In this document: piece after piece, positions 1 to 64,000 of the stretch | Layout: the number at the start of each line of letters is the position of its first letter | Position numbering within the stretch: the first letter of the stretch is position 1 | Source of the DNA: Octopus vulgaris | Lineage: Eukaryota | Length of the DNA: 64,000 nucleotides | NCBI GenBank assembly: GCA_951406725.2 | Contig: OX597814.1 | Location: 131,316,001 to 131,380,000 of the forward strand | Direction: 5' to 3' | Notes under the pieces: model-generated | The model's input: the letters and a program-made list of their open reading frames with translations, nothing else | Databases searched by the model: none | Told to the model about the DNA's origin: nothing | Position numbers and translations under genes: made by a program

Positions 1-101
1 CTGTCTGTCTGTCTGTCTGTCTGTCTATATCATTTATCTATCTGTCTGTCTGTCTACCTGTCTGTCTATCTATCTATCTGTCTATCTGTCTATATATTTG
101 T

Positions 102-145
<44 letters not shown>

Positions 146-218
146 ATGTCTGTCTGTCTGTGTTTCTTTCTACATCTACATCTACATCTATGTGTGTGTG
201 TATGTAAACACACACCAC

Positions 219-261
<43 letters not shown>

Positions 262-325
262 CATTCATATACACACACATACATGCAAACACACGCACAC
301 CATTCACACACACATATATATGCAT

Positions 326-390
<65 letters not shown>

Positions 391-421
391 CACACATACA
401 CACACACACACATACACACAT
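1..421. repeat. Compound microsatellite (TCTG/TCTA)n, (CA)n, (TA)n
   Basis: Simple repeats seen directly. Confidence 0.95.
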
Positions 422-706
422 ATGCTCCTGGGTAAGAGTATTTAAACTTGCACCTCTCTGCGAAGCCATGTCGAGCCAGTGTGGTAGAGGGTAGAGTAGG
501 CTCATCAAAGCAGTATGATCTGAAGCTCAAATTCACAGCCTCCACATCAGACTGTAGTTGGTGGAGAGAACTTCTCTTTATTCTTGCACTCCATGACAGA
601 AGAGTTTATGACCGGCTCACCATGGCAACTCTTATATACAGCGATGATATAGTTATCATAATTGAAACTATCGAGAATTTTTATCGGAAAACTTACAGTA
701 CTTAGT

Positions 707-1435
707 GCAGTGGTTCTCGACAGAGTCCATAATGGCTCCTGAAGGTCCGTATAAGATTTTCGGGGGTCCACTCAGTAAAGTAATAAACTGGGGACCCACA
801 ATAAGTACTCTAAGGGCTCCTGGAAAAGATTTGCTCCAGATGTGTATGTATTGGTATATATTGCGAGAAACGGCTAGTTTCTTTATCTGACGTTTTGCAT
901 AATTCATCATACACAAGTTAACCGGGTAAAAACAAAATAGGGATATTTTCGGTTTGACCGGCAGTTTTTTTAAAGTAATTTCCACGTAACTAAACACTTT
1001 TAAACTTCGTATACTGGTAGAATGTGTTTATAAAACATCTTTTTTCTCTTGGCTTTATTGAGAAAATTCTATAGTTTGTAAGATATTTGTTGTTTTTTTT
1101 CTTCAATTTCTGCAATTTCAACCAATCAATGACCGTCTATTGAGGTGAAAACATTCTGTGTCGTATGAATATGTCCCTCGTCTAAGAAACAGATTGGGTT
1201 TATTTACATTTTTGGAGAAAAAAGATACCCTTCCCCCCACCCTAACCCTAACCCTAACTAACCCCAACCCTAAAACAGATTGAAATGCAATAGATCGATA
1301 CTAGGGTCATAATTATGGGTGACAATTTCATATGACACTGCGAGAAAAAACTGCTGTTCAAACCGAAAAGATCCCAAAATAGGAATTTTGAAAGAAGATT
1401 CTATAAAGCTAGTTTTTTGGACATGCAGTGAACCG
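707..1435 (+). mobile_element. hAT-like MITE fragment interrupted by a MITE at 941-1374
   Basis: Starts CAGTGGTTCTC; collinear with the complete copy at 30883-31231 on both sides of the insertion. Confidence 0.7.
941..1374. mobile_element. MITE with GG..CC TIRs and 8-bp TSD (Merlin-like), internal (CCCTAA)n
   Basis: TIRs GGATATTTTCGGTTTGACCGGCAG / CTGCTGTTCAAACCGAAAAGATCC; TSD CAAAATAG at 933-940 and 1375-1382; inverted homolog at 24410-24808. Confidence 0.9.
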
Positions 1436-1459
1436 AACATAGGCAATCCAGTAGACATT

Positions 1460-1737
1460 ACCTTCGAAACGCGGATGAGACGAAACAGGGACAACTGAAG
1501 AAGGGGAATATTCCTTGTGTTGTATGTCTTGTACTCTGTTTTTTCGTTGTTTTTTCGTTGTTTGAAAAAAAGTTCGTTTCCATGTTTTTGTTTTTATGTT
1601 TTCGTTTCTCATTGTCTTGAATGTTTTTTTTATGTCCTGTACCCATATATGCATGTATATATACATTTAGATGTAGGTATGTACATATATGTATGTATAT
1701 ATGCATATATTTATATATTATTTATATTATTATATAC
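1460..1737 (+). mobile_element. Penelope-like retroelement terminal fragment (tentative)
   Basis: Homologous to the inverted pair at 12667-13005; contains CTGAAGA and CGAAAC motifs. Class assignment is inference. Confidence 0.4.
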
Positions 1738-1748
1738 AGACGAGTGTA

Positions 1749-1788
<40 letters not shown>

Positions 1789-1994
1789 TGTGTGTGTCTA
1801 TTTATGGCGAGAGGGGGAAGGAGTGAAGGAGGGAAAGAGAGATACGCTCACACATGGATGTTTGCGTGAATGTCCTCATTGAATGAATAGAATGCATATT
1901 GAAAAGAAGGAAGTGGAAATAGGATAGGGCCCAGCCACTGAAGGTGGGTAAGCTGCATGCTCGATAGGGCCAGTAAGAACATTAGCAGTCCGTC

Positions 1995-2960
1995 GGTTGC
2001 GACGACGAGGGTACCAGTTGGTCCGTTCAGCGGAATAATAGCCTGCTCGTGCAATTAACGTGGAAGTAGCTCAGGGGGATCCAGCGTGACACAGAAAGTG
2101 ACAGCCTGCTCATGCAATTAACGTGGAAGTAGCTCAGGGGATTCCAGTGTGACACAGAAAGTGACGACAGCCTGCTCGTGCAATTAACGTGGAAGTAGCT
2201 CAGGGGGATCCAGTGTGACACAGAAAGTGACGACAGCCTGCTCGTGCAATTAACGTGGAAGTAACTCAGGGGGATCCAGCGTGACACAGAAAATGACAGC
2301 GTGCTCGTGCAATTAACGTTGAAGTAACTCAGGGGGATCCAATGTGGCACAGAAAGTGACGACAGCCTGCTCGTGCAATTAACGTGGAAGTAACTCAGGG
2401 GGATCCAGTGTGACACAGAAAGTGACGACAGCCTGCTCGTGCAATTAACGTGGAAGTAGCTCAGGGGGATCCAGTGTGACACAAAAAGTGACGACAGCCT
2501 GCTCGTGCAATTAACGTGGAAGTAACTCAGGGGGATCCAGCGTGACACAGAAAGTGACGACAGCCTGCTCGTGCAATTAACGTGGAAGTAGCTCAGGGGG
2601 TTCCAGTGTGACACAGAAAGTGACGACAGCCTGCTCGTGCAATTAACGTGGAAGTAACTCAGGGGATCCAGTGTGACACAGAAAATGACAGCGCGTGCTC
2701 GTGCAATTAACGTGGAAGTAACTCGGGGGATCCAGGGTGACACAAAAAGTGACGACAGCCTGCTCGTGCAATTAACGTGGAAGTAGCTCAGGGGGATCCA
2801 GTGTGACACAGAAAGTGACAATGCTAACCCTTTGAAATTACAGGCCTTATTCAATGATATCAGCTGAGTGGATTGGAGCAACGTGAAGTAAAGTGTCTTG
2901 CTCAAGGACACAACGTCTCGCCAGGAATCGAAATCACGCAAGGCCACGCGCTCACGCCAG
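1995..2960 (-). mobile_element. SINE family C (tRNA/CORE-type) containing an amplified internal segment
   Basis: Minus strand GATTTCGATTCC box then CGTTGTGTCCTTGAGCAAGACAC; homologous to 7101-7358 and 48280-48590. Confidence 0.8.
2041..2820. repeat. Minisatellite, 12 copies of a 63-66 bp unit
   Basis: Unit GCCTGCTCGTGCAATTAACGTGGAAGTAGCTCAGGGGGATCCAGTGTGACACAGAAAGTGACGACA; starts at 2041, 2104, 2170, 2236, 2299, 2365, 2431, 2497, 2563, 2629, 2693, 2758. Confidence 0.97.
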
Positions 2961-3549
2961 TAAGAATATGGAAATAGGAAATTTAGCGTGACTATCAGAG
3001 TCGGTAAGATAATAAAAATATTTAGAGTGATAAGGCTCATGTTATTTACTCGCTTCGTCGACCAGGTGGTGCATGAGGTTCAATGACCGACACAGCAATA
3101 TCATTATCGTCTGCTGCAATGATAAAGGAAGAGCTACGTAGAAAGAGGCAACTAGAAGCATCAAACTGACGAACCAAATTTGAAAGTGTGATGGCAAAAT
3201 TGATTAAGAAGAGAATTAACTTGGAAGGAAGTTTATACTTAGACTGTTCTCGTAGGAGAAGCGCATAGCTAGGAGTTAACTGTTCTCTCTGCTTGTCTTT
3301 TGTCGAATTGGATAAGGCTCCTTTTTTTCTTTGTTTTGTTTTGTTTTTGTTTTGATGGGAGTTTCGCGCTCTGTATGCTAAATGGCGATGGCTGAGAAGA
3401 CACGGCGTAGAGGAGGGGAAAAGAGTTCATCAGAATTGTGCCAGCCATTTTTTTCACAGATAACCGTCAACAAAAAAATGAGAATTTAGTAATGAATTCA
3501 GTGCGGAATTTAAGTATGCAGATTGGTGTCACGTCATGACTCGGATCTC

Positions 3550-3611
3550 ATCGTCATCGTCATCACCACCGCCGCCGCCGCCACCGCCACCGCCGCCACC
3601 GCCGCCGCCAC

Positions 3612-3643
<32 letters not shown>

Positions 3644-3677
3644 CCAGCGCCACCGCCGCCGCCACCGCCGCCACCGC

Positions 3678-3748
<71 letters not shown>

Positions 3749-3755
3749 ACAACAA
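3550..3755. repeat. (CCG/CCA)n followed by (ATC)n trinucleotide repeat
   Basis: Seen directly. Confidence 0.95.
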
Positions 3756-4740
3756 CAGCCCAACTGTCTCGATTCCAAGGACACATTAATGCCGGTTGCC
3801 AAGTTCCCATAGCTTGTAAATGATTGAGATCACACCAGTTCACCCCCTACTCACGGAGTAAACCTAGTAAAAAAGAAAAAAAAATTAATTTAGTTGCAAA
3901 GAAGGCAGGATCGCAGTGCCATCAAGAAAATGACCATACTTGATACGCAGAAAAAAACTTGGTATAAATTCTATACAATGAGCCAAGTGTAAGCCTTGAA
4001 ACTACAACAGGTGACTAACAAGAAAAGTGGAGTTCGTATGTGATCGACACACAGGAGTAGTTATTAATTATTAGTCATCAATCATCAGATAAAAGAGTAA
4101 TTATGAAATAGATTCCTTCAGTTTCCTAGAAGGTCTCCTAGAAATTGTTGTTAGCTTTTTGTTACCTAGGTGACATAATTAGGTATGGAGATGAGGGGGA
4201 AAAAAGTTAAGGAAGATGTAATTTTTACTGGCAACAAAGGATTTCTTTCCCAGGGTAACAGGCAAGAATGTACGACGCTTCTGTACGAAGTTCGAATTTG
4301 CATGGTAAGCGTAAATGTGGGCTGTGTCATGAATGCTGAGAATTTATGAAGGTTGCAATGGAATAAGGTGAAGCAAAGTCCGCTGCAGGTGAGGGGAAAG
4401 ACAGATGAGTTCCTCTCCAATATTTTGTAAATTCTTAAATAGCTCTCCTTCTGTGTATATATGTACTATCAAACTAACATGATTTTTATTGAACTCATAA
4501 TACTTTTTGTTGAATACTTTCTTAAATACTTTCTTGTAAACTGTTTTCAACATTTTCTTATTATTATCAAAGAATGTACAACTGTATTTTAATACTTTTC
4601 TGATAACCAGTACTTAACACAACAAAGCTTATACAAAGCTTTACATTTTACTTTTGACAATCTTTTTCTAAAAAAGTGAAACCGGTCAAGTCAAGAAACA
4701 TCTTTAAAATTGCATTTTCAAACTTTCTTTCATATATATA

Positions 4741-5110
4741 GGCGTAGGAGTGGTTGTGTGGTACGTAGCTTGCTTACCAACCACATAGTTCCGGGTTCAG
4801 TCCAACTGCGTGGCACCTTGGGCGAGTGTCTTCTACTATAGCCTCGGGTGACTGGATTTGGTAGGCGGAAACTGAAAATAAGCCCGTCGTATATATGTAT
4901 ATGTTTGTGTGTCTGTGTTTGTCCCTCCACCAACATCGCTTGACAACCGATGCTGGTGTGTTTGCGTCACCGTAACTTAGCGGTTCGGCAAAAGGGACCG
5001 TTAGAATAAGTACTAGGCTTACAAAGAATAAGTCCTTGGGTCAATTTGCTCGACTAAAGGCGGTGCTCCAGCATGGCCACAGTCAAATGACTGAAACAAG
5101 TAAAAGAGTA
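4741..5110 (+). mobile_element. SINE family A (tRNA-like head, CORE-like block, internal TA/TG tract)
   Basis: Head GGCGTAGGAGTGGTTGTGTGG..GGGTTCAGTCC, CACCTTGGGCGAGTG, tail GAAACAAGTAAAAGAGTA; more than 12 homologs in the window. Confidence 0.92.
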
Positions 5111-5120
5111 TATATATATT

Positions 5121-5529
5121 TACTCTTTTACTCTTTTACTTGTTTCAGTCATTCGACTGCAGCCATGCTGGAGCACCGCCTTTAGTCGAGCAACTCGACC
5201 CCGGGACTTATTCTTTGTAAGCCCAGTACTTATTCTATCGGTCTCTTTTGCCGAACCGCTAAGTGACGGCAACGTAAACACACCAGCATCGGTTGTCAAG
5301 CAATGCTAGGGGAACAAACACAGACACGCAAACATATAAACACACATACATATATATACATATATACGACAGGCTTCTTTCAGTTTCCGTGTACCAAATC
5401 CACTCACAAGGCATTGGTCGGCCCGGGGCTATAGCAGAAGACACTTGCCCAAGATGCCACGCAGTGGGACTGAACCCGGAACCATGTGGTTGGTAGGCAA
5501 GCTACTTACCACACAGCCACTCCTGCGCC
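5121..5529 (-). mobile_element. SINE family A, tail-to-tail with 4741-5110
   Basis: Reverse complement of family A. Confidence 0.92.
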
Positions 5530-5530
5530 T

Positions 5531-5579
<49 letters not shown>

Positions 5580-6139
5580 TTATCTATTTATTTATATATA
5601 TATATATACATTCACGTAAATTGCCTCGTTATCCATATCAACAAACGGCGTCGTGTCCTTTTGTTATTGTTTATGTCCTTAATATTCTGTAATGCAATTA
5701 ATCTGTGGTAGAATTCTTCTCTCCCATCGTAATAAAAGACAATCAGCCGTTTCAAAATTGTGACTCCCGTGTGCTCCCCTCCCCTCCCCCATCTTTCCTC
5801 CTGTTCTCTGTCTCCCACCGCCCCACGTTCTTCTCCCCTACTCAATCTTCTGCTCAAACCTTATACCCCCCTCCCACCACACTCCTTATCGTTACAAACT
5901 CCCATCTTTCTTTCCCGTCTCTCTCTCTCTCTTTCTCATTTCTCTTTTCTTTCTTCTCTCTCTTTTCACTCTTTCTCACTCTAATTCTTTTGTTATCTCC
6001 TGATCTCTTATTCTTGTTCTTTTCATTTTTACTTTTATTTATATTTTTAATTCTATCTCCATTCGTTCTTCTCTCTGATTCTCACTGCCTCTCTCTCTCT
6101 CTCTCTCACTGTCTTTCTGTGAATTTTTCTATCCTACTG

Positions 6140-6190
6140 TCTTCTTCTTCTTCTTCTTCTTCTTCTTCTTCTTCTTCTTCTTCTTCTTCT

Positions 6191-6225
<35 letters not shown>

Positions 6226-6457
6226 TCCTTCTTCTTCTATTCATCCTCTTCTTCGTCCTCCTCCGTCTTTTTCTTCCTCTCCCTCTTCTTCTTCTTCTTC
6301 TTCTTCTTCTTCTTCTTCTTCTTCTTCTTCTTCTTCTTCTATTCATCCTCTTCTTCGTCCTCCTCCGTCTTTTTCTTCCTCTCCCTCTTCTTCTTCTTCT
6401 TCTTCTTCTTCTTCTTCTTCTTCTTCTATTCATCCTCTTCTTCGTCCTCCTCCGTCT

Positions 6458-6489
<32 letters not shown>

Positions 6490-6585
6490 TTCTTCTTCTT
6501 CTTCTTCTTCTTCTTCTTCTTCTTCTTCTTCTTCTTCTCTTCCTCCCCACCTCCTCCTAGTCCTTCTCCGTCCTTTTCTTCTCCC

Positions 6586-6655
<70 letters not shown>
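6140..6655. repeat. (TCT)n with a thrice-repeated interrupting motif, then (CTA)n
   Basis: Seen directly. Confidence 0.95.
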
Positions 6656-6659
<4 letters not shown>

Positions 6660-6947
6660 TTCTCCTTCCTCGTTCACAATTTCAGGTCTTTACTCCTTCC
6701 TCTGATTTATCTATAACTATCTTCCCACCATACCCCATTACGTTGTTTCAAGAGATTTTGTTGTTTTCCCTTTCCTTTCCTTGTCTTATGTTTTTTTTTT
6801 TAGTTCCATAAGATACGAGGCACAAATGACCGCAAAATTTGTGAGAAAAGGGGCCATTGATTATAATGATCCTATTTTTTTTTTATTTTACTATGTTATT
6901 GACCATCCGGAACGATGAAAGGTTTTGTGGTCCTTAGTGAGATTTAA

Positions 6948-7421
6948 CCCTTTAGCACTTAAACCAACCTTATCAGGCCAAAATATTCTACCTGTTTTAT
7001 ATTCAAACTGGTCAGATCTAGCCTTTCATACCTACCCTACAATCTCATTGCCAAAATATACAATCACATCATCGAAATCTTGAAGCTATGAGCACATAAT
7101 AATAAATAAATGCGCCCTTTAAAAGGCTAACCAGGTTCATGGGTCCGGTTTCCCGGTTTCAATGGCGTATGTGTTCCCCAGGTGGATGGGACGCCAGTCC
7201 ATCGCAGCGTCACTCATTTTTGCCAGCTGAGTGGACTGGAGCAACGTGAAATGAAGTATTTTGCTCAAGAACACAACGCGTCGCCCGGTCCAGGAACTGA
7301 AACCACTGTCTTACGATCATGATTCTGACACTCTAACCACTAAGCCACGTGCCTCCACCTAAGAGCACATAATTAATTCGAATTAATGTGAATAATTAAG
7401 AATAATCTGAATGCCAAAAAG
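6948..7421. mobile_element. TTAA-flanked piggyBac-like MITE, family 2, interrupted by a SINE
   Basis: TTAA|CCCTTTAGCA ... TGCCAAAAAG|TTAA; homolog near 41270-41485. Confidence 0.65.
7101..7358 (-). mobile_element. SINE family C
   Basis: Head GTGGAGGCACGTGGCTTAGTGGTTAG on minus strand; TSD CTA(T/A)GAGCACATAAT at 7086 and 7359. Confidence 0.85.
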
Positions 7422-7591
7422 TTAAACTAGGAATATGAAGGTACGTAACTAAAATATTAGTGACCAGCTCGCAGATGTGTGACGAATATTTCGGACTCAA
7501 GAAACGGACGAAACATTAATAAAATGAATTTTCTACAACGATATAACTGCACAGTTCCACATTAAGTCGGTTGCTGTATAATTCAGAAATG

Positions 7592-7683
7592 GGCAGAGGT
7601 AAAGAATACGCACACTTCCCGTTTTCGGCGTAACCCTAACCCTAACCCTAAACACCGGGTGTGTGTATTCTTTACTTTCATCC
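7592..7683. mobile_element. Tiny inverted-repeat element with a (TAACCC)3 core
   Basis: Arms GTAAAGAATACGCACAC / GTGTGTGTATTCTTTAC; direct repeat AGAAATG at 7585-7591 and 7684-7690. Confidence 0.7.
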
Positions 7684-7690
7684 AGAAATG

Positions 7691-7920
7691 CAGCGAGATG
7701 GCAGAAACGTTAGGACGCCGGGCGAAATGCTTAGCGGTATTTCGTCTGCCGCTACGTTCTGAGTTCAAATTCCGCCGAGGTCGACTTTGCCTTTCATCCT
7801 TTCAGGGTCGATAAATTAAGTACCAGTTACGCACTGGGGTCGTTGTAATCGACTTAATCCGTTTGTCTGTCCTTGTTTGTCCCCTCTGTATGTAGCCCCT
7901 TGTGGGCAGTAAAGAAATAA
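7691..7920 (+). mobile_element. SINE family B monomer
   Basis: TGGCAGAAACGTTAG A-box-like, GAGTTCAAATTCC B-box-like, tail GTAAAGAAATAAG. Confidence 0.9.
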
Positions 7921-8896
7921 GAAATGTATATGCATTGTGATGAGCCCCTCATCTTGTCAGATGAAGAGCTTTCTCACATTTAACCTGATCATTCTGATTT
8001 ACTTCCATCTTTTAATTTGTGCGGATATGACTTTTCAGACCAGTGTCACGCATCCATCACTATTTGATTTAAATGCAAAGCAAAAAATTCTCAGAAATGA
8101 AACGATGGTGAGATATGGTGGTACGTCATTGGAGCTAAGAGATAAAAGCTTATAAAATACTTTTACCACACTCTCGGTCGCCATAACAGATTCGAATGAC
8201 AATCATTGGAAGATGACTGGTAGCTATTTTGCCTTCCCTACGGCTTCGTCACGAATAACAGGAGTCTGTCTACTCTATCCCTAGGAAATCTATTCAATCC
8301 ATACTCTAACAGGTACTATTGCTCTGGGTCAGAACGGACCGACCTGGGAGTAATGGTGATTAAGGAGTAACTCTGTGCTCCCAACAATTTCAGAACTCCA
8401 GAACTGGCGCCTTTCCACTGGATGCATTTTAATTCGATACTCAGGACCGACATGTTTGATAATATATAAGTTTCTAATATATAGATGGGTGGGTGGTTCT
8501 CTGTCGTTGGGCAATTAGTATTCAGTTGCTCAATCAACTGAGCTACCAGAGATCAATGAATAAACATGTTATTTGGTTGAGCATTCCACAAACAAACGCG
8601 TTAATTTTTTATGTTATTCACAACGTGTGTGTGTGCGCGCGCGCGCATGTGGTAAGGACTTACCTTTGGATTACCTTTGAATTCTGCAGGTTTTCTTTCT
8701 GTACACTTTCCATCTCCCTCAGTTTTACTCACAAATTATGGGTCGACTTCAGGCTTATAGAGATCGACTTTTGCCCAAGAAGTCACACACTGAGATGAGA
8801 ACCCGGGACCTTGTGGTTGCGAAGCGGAACTTCCTAAACTATTCGGCTATATTACGCCTTCTCCAACACGCACGCGCGCGTACGCACAAGTAAATA

Positions 8897-9353
8897 TTGT
8901 TTTCTACTCTAGGCACGAAATTTTTGGGAAGGGGGTGCCAGTCGATTATATCGACTCCAGTACGCAACTGGTATTTAATTTCTCGACTCCGGAAGGATGA
9001 AAGGCAAAGTCGACCTCGGCGGAATTTGAACTGAAAACGTAGCGGCAGACGAAATACCTATTTCTTTACTACCCACAAGGGGCTAAACACAGAGAGGACA
9101 AACAAGGACACACAAACGGATTAAGTCGATTACATCGACCCCCAGTGCGTAACAGGTACTGATTTAATCGACCCCGAAAGGATGAAAGGCAAAGTCAACC
9201 TCGGCGGAATTTGAACTCGGAACGTAGCGGCAGATGAAATACTTATTTCTTTATTACCCACAAGGGTGTTAACACAGAGGGGACAAACAAGGACAGACAT
9301 AGGTATTAAGTCGATTACATTGACCCTAGTGCAAACGATTCTGCCAGCTCGCC
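8897..9353 (-). mobile_element. SINE family B trimer with internal deletion in the head unit
   Basis: Junctions GAAATAC(C/T)|TATTTC at 9058/9059 and 9243/9244; GTAAATA direct repeat at 8890 and 9354. Confidence 0.88.
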
Positions 9354-9909
9354 GTAAATAGTCGTTGCCGAAAATCTCAGTAGCTGTAACACGAAAGTGA
9401 CTGCATTTAACAAGGATGCAACGACCTTGGCCTTCGTATTACGTTGAAGTAGCATTGCCGACATATCTGTCATCACTAGCCCCTTGTTGTACCCTCATCT
9501 ATGATCACCACAATGCCGCAGAACCTATTACGATGAGGACATTTGAAACTGCTGACGTGGTTTGGAGGCGAGTTACTCTTAATCCTGCGGAAGTTTTATC
9601 AGCTCAGCAGAAACGGGATGCCATCGCTTCATTAGCATTAACAGTCGTGTTTAATCTGCATATCTCCAATATCTCTTTGGAGTTTGGCTAACTGCTATAC
9701 CGTTGAGAACGGCTGGTGTCCAGCAGAATAGTTCTTACTAATTCTTTCTAACCTTGACACAAGGCCGGCACTTTTGAAGTAGGCGGGGAGTTAATTATAC
9801 TGACCTTGACTTCGGCGGCATTTCAACTCAAAACGTAGAGAGCCGGAAGAAATGTCATTAAACATTTTGTCTTTTTTTCTGACACCTCTCGGCGCACAAC
9901 GTGCGATGC

Positions 9910-10090
9910 ATCGGTAGGTTAAGACTAATCTGTCTCACGACGGTCTAACCCCAGTTCACGTTCCCTGTTAGTGGGTGAACAATCCAACGCTTTGCGAATT
10001 CTGCTTCGCAATGATAAGAAGAGCCGACATCGAAGGATCAAAAAAGCGACGTCGCTGCGAACGCTTGGCTGCCACAAGCTAGTTATCCTG
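9910..10090 (-). rRNA. 28S (LSU) rRNA pseudogene fragment, domain V peptidyl-transferase region
   Basis: Minus strand reads CAGGATAACTAGCTTGTGGCAGCCAAGCG..TTTTTGATCCTTCGATGTCGGCTCTTC..GGATTGTTCACCCAC..GACCGTCGTGAGACAG, recognisable eukaryotic LSU sequence with scattered substitutions. Confidence 0.93.
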
Positions 10091-10244
10091 CAGGAGTGGC
10101 TGTGTGGTAAGTAGCTTGCTTACCAACCACATGGCATCTTGGGCAAGTGTCTTCTACTATAGCCTATAGTCGACCAAAGCCTTGTGAGTGGATTTGGTAG
10201 ACGGAAACTGAAAGAAGCCCGTCGTATATATGTATATATATATA

Positions 10245-10286
<42 letters not shown>

Positions 10287-10483
10287 TGTCTGTGTTTGTT
10301 CCCTCAACATCGCTTGACAACCGATACTGGTGTGTTTACGTAGCCGCAACTTAGCGGTTCGGCAAAAGGGACCGATAGAATAAGTACTAGGCTTACAAAG
10401 AATAAGTCCTGGGGGGCGATTTACTCGACTAAAGGCGGTGCTGAAGCATGGCCGCAGTCAAATGACTGAAACAAGTGAAAGAG
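10091..10483 (+). mobile_element. SINE family A abutting the 28S fragment
   Basis: Family A head to tail with a short deletion removing the B-box region; followed by TSD copy TAAACATTTTGTC. Confidence 0.9.
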
Positions 10484-10589
10484 TAAACATTTTGTCAGGT
10501 GCGATTACAAACCGGCATTTTACACGCGTTTGAACTTCGGGCCTGCATGTGACACAAATGCTTTACCTGGCCTCTGCAGTAGACGTTTT

Positions 10590-11039
10590 GGATCTTTTCC
10601 TTTTGAGGGCCAGATTTCAACACAATTTCTAGTTAACTAAACACTTTAAAACTTCGTATACTGGTAGAATGTGTCAAAAGAAAACATTAATTTCACTTGG
10701 CTTTCTTGATAAATTTGTAATTCGTTTGTTTAATGTAGTTTAATTTTTCGAATTTTAACCAATCCTATGCTCTCATTTGAGCTAAAATCATTTGCTGCGT
10801 CTAAAACTGAGACAACATCCTGTAACTAACCCTCACCCTCCCCCTAATTTTTTTTTCTTAATTGTTAAATTAATTTAATTGTTACGCGTGTAAAAAAAAC
10901 TAAAGCAATGGAAAATAATTTAAACAATTAACATACAAAATAATTCTATAATTTTTATACACTACCAGTATACGAAGTTTTAAAGTGTTTAGTTAACTAG
11001 AAATTGTGTTGAAATCTGGCCTTCAAAAGGAAAAGATCC
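10590..11039. mobile_element. MITE with 78-bp TIRs and 8-bp TSD (Merlin-like)
   Basis: TIRs 10590-10667 and 10962-11039 with one mismatch, starting GGATCTTTTC; TSD GACGTTTT at 10582 and 11040. Confidence 0.93.
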
Positions 11040-11371
11040 GACGTTTTCGGATTCATCTACCTGTTTACATTCTGCCTTAGAGCCGGCCACTTCCCTCGCC
11101 ACCAACATTAACATCGTTAAGATAGTTTAAACGCAGCCGATTTTCCATCGCAATTGGAACTGGTAGGGTGAAACCGAATGAACTGCAAAAGGACCTGATG
11201 GCATCCATGATATTCTTGTTCGGAATATCGCTTGAACGTGTAGTGACAATGTGTGAAGTCTTCTAAAGAGTGTGGATACGGCTTTAGGTCAGAATATGAT
11301 ACAGCAGCAGGGCCGGATTAAGGCCCGTAGAGGTCCTAAACACTTAAAAAAAAAATTTGGTGCCCCTAAAA

Positions 11372-11560
11372 GTCGGTGAGCTGGCAGAAACGTTAGCACA
11401 CTGGACGATACCGCCGAGGTCGACTTTACCTTTCATCCATTCGGGGTCGATAAATTAAGTACCAGTTATACACTAGGGTCGATGTAATCGACTTAATCCC
11501 TTTGTCTCTCCTTGTTTGTCACCTCTATGTTTAGTCCCTTGTGGGCAATAAAGAAATAAG
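11372..11560 (+). mobile_element. SINE family B inserted into a CAGGGCCGGATTAA-type DNA element fragment starting at 11308
   Basis: Family B body; TTTGGTGCCCC repeated on both sides. Confidence 0.8.
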
Positions 11561-11989
11561 ATTTTGGTGCCCCGCACGTATATGTAATTCAAGATATACT
11601 CAATAATAAACCCTTAAATAAATTCATATCTTTCAAAATGAAATACAACTAATAATATAATGGAAGATAGTGTTTTCTATTGTATACTTCCATTTTATTT
11701 ATATTCGGAAAGATTTTTCCTGCTTTTATTTCTTTTGTTGCAAAGTCTATAAACAGATCCTCACAATGATACCATACACAATTCGAAATTATATTTCTGA
11801 TCATATAAACAATCTCGAATTTTTAACTAGTGGCTGTGTGGTAAGTAGCACGCTTACCAACCACATAGTTCCGGGTTCAGTCCCACAGTATGGCACCTTG
11901 GGCAAGTGTCTTCTATTATAGCCTCGGGCCGACCAAAGCCTTGTGAGTTGATTTGGTAGACGGAAACTGAAAGAAAGCCGTCATATATA

Positions 11990-12516
11990 TATATATATAT
12001 ATAAACGGCAGTTTGTCTGTCTGTGTGTCTGTGTGTCTGTCAGGTTGTACCCTCACCCTGACCACAGCTTTCAACCGATTCTGATGAAACTTGATACACA
12101 CATAGCCCAATGTCATAATTCAAAACTAACGCAGCAAAAATTTTGAAAAGTTTCCCCAGTTCTAAAAAAAATCGATAAATTCGACATGGGGTCGAGAATC
12201 TAAGCTTTTTATATGCAACAGATTTTCTGTTGTAGTTTTCGCAACTTGCAATCGATTTTCACCAAACTCATGGTGAAGCTTAATGTTACACCAAGAAACT
12301 TAATTCTGACGTTAGTTTTCCATGCAATACCTTACAATCAGAAAAAATCGATAAAATCATTCCATTTTGGGAAATCGCGTTCAAATTCAAGATGACATAT
12401 TTTCGACAATATCTTTCACAAATTGGCAGGAAATTAGAGGGAAAGGACTAGATTGGGATTAGTCGTTGCCTACTAGGGGCTCTTACATACCCGGACAACG
12501 CCGGGCTATGCTGCTA

Positions 12517-12517
<1 letters not shown>
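11990..12517 (+). mobile_element. Non-autonomous Helitron
   Basis: 5' TATATAAA plus (TCTG/TG) tract; 3' hairpin CCCGG-ACAACG-CCGGG, then CTAG|T. Confidence 0.8.
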
Positions 12518-12552
<35 letters not shown>

Positions 12553-12666
12553 ACATAAAACTTACTTGGAAGAAGAAAACGACGCGTGTGTTCAATCATA
12601 TAATAACAATTTAATAAATAAAACATATGCATACGTACATACATATACGTTGTGTTCTACGTTTAT

Positions 12667-12766
12667 TTGTGGTGTCCTGTACTCATATATGCATGTATAT
12701 ATACATTTAGATGTAGGTATGTACATATATGAATGTATATATGCATATGTTTTATTTATTAAATTG

Positions 12767-12817
<51 letters not shown>

Positions 12818-13005
12818 TTAATAAAATATATGCATATATATAAACATATATGTACGTACCTACCTCTACATGTACATATACACGCATATATGTGTACAGG
12901 ACACCAAAAAGACGTCGAACACATAGAGAGACGAAAAACATAGACACAAACCAAGGAACAAGACAAGCAAAAAAAAGGGAGATACAGGACAATAAGCACA
13001 ACGAA
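12667..13005. mobile_element. Tail-to-tail inverted Penelope-like fragments around (TA)n
   Basis: About 90-bp arms at 12667-12757 and 12820-12906, homologous to 1630-1720. Confidence 0.55.
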
Positions 13006-13705
13006 AATGTATATATATATATATACATACACGCACACACACACACATATATATATGTATATGTATGTATATGTGTGTATGTTTGTGTGTCTGTGTTCCC
13101 CCATCGCTTGACTACCGATGCTGGTGTGCTTACGCCCACGTAACTTAGCGGTTCGGCAAAAGAGACCGATAGAATATGTACTAGGGGTAGGTTCGTTTGA
13201 CTAGAGGTGGTGCCCCAGCACGGCCGCAGTCAAATGACTGAAAGAAAGAAAAGAGTAAGTATAAAAGCGATTTCTTTTGTACTGCAAACCATATACCATT
13301 TCCTTTGTGTCCCTCACCACTTCGCTTGATGCCTTACAGACCCAGTTTTCTTACTCGACAAGCTTAGGACCACAATTTCGCAAGGTACTGACTTGTTGTC
13401 TGAAAGGTTGTTTTATTTTTTAGAACCTGTAGCCGTGTGCTGAGCTTCCTACGTGCTTCAAGCGCGCTGTTATTCAATCTGAGCCATTCCCTATCCGTAT
13501 CGCTGTCCAAGACGTGACGGGATGGTTCAATTTAGCGTTGGAACCATTCTTTACTTGCCAAAACCACGAAACAAGATTCGATGTGATATAATGAAATATA
13601 TGTTTGGATTAATAAAAACAAGTGTTTGAATAAGAACACAAACTCTCTCTCTCTCTCTCATGCACACACACACATGTATGTATGCATATGTAGTGGCTTC
13701 ATACG

Positions 13706-14485
<780 letters not shown>

Positions 14486-14685
14486 CACCCCTACAAAACA
14501 TGTATTTGTGTGTGTGTCTTTGCATTTGTCTCGTCACCTCTTTTGGCAATCGTTGTTGGTTTGTTTACATTCTCGTAAGTTAGCAGTTCGGCAAAAAGCC
14601 CGATAGAATAAGTACCAGTCTTAATAAAAAAAAAAAAGAAGAAAATCTAGAATGAACTGAGGTTGATTCATTCGACTTAAATTCT

Positions 14686-15038
14686 TCTGGAGCATCGCCT
14701 TTAGCCGAGGAAATCTTTGTAAGCTTAGTACTTAGGTCAAAAGGTAAATATCCCTTATTCTATCGGTCTCTTTTTGTCGAACCACTAAGTTACGGGGACG
14801 TAAATACACTAGCAGTGGTTGTCAAGCGATGTTGGGGGACAAACACAGACACACAAACACACACATATATATATATATACATATATACGACGGGCTTCTT
14901 TCAGTTTCCGTCTACCAAATCCACTCACAAGGCTTTGGTCGGCGCGAGGCTATAGTAGAAGACACTTACCCAAGGTGCCACGCAGTGGAACTGAACCCGG
15001 AACCATGTGGTTTGTAAGCAAGCTACTTACCACACAGC

Positions 15039-15042
<4 letters not shown>
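14686..15042 (-). mobile_element. SINE family A
   Basis: Reverse complement of family A. Confidence 0.88.
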
Positions 15043-15074
<32 letters not shown>

Positions 15075-15368
15075 TCTTTCCTTCTTTCCTGAGCGTCCAA
15101 TAATACTATATTTGTTCCACGTCCTCGCGTTGTGTTTTTTTTTGTGCTTTCTTGTTTGGATTAACTATATATATATACATATCTATATATATAGATATAT
15201 ACATATCTATATATATATATATGCACACACACATATACACATACATGCATATGTATATAAGCATATATATGTATGCGTTACAGACGCACATACACTACAC
15301 ACACAAGCACGCATACGCGCGCACACGCACACGTACACACATGCATGCATAACTCCCTCGTCTCCCTC

Positions 15369-15402
<34 letters not shown>

Positions 15403-15502
15403 ATATATATATATTTTTTTTTGAAAAAAAGAATTCTCTCAACTCTCGGCGGGATAGGAAGTGTAAGGCAAACAGTTGAAATAGTAAAATAGTAAAAGTG
15501 TG

Positions 15503-15510
15503 GATGATGT

Positions 15511-15548
<38 letters not shown>

Positions 15549-15785
15549 GGGATGGTGATGGATACGGCAATGATGATGACGATGATGATGATGATGATGA
15601 TGACGTCGATGACGGCGACGTTGATGATAGCGTTTGTAGTGATGGAAGCAATAGTGATGATGGCCGGGATGTTAAAACTGTAGCGGTGATGATAGCTATG
15701 ACGACGACGATGATGATGATGATGATGATGATGATGTTGATGATGATGGTGGTGGTGGTGGTGGTGATGGTGGTAGTGGTGGTAC
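15503..15785. repeat. (GAT)n/(GGT)n microsatellite
   Basis: Seen directly. Confidence 0.9.
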
Positions 15786-16454
15786 TGAAGGAAATAGATT
15801 TATTTCCAAAGCCTGAAGGCTTGTGAGTGAAATCACATGAGGAATTTCTCTTCAGCTCACCACTTCATCCTTATTCCGATCATTATATTGTATACAGTGT
15901 AGTCATAAGAGAAAGAGATGGATATAACGAGAGAGAGGGGGGAGAGAAAGCGGCGGTGGTGGGAAGAGGAATGATTAGTGAGTGAGTGTGTGTGTATCTT
16001 TGATATAGCTGTGTATGTGTATGTTTGATATATATATATATATATATATTAGTGTGTGTGAGAGTGAGTGAGAGAGTGTGTGTTTGAACGGTGGAGGGAG
16101 AACTGGTGAGAGAATGAATGAGTAACGGGAGGAGGTATTGAAAACGAGAGAGAGTCGTAGTTTGACCTAGTTGTTGTAGTGGTGTATGTATGTATTTAAT
16201 GTGTGTGTGTTTGTATGAATGCGTATGTGCATTTGTGTGTGTGTGTGTGTGTGCGTGTGTAAGCGAATCTGTTTATATTGATTCCACCCTGCTTCATATC
16301 TCTTTATTCCTTTCCCCCTCTCTCAATCTTTTTTCTCTCTTTCTCCCTCCCTATCTCCATCTACTTTTTACTCTCTGTTATTTCTTACTACCCCCCTTTC
16401 TTTCCATTCCTCCCATCTCTCTCTCTCAGTGCATCCATCGCTCTCTTTATGTCC

Positions 16455-16485
<31 letters not shown>

Positions 16486-16935
16486 ACTTTGTATGTACAT
16501 GTATCATTCTTTCTCTTTACATACGTCCCTCTTATCTTCTCTTTCCTTCCCACTCTCTCTCACTCTCACTTCTATTGCCTTTCCTGTTTACTTACGTCCT
16601 TCTTTTCTTCCTTGTCTCCATCCTGCTTCTCTCCCCCCTCTCTCTCTCTCTATTCATATATCTCTCTTTCGCGTTCAAAATACCCCCGTTACATTTTCTT
16701 AACGACTCATTCCTCTCTCTTTTTCGCCTTCCTCTGCCTCTCTCGCTTTTCTTACATTCTTCTCTCTATACTTTCTCCTTCGCCTTTTCCTCAGCTCCGT
16801 AAAGTCTTCTCTGCATCTATCCCCTTCTCCCCTCTCTTTTCCTCAATTATCTATCTATCTATCTTTCACATTGGATTTCTCATATCTCCTTCCCTTCCGC
16901 CATCCATCCATCCATTCATCTGTACATCCATCCAT

Positions 16936-18004
<1,069 letters not shown>

Positions 18005-19492
18005 GTCAGCTAGCTAACTGTTTGTTTCTCTCTCTCTCTCACTATCTATCTATCTATCTTTCTATTTTCCCTTCATTCTCATGTTTTTTTTTCTGTTTTC
18101 TCTCATTCTTTTGCTCCCCCCCCTCTCTTATTTCTCTTTTGTCTTTTCTATCTTCTCAGATTTTCTCTACCCACACCTCTTCACTTTCAGCTATACTCAG
18201 ACTCCCACGGAGTGGGAAAAAAATGTCCTACACTAGTTGTATAGTTTGTACACACATACATGCCCGTACATAAATGCTCCGCTCTCTCTCTCTCTCTCTC
18301 TCCTATATATGATCGTTTTTGCGTGTATGTATCTATATAGCACCCTTTGTGCGCGTGTGCGTTTGTGTTTGTATGTTTGTGTGTGTGTGTGTATGTACGC
18401 GTAGGAAGATGGGTTGACAGCGGCATACTCAGGCCAACTGAATGATCCAACTGTCTATCAGTATGTGCATGTAGGACCAGCCGAACGAAGAATAACAGTC
18501 GGGAGAGAACCATTTTTGTTTTCGCCTTTTCAACACCCCTGGATCTGTGAGACCAAAGATTGGTCCCAAGTGGCATTAATTCTCTCAAGGCGACTCGATA
18601 CCGTTCTTTCTTACTTTCGTGTTGCTTTCTTTTTCATTGTTTTCATATCTCCGATTTCTTTCTAAACCCTTCATTCTCCCAGCACTTTGTAACCTGTTCT
18701 GCTATGCCCCCCCCTCTAAAGTTTACCACAAAATGCTTTGCATTATTCCTTCCGATTAGATACGTTCTGAGTTCAAATTCCGTTAGGGGTCAATAAAAAT
18801 ACCAGTCAAATATTACGGTTGATGTTATCAATTAAATTGTTCCCTCAAAATTACTGGGTTCATACCTAAATTAGAAACAGTTAATATCAGTGCCCCAGCT
18901 TGGCCGCAGCCTTTAGTTGAAACTGATAACTGGATAATAGAAAAGTTATTATCTTGATTGGCGATACGATAACACGTCAGGAAAATGCTTAGAGGTATTT
19001 ATTTTTCCTCTGGATTTTTACATTCTGCTTTCAAATCGCGGGAATGTCGACTTTGTCTTTCATTCTTCTGGGATCGATATAATAAACTGTCAATCAAAAA
19101 ACTAGGTTTGATGGAATCGACTTGCCCCCCTCTCCTCAAAAGTGCTGGCCTTGTGCCAAAATTGGAAAGAATTATAAATAGCCGAACTAGTTGTTGTTCT
19201 TTTGTTGCTGTTTTACAAAGACATTGTTATTTATATTTGTTTTTTCTTTTTAATTCTTAACACAAAGAATGAAATAAAAGTTGAATTTAGTAATACGAGA
19301 AGATTTAGAAAAACACACTACTGCGTGCTCGCGCATACACACAAAACACACACACACACACACACAGACACAGGGTTCAGCGGCACAAACAGAAATAGAA
19401 GCCAATGCTGTCGTATGTGCGCGTATATATTAAATACGTGTGTATGTATGTATGCGTGTTTGTGTTAGGTATGTGTGCGAGTTTGTGTGTTT

Positions 19493-19523
<31 letters not shown>

Positions 19524-19992
19524 AGTGTGTGTGTGTATGTGTGTTGTGATAATAAACGGCAGCAAAGTTACAGAAACGACTCAAAAGTCCGAGGGTTTCG
19601 TGTATTGTATTTTTTTCACTTATCGTGTTGCGCATACATAAAACTCTCGGCCCTCGAGTCACTTCTATAATTTCTCTGCTCTCTATCTCTCCCCGTCTTT
19701 CCCCCCTTCTTTCTATAGATAGAAATGTTTTTCTTGCCATTATTAAAATTTTTATATATATATATATATAACGGTTAAATAAACAAACTTTCACCGTTAT
19801 TTTATACAAGTTTCGCGCTACCGTCTTTTGACACAACTGAGGTTTTGGAATGTCAAGATGTCAAGACCTTAATTGTTTTAAAAAGCAGTAATTTAAATCT
19901 CGAATAAACGACAATGGATATTTTAATTTGTTTTCTGTTAATATGTCTATGTATTGAGTATTTTCGTGTGGGCCGCGCGCTTGTATATATTC

Positions 19993-20637
<645 letters not shown>

Positions 20638-21589
20638 CGATGTACACACTTCAAAATACAGCATCTACCCTCCATTTGTAAGACGGATGTGAGGATATAT
20701 ATAATATATATATGTGTGTGTGAGATAAAGAAAGAAGGAAATAAAAATATTAGTGAGATAGAGAACGGGAGAAAAGGCGGGTATATAACACGCACATAAA
20801 TATCTATTTCTATATGTATGTGTGTGTGCGTAAAATTATGTCCGTATGTATACTCAAACACACCTGTGTGTGATGTGTGTACGTTGTAAAGAGTGTAGAG
20901 GAAAAAAATAGTGAGTGAATGAAATAACGAACGGGGTGAGAGAGCAAATAGGAAGAACATGAATGTATGTGTTCGTGTGTGCGTGTTTGTGTATGTGTCT
21001 GTGTGTGTGTGTGTGTGATGTGGGAGGGAGGAGGAGGAGAACGAGGACGAGGAGAAGTGAGCGAGAGTAAAGAAAAACAAGAGAAGAAAGAGGACAGCAG
21101 AGAGTGTGAAAGAAAGAAAGATATAGGAAAGGAGGGAGAAAAAGAGTGAAAGTAAAAGAGTGAGATGGTTATGAGAGAGGGGGAGATCGTGAAAGAGTAT
21201 TAGTTCAGCAATGGCTCTCGGTTTATCGGTGGAAATATTCGCTTCTGTAGTTGCTGGAATTATTTCACAAAGACGTTGGGATGGTAACGGACGACTTGGA
21301 TTGTACTGTGTACCACGAAAACCTAGTAGCTAAATTAACTGGATTAATTCACCACGCCATATATACATACGTTATATATATATATACAATTCATTCACTA
21401 TATTTATATACATATATATCACATATAGATATCTTGTATACATCACTTATTCGTAAGTACGAACATTTTCCTTTAATTTTTACAGTATTATAAAACTATT
21501 TTGTTCAAATTGTAACATTCATGTGTATATATATATTTGTGTGTGTATGTGTGTAATAATATAAACACACTATATATAAAACTATCTAT

Positions 21590-21658
21590 CAATCACTTTA
21601 TCTATCTAGCTATCCATCTAATCTATTTATCTGTCTATCCATCTATTTCTCTTTCTGT

Positions 21659-21722
<64 letters not shown>

Positions 21723-21822
21723 TTATCTATCTATCTTTCTATTTATCTATCTATCTTTCTATTTATCTATCTATATTTCTATTTATCTATCTGTCTTTCT
21801 ATTTATATATTTGTCTTTCTAT

Positions 21823-21885
<63 letters not shown>

Positions 21886-22727
21886 ACTATCAATCTATAT
21901 ATCTTTCTATCTATCAATCTTTCTGCTTACGTGTGTATATATTACATTTATATACATGTGTCTTATGTGTGTGTGTATATATATATATATATATACGCAC
22001 ACACATTTAGATAGATATGCCTGCGTATGTATGTACATATACACATATATATATATGATGCACAACGTGTTTGTATGAAATATAGTACTCTATGTGTGCA
22101 CACGTATGTATATATGTTTATATAACCATATAGATGTGTTTATAGTTCATAAAAAGATGCATGTGCTGATACGATACGCATGTGTAATGTCCTGTTTACG
22201 AAAGTAAAGCACGTTGTATGCATATAATTGTATGTTTATTTTTAGTCCTTGTATAAATCTCTATGCGTGCATGTACACACACACATACACACACACACAT
22301 GGACATCTCTTATTCTCATTCGTTTGTGTTACTATCATATTCTATTTACAATTAGCTACTATCTTTCGTTCGTCGTAATAACTATCGTAAACGTGTTTAA
22401 TGTTATATACATATCTTCGTAGAAGCGAGGCGTGTCGTTGAGTTCTTGAAATCAAGTTTCGATTCACGATGTGGTTGTTGGCTTGCTAGCCAACTAGCTA
22501 GGTAGCTCACTTGTTAGTTTAGCTATTAACCTTCCTTCATCCCATTTGTTAATATGCAACTGGGGAAATGCATGAAAGTCACCATATCCTTCTTGAAAGT
22601 TTAAAGGGGTGAGATCTGGACGAAGCCCTTTATGAATATACTAGGAATTTTACTCCACTATTTTCTATCTGTCGTTCGCTATTCATCTGTCTACCCATCT
22701 ACCAATCTATCTATCCATCTACCGATT

Positions 22728-22816
<89 letters not shown>

Positions 22817-22820
22817 CTCC

Positions 22821-22852
<32 letters not shown>

Positions 22853-22995
22853 CTCCATCTATCTATCTATCTCTCCATCTATCTGTCTATCTCTCCATCT
22901 ATCTGGCTGTCTCTCCATCTATCTACATCCCATCTCTCTCTCTCCATTTTATGCTTTTATCTTCATTCTCTCTCTATCTATCTATCTATCTATCC
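21590..22995. repeat. Two (TCTA)n-rich blocks at 21590-21915 and 22700-22995
   Basis: Seen directly. Confidence 0.8.
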
Positions 22996-24409
22996 CTTCC
23001 TCGAAACCACGCACTGATATATATATATATATATATATACATACACACACACACACACTCTCACACATGCCATTTCTATCTCCTTCACGCACATTTACAC
23101 ACACACACACACATGAACACGGATGCTGCCACTTGGTGGTCTGAATATCTTTGGAAGAGGACGCCAACTCATCGCAAACATTTTTCTCACGCAGTAAATT
23201 TTTAGCAGGAATTATGCCAGTGGTAGTCGTGGTAGTGGTGGCAGTAATAGCTTTATTGATGTTGGTGGTGGTGGTGGTGGTAGCGGTAGTAGTAGTGGTG
23301 TTGGTAATTGCTATTGATGATGATGATAGTATTTATTGATGATGCTGGTAATGGTGGATCAATCTTTATTTACAAAGCCTGACTGTTTTTGTCTTTATTT
23401 TCTATTGTGATGGTGGTGGTGGTGGTCACGGATGTTTTTTTTATTACTCAAATGACACACAAAACAACAAAAATAAAAACAAAACACTTGGTACTGCAAG
23501 AGGAGGGAAAATGTTCAGCTTGCTCACTTTTATTCTAACTTTGGTGTATTCGAGCCAACGTGACAAGCCGTTACTACGTACGTGTTCGTTTGATCTACTA
23601 GAAATAGCTGTTAATTTTCCCCTCACATCACGCTTTTTGTAGTGTGGTGGTACTCTAGATAATACAGAGATTTCTATGCAGGAAAAAGAGAAGAATGTTT
23701 TTGATTATAAGTTTTGTTCAATTGGGGCTGACTTATAACTAAATAACTTTGTGTTCAACAATACTTTATGTGCATGATTTGTGTGTATGTGTATTTTATG
23801 GTGTGTGTGAATTGTATGTTATATGATGTGTGTGTGTGTTCTGTAATCCTTGATGGTACGGAATTGGATAGGACAAATTATCCCGTTGGGGTTTGTCTTT
23901 CTCCTAATAATTGATGTGCCACCACAGATGCAAAGATTTATTGAAATGAAATATAAAATTCTTTGACTGGTAATCGAACTCGTGCCGCAGACTTGCCCTC
24001 ACCTCACCGAATCTTTGCAGGCACGAAGGGGCTTGCTTACAAGACATGCTCTTTCTCCGGATCTCATACAAAACAAACTTGCACATGAATGTTGGGGATT
24101 GTGTGACAGTCATGCTGTTCGCAACTGAATTAGCAATATTAGTAATCGATCTGAATTCAGCTTCCCATGCGAAGGAAAGGCTTCTCCCATTCAACAATGT
24201 TTGTCGGGTGGTTTGTCTTTACGCAGTTGCTCGGACTTGCTAAGGAAGGCAAGTTGCTCATTTCCTTCAAAGCAATCCACAGTTTTCCTTTCCTTTTTTT
24301 TTTATTTATAGGAATGTCCTAATGGATAATGTAGTCCCAGTTTTCTAAATGACTGGGAAGTATTGATTGAAATGCTTTGATCAATAAGGCTTTGCTTAGT
24401 AAAGGGATA

Positions 24410-24808
24410 GGATCTTTTCGGTTTGAACGGCAGTTTTTTCTAGCGGTGTCATATGAAATTGTCACCCATAATTATGACCCTAGTATCGATCTATTGCATT
24501 TCAATCTATTTTAGAGTTAAGGGTGGGGGAAGGGTATTTTTTTTCTTCACAAATGTAAATAAACCCAATCTGTTTCTTAAACGAGGGACATATTCATACG
24601 GCACAGAATGTTGTTTATCTCAATAGACGTCAGTGATTGGTTGAAATTGAAGAAATAAACAACAAATATCTTACAAACTATAGAATTTTGTCAATAAAGC
24701 CAAGAGAAAAAGATGTTTTATAAACACATTCTACCAGTATACGAAGTTGAAAATTTTTTAGTTACTTAGAAATTATGTTAAAAACTGCCGTTCAAACCGA
24801 AAAGATCC
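24410..24808. mobile_element. MITE, same family as 941-1374, opposite orientation
   Basis: TIRs GGATCTTTTCGGTTTGAACGGCAG / CTGCCGTTCAAACCGAAAAGATCC; TSD AAGGGATA at 24402 and 24809. Confidence 0.93.
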
Positions 24809-24959
24809 AAGGGATATGTGAAGGGTCCCTGACAGTCACAACAACAACAACACACACACACAGTGCAGAATAAGATGTGTTGCAGCTTGGTTTCTTAGTT
24901 CGTTTCCACGTTTATTAGTGATTCCATTTCAGTTGTGTGCTGCTAAAGCATTTTTGAGT

Positions 24960-25200
24960 CAAAAGCGCAATTTTATCACACACCCCTTCCGTTCACCTCT
25001 CTCTCTCTCTCTCCTACTGTGGATCAATGAAAATAGCGGGACCATCGGATGATGTATATTGGGATATCCGAAGTGAGAGCACCACCGCCTTCCAAGAAGA
25101 GGCGTTGGGTTCGCTTGGCGGGGTTGTGTTTACAACGAGTGAAAGCATTCCTAAGGGGGCGTTGTGTTGATTTGTTACCTCCCTCTCTTTGAAATTTCCT
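24960..25200 (+). promoter_or_regulatory. Candidate promoter / first-exon region
   Basis: Unique CpG-containing sequence after a (CT)n tract, just before the switch to CpG-depleted, T-rich DNA. Inference only. Confidence 0.3.
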
Positions 25201-25524
25201 GTGTCATTATCTTCTGTAGATTCGTTGTATGTGTGTCCGCGTGTGTGTGTGTGTGACCTCCCCATCACTTTTCTGGGTGATGCTAAGGGGTTGGGGATAG
25301 GAAGCATTTGGGATCATGTGTATAGCGATAAAGGAAGGGAAAGGAGGAATTTTTTTTTTTTCTGGTCTGAGCAATTGACTTTATTGTATTTACTATATTT
25401 GTTTATTGTATTATTTAGAGAAGACAGTGCGAACATTTCGTATAGGTGGCGTTGGCGTTGATGTTGGACATGTGCAGGAAAAAATGTGGGCACGGAGGCA
25501 ATTCCATAGAGAAGAAATGATTAG

Positions 25525-25870
25525 GGATAAATAATTGATCTTTACTTAAGACATAGTGGATATAAATGATTTATCTTTAGATAAGACACTGTAAGGATAA
25601 ATAATCCCCAATATTTTAGACAGTGGGTATAAATGACTTAATCTCTATACAAGATACACTTAGCATAAATGATTTATCTCTCAGAATAAGACAGAATAGG
25701 TATGAATAATGTATTTTCATACAAGTCAGAAGGGATATAAATATCTCCATATAAGTCATATAAATAGTTTATCCCTATATAGATACAATGGGTATAAATA
25801 ATATATTTTTATACAAGCATCACACTGAGTATGATTTATTCCTATATAAGACACAGTGTGTAAAAATTAT
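25525..25870. repeat. Degenerate minisatellite, about 35-bp unit, about 10 copies
   Basis: Recurring AAGACACAGTGGGTATAAATGATTTATCT-like unit. Confidence 0.75.
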
Positions 25871-26395
25871 TGGTTTTAGTGTAAGAAATGGAGTATGGGG
25901 CGTTGTGATGTTAGGTGGTACACTTTTTGAATATAAAGTCCTCGGTTCGATCCTGCTGCATAGCAACTTGAGCTTGTGTTTTACTGTTTCTTTAAAGTTG
26001 GCCAATAATTTTCAGAGTGGAATTTGATAGACATTAACTGTGATCTATATATATTTATATGTGCGTGTGATTGGGTGTCTTTCAGAAGATCAAGCCTTTT
26101 ACAATCTTTGTTCTTTACCAAGTTACATATACTCACTCTCTAGTTACTCATGCTGCCATAAATGCGGTGAATCTGGTTTCCAACCTCTAAACCAATAACT
26201 ATACTGTTGTTCATCAATTGTTATGTAAAATATGATAGTTGACTAGTAGTTCTTAAGCTTTGTCATTTTTAGTTCCTGTTTTATTGGCTGTGGCCAAGAC
26301 TTTTAATCATATTCTATCTGAGAATCACTTTGTTCCGTCACACTGGAGGTAGTGTATATGAATTGACTTGCAAGGCTTGCAACGCAGGGTTCAGT

Positions 26396-26602
26396 CAGGC
26401 TAAACACTGAGGAGACAAACAAGGACAGACAAAGGGATTCAGTCTATTACATCGACCCTAGTGCTTAACTGGTACTTAATTTATCGGCCCCGAAAGGATG
26501 AAAGGCAAAGTCGACCTCGGCGGAATTTGAACTCAGAACGTAACGGTAGACGAAATACAGCTAAGCATTTCGCCCGGAGTGCTAACGTTTCTGCCAGCTC
26601 GC
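26396..26602 (-). mobile_element. SINE family B
   Basis: TSD CGCAGGGTTCAGT at 26383 and 26603. Confidence 0.9.
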
Positions 26603-26844
26603 CGCAGGGTTCAGTTCCTAGCTTATCTGTGAGATTCAGGTGTCTTATCCTTTTTATTGTTTTCTTCCAGGTTTTACTTAAAAGATGTAAGGCTGTGCCC
26701 GTAATCCTCTTCAAAAGCCTTGGCGGTTAATGTGAGGATAAATGGAAGTTATAATCAGGCTCGAAGAAGCACCCAGTTTGTGTACTGGTGTTGGTTTCTC
26801 ATCCTCTGCTTAATACTAAGGACATTTTAGCTATAGGAAAGCTT

Positions 26845-27066
26845 CTTATTTACCACCCACAAGGAGCTAAACATAGAAGGGACAAACAAGGACAGATAAA
26901 TGGATTAAGTCGATTACATCGACCCCAGTGCGTAACTGGTACTTATTTAATCGACCCCAAAAGGATGAAAGGCAAAGTCGACCTCGGCGGAATTTGAACT
27001 CAGAACGTAACAGCAGACGAAATACCGCTAAGCATTTCGCCCGGTATGCTGACGTTTCTGCCAACT
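26845..27066 (-). mobile_element. SINE family B
   Basis: Reverse complement of family B. Confidence 0.88.
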
Positions 27067-27418
27067 CTTCTATGTAGTCACTCTACTTGCTAGAGATGAT
27101 AGTAAAACTCTCCCTCAAATCATACCTCCCCCAGGTAAAAAAAAAATAGTACATTTAATTAGCTGTCCTAGTTACTCCTGAAATGATGGAATGGTCATGG
27201 TTGGAATGCTTTTGATATAATCCTGCACAATCAGTGTTAAGTTACCGAACAATGAGAGAATAGAGACTGAGCAGAAAGTGCTAATATAATGTGGCAAATA
27301 TGATTGTGAATCAAGACTACTTGTATTAAGGAAACTTAAACAGTGTTGGACAAAATTTTGCGAAATCAAGAACAAGGGAGACAACTGGAAATACATTAAA
27401 AGCATCTTTTTTTTTTAA

Positions 27419-27585
27419 CCCTTTTGTTACCGTATTTCTGCCTTTATTTCAATTACTTATAAATGTTGTGAAGAATTTAGTAATATAACTTTATAATTTT
27501 TATACTGATGTTTGGAACATCAATTAACATGAAATTTAATTTAAGAACAGAAGGGGTTATCTTTAGCAGTTTGTTATCAAAAGGG
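27419..27585. mobile_element. TTAA-flanked piggyBac-like MITE, short copy
   Basis: TTAA|CCCTTTTGTTAC ... TTATCAAAAGGG|TTAA. Confidence 0.75.
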
Positions 27586-27842
27586 TTAAAGTTACCAGAT
27601 ACCCTACTTCCTGGATCGCAAATACTGTTTCCCCATTCTGTCCCTTCTATGACTTCTACACTAACCTCTCTCTCTCTCTATGGTCTTCAAAGAAGGACAG
27701 TCTTCTGTCGGTTCCACTCAAGCCTTATTTGATGCACCTTCTTCCCAAGCCAATCACTTTAAGCAGTTCCTTCTCATGCCACATTATTACTCACCTGGAA
27801 TTCACTAACCACCTATATTTTTCCTGTGGTTGTCAACTTTGA

Positions 27843-28060
27843 AGGCGGCGAGCTGGCAGAAACGTTAACACTCGGGCAAAATGCTTAGCGGTATTTCGTC
27901 TGCTGCTACGTTCTGAGTTCAAATTCCGCCAAGGTCGACTTTGCCTTTCATCCTTTCGGGGTCGATTAAATAAGTACCAGTTACGCACGGGGGTCAATAT
28001 AAATCGACTTAATCCGTTTGTCTGTTCTTGTTTGTCTTCTCTGTGCGTAGTAAAGAAATA
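27843..28060 (+). mobile_element. SINE family B monomer
   Basis: TSD GGTTGTCAA(C/G)TTTG at 27828 and 28061. Confidence 0.9.
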
Positions 28061-28569
28061 GGTTGTCAAGTTTGCATCACTTTGAGAGGAACATCAGCTA
28101 CTATATCTTTTGGCATAGAAGTCCTATTTTTCAAACCAAAATTTATGGCCAAGAAGGAAAGTTTGATTGACTTTTACACAAAGATAACCATGGCAGACTG
28201 AAAATTCTGTGTGAAATACAGCAAAGTTTGGGGATAAAGAAAAAAAAAAAAAAAAGAAAGAAAAGGAAAACATAACAAAACAAAAGATGATGTCTGAATG
28301 TTTACACTTCAGGCATATAACTAGAATTTTGGTCATCTGCTAATTCTCTTTGCATTTTGTATTTATATTGGCTTCAGGTTTTGGCATAAGGCTAGTGATT
28401 TCAGAGGAGGGAGCAAGTCAGTTATATTGACCCTGATGCTCAACTGGCGCTTATTTTATTGACCCTGAAGGGACGAAAGGCAAAGTCATCCTTGGCAGAA
28501 TTTGAACTCAGAATGTAAAACTTTGTGTTCATATTGTTGTGTGATTGCAACTGATGAATACAGACTTAA

Positions 28570-29128
28570 CCCTTTCATCACTGTATTTATTTTGAGATGC
28601 ACTGTGTTTCTCTCAGTTGCTTTAGATATAACAAAGAATTTAATAAAATAGCTTAGTTATCATTAAGCTAGTGTTTTTTCCAAAATTTATTTATGTGCGC
28701 TTTTCAAGCCTAGTCAGGCTCATGGGCCCGGTTTCCCGGTTTCTGTGGTGTATGTGTTCCCCACAGCTGGACGGGATACCAGTCCATTGCAGCATTACTC
28801 AAGAAACAGAAAGAAAGAGTGAGAGAAAGTTGGGGGCGAAAGAGTACAACAGGGGTCGCCACCCCCCCTTGCTGGAGCCTCGTGGAGCTTTAGGTGTTTT
28901 CACTCAATAAACACACACAACGCCCGATCTGGGACTCGAAACCGCGATCCTCCGACCGCAAGTCCGCTGCCCTAACCACTGGGCCATTACGCCTCCACAT
29001 TAAGCTAGTGTTAGGAACATTAATTTTGACTAAGGTTTGGTGGAAGATTTTAATTCAGAACTTATGAAAACAAGACATTTGTACTACAGAGCCAGAGCTG
29101 GTTTCAGCCAGGTTTGGTAACGAAAGGG
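28570..29128. mobile_element. TTAA-flanked piggyBac-like MITE interrupted by a SINE
   Basis: TTAA|CCCTTTC ... GAAAGGG|TTAA; homologous to 31381-31601. Confidence 0.88.
28676..28997 (-). mobile_element. SINE family C variant with tRNA-like head
   Basis: Head GTGGAGGCGTAATGGCCCAGTGGTTAGGGCAGCGGAC..GGTTTCGAGTCC; 15-bp TSD CATTAAGCTAGTGTT at 28661 and 28998. Confidence 0.88.
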
Positions 29129-29957
29129 TTAATGATATTTTTTTTCTTTACAAAAAAATCTACCTTGACTTGTTTACTACATTGATCTGCATGGCAGAAA
29201 ATATGGTATGTAAATAAGATTACCATATTTGGCTCCCAGAGGGTCTCTCAGACTGCTGGAAATAACAAATGTAACCTTTGCTCCTGTCTTAACTATTTAA
29301 AAACAAAAACAACAAAAAAAAGAATATCATATTCCATGAACTCTTGTGATTCAGATTAGTGGTTATCTTTAACTTGGTTCAGTCATTAGACTGTGGCTAT
29401 GCCGGGGTATTGCCTTGAAGAATTTTTAGTTAAATGAATTGACCCCAGTATTTATTTTGCTATGAGCCTAGTACTTATTTTATCAACCTCTAAGCTACAC
29501 GGATGTAAACACACTAACACAGGTTGTCAATCTGTGGTGAGGAACAAACGCAGACTCGCACACAAGTACACACACACACGTACACACAACAGGTTTCTGT
29601 CTACCAAATCCACTCACATGGCTTTAGTTAGCCTGGGGCTATAGAAGAATACACTTACCCAAGATGCCATACAGTGAGACTGAACCCAGGACCATGTGGT
29701 TGGAAAGCAGACTTCTTACCACACAGCCATGCCTGATTTTTTTTAATGTTTATTTTCACACGTTTTCCCATGCTGGCATAGTTGAGATAAATATATTATT
29801 AATATAAATATATATAAATATATTATTAAAGCCTTATTTTACAGCTGGATGCTTTTCCTGTTGCTAACCCTTACCTGTTTCAAGTTAGGGATTTCTTATT
29901 CCCAAATGTGGGAAATAACAAAAATGTCACAACTTGTAAACACACAAATATGTACAT

Positions 29958-30226
29958 CACATGATCACGTGACCGACCAGTCCATCAGATGTAGTTACAC
30001 ATCGCTGGTCACAATGCGTTCACATTGTTTTAGCCTTCGAATGACGCCACCCCGCTGGCTAAGCGAGCAGGCCAACAGACGAAAGAGTGAGAGAGAGAGT
30101 GGTGAATAGAGTACAGCAGAGATCACCACCCCCTGCCGGAGCGTCATGGAGCTTTTTTAGGTGTTTTCGCTCAATAAACACACACAACGCAAGTCCGCTG
30201 CCCTAACCACTGGGCCATTGCGCCTC
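29958..30226 (-). mobile_element. SINE family C variant with a different 3' region
   Basis: Same head as 28676-28997; TSD CAAATATGTACAT at 29945 and 30227. Confidence 0.85.
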
Positions 30227-30882
30227 CAAATATGTACATACACACATGTAGATATGATGGACTTCTTTCCATTTCTGTCATCCAGCTTCACTCATAAGGA
30301 TTTGGTTGGCTCTAGGGCTACAGTAGAAAATACTTGCCAAAAGTGCTGCTGTGTAAGATTGAACTCGGAACCGTGTGGTTGGGAATCAGTTGTTTTAACT
30401 GCACAACCATGCCATTTACAAAAAACGATTTCTTTCTTTCTTTTCTTTTTTGTTTGTTTTTGTCAGCATCTATTTTCTTGTGTTAGTTTAAAAACCTGAT
30501 AAGACTCCGGAACATGGAATTGTATTGCACAGGAAATTATTGTAGTTAATAAATAACATTTCAGTAATGTAATAAACTTGATAGCAGGGGAGTTGGGTTT
30601 GAGGAGAGAGAGAGAATATTTATAAATAACTTCATTTTTTTCCCCGCTTTTGTATATTTTCTGTTAAATTATGTCAGTTGTTATTATTGTGTCCAAGTCT
30701 ATGACCATAGGCATTCCAGCTATTACCATTTAATCTTTTTGTACATCTAGGACTACTTTGTTTTTAAGATAACAAGTTGTGATGTTAAAGATGTTTGGCT
30801 GCTATTTCTAGCGGCCACATAGATTTTCCTTGTTGTCTGATGCATAAGTATGTGGAAGGGCTGAATAGAAACAGTATAAGAC

Positions 30883-31231
30883 CAGTGGCTCTCAACCAGT
30901 GTCCATATGGCATCTGAGGGTTCATATAAGATTTTTGGGGGTCCACACAGCAAAATAGTAAATTGAGGATCCCCAATAGTATTTTAAGGGCCCTCGAAAA
31001 ATTTTTGCTTTAGATGTATGTATTGGTATGTATTGCAAGAAACAACAGCTAAGTTTCTTTAACATTTAACATGGTTCAACCTATACAAATTAATGTATGA
31101 AATACAGAATAAGAATTTTGAAAGAAGATTCTATAAAACTAATTTTTAAACATCGAATGGCTATGGGGTTTCACCAGAATAAAATAGTAATCGAAGGGGT
31201 CTATGTATAAAAAAATGGTTGTGAACCCCTG
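30883..31231. mobile_element. hAT (Charlie-like) MITE
   Basis: TIRs CAGTGGCTCTCAACCA / TGGTTGTGAACCCCTG; 8-bp TSD TATAAGAC / TATTAGAC. Confidence 0.85.
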
Positions 31232-31380
31232 TATTAGACTATCTTCAGCTTCTGTAAAGGTTGCGAGTTAAGATGTAGTACACTCATTTCATTTTATTTC
31301 TTAACAATAATCTCAGTTCATTCATTTAGTGACTTACAAAACCATTTTCTCATCTTCAGAATTGTCAAAGCATGAATTAA

Positions 31381-31601
31381 CCCTTTCGTGACTGTATTTA
31401 TTTTGAGATGCTCTGTGTTTCTTTCAATTAATTTTAAATATAACAAAGAATTTAGTAAACTAACTTAGTTATCATTCAGCTAGTCTTAGGAACATAAATT
31501 GTGACTAAGATTTGGTGGAAGATTTTAATTCAGAACTTTTGAAAACAAGACATTTGTACTCAGAGCCAGAGCCGGTTTCAGCTGGGTTGGTAATGATGGG
31601 G
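31381..31601. mobile_element. TTAA-flanked piggyBac-like MITE
   Basis: TTAA|CCCTTTCG ... GGG|TTAA; five homologs in the window. Confidence 0.88.
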
Positions 31602-31765
31602 TTAACTATCCATGTTGGTTGTTAGCTGTCAAGACATAGCATCCTTCAAAATTTCCATACTTCCTGAAATTCACCAACTTTACTCCTTATGCACCTATGT
31701 ACCTTCTTCCTCTTTGTGGCTATTTTAATGATCACTTTTCTCTCTTTTTCGTGTTTTATACTGTA

Positions 31766-32303
31766 CTAGCAGAAATACCCGTCATTGACTGGATTCAGAA
31801 AGAGTCTTCAAAAATTATACCCTGATTTATGAAAGTTACTGTTTCGATATTACTGAATGTTTTGTAGCGGATTATCTGCAAGCTCTTATTGCTAGGTTTC
31901 GGCCTCAAAAGTTATAATATTTTACTAATGGGTCTACTGATGGTCAGTCTCTTCAGCTCTTTCTCTTTTCCTATGCTGCGATTGCTTAGGTAGTTCAAAT
32001 CTAATTTTTTTTTCGGAGGCATTGTTGTAGGGTGAATTAATCTATAAATCAGGGGACTCAACTCATGTTAGCAAACTTACGGATTTCACCGATGTGAAAA
32101 TAGGTAAAAGATATGGTTGAAAAGCTATTTTTACCATTATCCGGAGGTACCATGGGAAAAATAAGTTGGCAAACGCAAAGCCATGGTCGTGATTAATCTC
32201 CTCCTAAAATTGGAGCGACATGCATGCAAATTTGTGGACGTGCATAAAGTACATTCATGTACACACACACACACACACACATCCTGCCTTTTATAGATAT
32301 AGA
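31766..32303 (-). mobile_element. Non-autonomous Helitron
   Basis: Minus strand A|TCTATATCTATAAAA..(TG)n ... degenerate hairpin, CTGCTAG|T. Confidence 0.75.
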
Positions 32304-32399
32304 TACTATACATGTACTTTTCGTCATCATTATTGTCTTTTTTAAAAGTTTATTCCTGCTTTCTGTCTCCTCTTTTCCCCTTTTTCAATGAGATGTAGT

Positions 32400-32680
32400 G
32401 TACCTAAGCACTTAACATGCCAAGCAAAATGCTTAGTGGCATTTCATCCATCTTTACATTATGAGTTCTAATTTTGCCGAGGTTGACTTTGCCTTTCATC
32501 CTTTCAGGGTTGATAAATTAAGTACCAGTGAAACACTGGGGTCAATGCAATCGACTAGTCTCCTTCCCCCAAATTTCAGGGTTCAGTCCCGCTGTGTGGC
32601 ACCTTGGGCAAGTGTCTTTTACTATAGCCTTGAGCTTGTGAGTGGATTTGGTAGATGGAAACTGAAAGAAGCCTGTCGAA

Positions 32681-32725
<45 letters not shown>

Positions 32726-32930
32726 ATGTTTGTGTGTCTGTTTTTGTCCCCCAACATCACTTGACAACCGATGCTGGTGTGGTTATGTCCCCGTAACTTA
32801 GCGGTTCGGCAAAAGAGGCCGATAGAATAAGTACTAGGCTTACAAAGAATAAGTCCTGGGGTCGATTTACTTGACTAAAGGTAGTGCTCCAGCATGTCTA
32901 CAGTCAAATGACTGAAACAAGTAAAAGAGT
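32400..32930 (+). mobile_element. Old SINE B (32400-32580) joined to 5'-truncated SINE A (32581-32930)
   Basis: Both bodies recognisable; junction at CAGG|GTTCAGTCCC. Confidence 0.8.
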
Positions 32931-34747
32931 ACATAAAAGAAATTCTTATTCCATTCAATCTGGTAGATTGTCAGAATTATGAGTTACTGGATCAGTATTC
33001 AAAAGTACCTTGTGGTAATTAGTTACACCGTTATTGCAAGGAAGGGTGGGCAGTTGGATAAAATAGGTACCAGTAAAGAACTGGAGTCAATTTAATTAAT
33101 TGACTGTCATTGTGGAAATGAGCTTATATTGGGAATCCCTAATTAATTATTCTATTCATTATTCATGTTGTGATTTATCATCATTATCATCATATAATAT
33201 TTATCTTCCATGCTGGCATACTTTAGATGGTTTGATAGAGTCTGATGTTGAGGCACTGTATCTTGCACCAACATCTCTTTGGTTTCTATGACTCAGTTGT
33301 ATGGCATAATTTCTATGATTCCAGTGTTATAGTTTCTAGGACTAATGTTATCCACTTTACAGTATACTGTTTTTTGGGATTATTTTTTACAGTACAAACA
33401 CCACTGATAATCACCTCAATCCTTATAAGGCTATGGGTTTTTTAAGTGGCCCCTATGGACATAATAAAGCCAGTTAGCATTTAGATTGAAATATGAAAGG
33501 ATTACATCTTAGCATTTCACAATAATATTATCTCGTGTAAATTAAACTTTTTCTTTCTTTCATATTTTTTTTTGTTTTTCTAGAAATAAGACTCAGTGTC
33601 ACAGAATTCTTTCTGTTGAGGTTTACATCATTTTCCCCTTCTTCTTTTACATTAATTTCTTTTTTTTGTTTACCTTTTGTGCTTAGATTATTGCGGTAGA
33701 CATCCAGTCTTTTTGGTACTTCTAGGACTACCAGTGTGTGTGTGTGTTTGTGCTTCTCTTTTGAAAGATAAAGTATGGTTTGAGGGAATTTAGTTTGTTG
33801 TTTTATGTAGGTTGTGTGATTGCATAAAGTTTCCTTTGTTGGTTTGTCCTTGTTTTAAATAGGATGATTGATGAAAACCAGCGTCTGAATTGTATTTAAT
33901 TTTATTGAACCCAGAGGAATGAAAAGTAAAGTCAGTTGATCTCAGCAAGATTTGAATTCAGAACATAAACATAATGATAATTGGTTTCTGATTTAGGCTC
34001 AAGGCCTAATACCATCAACCTAATACTTGACTGGTTCTTTATTGAACCCCAGGAGGTAAAGTTGGCCTTGACAGTGTTTGAATTCAGAACATTAAGAGCT
34101 GAAAGAAATGCTGCTAGGCATTTCTGATGCTCTAATGATTCTGTCAGCTAGATACATTATTGGTGCATTCTTCTGTTTTTTGCCAATAATAACATTATTC
34201 ATGTAATAATAGTAGTAGTACTGACAACAACATCAACAGCAACAATAAGAACAACAACAACAACAACTATAATAATAATTTACATTGGCACAAGGCCAAA
34301 TTTTGAGCAGGGAGTGTAGTTTACTTAATCAATATGACTACTTGACAGGTAGTTATTTTATTTTGTCCATCCCAAAGAGATAAGTCGATTCCAGGAGGAG
34401 TTGAACTCAAAGTATAAAGGGGTGCAATTAGATACTTCAAAGTCACTTTGATTCTTCCACATTTTGCTCCAACTAACAGATTTTGACCCATTGGCACCAG
34501 GCCACAGATTTCGGCGGAAAGTGTAACCAATCTAATCAACCTTAGCTAGAATACATAAAATGTTATTGAGCTCTGGAGGGATAAAAGGCAACGTCGGTCT
34601 CAGTGGGATTTCAATTCAAAATGTAGACAGATGCTGGTGAACCTGCACATTATTTTGTTGGTTGCTCTACTGATTCTGTCATTCACTGCTCTCAATAATA
34701 ATGATTTCTAAAATAATTATAAGAACAATGACTCAAATATTGATATA

Positions 34748-35091
34748 GTTCAGTCCCACTGCGTGGCACCTTGGGCAAGTGTCTTCTGCTATAGCCTCGG
34801 GCCGACCAAAGCCTTGTGAATGGATTTGGTCAACGGAAACTGAAAGAAGCCAATCGTATGTATATATATATATATATGTTTGTGTGTCTGTGTTTGTCCG
34901 CCCCACATTGCTTGACACCGATGGTCGTGTGTTTATGTCCCTTACTAGGCTTACATTGTGTTTGGTCCATTGCCCTAATGATTCTGCCATCCTCAGTGAA
35001 GTTTGAACTCAGAATATAAAAACCCAGAAGAATGTCCCTGTAACTTAGTGGTTCGGCAAAAGAGACTGATAGAATAAGTACTAGGCTTACA
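34748..35091 (+). mobile_element. SINE family A fragment with an internal templated insertion
   Basis: Family A body; 34943-35036 duplicates 35079-35173. Confidence 0.8.
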
Positions 35092-35415
35092 GTGTGTTTG
35101 ATCCATTGCCCTAATGATTCTGCCATCCACAGTGAAGTTTGAACTCAGAATATAAAAACCCAGAAGAAATGTCTTTTGTCTGGTGTGCTGACAGTTCTGT
35201 ATTTTTAATGCTACAAGCATGTGAGAGAAAGGCTTTTGCTAATTTAGTTGAATCCAGTATTTTATTGCATCAGTCTCATGGGAGAAGAGAACAAAATCAA
35301 TTCTGATGTGATTCAGACAGAGCAAAGAAAAAAAAAAAAAAGATGGACATGATTAAATACTGCAGGGTACTTTAGCCAAGCACATTGTTGGAAACCCTTT
35401 TTGATTCTCTTTTAA

Positions 35416-36052
35416 CCCTTTCGTTACCGTATTTATTTTGAGATGCTCTCTCTCTCTCTCTTTACGCTTTTACTTGTTTCAGTCATCTGATGGTGGCCAT
35501 GCTGGAGCACCACTTTTATAGTTGAGCAAATCAACTCCAGAGCTTATTCTTTGTAAGCCTAGTACTTGTTCTATCGGCCTCTTTTGTCAAACTGCTAAGT
35601 TACGGAGACGTAAACACACCAGCATAGGTTGCCAAGCGATGCTGGGGGAGAAAAACAAACACATGAACATACACACACACATGCATGCATATATATATAT
35701 AACGGCTTCTTCCTGTTTCTATCTACCAAATCCACTCACAAGGCTTTGGTCTGCCCGAGGCTATAGTAGAAGACACTTGCCCAAGGTGCCACACAGTGGG
35801 ACTGAACCCAGGACCATGTAATTGGTAAGCATGCTACTTACCATGCAGCCACTCCTGTGCCTGTGCACTGTGTTTCTTTCAGTTAATTTTAAATACAACA
35901 AAGAATTTAGTAAAATAACTTAGTTATCATTAAGCTAGTGTTAGGAACATAAATTGTGACTAAGGTTTGGTGGAAGATTTTAATTCAAAACTTATGATAG
36001 CAAAACATTTTGTATGCCAGAACCAGTTTCGGCCGGGTTGGTATCAAAAGGG
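35416..36052. mobile_element. TTAA MITE interrupted by SINE A (35461-35862, minus)
   Basis: TTAA|CCCTTTCGTTAC ... GTATCAAAAGGG|TTAT. Confidence 0.85.
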
Positions 36053-36430
36053 TTATTTAATGGCACCATCAAAATGTATCCAATACACTTCATAAAGTGG
36101 TTGGTCAAGGAGGCATAGAGTTGAGAGGACTCCTGAGTCTTAAATTTCAAATGTTAAGGTTGTGATGAACTCTGTTGCGCTGGTACCAAAATGAAAATGC
36201 ACTGACTACACTCTGTAAAGTGGTTGGTGAATAAGCAAAAATGCCATATAGGAGGGAGTGCCTGTTAGTCTTGTTTTGTCAAGAATGTGGCACTGGTGCC
36301 ATGATAAAATGCACCCAGCACTGTTGTGTGTGTGTGTGTGTCAATAGTCTTATAGTTTTGGTCTACCAAATTCAATGACACTACTTTGGTCAGTCTGGGG
36401 TTTATAATAAAAGACACTTTTATTATTATA

Positions 36431-36660
36431 GTGGTGAGCTGGCAGAATCGTTAGCACGCCGGGCGAAATGCGTAGCCGTATTTCGTCTGCCGTAACGTTC
36501 TGGGTTCAAATTCTGCCGAGGTCGACTTTGCCTCTCATCCTTTCAGGGTCAATAAATTAAGTACCAGTTACACACTGGGGTCGATGTAATCGACTTAATC
36601 CGTTTGTCTGTCCTTGTTTGCCCCCTCTGTGTTTAGCCCCTTGTGGGTAGTAAAGAAATA
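36431..36660 (+). mobile_element. SINE family B monomer
   Basis: Full head to GTAAAGAAATA tail, nested in an old family A remnant. Confidence 0.88.
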
Positions 36661-37677
36661 TATAATAAAAGACACTTGTCCAAGATGCCTTGCAGTGGCA
36701 TTGAACCCAAAACCATTTGGTTGGGAAGTGAACAGCCAATTACACATTAGCTATTACTGGAGAGGAGTGGTGAAATTTATTTTGCATCTCTGGTGACAAA
36801 TACAAAATTGGTTGTGCTGTTTGACTGACTGAGCTGATCTCTAATCAAAGGCATTCCAGTTATGACCATTGCAAATTACTTTTTTTTTTTATATATTAGA
36901 ACAATATTTTCCAATACGTCCTTCCATCTCATTACCAAGTTGATTTAGCTGTTATCTTAAGCAAGATGAATGACACTATAGAAGTTCATCTATTGGCCCC
37001 ATCATCATCAGAAGTAGTATATGTCCCTTCTAAATCTCACAGGCCCATTGCAGTGATTTCTCTTTAATTAGTATGGAGGAAGTTTTAGTAATCAAGTTCA
37101 ACGAAAATCACGACCCTGCACCCACACTCTCATTTTTTAATTTTCCGCTTTCTTTTTTTTTTAATTATCCACCCTCCTCCTGCGTTGAAGATAAATAGGT
37201 CAAATATTTTAATTACTTCTCTTTGGGATTTGGATGTAGGTCAACAACATTGAATTGATGCGTTGATAATCTGCTGCATGTGATGACTATCATAAAGGAA
37301 TTGGAGTTCTTTACTGATCTTTATCCTTGACAGTTTAATAGGTTTTTGTTTTTCTTCCCACTTTTTTTTTATAGACCCATTTACACAAACACAATACATA
37401 CACACCAAAAAATATAATAAATATATTTATGCATTCATGCATACATATATTCACACATATTTATGTGTGTATGTGTGAATCTCTGACAGTACAAGGTCAT
37501 GGAAGCCAGTAAAGCACAATGAATTAAAATATAAACAAGTTTTTTTTTGTTTTCTCTTTCCCTTAGTCTCTCCTTGATATTTGGAAAATCAGCCAATGAA
37601 TTTGCCGCTTAGAGTTTTATCATTTACTTGTTTCAGTCATTGGACTGCAGCCATGTTGGAGCCTTCCTTTGACAGGT

Positions 37678-37679
<2 letters not shown>

Positions 37680-37709
<30 letters not shown>

Positions 37710-38030
37710 TTAGCGTCCGTTTTCCATGCTAGCATGGGTTGGACGGTTTTGCCGGGGTCTGGTAAGCCATGGAGGCTGCACCAGGCTCCAGTCTGATTTG
37801 GCAGTGTTTCTACAGCTGGATGCCCTTCCTAACGCCAACACTCCGTGAGTGTAGTGGGTGCTTTTTACGTGCCACCAGCACAGGGGCCAGTGGAAGGTGG
37901 CAAACGGCCACAATCGGTTGGTGCTTTTATGTGTCACTGACACGGACACCAGTCAGGCGGCGCTGGCATCTTCCACATTCGGACGGTGCTTTTTACGTGT
38001 CACCAGCACGGGTGTCTTAAACTACAATTT
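37680..38030 (-). mobile_element. SINE family D with (GAT)n tail
   Basis: Minus strand AGGAAGGGCATCCAGCTGTAGAAAC..CCCATGCTAGCATGGAAAACGGACG(ATG)n; homologs at 41602, 47440 and 59595. Confidence 0.8.
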
Positions 38031-39177
38031 CCATTTAATTGTACGAATTCACCCCTCTACTTATTTATGTCTGGTCCTCTTTCTATCAATATCTTTTGAC
38101 AAACCACTAAGTTATGGGGGTGGGGGCGGTGTAAACAAACCAACAACACAGATACAAATTTTGTTTATTCCGCTAAACAAACCTATTATTTTATAAAATA
38201 TAATTATTCTGAAAATCTTTATTGAAAAAAAACCCCAAAAAACAAACAAAACTAACTAATAAGGGTGGAGTTTTTGGATAAAAATTTTCATCATAAACTA
38301 AAAAAAAAAAAAAAATTTCTTGCTATTGCGAAAAAATATTTCTTTGGATTTCTCTGCTTTAAGCAGAAATGTAATTACTTTAACCAAATAATTACATGTT
38401 TTAGATGAAGAAATGTAAAGAAGTGTTTCGAAAATTTGAAATTAATTGAAAAGACCAGCTTTAAATAACATTAATTCAACAAAAACATTTTTTTCATTGT
38501 GGTTCAGTAAAATTATTTTTTTCTTCCTCATGTTATGCTTTTTCACCAAGCTGCAAGTTCCTCACAACTACTCTATTTGGTAAATAGTTTGACCTGCTAG
38601 AAATGATAACGAAATCACCATCAAATCACACCTCAACTTCTTAAAGAAAAAAAAAAAATGAAAATACATGTTAACGATGTAGTTTTAAAAATACCCAGGT
38701 AGTTGAGTGGTTAAAAAGAGAGTCCAGTCCCACTGTGTGGCACCTTGGGCAAGTGTCTTTGCGTAGAAGTCTTTTGTCTATATATGTGCATTTGTGTTTG
38801 TCCCCTATCACTACTTTATAACTAGCACTGGTTTGTTTACATCCCTATGACATAGCAGTTCAGCAGAAGAGACCAATAAAATAAGTACCAGACTTTAAAA
38901 ATAAGTGCTAAGATTAATTTGTTTGACTAAAGCCTTCAAAGCTGTACCCCTGCATGGCTGCAGTCCAATGGCTGAAACTAGTAAAGGATAAAAGGTGAAA
39001 AATATTTAGGGTCCACCAAGGGTGCCTCTACATGGTGATTTAGTTTGCTAGAAACAACAACCAAATCTCTTTTAGATCATATTTTGCTGGTTTGGAAAAT
39101 GAAAGTACACATTAAATGATGTGGTTGTAGGTATTGAAAAGAAATGCAGGGTGGTCATGGCTGGAATGCCGTTAATC

Positions 39178-39380
39178 AGCTGGCAGAAACATTAGCACAC
39201 CGGACAAAATGCTTGGCAGTATTTCGTCTGTCTTTACGTTCTGAGTTCAAATTCCGCCGAGGTCAACTTTACCTTTCATCCTTTTGGGGTTGTTAAATTA
39301 AGTATACCAGTTATGCACTGGGGGTCGATGTAATCGACTTAATCCGTTTGTCTGTCCTTGTGGGCAATAAAGAAATAAGA
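39178..39380 (+). mobile_element. SINE family B
   Basis: Family B body, nested in an older dispersed repeat. Confidence 0.85.
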
Positions 39381-40639
39381 GGTCTGTTTGATGAAGGTTG
39401 ACTTGGAGCTTTAACAACAGTAACAACTCAGCTGTTGGAAATAAGCACCTAGCCATCTTTTAGTCATATGGGAATGTCACATGTAACAGCCTGGTGTCCT
39501 TTCCAGGGAATGAATTATTTCTCATCCATTTGATGCCATAAGGCTGGATGGAGCTAAGCCAAGATAAGGACTGAGATCTAAGGTTTCAAATTAGATGTAT
39601 GTTGATTTGAAATAAGCTGAATGACTACCAACCTAAGTTCATGAGGACTTGAATTCATATTCATTGCATATGTTGTTTAGAGCTACAGCAACTCTGAGCA
39701 GACCTGTGATCAAAGGCAATCCAGCTGTGACCATTCCACTTTTTAGTGCTGTCTTCAAAGACTGTAGCAAGAGTGTGCACTGCTTGGGGTAGCCTTTGAG
39801 TTGTCTTCCCCCACTAGGACCTCAAAGCCTATACAGCATATTCAAGATTGTTGTCCCTATAAAAAGCAGCAATCCCTAGTAAAATGTGATTTGATGGAGA
39901 TTTGGCTGCTATTTCGAGTAGGTCATGCAAGGTCTCATATTAGGTCAAGGTCATTAGAAAGAAATTGGTTTGCATTTTTAGTTCTGATTCCAGCCTGTCA
40001 GTTGTGGTCATGCTGGAGCACCATGTTTTAGACTTCTTTTGGTGCTTAGTAAATAAGAGAATTCGCTCCCAGACTATTGGTGGAGTTGGTACACAAAAAC
40101 CTTTGTCTCCAGCACTTCTGTTTGTAATTAAACTTATCATTTACTTCTTATATCAGTTATGAACATGTACAGCATACATACTGATGTGAATCAGATTACT
40201 TTTAGTACCCAAAGCTGTTAGAGTTTAGGTTTAAAGGTTACAGCTCTGTTGTTGAAGCTTTTTTTGCTTTTAGCTGTTATAAGAGAAATCTTAGGAAAAG
40301 AAAAAAAAAGAGCTATATTTATTAAAAGGTTATAAAATAATAGGATATAAAAGAAATGAACTATAAAAATACTGTTGAAGAACATATTTGTGCACCAGTT
40401 TCAAAAATCTATAAAATACTTCAAAGTTAAAATTTCAAGTCTGAACTCTTAAAGTAACTTAACCATTTTATAAGAAATAAACTCATTTAGATGCATAAAC
40501 CCTTCTTTTGCTTGATTAGAGCATTGCTTGGATGTAAATTTTAAGTAAATGTAACATGGAAGATTATATTTTATATTGTAAAAAGATTGGAAAGTTAATC
40601 TCTACAACATTTTTAATATTTCTTAAATATTCTAAAATA

Positions 40640-40963
40640 GGCGTAGAAGTGGCTGTGTGGTAAGTAGCTTGCTTACGAACCACATGGTTCCGGGTTCAGT
40701 CCCACTGCGTGGCACCTTGGACAAGAGTCTTATACTATAGCCTTGGGTCGACCAAAGCTTTGTGAATGGATTTGGTAGACGGAAACTGAAAGAAGCCCGT
40801 CGTCATCTGCCTTTAGTTGAAGAAATCGACACTAGGACTTATTCTTTGTAAGCCTAGTACTTATTCTATCGGTCTTTTACCGAACCGCTAAGTTACGGGG
40901 ATGTAAACACACCAGCATCGGTTGTCAAGTGATGTTTGGGGACAAGCACAGACACAAAAACAT

Positions 40964-41000
<37 letters not shown>

Positions 41001-41158
41001 CGACAGGCTTCTTTCAGTTTCCATCTACTAAATCCACTCAAGGCTTTGGTCAGCCCGAGGCTATAGTAGAAAACACTTGCCCAAGGTGCAACGCAGTGGG
41101 ACTGAACCCAGAACCATGTGTTTGGTAAGCAAGCTACTTACCACACAGCCACTCCTGT
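40640..41158. mobile_element. SINE A 5' part (+, 40640-40803) fused to an inverted SINE A (-, 40805-41158)
   Basis: Both match family A in opposite orientation. Confidence 0.85.
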
Positions 41159-41601
41159 GACTATAGGAAAATATATATTTGACAATACCATAAAAAATTT
41201 TTTATTTCTGTCTGCTTAAATTCTTATTTCTAATAACTAACAAAGGTTTCTTATACTATTTGGTTTCACTCTTTAGCATTTAAACTGGCCATATCAGGAG
41301 CCAAATATTCTTCGTGGTTTATGATTGAACTGGCCAGATTTGGCCTATCACACCTACTCAACAATATCATTCTAAAATAAACAGACCTCATTCAAATCTC
41401 AAAACTGAGGTCATGCATGATTAATTAAAAAAATGTGAATAAGTAAGCATTACATTTGACACAATGATCCGAATGTTAAAGAGTTCAGGCTTAACACCTC
41501 CAGTGACATAGATAGGCATGGCTACACGGACAGTTGCCCTGGGTGAAAATTCTTAGCAGCACAAAATTTCAAAAGGCAAAGGAAAAAATAGTAATAATAA
41601 T

Positions 41602-41870
41602 GACCTACTGCCCCGTGCTAGTAGGGTATTAAGAGCACCATCTGAGCGTGATCGTTGCCAGAGCGGCTATCTGGCCTCCGTGCCGGTGGCACGTAAAAGC
41701 ACCCACTACACTCTTGTAGTTGTTGGCATTAGGAAGGGCATCCAGCTGTAGAAACTCTGCCAGATCAAGATTGAAGTTTGGTGCAGCCATCTGGTTCGCC
41801 AGCCCTCGGTCATTCATCCAACCCATGCTAGCATGGAAAGCGGACGTTAAACGATGATGATGAATGATGA
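41602..41870 (+). mobile_element. SINE family D
   Basis: Ends CATGCTAGCATGGAAAGCGGACGTTAAACGATGATGATGA. Confidence 0.8.
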
Positions 41871-42643
41871 TAATAGCGTACCTTCCTGACAAACCCACAG
41901 TACTTACCTGGGTACCAGCAACCCATGTTATATCTTTGAACCCTACCTTGGGGACCTTCAACAGTGTTCTCTCCATACCCTATTTGCTCCCCCACCTCGT
42001 TTCAGACTCTGCATCCACTATATTAGTCTTTACCAGCCTTGACTGGTTGGCTGGCTGGCTGGCTGGCTGGCTGGAGGTTTTGCTGAGATCATGGGCATTG
42101 TCCTCTCCCCTCTGTTACACTAAATAAAAATACATTCCTATTGGAAGTGGGTCATTGTGGGAGGAGTGGGGTAAAAAATTTCTTCATTCTTTTGAATGGA
42201 ATGTTCTATTTTTTTCATATCTTTATAAAACTTCCTTTCATCTTTCAACCCTTTAAATAATTATATTCATTCATAAATATTATACACATGCATACACGCT
42301 TCCATTACAGAGAATAAAAACACTTCTCTAATTGTTTCGTTTCATATGATATCATCGTCATTGCTTTTTTTTTTTCCTTTTGCCTTTTGATCTTACAATG
42401 TATTCACTTGTGTGTGTATATGTGTGTATTTATATATATTTATGTATATAGGTGTGTGTGTGTGTGTGTATCTACACACACACACATATATATATATTTA
42501 TGTGTATGTATGTATATACATTTATATATATATTTATTTATATGTATATGTATGCATGCACATATATATATAAATGTATGTATATACATTTATATATATA
42601 TATATATATATATACTTATATGTATGTGTGTGTGTGTGCATGA

Positions 42644-42676
<33 letters not shown>

Positions 42677-42947
42677 TATGCACATATTTAAAGTGTATGT
42701 GTCCTCATTTTTAGAAAATAAAGCTCTGTTATAAATTCTTATACTTCTGTTGCTGTGTAATCATTATTATTATCATCATCATCACCATCACATCGTCATC
42801 ATCATAATTCCTCTGTGATTGGCTGTAGTTTATGATGTGGTGGTGCCTCTCCATGCATTTTTGATTATGTCTCATGTCTTTTAGTAAGACTGATAAGTGC
42901 TGGGTAACAATTTTCACAAAATATTTTACATGTATTCTCATGTAAAT

Positions 42948-42984
<37 letters not shown>

Positions 42985-43581
42985 TGTGTGTGTGTGTGTA
43001 TGTACACTACACATGTACAAAACATTTTGTTAAATTTATATTGTATGCACCACATCTAGTACTTCAACTACAGGTTTCTCTTGGGACGGAACTGAAAGAA
43101 TTGTTTGGTATTAATATCTGAGCTGATGTTTCTCTTGTTCATTTCTCCCACAACAAATTCCCAGAGTCACAGAATCTCTTGAAATAGTGTTTCTTGAAAA
43201 GGATAAGAAAATTCACTCGGTTCCTTGTTCTGTAGTCTTTCTTTTTCTTTTCTGTTCTAGCAGCATGACCCATAATGAGTTGGTAGGGAGCTGATATAGG
43301 AATACAACAGGCTTAAAGTCTTACATTGAAATACAATGTAGAGTACATGTTGGTATGCGTCAACTCCACTTGTATATATGTGTGAACGTATCTTAATTCT
43401 GCGAGTTTTAAATTTTAATCGGTTTTCCAGCTCAGGGCCTTATGATTCACATCTGCTTGTGTGCATATCTTTTGATTAGCGCAACTGATCCTGTGATAAA
43501 GCAAATCAAATACAAATACCAAATTATCAAAACAATGGCACCAAAGATCCAATTGATGTTTACAATTAATATTATTAGTTG

Positions 43582-43972
43582 CTAGCAGTATCGCCCGGTG
43601 TTGCTTGGGTTTGTTTCGACCCTTTAGAATTGGAATTTTTCAAAAGTAAAAATTTTGCATTATGTAGCTTGTTATTCTCTTTAAGTGAACATTTTTCTGG
43701 TTGAAATACACACCGAAAAATGGCGACACAGCAGTTAAAAGATTGTAAAAAATAGGGATTTTCATAGAAAAAAAAGCACCTTTTTGATGTAAATAATTTT
43801 TGGTCTTAACATGGTCCGATTTGAACTTATCTTCTGCAGAATGAAGAGCAAGCCTTCTATCATACTCTCAATTTTGGTCAACTTGCACCACAGGGTCTCG
43901 GAAGAGATAGTGTTAGTTGAAGGCTACCAAACCTGCCATACACAGACAACTTCAGCTTTATATATAGAGAGA
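43582..43972 (-). mobile_element. Non-autonomous Helitron
   Basis: Minus strand TCTCTCTATATATAAAG ... CCCAAGCAACACCGGG..CTGCTAG. Confidence 0.75.
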
Positions 43973-43979
43973 TTAGGAA

Positions 43980-44198
43980 GGTGGCGAGGTGGCAGAATCA
44001 TTAGCATACTGGGCAAAATGCTTAGTACCATCTTGTCCATCTTTATGTTCTGAGTTCAAATTCCACCGAGGTCGAGTTTACCTTTCATCCTTTTGGGGCT
44101 GATAAATTAAGTACCAGTGAAACACTGGGGGATCGATGTAATCAACTAGTCCCCTCCCTCCAAATTTTAGGCCTTGTGTCTTTAGTACAAAGAATTAT
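43980..44198 (+). mobile_element. SINE family B with the alternative tail (GGCCTTGTGTCTTTAGTACAAAG)
   Basis: Family B head and body followed by the second tail type. Confidence 0.8.
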
Positions 44199-45664
44199 TA
44201 GTTATTAGGGTTTTACTTAAAGAAAAGGGGGAAAAATGTTATTGAGTAATAGTATAATGTTTAGGGCATAGACCTTCCTTGGATGCTAGATGAAAGTCGA
44301 GAACAGACTGGGAAGAGAGAAAAGAAGATAAAAAGAGTTGAGATATTGTAAACCTGGCTCAGAGACCTTGATTTCAAATCTACTTTAAAGTGTATTCAAT
44401 AAGACTTTTCTTGTTTGTTATTGGAAGAATAATGTATCTGTGGCATCTTAAATTAAAGTTTCCACTCACTGTTGACTTGTTTCACTAATAGGACTCTGAT
44501 GATACAGAGGCGCACTTCAAGGTTTTAAGTGTTTTATTTTTCAAATCTTATACCTATTCTATTTGCTTCTATTACCAAACTACTAAGTTACGGAAGTGTA
44601 TACAAAGAATCAGCACTTCTCAAGTGGTTGAGAGGAGGAACACAAACACAGATAAGCATGCATACACTTACACACACACACACACACTCATCAGCTTCTG
44701 TGTTTCCATTTACCAAATTCACTGACTTGGAACTATAGTAGAAAAGACTTGGCCAAGATGCTTCTTGGTAGGAGCTGCATCTGAAATGACATGGCTGCAA
44801 AGTGAGCAACTTAACTGCACAGCCATGCCTGTGTCATGCAATAACTCCTGGAGAAATCATCATCATCATCATCAAACAAAATACTTCATTTCATGTTGCT
44901 CCACTCCACTCAGCTGTAAATGGATGACCCTGTGTTGGAATAGACTTTAGATCAGGTGGAATGTTGGCCTGCTTGCCTAGCCAGTGGGATGGCATCATTC
45001 AAAAGCAAAAACAATGCAAAGCACATTGTGACCAGCAATGTATAACCATATCTGGTAGTTTGGGTGATGCTGTGATATGATAACCAATTTATTGCACATA
45101 AATTTTAACAACTAAATCTTATATGGACCCCTAAAGGCCATATATATATAGATCTCCAAGGGCCATATATCTACACCTCCAAGGGCCATATATATGAACC
45201 CTGGTTGAGAAACACTGCACTAAATGAAAAAAAAAAATTCTGTTAAAAGGTCTCATCTTTTTATTTTTATTATGAAGTAGTTTGTTGTAGCTGTTCTATA
45301 TTTGTCAATAGTAACTCTGTTAAGAGCTATTTCCTTTAGCTCTTTATTTAATATCCTGTTATACTTGTATTTCATATTGTGGTTTTCATTTTGGACATTT
45401 TCTCATGCTAATATATGCTTTCTTATGTTTGCTAGCTTTCATATTTAAATATTTTTCTTATTCTTAGGCAGGATTGTTCTTATCATATTTGATGACACTT
45501 AAGACACACTTTTTTCCTCCCCAAATGTCTAAAAATCAAGCTAGATCCTATTTGTGACTGTACTACTAGATAGCTTTAGCCATTCAGATTAATTACTCTA
45601 TCAAATGTTTTAAATAAATTATGCATTATCTTACCACTTCAAGATTTTGATCACATAATTGTTA

Positions 45665-46044
45665 TTGAGTTGTCTGGAAAGTTCGTGCCGATTTTTAAAG
45701 GAAAGAAAAAGGTCAATAAATACTTGCCATTACAGTTTTAATCAACCAAATATGAACCATTTTGTTGCACTATGCATCTCCATCTTTCCTTTAAATTGAA
45801 AAACCCTCTTCCCAGAATTGACGTGGTTTTATGGCAAAGAATTCATCAAGGTATCTTTTTACGTCATCCAAGGAATTGAAATTTTTACCTTTAAGACTAT
45901 TCTGCAGAGACCTGAATAAGTGGAAATCCGAAGGAGCAATATCTGGTGAATATGGAGGGTGGGGTAACACATCCTAGCCGAGCTGCAGCAATTTTTGTCT
46001 GGTTCCCAAAGCATCAAGTGCCGAAAATGAACTTTATCTTCCAT
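45665..46044 (-). mobile_element. Internally deleted mariner transposon (transposase pseudogene)
   Basis: Minus strand MEDKVHFRHLML.. fused to TRQKLLQLG*DVLPHPPYSPDIAPSDFHLFRSLQNSL..(frameshift)..ERWRCIVQQNGSY; YSPDxAPSD motif; TA|TTGAGTTGTC TIR-like end. Confidence 0.9.
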
Positions 46045-46136
46045 TTTACTATATATATTAGTTATACTATATATTCTATATTCTACATTAATATTATAAA
46101 GAATACAAATAAAACATAAAAAACAAAGTTGGAATT

Positions 46137-46184
<48 letters not shown>

Positions 46185-46982
46185 ATGTATATATACTTTT
46201 ATTAAAGTTGCAAACCCTTCAGAGTTTCACGTTCCTATTTATCATATATATATATATATACCTCCCACACACACATACCAAGAAATTAAAATGATGGAAT
46301 AACCAAGTGTGTAATGAAATTCATTAGCTTACAGCCGTTTCTACTCTCAGATGCAATGCCCTCAAGCATTCATCTATGAGTGCATCTTATAGCACACACA
46401 CAGCTATTAGCTAATGGCACTTCATAACAATTGTTTATTCCTTTGCATATGAGGTTAGTGTTTGCACAGTAAATATATCTTTGTCCGGCCTTATGTTTGC
46501 TGTAGCAGAATCTGGTTTTAAGCATAAGCCCTCCTATAAGTGGGACCCCTTTAGAAGACCTTGAAAGTCATTTACTGTTTCATATTTAAGAGATCACACA
46601 TCTGTTGTGGGTTGATGATTTACTTCTAAGTAGGTTAAAGACAGATGGGAGTTGACACTCAGGAGGTGGAGGTGTCATATCTAATTTAAAGCCAAATAAA
46701 ATCTAATATTCTCATAAAATGATAATATATTAAGAAAAAAGAAAAATTCTATTATATATAACAGATGTTCGCCCAGTCTTTCATGATGACTTTGACATGT
46801 CAGACCAAACAAATTTACCTGTTTTCTTTCTCTCTCCCTCTTTCTCTTTCTTTTATTTCAATATAGTGGATCTGTCAATTTGACAATAGGGATTTAGTTG
46901 TTTGACCAGCCCACTGTCTTGCATATTGAATTAGCAAGTATGTATAAGTGGCTGAGTATTCTGTAGATACTTGTACCCTTAA

Positions 46983-47199
46983 CCTTTTCATTACTGTATT
47001 TGTTTTGAAATGCTCTTTGTTTCTTTTAATTAAACATATAACAAAGAATTTTGTAAAATAACTTAGTTATCATTAAGCTAATGTTAGAAACATAAATTGT
47101 GACTAAGGTTTGGTGGAAGATTTTAATTGAAAACTTTTGAAAACAAAACATTTGTACTCAGTGCTAGAGCTGGTTTCAGCCGGGTTGGTAACAAAAGGG
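46983..47199. mobile_element. TTAA-flanked piggyBac-like MITE
   Basis: TTAA|CCTTTTC ... AAAAGGG|TTAA. Confidence 0.88.
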
Positions 47200-47439
47200 T
47201 TAACAAAACTCTCTGGTACAACCAGTGTGTGTGTGTGTGTGTGAGAGAGAGAGAAAGAGAGAAGACTGTACCTTATCAGTTACATGTTAAATCCATCTGA
47301 TGGGTTTATCTACACTGTTTTACATCTAGTTTCTCTCTCACAAGGGTTGGGTTAATGACTCTTGCCCAAATATGCTACTCTGTGAAATTGAACCTAGGAC
47401 TTTGTGATTGTGAAGAAAATGTCTTACCTGTTTGTATAT

Positions 47440-47908
47440 AGCCAAGGGAGATCATAGTTGTGGCTGTGATGCCAGTGTTGCATAACTGGCACATAAATAG
47501 CACCCTTCAAACATTGTGCTTGAGGAGACCTGTCAAACCAAGTTAAATTGTAGTTGTGGCTAATGCCTGTGCCGCCTGACTGGCACCCATGTTGGTTGCA
47601 TGTAAAATGCACCGTTCCAGTATTGGACCTTGTGGAGATAGTGACAGGTAACTGAGACCTTTGGTGATACACCGTGCTTCAGAAAACATGTCAAGCCAAG
47701 TGAGATCATATGGCTGATGCTGGTGTCACATCACTGGCACTTGTACCCACTAAATTCTTGAGTGGCTGGCATTAGGAAGGGCATCCAGTCATAGAAACTG
47801 TCAAATCAGATTGGAACCTGGTGAACTGGTGCAGCTCCCTGGCTTACCTGTTTTCAGTCTAACCATCCAACCCATGCCAGCATGGAAAACGAATGTTTGA
47901 TGATGATG
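47440..47908 (+). mobile_element. SINE family D, long diverged copy
   Basis: Family D 3' end preceded by internally repeated motifs. Confidence 0.65.
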
Positions 47909-48279
47909 GGTAAATTGTCGCCATTGTGTATTTTTAATTTCATGTACATGCATTGTTTGTTTTTGATTTTGTCAACTACACAGTATAGTAGGGTCAGTTG
48001 GGAACCGAGAAAAACAGTACCATGATGCAATTTGCTCTGCCAGAAATCTGGAAATAACATGCTGTACTGTTTGGCATTTGCACTGGAACCTTCAATACAA
48101 AAATTTCAGTGTTTAGGAGTCAATCTGAGGACAGTACAATCTAAGGACATGTATCGAGGGTGATAAAAATCAAACATCCAGTTAACATTAAGGTGTTTGA
48201 AATGATCACTAGCGATGGTGACATTATGCATGTGTGTGTGTGTGTGTGTGCATGTGTGTGTGTGTGTGTGTAGATATAT

Positions 48280-48590
48280 GTGAAAGGGAAAAGCTTAATG
48301 GTCAGGGTATTCAGTTCATGAGTTTGATAACTGTTGGCGTATTGTGCCCTAGAGCATGACACTTTATTTCATGTTGCTCCAGTCCACTCAGCTGGTAAAA
48401 ATGAGTAGTGCTTGTATATCAAAGGGCCAGCCTTGTCACACTCTATGTCACACTGAATCTTCTAGAGATTTGTGTTAAGGATTACACACGTCTGTGGATT
48501 ACTCTACCACTTGCACATTAATTTCATGGACAGGCTTTACATCGACCAAATCAAGTGGAACCCTTTTTGTAACCTACAAAGTGCTAGTTT
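48280..48590 (+). mobile_element. SINE family C, old copy
   Basis: GTTGCTCCAGTCCACTCAGCTG..GGGCCAGCCTTGTCACAC; contains the undeleted version of the 66-bp minisatellite unit. Confidence 0.75.
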
Positions 48591-49723
48591 TAGATATATA
48601 TGTATGTGTGCATGCATCTATGTAAACCTAGAAACTGAAGAAACTTGTAAATATGCTGTAGGAAAAAAGAGAACCCTGACGTTCTGAGTCTAAAGGTTTC
48701 ATTGAAGAATAGTAGTAATATCTATCTGTCTGTCTGTCTGTCTATTAGGCTGTGTATGTATGTATCTATCTATATATCTATTAGTCTACCTACCTACCTA
48801 CCTACCTATCCTGACACACATGCATACAAATAGATGTATTTTTGTTAGTTTTAGCAATAATGTCTAACAAAATGCTTAGAGCAAACTTAAAAATAGACAT
48901 CTTTCCAAAGAATTCCTTCTTGTGGATAAGTAGTTTTACTTTGTGTCCACAGTTGGAAACAAAAGTAAAAAGAAAACCCAAAAAAACCCCCCACTCAGCA
49001 AAAAAAAAGCCAAACAAATAATGATTATTGCAGAAAGGATAGAATAAAGTTTTAAAAAATTCAAATAAAATAAAGGACTACATTAAAAGTTATTTCAGAA
49101 AAGAATGCTGAATTTCCAATGCAATAAAAGTGGTCTCATTGGCAAGTGTGTTTAGTTACAAAGGTTTAGGTCTTTCACATTTGGTTCTTATAATATATAT
49201 ATATATATGTGTCTTATATGGTGTGTGTGTGTATGTTGTTGGCATCCTTTTGTCTCAGAAGACAATGGAGTTGCGCATAAACTAATCCAGTCTGGTTTTT
49301 ACATTTTATGTCCTCTCCAGTCTTTAACAGACCAGGGCTAGATGTAAGAAAATCCTGGGTAGCCAAATCGTCGGGATTCCTCTCTTGACCTTGCTGAAAT
49401 AGTCCAAAGGAGTGCAGAGCATTATGTTTGGCACCAACTTGGTTGCAGGAGATGCCGTAAGAGTGTCGAGTCGAACACTAAACCACCTACTTGAAGGTTG
49501 TCTCTTTTCCATAACCCCAGATAGGGGCCCATACTGGGTACTGCCAACCGGAACCAGCTGAGCCTGGGACTTGTGTCAGGCAGGGTCGTCACTCCCTGAA
49601 GTAGTCAGGAAAATCGCTACCCACTACCTAAATATATATATATATATATATATGTGTTACTCACTGAAGTAGTGAAGAAAATCGCTACCCACTACCTAAA
49701 TATATATATATGTATATATATCT

Positions 49724-50155
49724 ATGCAGAATGTAAGCTACTGGGAAAGACTCAAGAGATTAAAATTATATTCCCTGGAGCGTAGGCGGGAAAGATATGC
49801 CATAATATACATCTGGAAGATCCTGGAGGGAAGTGTCCTGAACTTTGGCATCGAGAGTTACGCAAATGCCAGAACTGGGCGCCACTGCGTGGTGCCTAGG
49901 ACTCCAAACCTGCCATCAAGATGTAGGACAAGATTCTGTGATAGCCTGGGCTTCCGAGGCCCACAGCTCTTCAATATCCTCCCGAAGAACCTGAGAGACC
50001 TGCATGGGGTGGATACAGATGTCTTTAAAATGAAGCTGGATCTCTTCCTGTCAGGTGTCCCAGATGAACCAACTTCACGGCAGGAGGGGCAGATGAGGGC
50101 AGCTGCATCGAACTCTCTCATGCACCAAATAGCAGTTGCTAGAAAGCCTCCATGA
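49724..50155 (+). CDS. C-terminal fragment of a CR1/L2-group LINE ORF2 (5'-truncated, non-functional)
   Basis: SYWERLKRLKLYSLERRRER..WKIL..FNILPKNLR..FKMKLDLFL is the typical post-RT C-terminus of CR1/L2-group ORF2. Confidence 0.85.
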   Translation: MQNVSYWERLKRLKLYSLERRRERYAIIYIWKILEGSVLNFGIESYANARTGRHCVVPRTPNLPSRCRTRFCDSLGFRGPQLFNILPKNLRDLHGVDTDVFKMKLDLFLSGVPDEPTSRQEGQMRAAASNSLMHQIAVARKPP

Positions 50156-50248
50156 AGTGAAACCAAGTAGCAACACCAAATGGCGGTGCCCCAGCATGGC
50201 CACAGCTCATAAGCTGAAACTAGAATCAATCAATCAATCAATCAATCA
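49724..50248 (+). mobile_element. 5'-truncated CR1/L2-group LINE with 3' UTR and (CAAT)n tail
   Basis: ORF fragment, short UTR with stem-loop, tandem-repeat tail, inserted in a TA tract. Confidence 0.85.
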
Positions 50249-50255
50249 TATATAT

Positions 50256-50286
<31 letters not shown>

Positions 50287-51264
50287 GTGTGTGTGTGTTT
50301 GTTTTTGTACATTATACATCTTTCTTTCTATATATATGTATATGTGTGTGTCTGTGTGTAAAAAGCACCCACTACACTTTTGGAGTGATTGGCATTAAGA
50401 AGAGCTTCCAGTTGTAGAAAGCATGCCAGCATGGAAAACAGATGTTAAATGATGATGATACACACACGCGCGCGCATGCTCACATATGTAAGCATGGGCA
50501 TTTATGTATGACTGCAAAACCTAGTCTCTTCTACCATAGTTTCTTCATGCTCATTCAAGCTTTGTAAGTGAAACTAGTTCCATGGCAATTTGAGTGTAAA
50601 CTAATTCAAACGACTCCTATGTCTGTAATTCTGAGATCCAGCCATATCACATACTTGTGCCATGCTGATCCTGCCTTGGGCTTACATTTCATAAGTGGCT
50701 TCACCTGCACTCAAACTTGCTACATTTTACATTGTTATTAATGATATGACAAGATAGTTTTGTTGATAGAGAAAGTAGAACACCCAATGGCAAAAGCCAA
50801 TCTGTGATAGATTCTACTCTGTATGTAATGAAATATGTTGCTTGCTTTGCCACTTGAGTTTTTTCCAGTAACATAGTCTTTTCAGTTAGCAGTCAGTGGT
50901 CATTTTCTACTGATCCAGCTTGCTCTTCTCAAGAGTAATGACTTTCCTCTGTTTTAGCCAAGGCCTTCATGACTAGTGGGAAAATGCATGGCCTGGTGTT
51001 TGAAATGATCACTAGTGATGATGATATTATGCATGTGTGTGTGTGTGTAGATATATGTGAAGGTGAAAAGCTTAGTGGTTAAGGCTTTCAGCTCATGAGT
51101 TTGATAACTGTTGGCGTATTCAATTCCTGGACCAGGTAGTGTGTTGCATTCTAAAACAAAACACTTTATCATGTGTTGCTTTTGTTCGCTCAGCTGTAAA
51201 TGAGTAACCTTGTAATGTAATGGTTTCTGATTCAAGAGGACATGTTGTGATTCTGGTCACTCAT

Positions 51265-52205
51265 ACACTATCAACAAATGTCAGCATTGCATCCTCAAGA
51301 TCCGGTGGCTGGACAAAATTTCAGACTAGTCTGTGGGATAGAATGAACCAGGTGGCTAGCTGGCAGAATTGTTAGCACACCGGGCGAAATGCTTAGCGGT
51401 ATTTCGTCTGCGTTATGTTGTGAGTTCAAATTCCGCCGAGGTCGACTTTGCCTTTCATCCTTTCGGGGTCGATAAATTAAGTACCAGTTACGCACTGGGG
51501 TCGATGTAATCGACTTAAAACCTATGTCTGTCCTTGTTTGTCCCCTCTATGTTTAGACCCTTGTGGGTAATAAAGAAATAGGTATTTTGTCTGCCGCTAC
51601 GTTCTGAGTTTAAATTACACCGAGGTCGAATTAGCCTTTCATCCTTTCAGGGTCAATTAAATAAATACCAGTTATTCACTGGGGTCGATATAATCGACTT
51701 AATCCGTTTGCCTGTCCTTGTTTGTCCTCTCTGTGTTTAGCCCCTTGTGGGTAGTAAAGAAATAGGTATTTCGTCTGCCGCTATGTTCTGACCTCAAATT
51801 CCACCAAGGTCGACTTTGCCTTTCATCCTTTCAGGGTCGCTTAAATAAGTACCAGTTACGCACTGGGGTTGATGTAACCGACTTAATCCCTTTGTCTGTC
51901 CTTGTTTGTCCCATCTATGTTTAGCCCCTTGTGGGCAATAAGGAAACAAGAATGAACCAAACTCCCACCAATCAAGAAATTTTGAAATGAAATAGGGCTG
52001 GATTGGTCACACTCTAAGGAGACCTCCAAGCAGCATTGCAAGACAAGTGACAGATTGGCAACCTTAAGAAAAAAGGAACATCCTGGAGGATGAAGCAAAT
52101 GCAATTGGTTTCTCTTGGTCTGAAATCAAGGATGTAGCTTAAGACAGTATCCACTGACCTGAAATGGTCACAACCCTGTGCTCCTTATGGAGTAATGTAG
52201 ACCAA
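51265..52205 (+). mobile_element. Degraded RTE-clade LINE 3' end split by a SINE trimer
   Basis: INKCQHCILKIRWLDKISD..W..MNQ before, and GWIGHTLRRPPSSIARQVTDWQP..FSWSEIKDVA..LCSLWS after the insertion; stops and frameshifts present. Confidence 0.8.
51351..51948 (+). mobile_element. SINE family B trimer
   Basis: Junctions AAGAAATA|GGTATTT at 51580/51581 and 51764/51765; single TSD AGAATGAACCA at 51340 and 51949. Confidence 0.93.
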
Positions 52206-53030
52206 CATACAGTATGAAAACTGGGTAACTGGACCAATGAACCCTTGGACTTGAGACAATGATATCTTGAACAAAAATGTTTTTCTTGACTAGAGGGAGG
52301 GCGGGAGTGTGTGAGGTATCAACTAGAGATCTGGACTGGAGAATGATTTCAACAGAATGATCTCTGTTAAAAGGCACCCAATGTTAAGCGGTGGTATCAA
52401 ACCAGGTAATGAATTATATCTAACACTCTAGTAGGCCATGGTGGGATTTGAACTCTTACACAGGAAGAACTAGAACAAATACCACATGACATCTGTTATT
52501 GTGTTCACACAGTTCTGCCAACCTCCTGCACCAGATTGGTACATTTTTGTTAATCACAGAAAGATAAAAGGCAAAGTTGACCTCAACAGGATTTGAACTC
52601 AAAGACTCTGAACAAATACTTTAGTAGCGCTGTTCCACCCAATGCTCTAATGACTCCACCAGTTTGCCAAGATAAAATATTTTGTTGTTGTTGCTTAGCC
52701 TTGACTCAGTAGAAAATCATCCAAGATATTACAGTTTTGGCCACTTTTGTTAGTTACTTTATCAAATAGATTCGTTTTATTATTATACTATTTATATGTA
52801 ATCTGTTTGCTATTTTTAGCAGGTCAAGTGACCACTTACCAGCCTCATTTAACTTGACACAGATGTGAGGAGGAAATCTCCATCATCTAGACATCTGCTT
52901 TTCCTTGTTTGCATGGGTTGGGCAGAGCTTATCAAGGCAAATTTTAATAATCCTTTCTACTAAAGGCACAAGGCCTGAAATTTTAGGCACAGGGGACTAG
53001 TCAACAACTTCGACTCCAGTGGTTTGGAAA

Positions 53031-53069
53031 GACTTCTTCCTCCACCCATTTTCTCGCAAATTATTATTA

Positions 53070-53102
<33 letters not shown>

Positions 53103-53651
53103 TGCTAAAAACCCTCTGTTTTCGGATATGGTGATTCCGAAAATTGCCAAAAATTGGCATTTTCAAATTTTTGCCCCCCTTCCCCTTTCATCCCCAATTT
53201 CTTAATTTTCATTTTTTTCCCTAACCGTAACCCTAACCCCCAAAAAATCTAACCCTAACTCTAAAACCCTAATCCCCTAATCCTAAAACCTTAACCCTAA
53301 CTACAAAAATTTTTGGACATTTTTTCAGAACCATAATCTCGGAATTTCTCCGCATATTTTGAAAAAAAAAAAAATTCCGAAAAAAAAAACTTTACAAAAA
53401 TTTTTGGAAATTTTTTCCAGAATCCATAATCTCCGTATTTTTCTGCATATTCTGAAAAAAAGTTTAAAATGGAGAAATTAAGGAGGGGGGGAAGGGGTAA
53501 TTTCAAAATGCCGATTTTTGCCAATTGTTTTTTTTTTTTCAGATTCGTATTCTCCGTATCCGAAAAGGGGGTGGTTGTGTAGCAGAAAAAAAAAATTAAT
53601 TAAATAGAAAAAAAAAAAAATGGTGTTTTAGCGGGGTACAAAAATGAAGCC
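53031..53651. mobile_element. Foldback element with a degenerate (CCCTAA)n core
   Basis: Imperfect inverted arms at about 53103-53185 and 53485-53585; telomere-like run at 53218-53302; no TSD found; outer ends uncertain. Confidence 0.6.
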
Positions 53652-54059
53652 TTGCCTATGGTCTATCTAACTAGGATTTTAACCTGTGGTGCGAATATCG
53701 TATACACCCACATATACATTCACATATGCATACCGACTTTCATATAGGTCATTCACTCGAGCAACACCCATGTGGAGGAGATGCTTTTCACAGAGTTCAT
53801 TGTTCGTTCATTTGACATAAATATTAGCATTGTTTTACTTTCTTATTTAATACACCGTAGTCGGTGGTTTTGAATGCGTTTAAAGTGTGAGTACATGCAT
53901 ACTAGCTTATTGCTCCCGTGTATTTGCTATTGGTAAATATTTGTCGGTGCTTGTGACTATGTGCGTATATTTGTATGCACGTTCTTATGTTACGTATGTA
54001 ATTAACACAGATTCTGTTACTTCGTTTGCTGTTGTTTGTTGACACACATACATCTCCAT

Positions 54060-54313
54060 GGAAAAGACAGATGCATGTGTTTGTATGTATATATATCTGT
54101 ATGTATGGTTTGTATGTACACACACACACACATATATATATACGTATGTATTCCTGTGTATGTGTGTACATACGTACATACATTGATGTATATATTTATA
54201 TGTATGGTTTGTGTGTGTATGTGTATGTATGTATGGTATGTGTGTATGTATATCTGTATATATGTATGTATATTTATATGTATGCGTTTGTATGTACTTG
54301 TATGTATGTGTAT

Positions 54314-54361
<48 letters not shown>

Positions 54362-54519
54362 CCCTGTGTATATGTGTACATACTTATTGATGTGCATGTA
54401 TATATATGTATATCTGTATATGTATTAAAGTATACACACACACATATATACATATACATATTTTGTGTTACACATATGTACATACATAGATATATATTGT
54501 ATATATGTGTATGTATATC

Positions 54520-54562
<43 letters not shown>

Positions 54563-54978
54563 GAAAGTATGTATATTTATATGTATGCGTTTGTATGTAC
54601 GCATGTATTTGTGTGTATGTGCGCGTGCGCACACACATTACTCGCGCGCGCACACACACACACATCCATATATGTATACCTCTGTGTAATAAGGGGGGGG
54701 GATAAAACGTTTTTGTTTAATGTACACAATAGTATATATTAGTAATAATATATTAGTATATACACATGTGTATTTACATGCATGTATGTATATAAACATA
54801 TATGTATGCATGTATATTTGTATGTTCTCATGTCGATTTTTTTATTCGCTCTTGTATGTTTGTGTGTATATGTTTATAAACAAGTCTATCTATCTATCTA
54901 TCTATCTTTCTATATATCTATGTATCTGTCTATCTATCTATATCTATCTTTGTATCTATCTATCTCTATCTATCTTTG

Positions 54979-55067
<89 letters not shown>

Positions 55068-55090
55068 CTATGTCTCTCTCTCTCTCTCTA
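54060..55090. repeat. Degenerate (TA/TG)n and (TCTA)n low-complexity block
   Basis: Seen directly. Confidence 0.85.
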
Positions 55091-55755
55091 TCGTGTGCGT
55101 GTGTATGTGTGTACACATTGCTTTAATTTTGTTGATTCTTTGTTGTACTGCTTTATCTCATCTTTTCTCTTCTCTTTTCTTTTCTATTTTCTCGTTCGTT
55201 CTGTCTTTCTACGGTGATAATTAAACTATTTAGGAACGGAAGCTATCTGGTGACTAAACAGATCGCTATTTCGGATGGCAAACAACAACAACAACAACAA
55301 CAGCAGCAAGACGAAGATAAAGAAAGGGAAAAAAAAAATTTCTTTTTCTTTAGATTTGTTGAAGGTAGATGTGTGTGTGTGTGATAAAAGTGGTGGGGGT
55401 TAGTAATTTAATCGGAAGTTCATTGCTGTTCCCTTTCTTTCCCTCCCTCCCTCCTCCCTTCCTTTTCCCTTTCCTCCTCCCCTCCCCATTTCATTCTCGC
55501 TTTCCTTCTCTCACCCTCTTCCCCCTTTTTTTTTCTCTTTCTTTGTTCCCACCACCGTTTTACTGCTATAACTAGCACTTAAACTATCACTGTCATTACG
55601 ATCGCCACTACGGCTATACCACTACTCATACCACCACCACCACCACCAGCTCCGCTGCATTCCACTACTATCGTGATTACCTATCTCAATACAGCCTTCG
55701 TCGTCATCAATCACCCTCACACAATGACCACCACAACCGCCAGTACAATATTAAC

Positions 55756-56493
55756 CTTTTCTACTCTAGGCACAAGGCCCGACATTTTTTGGGGGGGAGG
55801 GGGTGCCAGTCGATTAGATCGACTCCAGTTACGCAATTGGTACTTGATTTATCGACCCACGAAAGGATGAAAGGCAAAGTCGACCTCGGCGGAATTTGAA
55901 CTCAGACGAAATACCTATTTCGTTACTACCCACAAAGGGGCTAAACACGGAAGGGACAAACAAGGACAGACAAACGGATTAAGTCGATTATATCGACCCC
56001 AGTGCGCAACTGGTACTTATTTAATCGACCGCGAAAGGATGAAAGGCAAAGTCGACCTCGGCGGAATTTGAACTCACAACGTAACGGCAGACGAAATACC
56101 TATTTCTTTACTACCCACAAGGGGCTAAATACGGAGAGGACAGACAAACGGATTAAGTCGATTATATCGACTTCAGTGCGTAACTGGTACTTGTTTAATC
56201 GACCCCGAAAGGATGAAAGGCAAAGTCGACCTCGGTGTAGTTTGAACTCAGAACATAACGGCAGACGAAATACCTATTTCTTTATTACCCACAAGGGGCT
56301 AAACACAGAGGGGACAAACAAGGACAGACATAGGTATTAAGTCGATTACATCGACCCCAGTGCGTAACTGGTACTTAATTTATCGACCCCGAAAGGATGA
56401 AAGGCAAAGTCGGCCTCGGCGGAATTTGAACTCAGAACATAACGGCAGACGAAATACCGCTAAGCATTTCGCCCGGCTTGCTCACCGCTTTCT
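55756..56493 (-). mobile_element. SINE family B tetramer
   Basis: Junctions GAAATACC|TATTTC at 55915, 56100 and 56274; 19-bp TSD CCGCCAGTACAATATTAAC at 55737 and 56494. Confidence 0.93.
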
Positions 56494-57012
56494 CCGCCAG
56501 TACAATATTAACAATATCACGAGCCAGCGCATTAGCTTCTACGTGGTTATTCGGACTGTTAGAAATAGCAGCCGAATGTTGTGTTTGTTTCACATCACAC
56601 CTTAAAACAAAAAAAATAACAACAACAAAGAAGAAAAAAAAACAAGCTAAACAAAGCAAAGAAAAGACAAGGGGGCGCTATATTTACACAATGTGGTGTC
56701 ATGAGTGTACTAAAACGACGATGTGGTCATGGTTGGAACGTTCTTTGATCAGGCTGACCTTGACTTTAAAAACAACAACACTATTATTCTTGCACCACCA
56801 CCACCGCCGCCGCCGCTCCCTTTTATTATGAAATAGCGTGGGTGATCGGTTGGTGGGGGGTGGTGGTGGCGGCACATGGTTAGTTGTTGTTTTGGATTTT
56901 TCTTTTTCAGGTTGCTTCTTTCTCTCCTTTCCCTGTCCCCCCCACCCTGTCTCTCAAAGTCGTTCGATTCCCTTTCCGTTTCCCCTTTTCTCTCTCTCTC
57001 TCGTTTTGCCAT

Positions 57013-57096
<84 letters not shown>

Positions 57097-57593
57097 TTGA
57101 TAGAGAGAGCAGAAGAAGAGAACGAGTAAAATTAAACTACCCACAAAAAAACAAATAACAAACAAACAGCAAACTGGAATGTTAAACGAATAAACAAGCA
57201 CTACTACTACTACTACCACTACTACAGGAAGTACCTTCTCATTGTTTCCCATCCACACACATCTATATATATTTCATGTATGTGCATACATATATATATA
57301 TATGATCCTGTATGTATCTATCTATTACTATATATTATTACATACTTCCTCAACGGTTTTTTTTTATCCCCCTTAACTCTTTCTTAATTGCTCTCTGCTC
57401 ACCCGTCTTTCTACTCCCACTCATTCCTACCGTTCTCCCTTCACCCACCTTATCGCCTAAACACCTGAGCAACCAACCAATGGCAATTAGTACGGTTGAG
57501 AGTGCAGGGTAGGGTGGAGGCCGCATGCTTCTTTACACTGTTGGTTAACTTGCTAGAAATAGCAGCCGAATATCATAACTCTTTAAAATAATA

Positions 57594-57987
57594 GAGTGGC
57601 TGTGTGGTAAGTAGCTTGCTTACCAACCACATGGTTCCGGGTTCAGTCCCACTGCGTGGCACCTTGGGCAAGTGTCTTCTACTATAGCCTCGGGCCGACC
57701 AAAGACTTGTGAGTGGATTTGGTAGACGGAAACTGAAAGAAGCCCGTCGTATATATGTATATATGTGTGTGTATGTTTGTGTGTCTGTGTTTGTCCCCCT
57801 AGCATTGCTTGACAACCGATGCTGGTGTGTTTATGTCCCCGTTACTTAGCTGTTCGGCAAAAGAGACCGATAGAATAAGTACTGGGCTTACAAAGAATAA
57901 GTCCCGGGGTCGATTTGCTCGACTAAAGGCCGTGCGACAGCATGGCCGCAGTCAAATGACTGAAGCAAGTAAAAGAGTAAAGAGAGT
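57594..57987 (+). mobile_element. SINE family A, near-consensus copy
   Basis: Full body with CpGs retained. Confidence 0.92.
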
Positions 57988-58334
57988 CCCTGATAACCCC
58001 TAAGAGGCCCAATGTTTCCACCTCTGATTGATGAGGGCTAAGACAACAACGTCCTAAGTGAAGGGCGCTTCTACACAGTCACCCGATCTGCCAGAAATAA
58101 CAGCCAAACTTCTTTCGTGTCACATCCTACTGTCCTGAAGAAAAGAATGGATACATTTGATACTGTGGTCAATCGTGGGGACCATTAAAAGTCAGGGGTG
58201 CTGTGGCTTGAATGCATTTCATTATAGCAGGGTTCTCAACCATTCTAAAAAAAATCTTTGGATTCCTTTCATTACTAAATTATTATGGTGGAGCCTACAG
58301 GCGTTCGATGTTTAAAAGCTAGCTTTATAGGAAC

Positions 58335-58604
58335 TGCTATAGCTTTGAGCCGACCAAAGCCTTGTGAGTGGATTTGGTAGAGAGAAACTGAAAGAAGCTT
58401 GTCACACACATACATACATACACACAGACATACTAACACACATACATATACATACATATACATACATAGATACATACATACACACATAGTCATACATCTT
58501 AAGGGTTGAACAGACAGAACACAACAAAGAGAAAAAGTTTGACAAAAGCAGAGCAAAAGGGAAACTAGATGAAAACTTAATGGAAAACGGGAACAGCGCA
58601 AACA

Positions 58605-58656
<52 letters not shown>

Positions 58657-58872
58657 TTGTGTTTGTCCCTCTGCCATCACTTGATGACTGATGCTGGTGT
58701 GTTTATGTCCTTGTAACTTAGCAGTTCAGCAAAAGAAACTAATAAAATAAGTACTTGGTATATAAAGAATAAGTCCTGGGGGATGATTTCTTCGACTAAA
58801 AACCCTTTAAGGTGGTGCTCCAGCTTGGCCACAGTCAAATGACTGAAACTAGTAAAAGTATAAAAGAATAAA
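58335..58872 (+). mobile_element. SINE family A, 5'-truncated, with an insertion in its microsatellite
   Basis: Family A body and tail. Confidence 0.75.
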
Positions 58873-59594
58873 AGGGTCAATGTAGTTAGCTATTGTCTGT
58901 TTTCCTCCATTCACACCAAGATGGATTAGTAGACTATTAAATTAACCCCAGTACTTGTGCATGTGCATTATTTTATTAAGCTTTGAGGGCTGAAAGGTGC
59001 CTGGTTGTAGATTCAGCAATGAGTCTATCATTACAGCAGACCATGGTAAGATTTGAACTCAGAATACAAAGAGCCTGAAAAAGATACTGCCTGGCATCTG
59101 AACTGACTCTCTTAATATTCCACCCATCCATTACCCTGGATAGGTACTTTTCTCATCAAGTCTTCCATGGAAGCATGTTTAGTCATGGGGGGAAAATAGA
59201 CATGGGAGAAAATATTCCTTTGCTGGGAAACAAACAAGTACAGCTAGGCAGCTGGAAGGGCATCAGCCACATAAAAATTTGCTTCCACAATTTCCATTGG
59301 ACCCATAGGAACATAGAAAAGAGGATGTTAAATCATCTTCATCTTTTAACATCCGCTTTCCATGCTGGCATGGGTTAGATGGTTTGACTAGAACTGACAA
59401 GCCAGAGAGCTGACGTTGATAATGATGTGAATACTGTCAATTACAGTTTTTTTTGCTGTTTAGCCCTCAATCAATCCTAATTGAGCAGACCTTATAATCA
59501 AGTGCATTCAAGCCACAGCAATCCTTCCTTTTAAGGGTACCCATGACTGATTGCATAATTAAATGTGTCTATTCCTTCCTTCAAGACAGTGGGA

Positions 59595-59840
59595 TCATCA
59601 TCATCATCGTTTAACGTCCGTTTTCCATGCTAGCATGGGTTGGATGGTTCGACCGGGGTCTAGGAAGCCAGGAGGCTGCACCAGGCTCCAGTCTGATCTG
59701 GCAGTGTTTCTACAGCTGGATGCCCTTCCTAACGCCAACCACTCCGAGAGTGTAGTGGGTGCTTTTTATGTGCTGGGGGAGGCTGGCAAACAGCCACAAT
59801 CGGTTAGTGCTTTTTACATGCCACCGACACGGACGCCAGT
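59595..59840 (-). mobile_element. SINE family D
   Basis: Close to 37680-38030. Confidence 0.8.
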
Positions 59841-60949
59841 CAAGGCGGTGCTGGCATCAAGGTAAAAACGGTAAAGTTACCTTTCTGTGTTATGCCGACT
59901 CATAAGAGCCGGTTTCCTGGTTACATGGCTTATATATTTCCTACCTGAACGGGACATTGGTCTGTCAGAGGATTTTTGCAGCTGAGCGGACTGAAGCAAT
60001 GTGACATGAAGTGTTTTGTTCAAGAATACCGCGCGTTGCTTGGTCCAGGAATTGAAACCACAATCTTATGATCAGAAGTCCAACACCCTAACCACTAAAT
60101 CATATTCTTCCACTGTACAGTAGGATGTGATAAGAGAGAAATGATGAAAAGCAAACTTTCCTAGGTGAGATTTGATCTCAGCATATAGAGTGTCAAATAA
60201 CAATACCACAAGGCAATCAACTTTTAAAAGAGTAATGTTTCTTTCTGAGTGGCTTCCATACAGCTTATGTTTACCAAATTCCTCTCAGAAGGCTTTGGCC
60301 AACCCAAGGCTACAGTAAAAGGTGCTTGTCCTAAGTGCAGGCAGAGCGATAACGGAAACCAAGCCTGGAACCGCAAAGATGTGCAAACAATTTTTTCACC
60401 TTTCAGCTATGTCTACACTCATTACTAGTCAAAAACAACAGGGTGTCAGACCAAATGCTTTGTGGTTTGGTTTTTTTTTTTCCTGTTGACTTCACATGTA
60501 ATGCATTCTTGGCAATAATGCTCGTTTAATTTCCTTCCATATCCTCCTCTTTCTCTTTTGCTATTTCCCTCATTTCCCTCTCTTTCTCTCTGTAATTTCA
60601 TAACTGAAGTCAATGGCCTTTTGGGAGGTATATAACTGAAGTGAACAGTCTTATGAGTGTAAAACAACGACAGAAAACAAATGAAAAGTTTCCTTCATTG
60701 CCAAGATATGAAGTATACCGAGCAAGCGAGAGGTGTCAAATGTCTAAAATGACCAAATTGTAATGTATCTCCTGTTTACATAGAAACCAGCCATGCATTA
60801 GACGAAATGATGTATTGCCTTTAAATCTACTTCTACCTCATAGGTCTCTCATTGCCTCCCACCTCATCATTATTATCTCTCTTGCTCTCTCTCACTCAAC
60901 ACAGTCAAGTTAAAATCTACAGTAAGGATTAGACCATGGCTAATATTTC

Positions 60950-61183
60950 CTTATTTCTTTACTACCCACAAGGGGCTAAACATAGAGGGGACAAACAAGG
61001 ACAGACAAAGGGATTAAGTCAATTACATTGACCCCAGTGTGTAACTGGTACTTAATTTATTGACCCCAAAAGGATGAAAGGCAAAGTTGACCTCAGCGGA
61101 ATTTGAACTCAGAACGTAACTGCAGACAAAATACCACTAAGCATTTCGCACAGCATGCTAACGATTCCACCAACTCACCACCT
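60950..61183 (-). mobile_element. SINE family B monomer, CpG-decayed
   Basis: TSD TGGCTAATATTTC at 60937 and 61184. Confidence 0.9.
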
Positions 61184-62104
61184 TGGCTAATATTTCTTTC
61201 AAACTTAGCTTTTCTTACATTTATTCAAACCCTAAAGAATCCCCCTCAACACATGGCTGTGATGCTCTCCCACTACTCCTGCTCGTGAAAGAGATGCGCA
61301 TACTGTCAGTCACTAAGGGACATGGTCAACTGGTTATGGTCAAGCAAATCAGTGGTATTGAGCAGGATATTTGCTATAACGATATTTCTGCTTCAGCAGC
61401 TCCAGTGCTGAATCTGTCTGAAATGTAATGGAAGCTAGGTCAGTTTGAAGGAAATAGTAGTCATTTCCTTTGATTTCTAGATAGAAGCAAATAAGGAATA
61501 ACACTTAATAGACAGAAGGTAAAAGAATGGTAAGTTTGACCAAGGTTCTGAACTTACCATTCTTTTATAAATTCAAGACTCCTTCAACATTGACCTAGAT
61601 TTTCTGTCACCACAGAAAAAGACTAATCTTTGTCTGTGGCACCCTTATTCCCCCACTTCTTTCCTCCCATTGTCCTTTACTTGGCCTTACCTCCCTATAT
61701 TCATTACTACTACTAAACTTCTGTCTGCAACAGTTAGATGTGAACTGAACCAGTGTAAACAACACCTTCCCTCATGCTTCCTGGAATTTATATCAACACC
61801 TTTATGGTTGGATTTACCTTTTCTGAGAATTTAATAATCTTTTAAAAATTTTTTTTAAAAACTGTGCATTGCTGGAAGACATATAAAGTCTGCTTATTAC
61901 CTTACTTCAAAGTCATGGAACTCTCTCTGAATGCTTCATAAGGATATTTACACTTTCTAGGATGGTTGGAAAACATATATGTGATTTGGCTGATGAATAC
62001 TGGACATTATATTTGCTGTAATATTTGCAGCTTCAAATAAAAATGTTCTCAGTATGAAACAATTGTACCGAATTACTGATCCATTGTTGTTACTTTTTTC
62101 TTGG

Positions 62105-62139
<35 letters not shown>

Positions 62140-62293
62140 TACGAAGGGCTTCTTTCAGTTTCCGTCTACCAAATCCTTTGGTCGGCCTGAGGCTATAGTA
62201 GAAGACACTTGCCCAAGATACCACGCAGTGGGACTGAACCCAGAACCATGTGGTTGGTAAGCCAGCTACTTACCACACAGCCACTCCTGTGCC
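62140..62293 (-). mobile_element. SINE family A, 5' part
   Basis: Reverse complement of the head region. Confidence 0.85.
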
Positions 62294-63422
62294 TTATATA
62301 CAATGTGCTACTTTCACTTATAGACAATGTGCTACTTTCACTTTCTGTCTACCAAATCCACTCAGAAAGCCTTGATTGACTTGGGGCTGTATTAGAAGAC
62401 ATTTGAGGCAGCACTCTCTGAGACTGAACGTGGACCATGTGGTTGGGAAGCAAGCTTCTTACCCGAGAGCCACATCTGCACTATTATAACCATGCAAGGG
62501 CCTATCACAGCTACACCTCTGCCTACTCTCTCTCACACACACACACATGCATGTGCCCCCGTGTGCGGCTATGTTCAGAGCCTCATGACTAGTGGGTCCA
62601 CTCTCATTGGTATGAATGTTGTCGGCTGACATTCTCTAGTATAGCTGTGGTTATCAATCAATCAATACTTTGTGAGAGAAATTAGTAGATATAAACTGGA
62701 AAAAGCCTGCATACAAGTTTGTAAAACCATAGAAAATCTGCCACAACAGAATCCATCTGGTTCATGCAAGCATGGAAAAGTAGGCGTTCAAATAATGACA
62801 ATGACACATGCACACACACTCACACACACCTTTATACAAGTTGTCAGTATACTTTAGTATTTATTGCTATCTTTTATAGAGCCATGTATTCGTGTTTCGT
62901 GACAAGATATATATATGTCAAATCTGGGGTGAATATCTTATGCAAGTTAACAAACATTTAAAGTGTCTCTTTCTTTTGTGTAATGTATGTTTGTATGTAT
63001 GTCCATTGAATACGTGCAGCAAAACAACAATGGTATGAATGGGAGCCACAGTAAAATTAGCAACAGTTGTGGCCTTGTGGATATGTACTTTACTGTTGGA
63101 GTGCGCAAGCTCACGGTTGTTTGCTGTGTGTGTTCAAGGGTGCGAGATCAACAATGATGATGATGATATATATGTATGTGCGTAGGAGGTCAATGATAAC
63201 ATGATATATATATATATATATAATATATGAAATAGAAATAATTGAAATATTTGAGTCTTATGTTTAAAAAAAGAAACTTGTTTTATTTATACTTTTGTAT
63301 AAAAGTTTAGTGCATATTCAACCCATTATTATTTTTACAACACATAATGTGATGAGGGTGATGATAATGATGTGTGTGTGTGTGTAAATGTGTTGGGAAA
63401 ATAAATGGCTAAAAATGTATAT

Positions 63423-63628
63423 TCTTTTACTCTTTTACTTGTTTCAGTCATTTGACTGCGGCCATGCTGGAGCACCGCCTTTAGTCGAGCAAATCGACCC
63501 CGGGACTTATTCTTTGTAAGCCCAGTACTTATTCTATCAGTCTCTTTTGCCGAACGGCTAAGTGACGGGGACGTAAACACACCAGCGGTCTCTTTTGCCG
63601 AACTGCTAAGTTACGGGGACGGAAACAT

Positions 63629-63661
<33 letters not shown>

Positions 63662-63832
63662 CATATATACGACGGGCTTCTTTCAGTTTCTGTCTACCAA
63701 ATCTGCTCACAAGGCTTTAGTTGGCCCAGGGCTATAGTAGAAGACACTTGCCCAAGGTGCCATCCAGTGGGACTGAACCCTGAATCATGTGGTTGGTAAG
63801 CAAGCTACTTATCACACAGTCATTCCTACGCC
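63423..63832 (-). mobile_element. SINE family A with an internal duplication
   Basis: Full body; GTCTCTTTTGCCGAAC..ACGGGGACG occurs twice. Confidence 0.88.
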
Positions 63833-64000
63833 TATATTTGAACAACAAAAACAGATACAGGCATATCAAATATGATAGAACGTAAATTCTTTATTTATCT
63901 CCAGCTCTAGATGTGTCACAGTTAATAAATGGCATGTCAGCATAGGAGAAGTCTTGATTCTTCAGATTATTTAACCTTCTCATATGGAATTGGTCTTCAT

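Follow-up and report, generated by a model that had tools for sequence, protein, structure and literature searches.

Sequence derived from 28S rRNA is known to adjoin a SINE in the 28S-derived SINEs (SINE28). In the human genome, fragments of non-coding RNA are found joined to the 5' end of a retroelement, with a single target site duplication (TSD) around both, forming 28S rRNA/LINE-1, tRNA/LINE-1 and 5S/LINE-1 chimeras. According to the available text of that study, which cites SINE28 as its ref. 110, antisense orientation is ascribed to twin priming, and the 28S pieces measure 50-482 nt and are 83% sense (PMC13174262). Tailless retropseudogenes, with ten 28S cases in human, result from internal A-rich priming on non-polyadenylated RNA and keep a TSD (Noll et al. 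2015, PMC5322556). In their work on circRNA-derived pseudogenes, Dong et al. pointed out that non-collinear copies can also arise when reverse transcription crosses open, structured RNAs whose ends lie near each other (PMC4897178). The R2 reverse transcriptase (RT) jumps only from the 5' end of its template and adds a few untemplated bases (PMC8594491), and RNA-derived DNA circles made by a LINE have been described (PMC3510499).

We report on a locus within a 64,000-nt stretch of the Octopus vulgaris genome (the window). It was the first to be found of a small class of recurring rRNA retrocopies that are looped for one turn, and it is a variant of the known retrocopy chimeras. No earlier description of permuted rRNA retrocopies, or of misread modifications in rRNA pseudogenes, was found in the open-licence literature, which for circular rRNA and RtcB listed three archaeal papers.

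A permuted 28S piece and a SINE inside one duplication

The locus consists of the following features (window positions; native numbers refer to the 28S rRNA).

9806-9858, plus strand: left part of an older interspersed repeat, the insertion target, with matches elsewhere in the genome
9859-9871, plus strand: left TSD, an exact 13-nt repeat whose 3' end is the putative primer for the rRNA cDNA
9872-9874, minus strand: three A beyond the A4 run of the native sequence, which may be due to slippage, untemplated addition or a short tail
9875-9898, minus strand: jumped-back 28S segment, native 4084/4085-4107 (22/23 identical, window 9897-9875 corresponding to 4085-4107)
9899-10088, minus strand: main 28S segment (peptidyl-transferase centre, PTC), native 4118-4306 (94.7% over 190 columns; Rfam RF02543)
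9949, minus strand: G in place of U4256, equivalent of human m3U4530, likely an RT misreading
10087-10094, no strand: 8-nt palindrome at the head-to-head joint of the rRNA 5' end and the SINE 5' end, identified from the sequence and the heads of the SINE family
10090-10483, plus strand: almost complete SINE that lacks its first 3-4 nt (its head matches 13 times in the 64-kb window)
10484-10496, plus strand: right TSD, whose first 4 nt prolong the SINE tail repeat (candidate priming microhomology)

The earlier note on this DNA had proposed that one 13-bp direct repeat encloses an antisense 28S fragment and a sense SINE, and this was borne out. The repeat has only two matches in the window, even with one mismatch allowed (0.42 expected by chance). 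The rRNA and the SINE lie in opposite orientation, 5' end to 5' end, with one TSD around both and none between. The other SINE copies checked in the window carry no TSD comparable to the 13-bp one, which makes this duplication atypical for a SINE alone and leaves a small chance of two separate insertions.

The left flank (9806-9858) has 40 other matches at 82-89% among the best 40 of 345 candidates. It had been suggested that the old repeat rejoins once the block is removed. The effect is real, the right flank agreeing with the continuation of 14 paralogues more than random window positions do (P 0.002); it is also weak, with a mean of 8.2/20 nt, and no paralogue was found when the right flank was used alone as query. 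Just to the right of the insertion, at window positions 10590-11039, lies a MITE-like element with 78-nt inverted arms, 99% complementary and 294 nt apart. No tRNA gene was seen near the locus, nor any sign of function for the insert, which is likely to be a single retrotransposition scar without function.

The SINE, which we take to be of an octopod type, carries a TA/TG microsatellite in its centre and has lost about 25 nt inside its head. This deletion was considered as part of the insertion event and rejected: 80 matches to the deleted form occur across the genome, so it is not specific to the event.

The 28S piece was compared with the native 28S of the same genome, a 4889-nt copy (L050:4810-9698) from one unit of the rDNA array on C20. 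It also matches the Rfam family LSU_rRNA_eukarya (RF02543) on the minus strand at 9927-10087 (E 4.7e-48). The alignment is non-collinear, in agreement with the circular permutation proposed earlier: native 4118-4306 is followed by 4085-4107 and then by AAA, making one turn of a 223-nt loop (4084-4306) that is 7-10 nt short. The earlier picture of a circle of about 220 nt lacking only GTTACCA holds for the single turn; the gap covers those 7 nt (4108-4114) if CAGG is counted as rRNA and 10 nt (4108-4117) if it is left out. CAGG cannot be assigned because it lies inside the palindrome shared with the SINE head. What had been read as a hairpin linker is not foreign but consists of native 4298-4306 joined to native 4084-4089, with a few substitutions; the jumped-back piece thus measures 23-24 nt, not 15. 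Its exact 5' point may lie anywhere in 4081-4085, and position 9898 is either a decayed C4084 or one untemplated base.

The junction pattern has one match in the 2.8-Gb genome, the locus itself. There is thus neither a tandem repeat nor a family, and the earlier idea of a PTC-derived tandem repeat with a multi-copy junction is not supported. For the same reason we rejected the junction as a repeat family or satellite, and the composite as a 28S-derived SINE family or satellite.

Microhomology at the back-junction is little or none. In the native sequence, positions 4306/4307 form a U-A step in the middle of a palindromic hairpin; folding of native 4079-4316 was no better than that of shuffled sequences (z 0.03). 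A predicted pairing of the fragment ends that could aid a jump was found for the 4081 start only (0/40 controls as close), a start chosen post hoc; it was unremarkable for the 4084 start (8/40 controls as close) and absent in five other loops. The 28S piece ends at the A run 4104-4107 plus three A, without a poly(A) tail and with a TSD. Complementarity between target and RNA at the rRNA priming site is at most 1 nt (G4108 matching the TSD).

Probable misreading at a modified-base equivalent

Human C4447, U4498, G4499 and U4530 are named as modified (PMC6954407); m3U4530 is located at the PTC (10.1101/2023.11.23.568509), and m3U is strongly misread by reverse transcriptase (PMC10245971). An offset of 274 is the only one that places all four human positions inside the 28S segment; hence U4256 is the equivalent of m3U4530.

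Among 18 short dispersed copies, none of the 189 columns is changed as often as U4256: seven copies carry a change there, against 32/1100 at the remaining T columns. The corrected P is 8e-5, or 1e-3 when the window copy is left out. It is changed in none of 15 copies running past the 28S end. In the comparison by copy type, which covers a larger set, seven of 20 isolated copies are changed, against none of 22 copies that are long or lie in arrays (Fisher P 0.003). Two of the seven came first from a search selecting non-T, and both appear also in unselected searches. Speaking against a misreading, 0/7 isolated copies each were changed at the m1A and m1acp3-pseudouridine equivalents, which we presume to be correctly placed by their motifs. 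A further modified-site control pattern gave 26 matches, 22 with native letters and four changed at two or more of three open positions; a control pattern not fitting the native sequence gave three matches, all unchanged.

Some copies begin or end at the same place. L275 (L275:1501-2172), a young and 100% identical copy of 28S 4257-4888, starts right after the m3U equivalent. Its 5' end carries a fold-back of 4257-4279, and its 3' end is A-rich. Two other copies (L030:1503 and L057:1484) end at 4255 and continue with GT, thus meeting the m3U equivalent from the other side.

The copy in the window is confined to mature rRNA and carries a likely RT signature at a modified-base equivalent. Its template was likely mature rRNA, and the misread position supports the RNA template that had been proposed. 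From homology and the genome-wide pattern, we infer that U4256 is methylated in Octopus vulgaris.

Other looped copies and other SINE joints

Searches for rRNA copies, each scoring its best 40 candidates, gave 500 loci. The sample drawn from these comprises 205 distinct, isolated copies that lie entirely within mature rRNA (139 of 28S, 47 of 18S and 19 of 5.8S; median 346 nt), with arrays, copies running off the locus and copies with spacer sequence left out. A back-jump was found in eight of the 205. Closed loops comprise the window locus and at least four more (L100, L102, L105 and L328), that is 5 of the 205 sampled, or 6 with L226; a function is unlikely for any of them.

L100, C26:21683548-993: 28S 53-~432 then -3-63; closed loop that begins and ends with the same 11 rRNA nt
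L102, C10:~37154405-805: 28S 414-434 then -2-410; closed loop, 3 nt missing
L105, C3:169442218-704: 28S 22-411 then -1-96; closed loop, 1.2 turns
L328, C3:~179460845-1004: 28S 357-432 then 278-362; closed loop, same 6 rRNA nt at both ends
L226, C21:35198864-9325 (L226:1065-1526): about four 18S 1-128 units in tandem, with their joints at the mature 5' end

Without L226, closure to within 12 nt is seen in four of seven back-jumps; were the second piece placed at random inside 1 kb, P would be 1e-5. The window locus was itself the query and L102 came from a test for closed loops only; with both removed, two of five close this tightly (P about 0.006, calculated by hand). The two open back-jumps are L053 and L159. 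Back-jump flags at L017 and L083 lay in arrays or repetitive segments and were dropped, and no permutation was seen among the 19 isolated 5.8S copies.

Three loop junctions (L100, L102 and L105) fall at -1 to -3 relative to the 28S start given by Rfam, where the mature 5' end is predicted to lie. This points to RNA ends and not to rDNA circles. Of four copies that reach the 28S 5' end without spacer-like sequence upstream, three are looped. The junction ends vary (411, ~432 and 434 to the 28S 5' end; 432 to 278), and the sample also holds 20 forward skips, five inversions and one 18S-to-28S switch besides the open back-jumps. Such varied ends and jumps between unrelated pieces indicate a jump-prone enzyme. 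L226, whose outermost unit lacks nt 1-7, was considered as proof of rolling-circle copying; this was weakened by derived changes common to its units, which indicate that part of the array grew at the DNA level.

The window locus is not the only head-to-head case. L368 (C11:~48086808-7631; L368:1019-1850) joins the same SINE family to 28S 1006-1522 within a 10-bp duplication, its rRNA piece starting 1 nt past the m1A equivalent. This like layout supports the co-insertion by two-template twin priming put forward in the earlier note. The 5' transduction offered there as an alternative is unsupported, because the two pieces lie on opposite strands and the genome holds no source locus with the junction. 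In three further copies, two of 5.8S and one of 18S, a SINE head follows on the same strand within about 10 nt downstream, without a convincing TSD. These copies (L192:1110-1652, L195:1501-2030 and L222:888-1702) carry a full-headed SINE, like U6/LINE-1 chimeras, and are potential seeds of rRNA-headed SINEs. SINE adjacency at L483 and L494 was weak and left out of the counts; flank matches at L249 and L295 were of low complexity or at the null level. In contigs of other organisms, four organisms match part of 9440-9925, and the aligned contigs are paralogous repeats that leave the unique flank and the junction uncovered.

Several other arrangements were seen among the rRNA copies. Near-full-length dispersed 5.8S copies are frequent (138 candidates; L183-L195 and L246-L255 region of the set). 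L092:1380-2090 holds a copy of 28S 455-928 with an inverted 868-928 piece, and its two flanks are long inverted copies of each other. Repeated 28S pieces of ~190-200 nt, spaced by several kb, form clusters at C29:25.64-25.70 Mb and C23:13.05-13.10 Mb, which are probably segmental or tandem duplications. Many dispersed long copies (L009-L016, L020, L061 and L069; e.g. L009:778-3189) start at 28S 3336-3369 and run past the 28S end, and the array unit L002 is also interrupted there. We take this to be the R2 insertion site; the long copies are possibly due to an rDNA-targeting element carrying downstream rDNA elsewhere.

Mechanism, rival readings and known systems

The best reading, which we hold with about even confidence, is two-template twin priming in which the RT, on reaching the 5' end of a 28S fragment, jumped to the 3' end of the same fragment. 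Two nicks staggered by 13 bp would account for the TSD. The bottom-strand end would have primed on the SINE tail, with which it shares the 4-nt microhomology. The top-strand end would have primed internally on a 28S breakdown fragment, where a run of A ends at position 4107. A likely LINE-type RT would then have run 24 nt to the 5' end of the fragment near 4084 and jumped to the 3' end at 4306, giving the junction seen. Further on, it would have read a methylated U4256 as G, and it may have stopped 7-10 nt before its own start because the first cDNA was already annealed there. Finally, the SINE cDNA and the rRNA cDNA would have joined at the palindrome. At L105 copying goes 75 nt past one turn, which means that the primer does not always block further copying.

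Twin priming could also have used a covalent 28S RNA circle (4084-4306), made by ligation of a breakdown fragment and copied either for one turn or after a nick near 4108-4117. We consider this possible, if distinctly less probable. An end-to-end RT jump on one linear fragment and a covalent circle yield the same DNA and cannot be separated by genomic sequence; all the closed-loop data fit a circle just as well. L105 and L226 both exceed one turn, which keeps the circle alive, and the nucleotides repeated at both ends of L100 and L328 correspond to an exact turn. The U-A step at 4306/4307 also favors it. However, no two loci have the exact junction in common, that of the window is single-copy, and the L226 array is partly DNA-level growth. 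Moreover, three junctions use the predicted mature 28S 5' end, which should carry a 5' phosphate, and RtcB-type ligases are not known to accept a 5' phosphate. The self-jump is therefore placed ahead of the covalent circle: the junctions differ at each locus, jumps between unrelated pieces are common in the sampled copies, and the mature 5' end is probably a poor RtcB substrate. An RNA-derived DNA circle from a LINE may be a further route to a looped copy.

Two separate insertions, in which one element brought the TSD and the other later landed right at the inner edge of this duplication and added none itself, are improbable. The SINE family is dense in the window and its copies often lack clear TSDs, and the SINE tail is more diverged from the family majority (16/193 columns) than the rRNA piece from its reference (9/189), but this difference is not significant (P 0.21). 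A base-exact landing would moreover be needed, and needed twice given the layout of L368. It is also unlikely that the two 28S segments came from different molecules, or from the halves of a nicked one, through an intermolecular jump, the near-closure being partly chance or due to a shared cut near 4108-4117. L063 does start at 4084, open back-jumps do exist, and of eleven 5' ends listed for 4075-4125, that of the window among them, seven fall at 4111-4120, two of these seven being halves of copies split by a later insertion. The rate of closure within 12 nt is nevertheless far above chance, and a single fragment with a nick amounts to the same loop. Had a small circle of extrachromosomal rDNA been opened and captured at a break, the same permutation would result, and long DNA-type rDNA pieces are scattered in the genome. 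The G at the m3U equivalent, the sister junctions at the predicted mature RNA 5' end, which would be meaningless in DNA, and the little or no microhomology at the junction already largely refute this reading, leaving it very improbable.

The value of the locus lies in its record of a mechanism, the locus itself being likely inert. Recurring closed-loop copies imply either in vivo self-jumping by a LINE RT or an unrecognised pool of circular rRNA fragments. We tentatively raise the idea, without giving it great weight, that animal germ cells ligate rRNA breakdown fragments (28S 1-~432, 278-432 and 4084-4306; 18S 1-128) into covalent circles that retrotransposon enzymes copy into the genome one turn at a time; genomes would then be a fossil record of circular rRNA species and their base modifications. 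Since non-collinear retrocopies need no back-splicing, counts of circRNA pseudogenes call for caution. Dispersed rRNA copies can report modifications, as a misreading or stop at the m3U equivalent, from the genome alone in species without modification maps. SINE RNA and rRNA fragments have repeatedly been copied at the same break (two head-to-head and three same-strand joints), which provides raw material for rRNA-headed SINEs.

The octopus locus has both sequence hallmarks of a twin-priming chimera, namely opposite orientation 5' to 5' and one TSD around both pieces. Like the human 28S/LINE-1 chimeras, it unites a non-coding RNA fragment and a retroelement in one TSD, with the RNA piece antisense; the partner here is a SINE, and the available text on the human cases does not mention circular permutation (PMC13174262). 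It shares with tailless retropseudogenes a 3' end at an internal A-rich site, the lack of a poly(A) tail and the TSD. Those are collinear and show extended target-RNA complementarity in the available description, whereas here complementarity is at most 1 nt and priming would have been followed by a jump back and a second template (PMC5322556).

As in circRNA-derived pseudogenes, there is a non-collinear back-junction and few or no terminal A. Those pseudogenes show the same exon-exon back-splice in independent copies; here the source is rRNA, and the junctions, known from genomic sequence, are not splice sites, differ between loci and are each single-copy, the sister loops having other ends (Dong et al. 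2016, PMC4897178). SINE28 likewise places 28S sequence next to a SINE, whereas the window junction founds no family and its rRNA is antisense to the SINE.

The proposed jump resembles that of the R2 RT, which passes from the 5' end of a template onto a free 3' end and adds 0-5 untemplated bases. The R2 jump was shown in vitro, and the available text on it does not mention one onto the same molecule; ours is deduced from the genome (PMC8594491). Finally, circularly permuted archaeal 23S rRNA also presents a permuted rRNA, formed there via a circular intermediate. According to the available part of that source, the archaeal case concerns a whole functional rRNA permuted by BHB splicing, whereas the octopus loops are small, dead genomic copies of rRNA fragments in an animal (10.64898/2026.03.23.713588).
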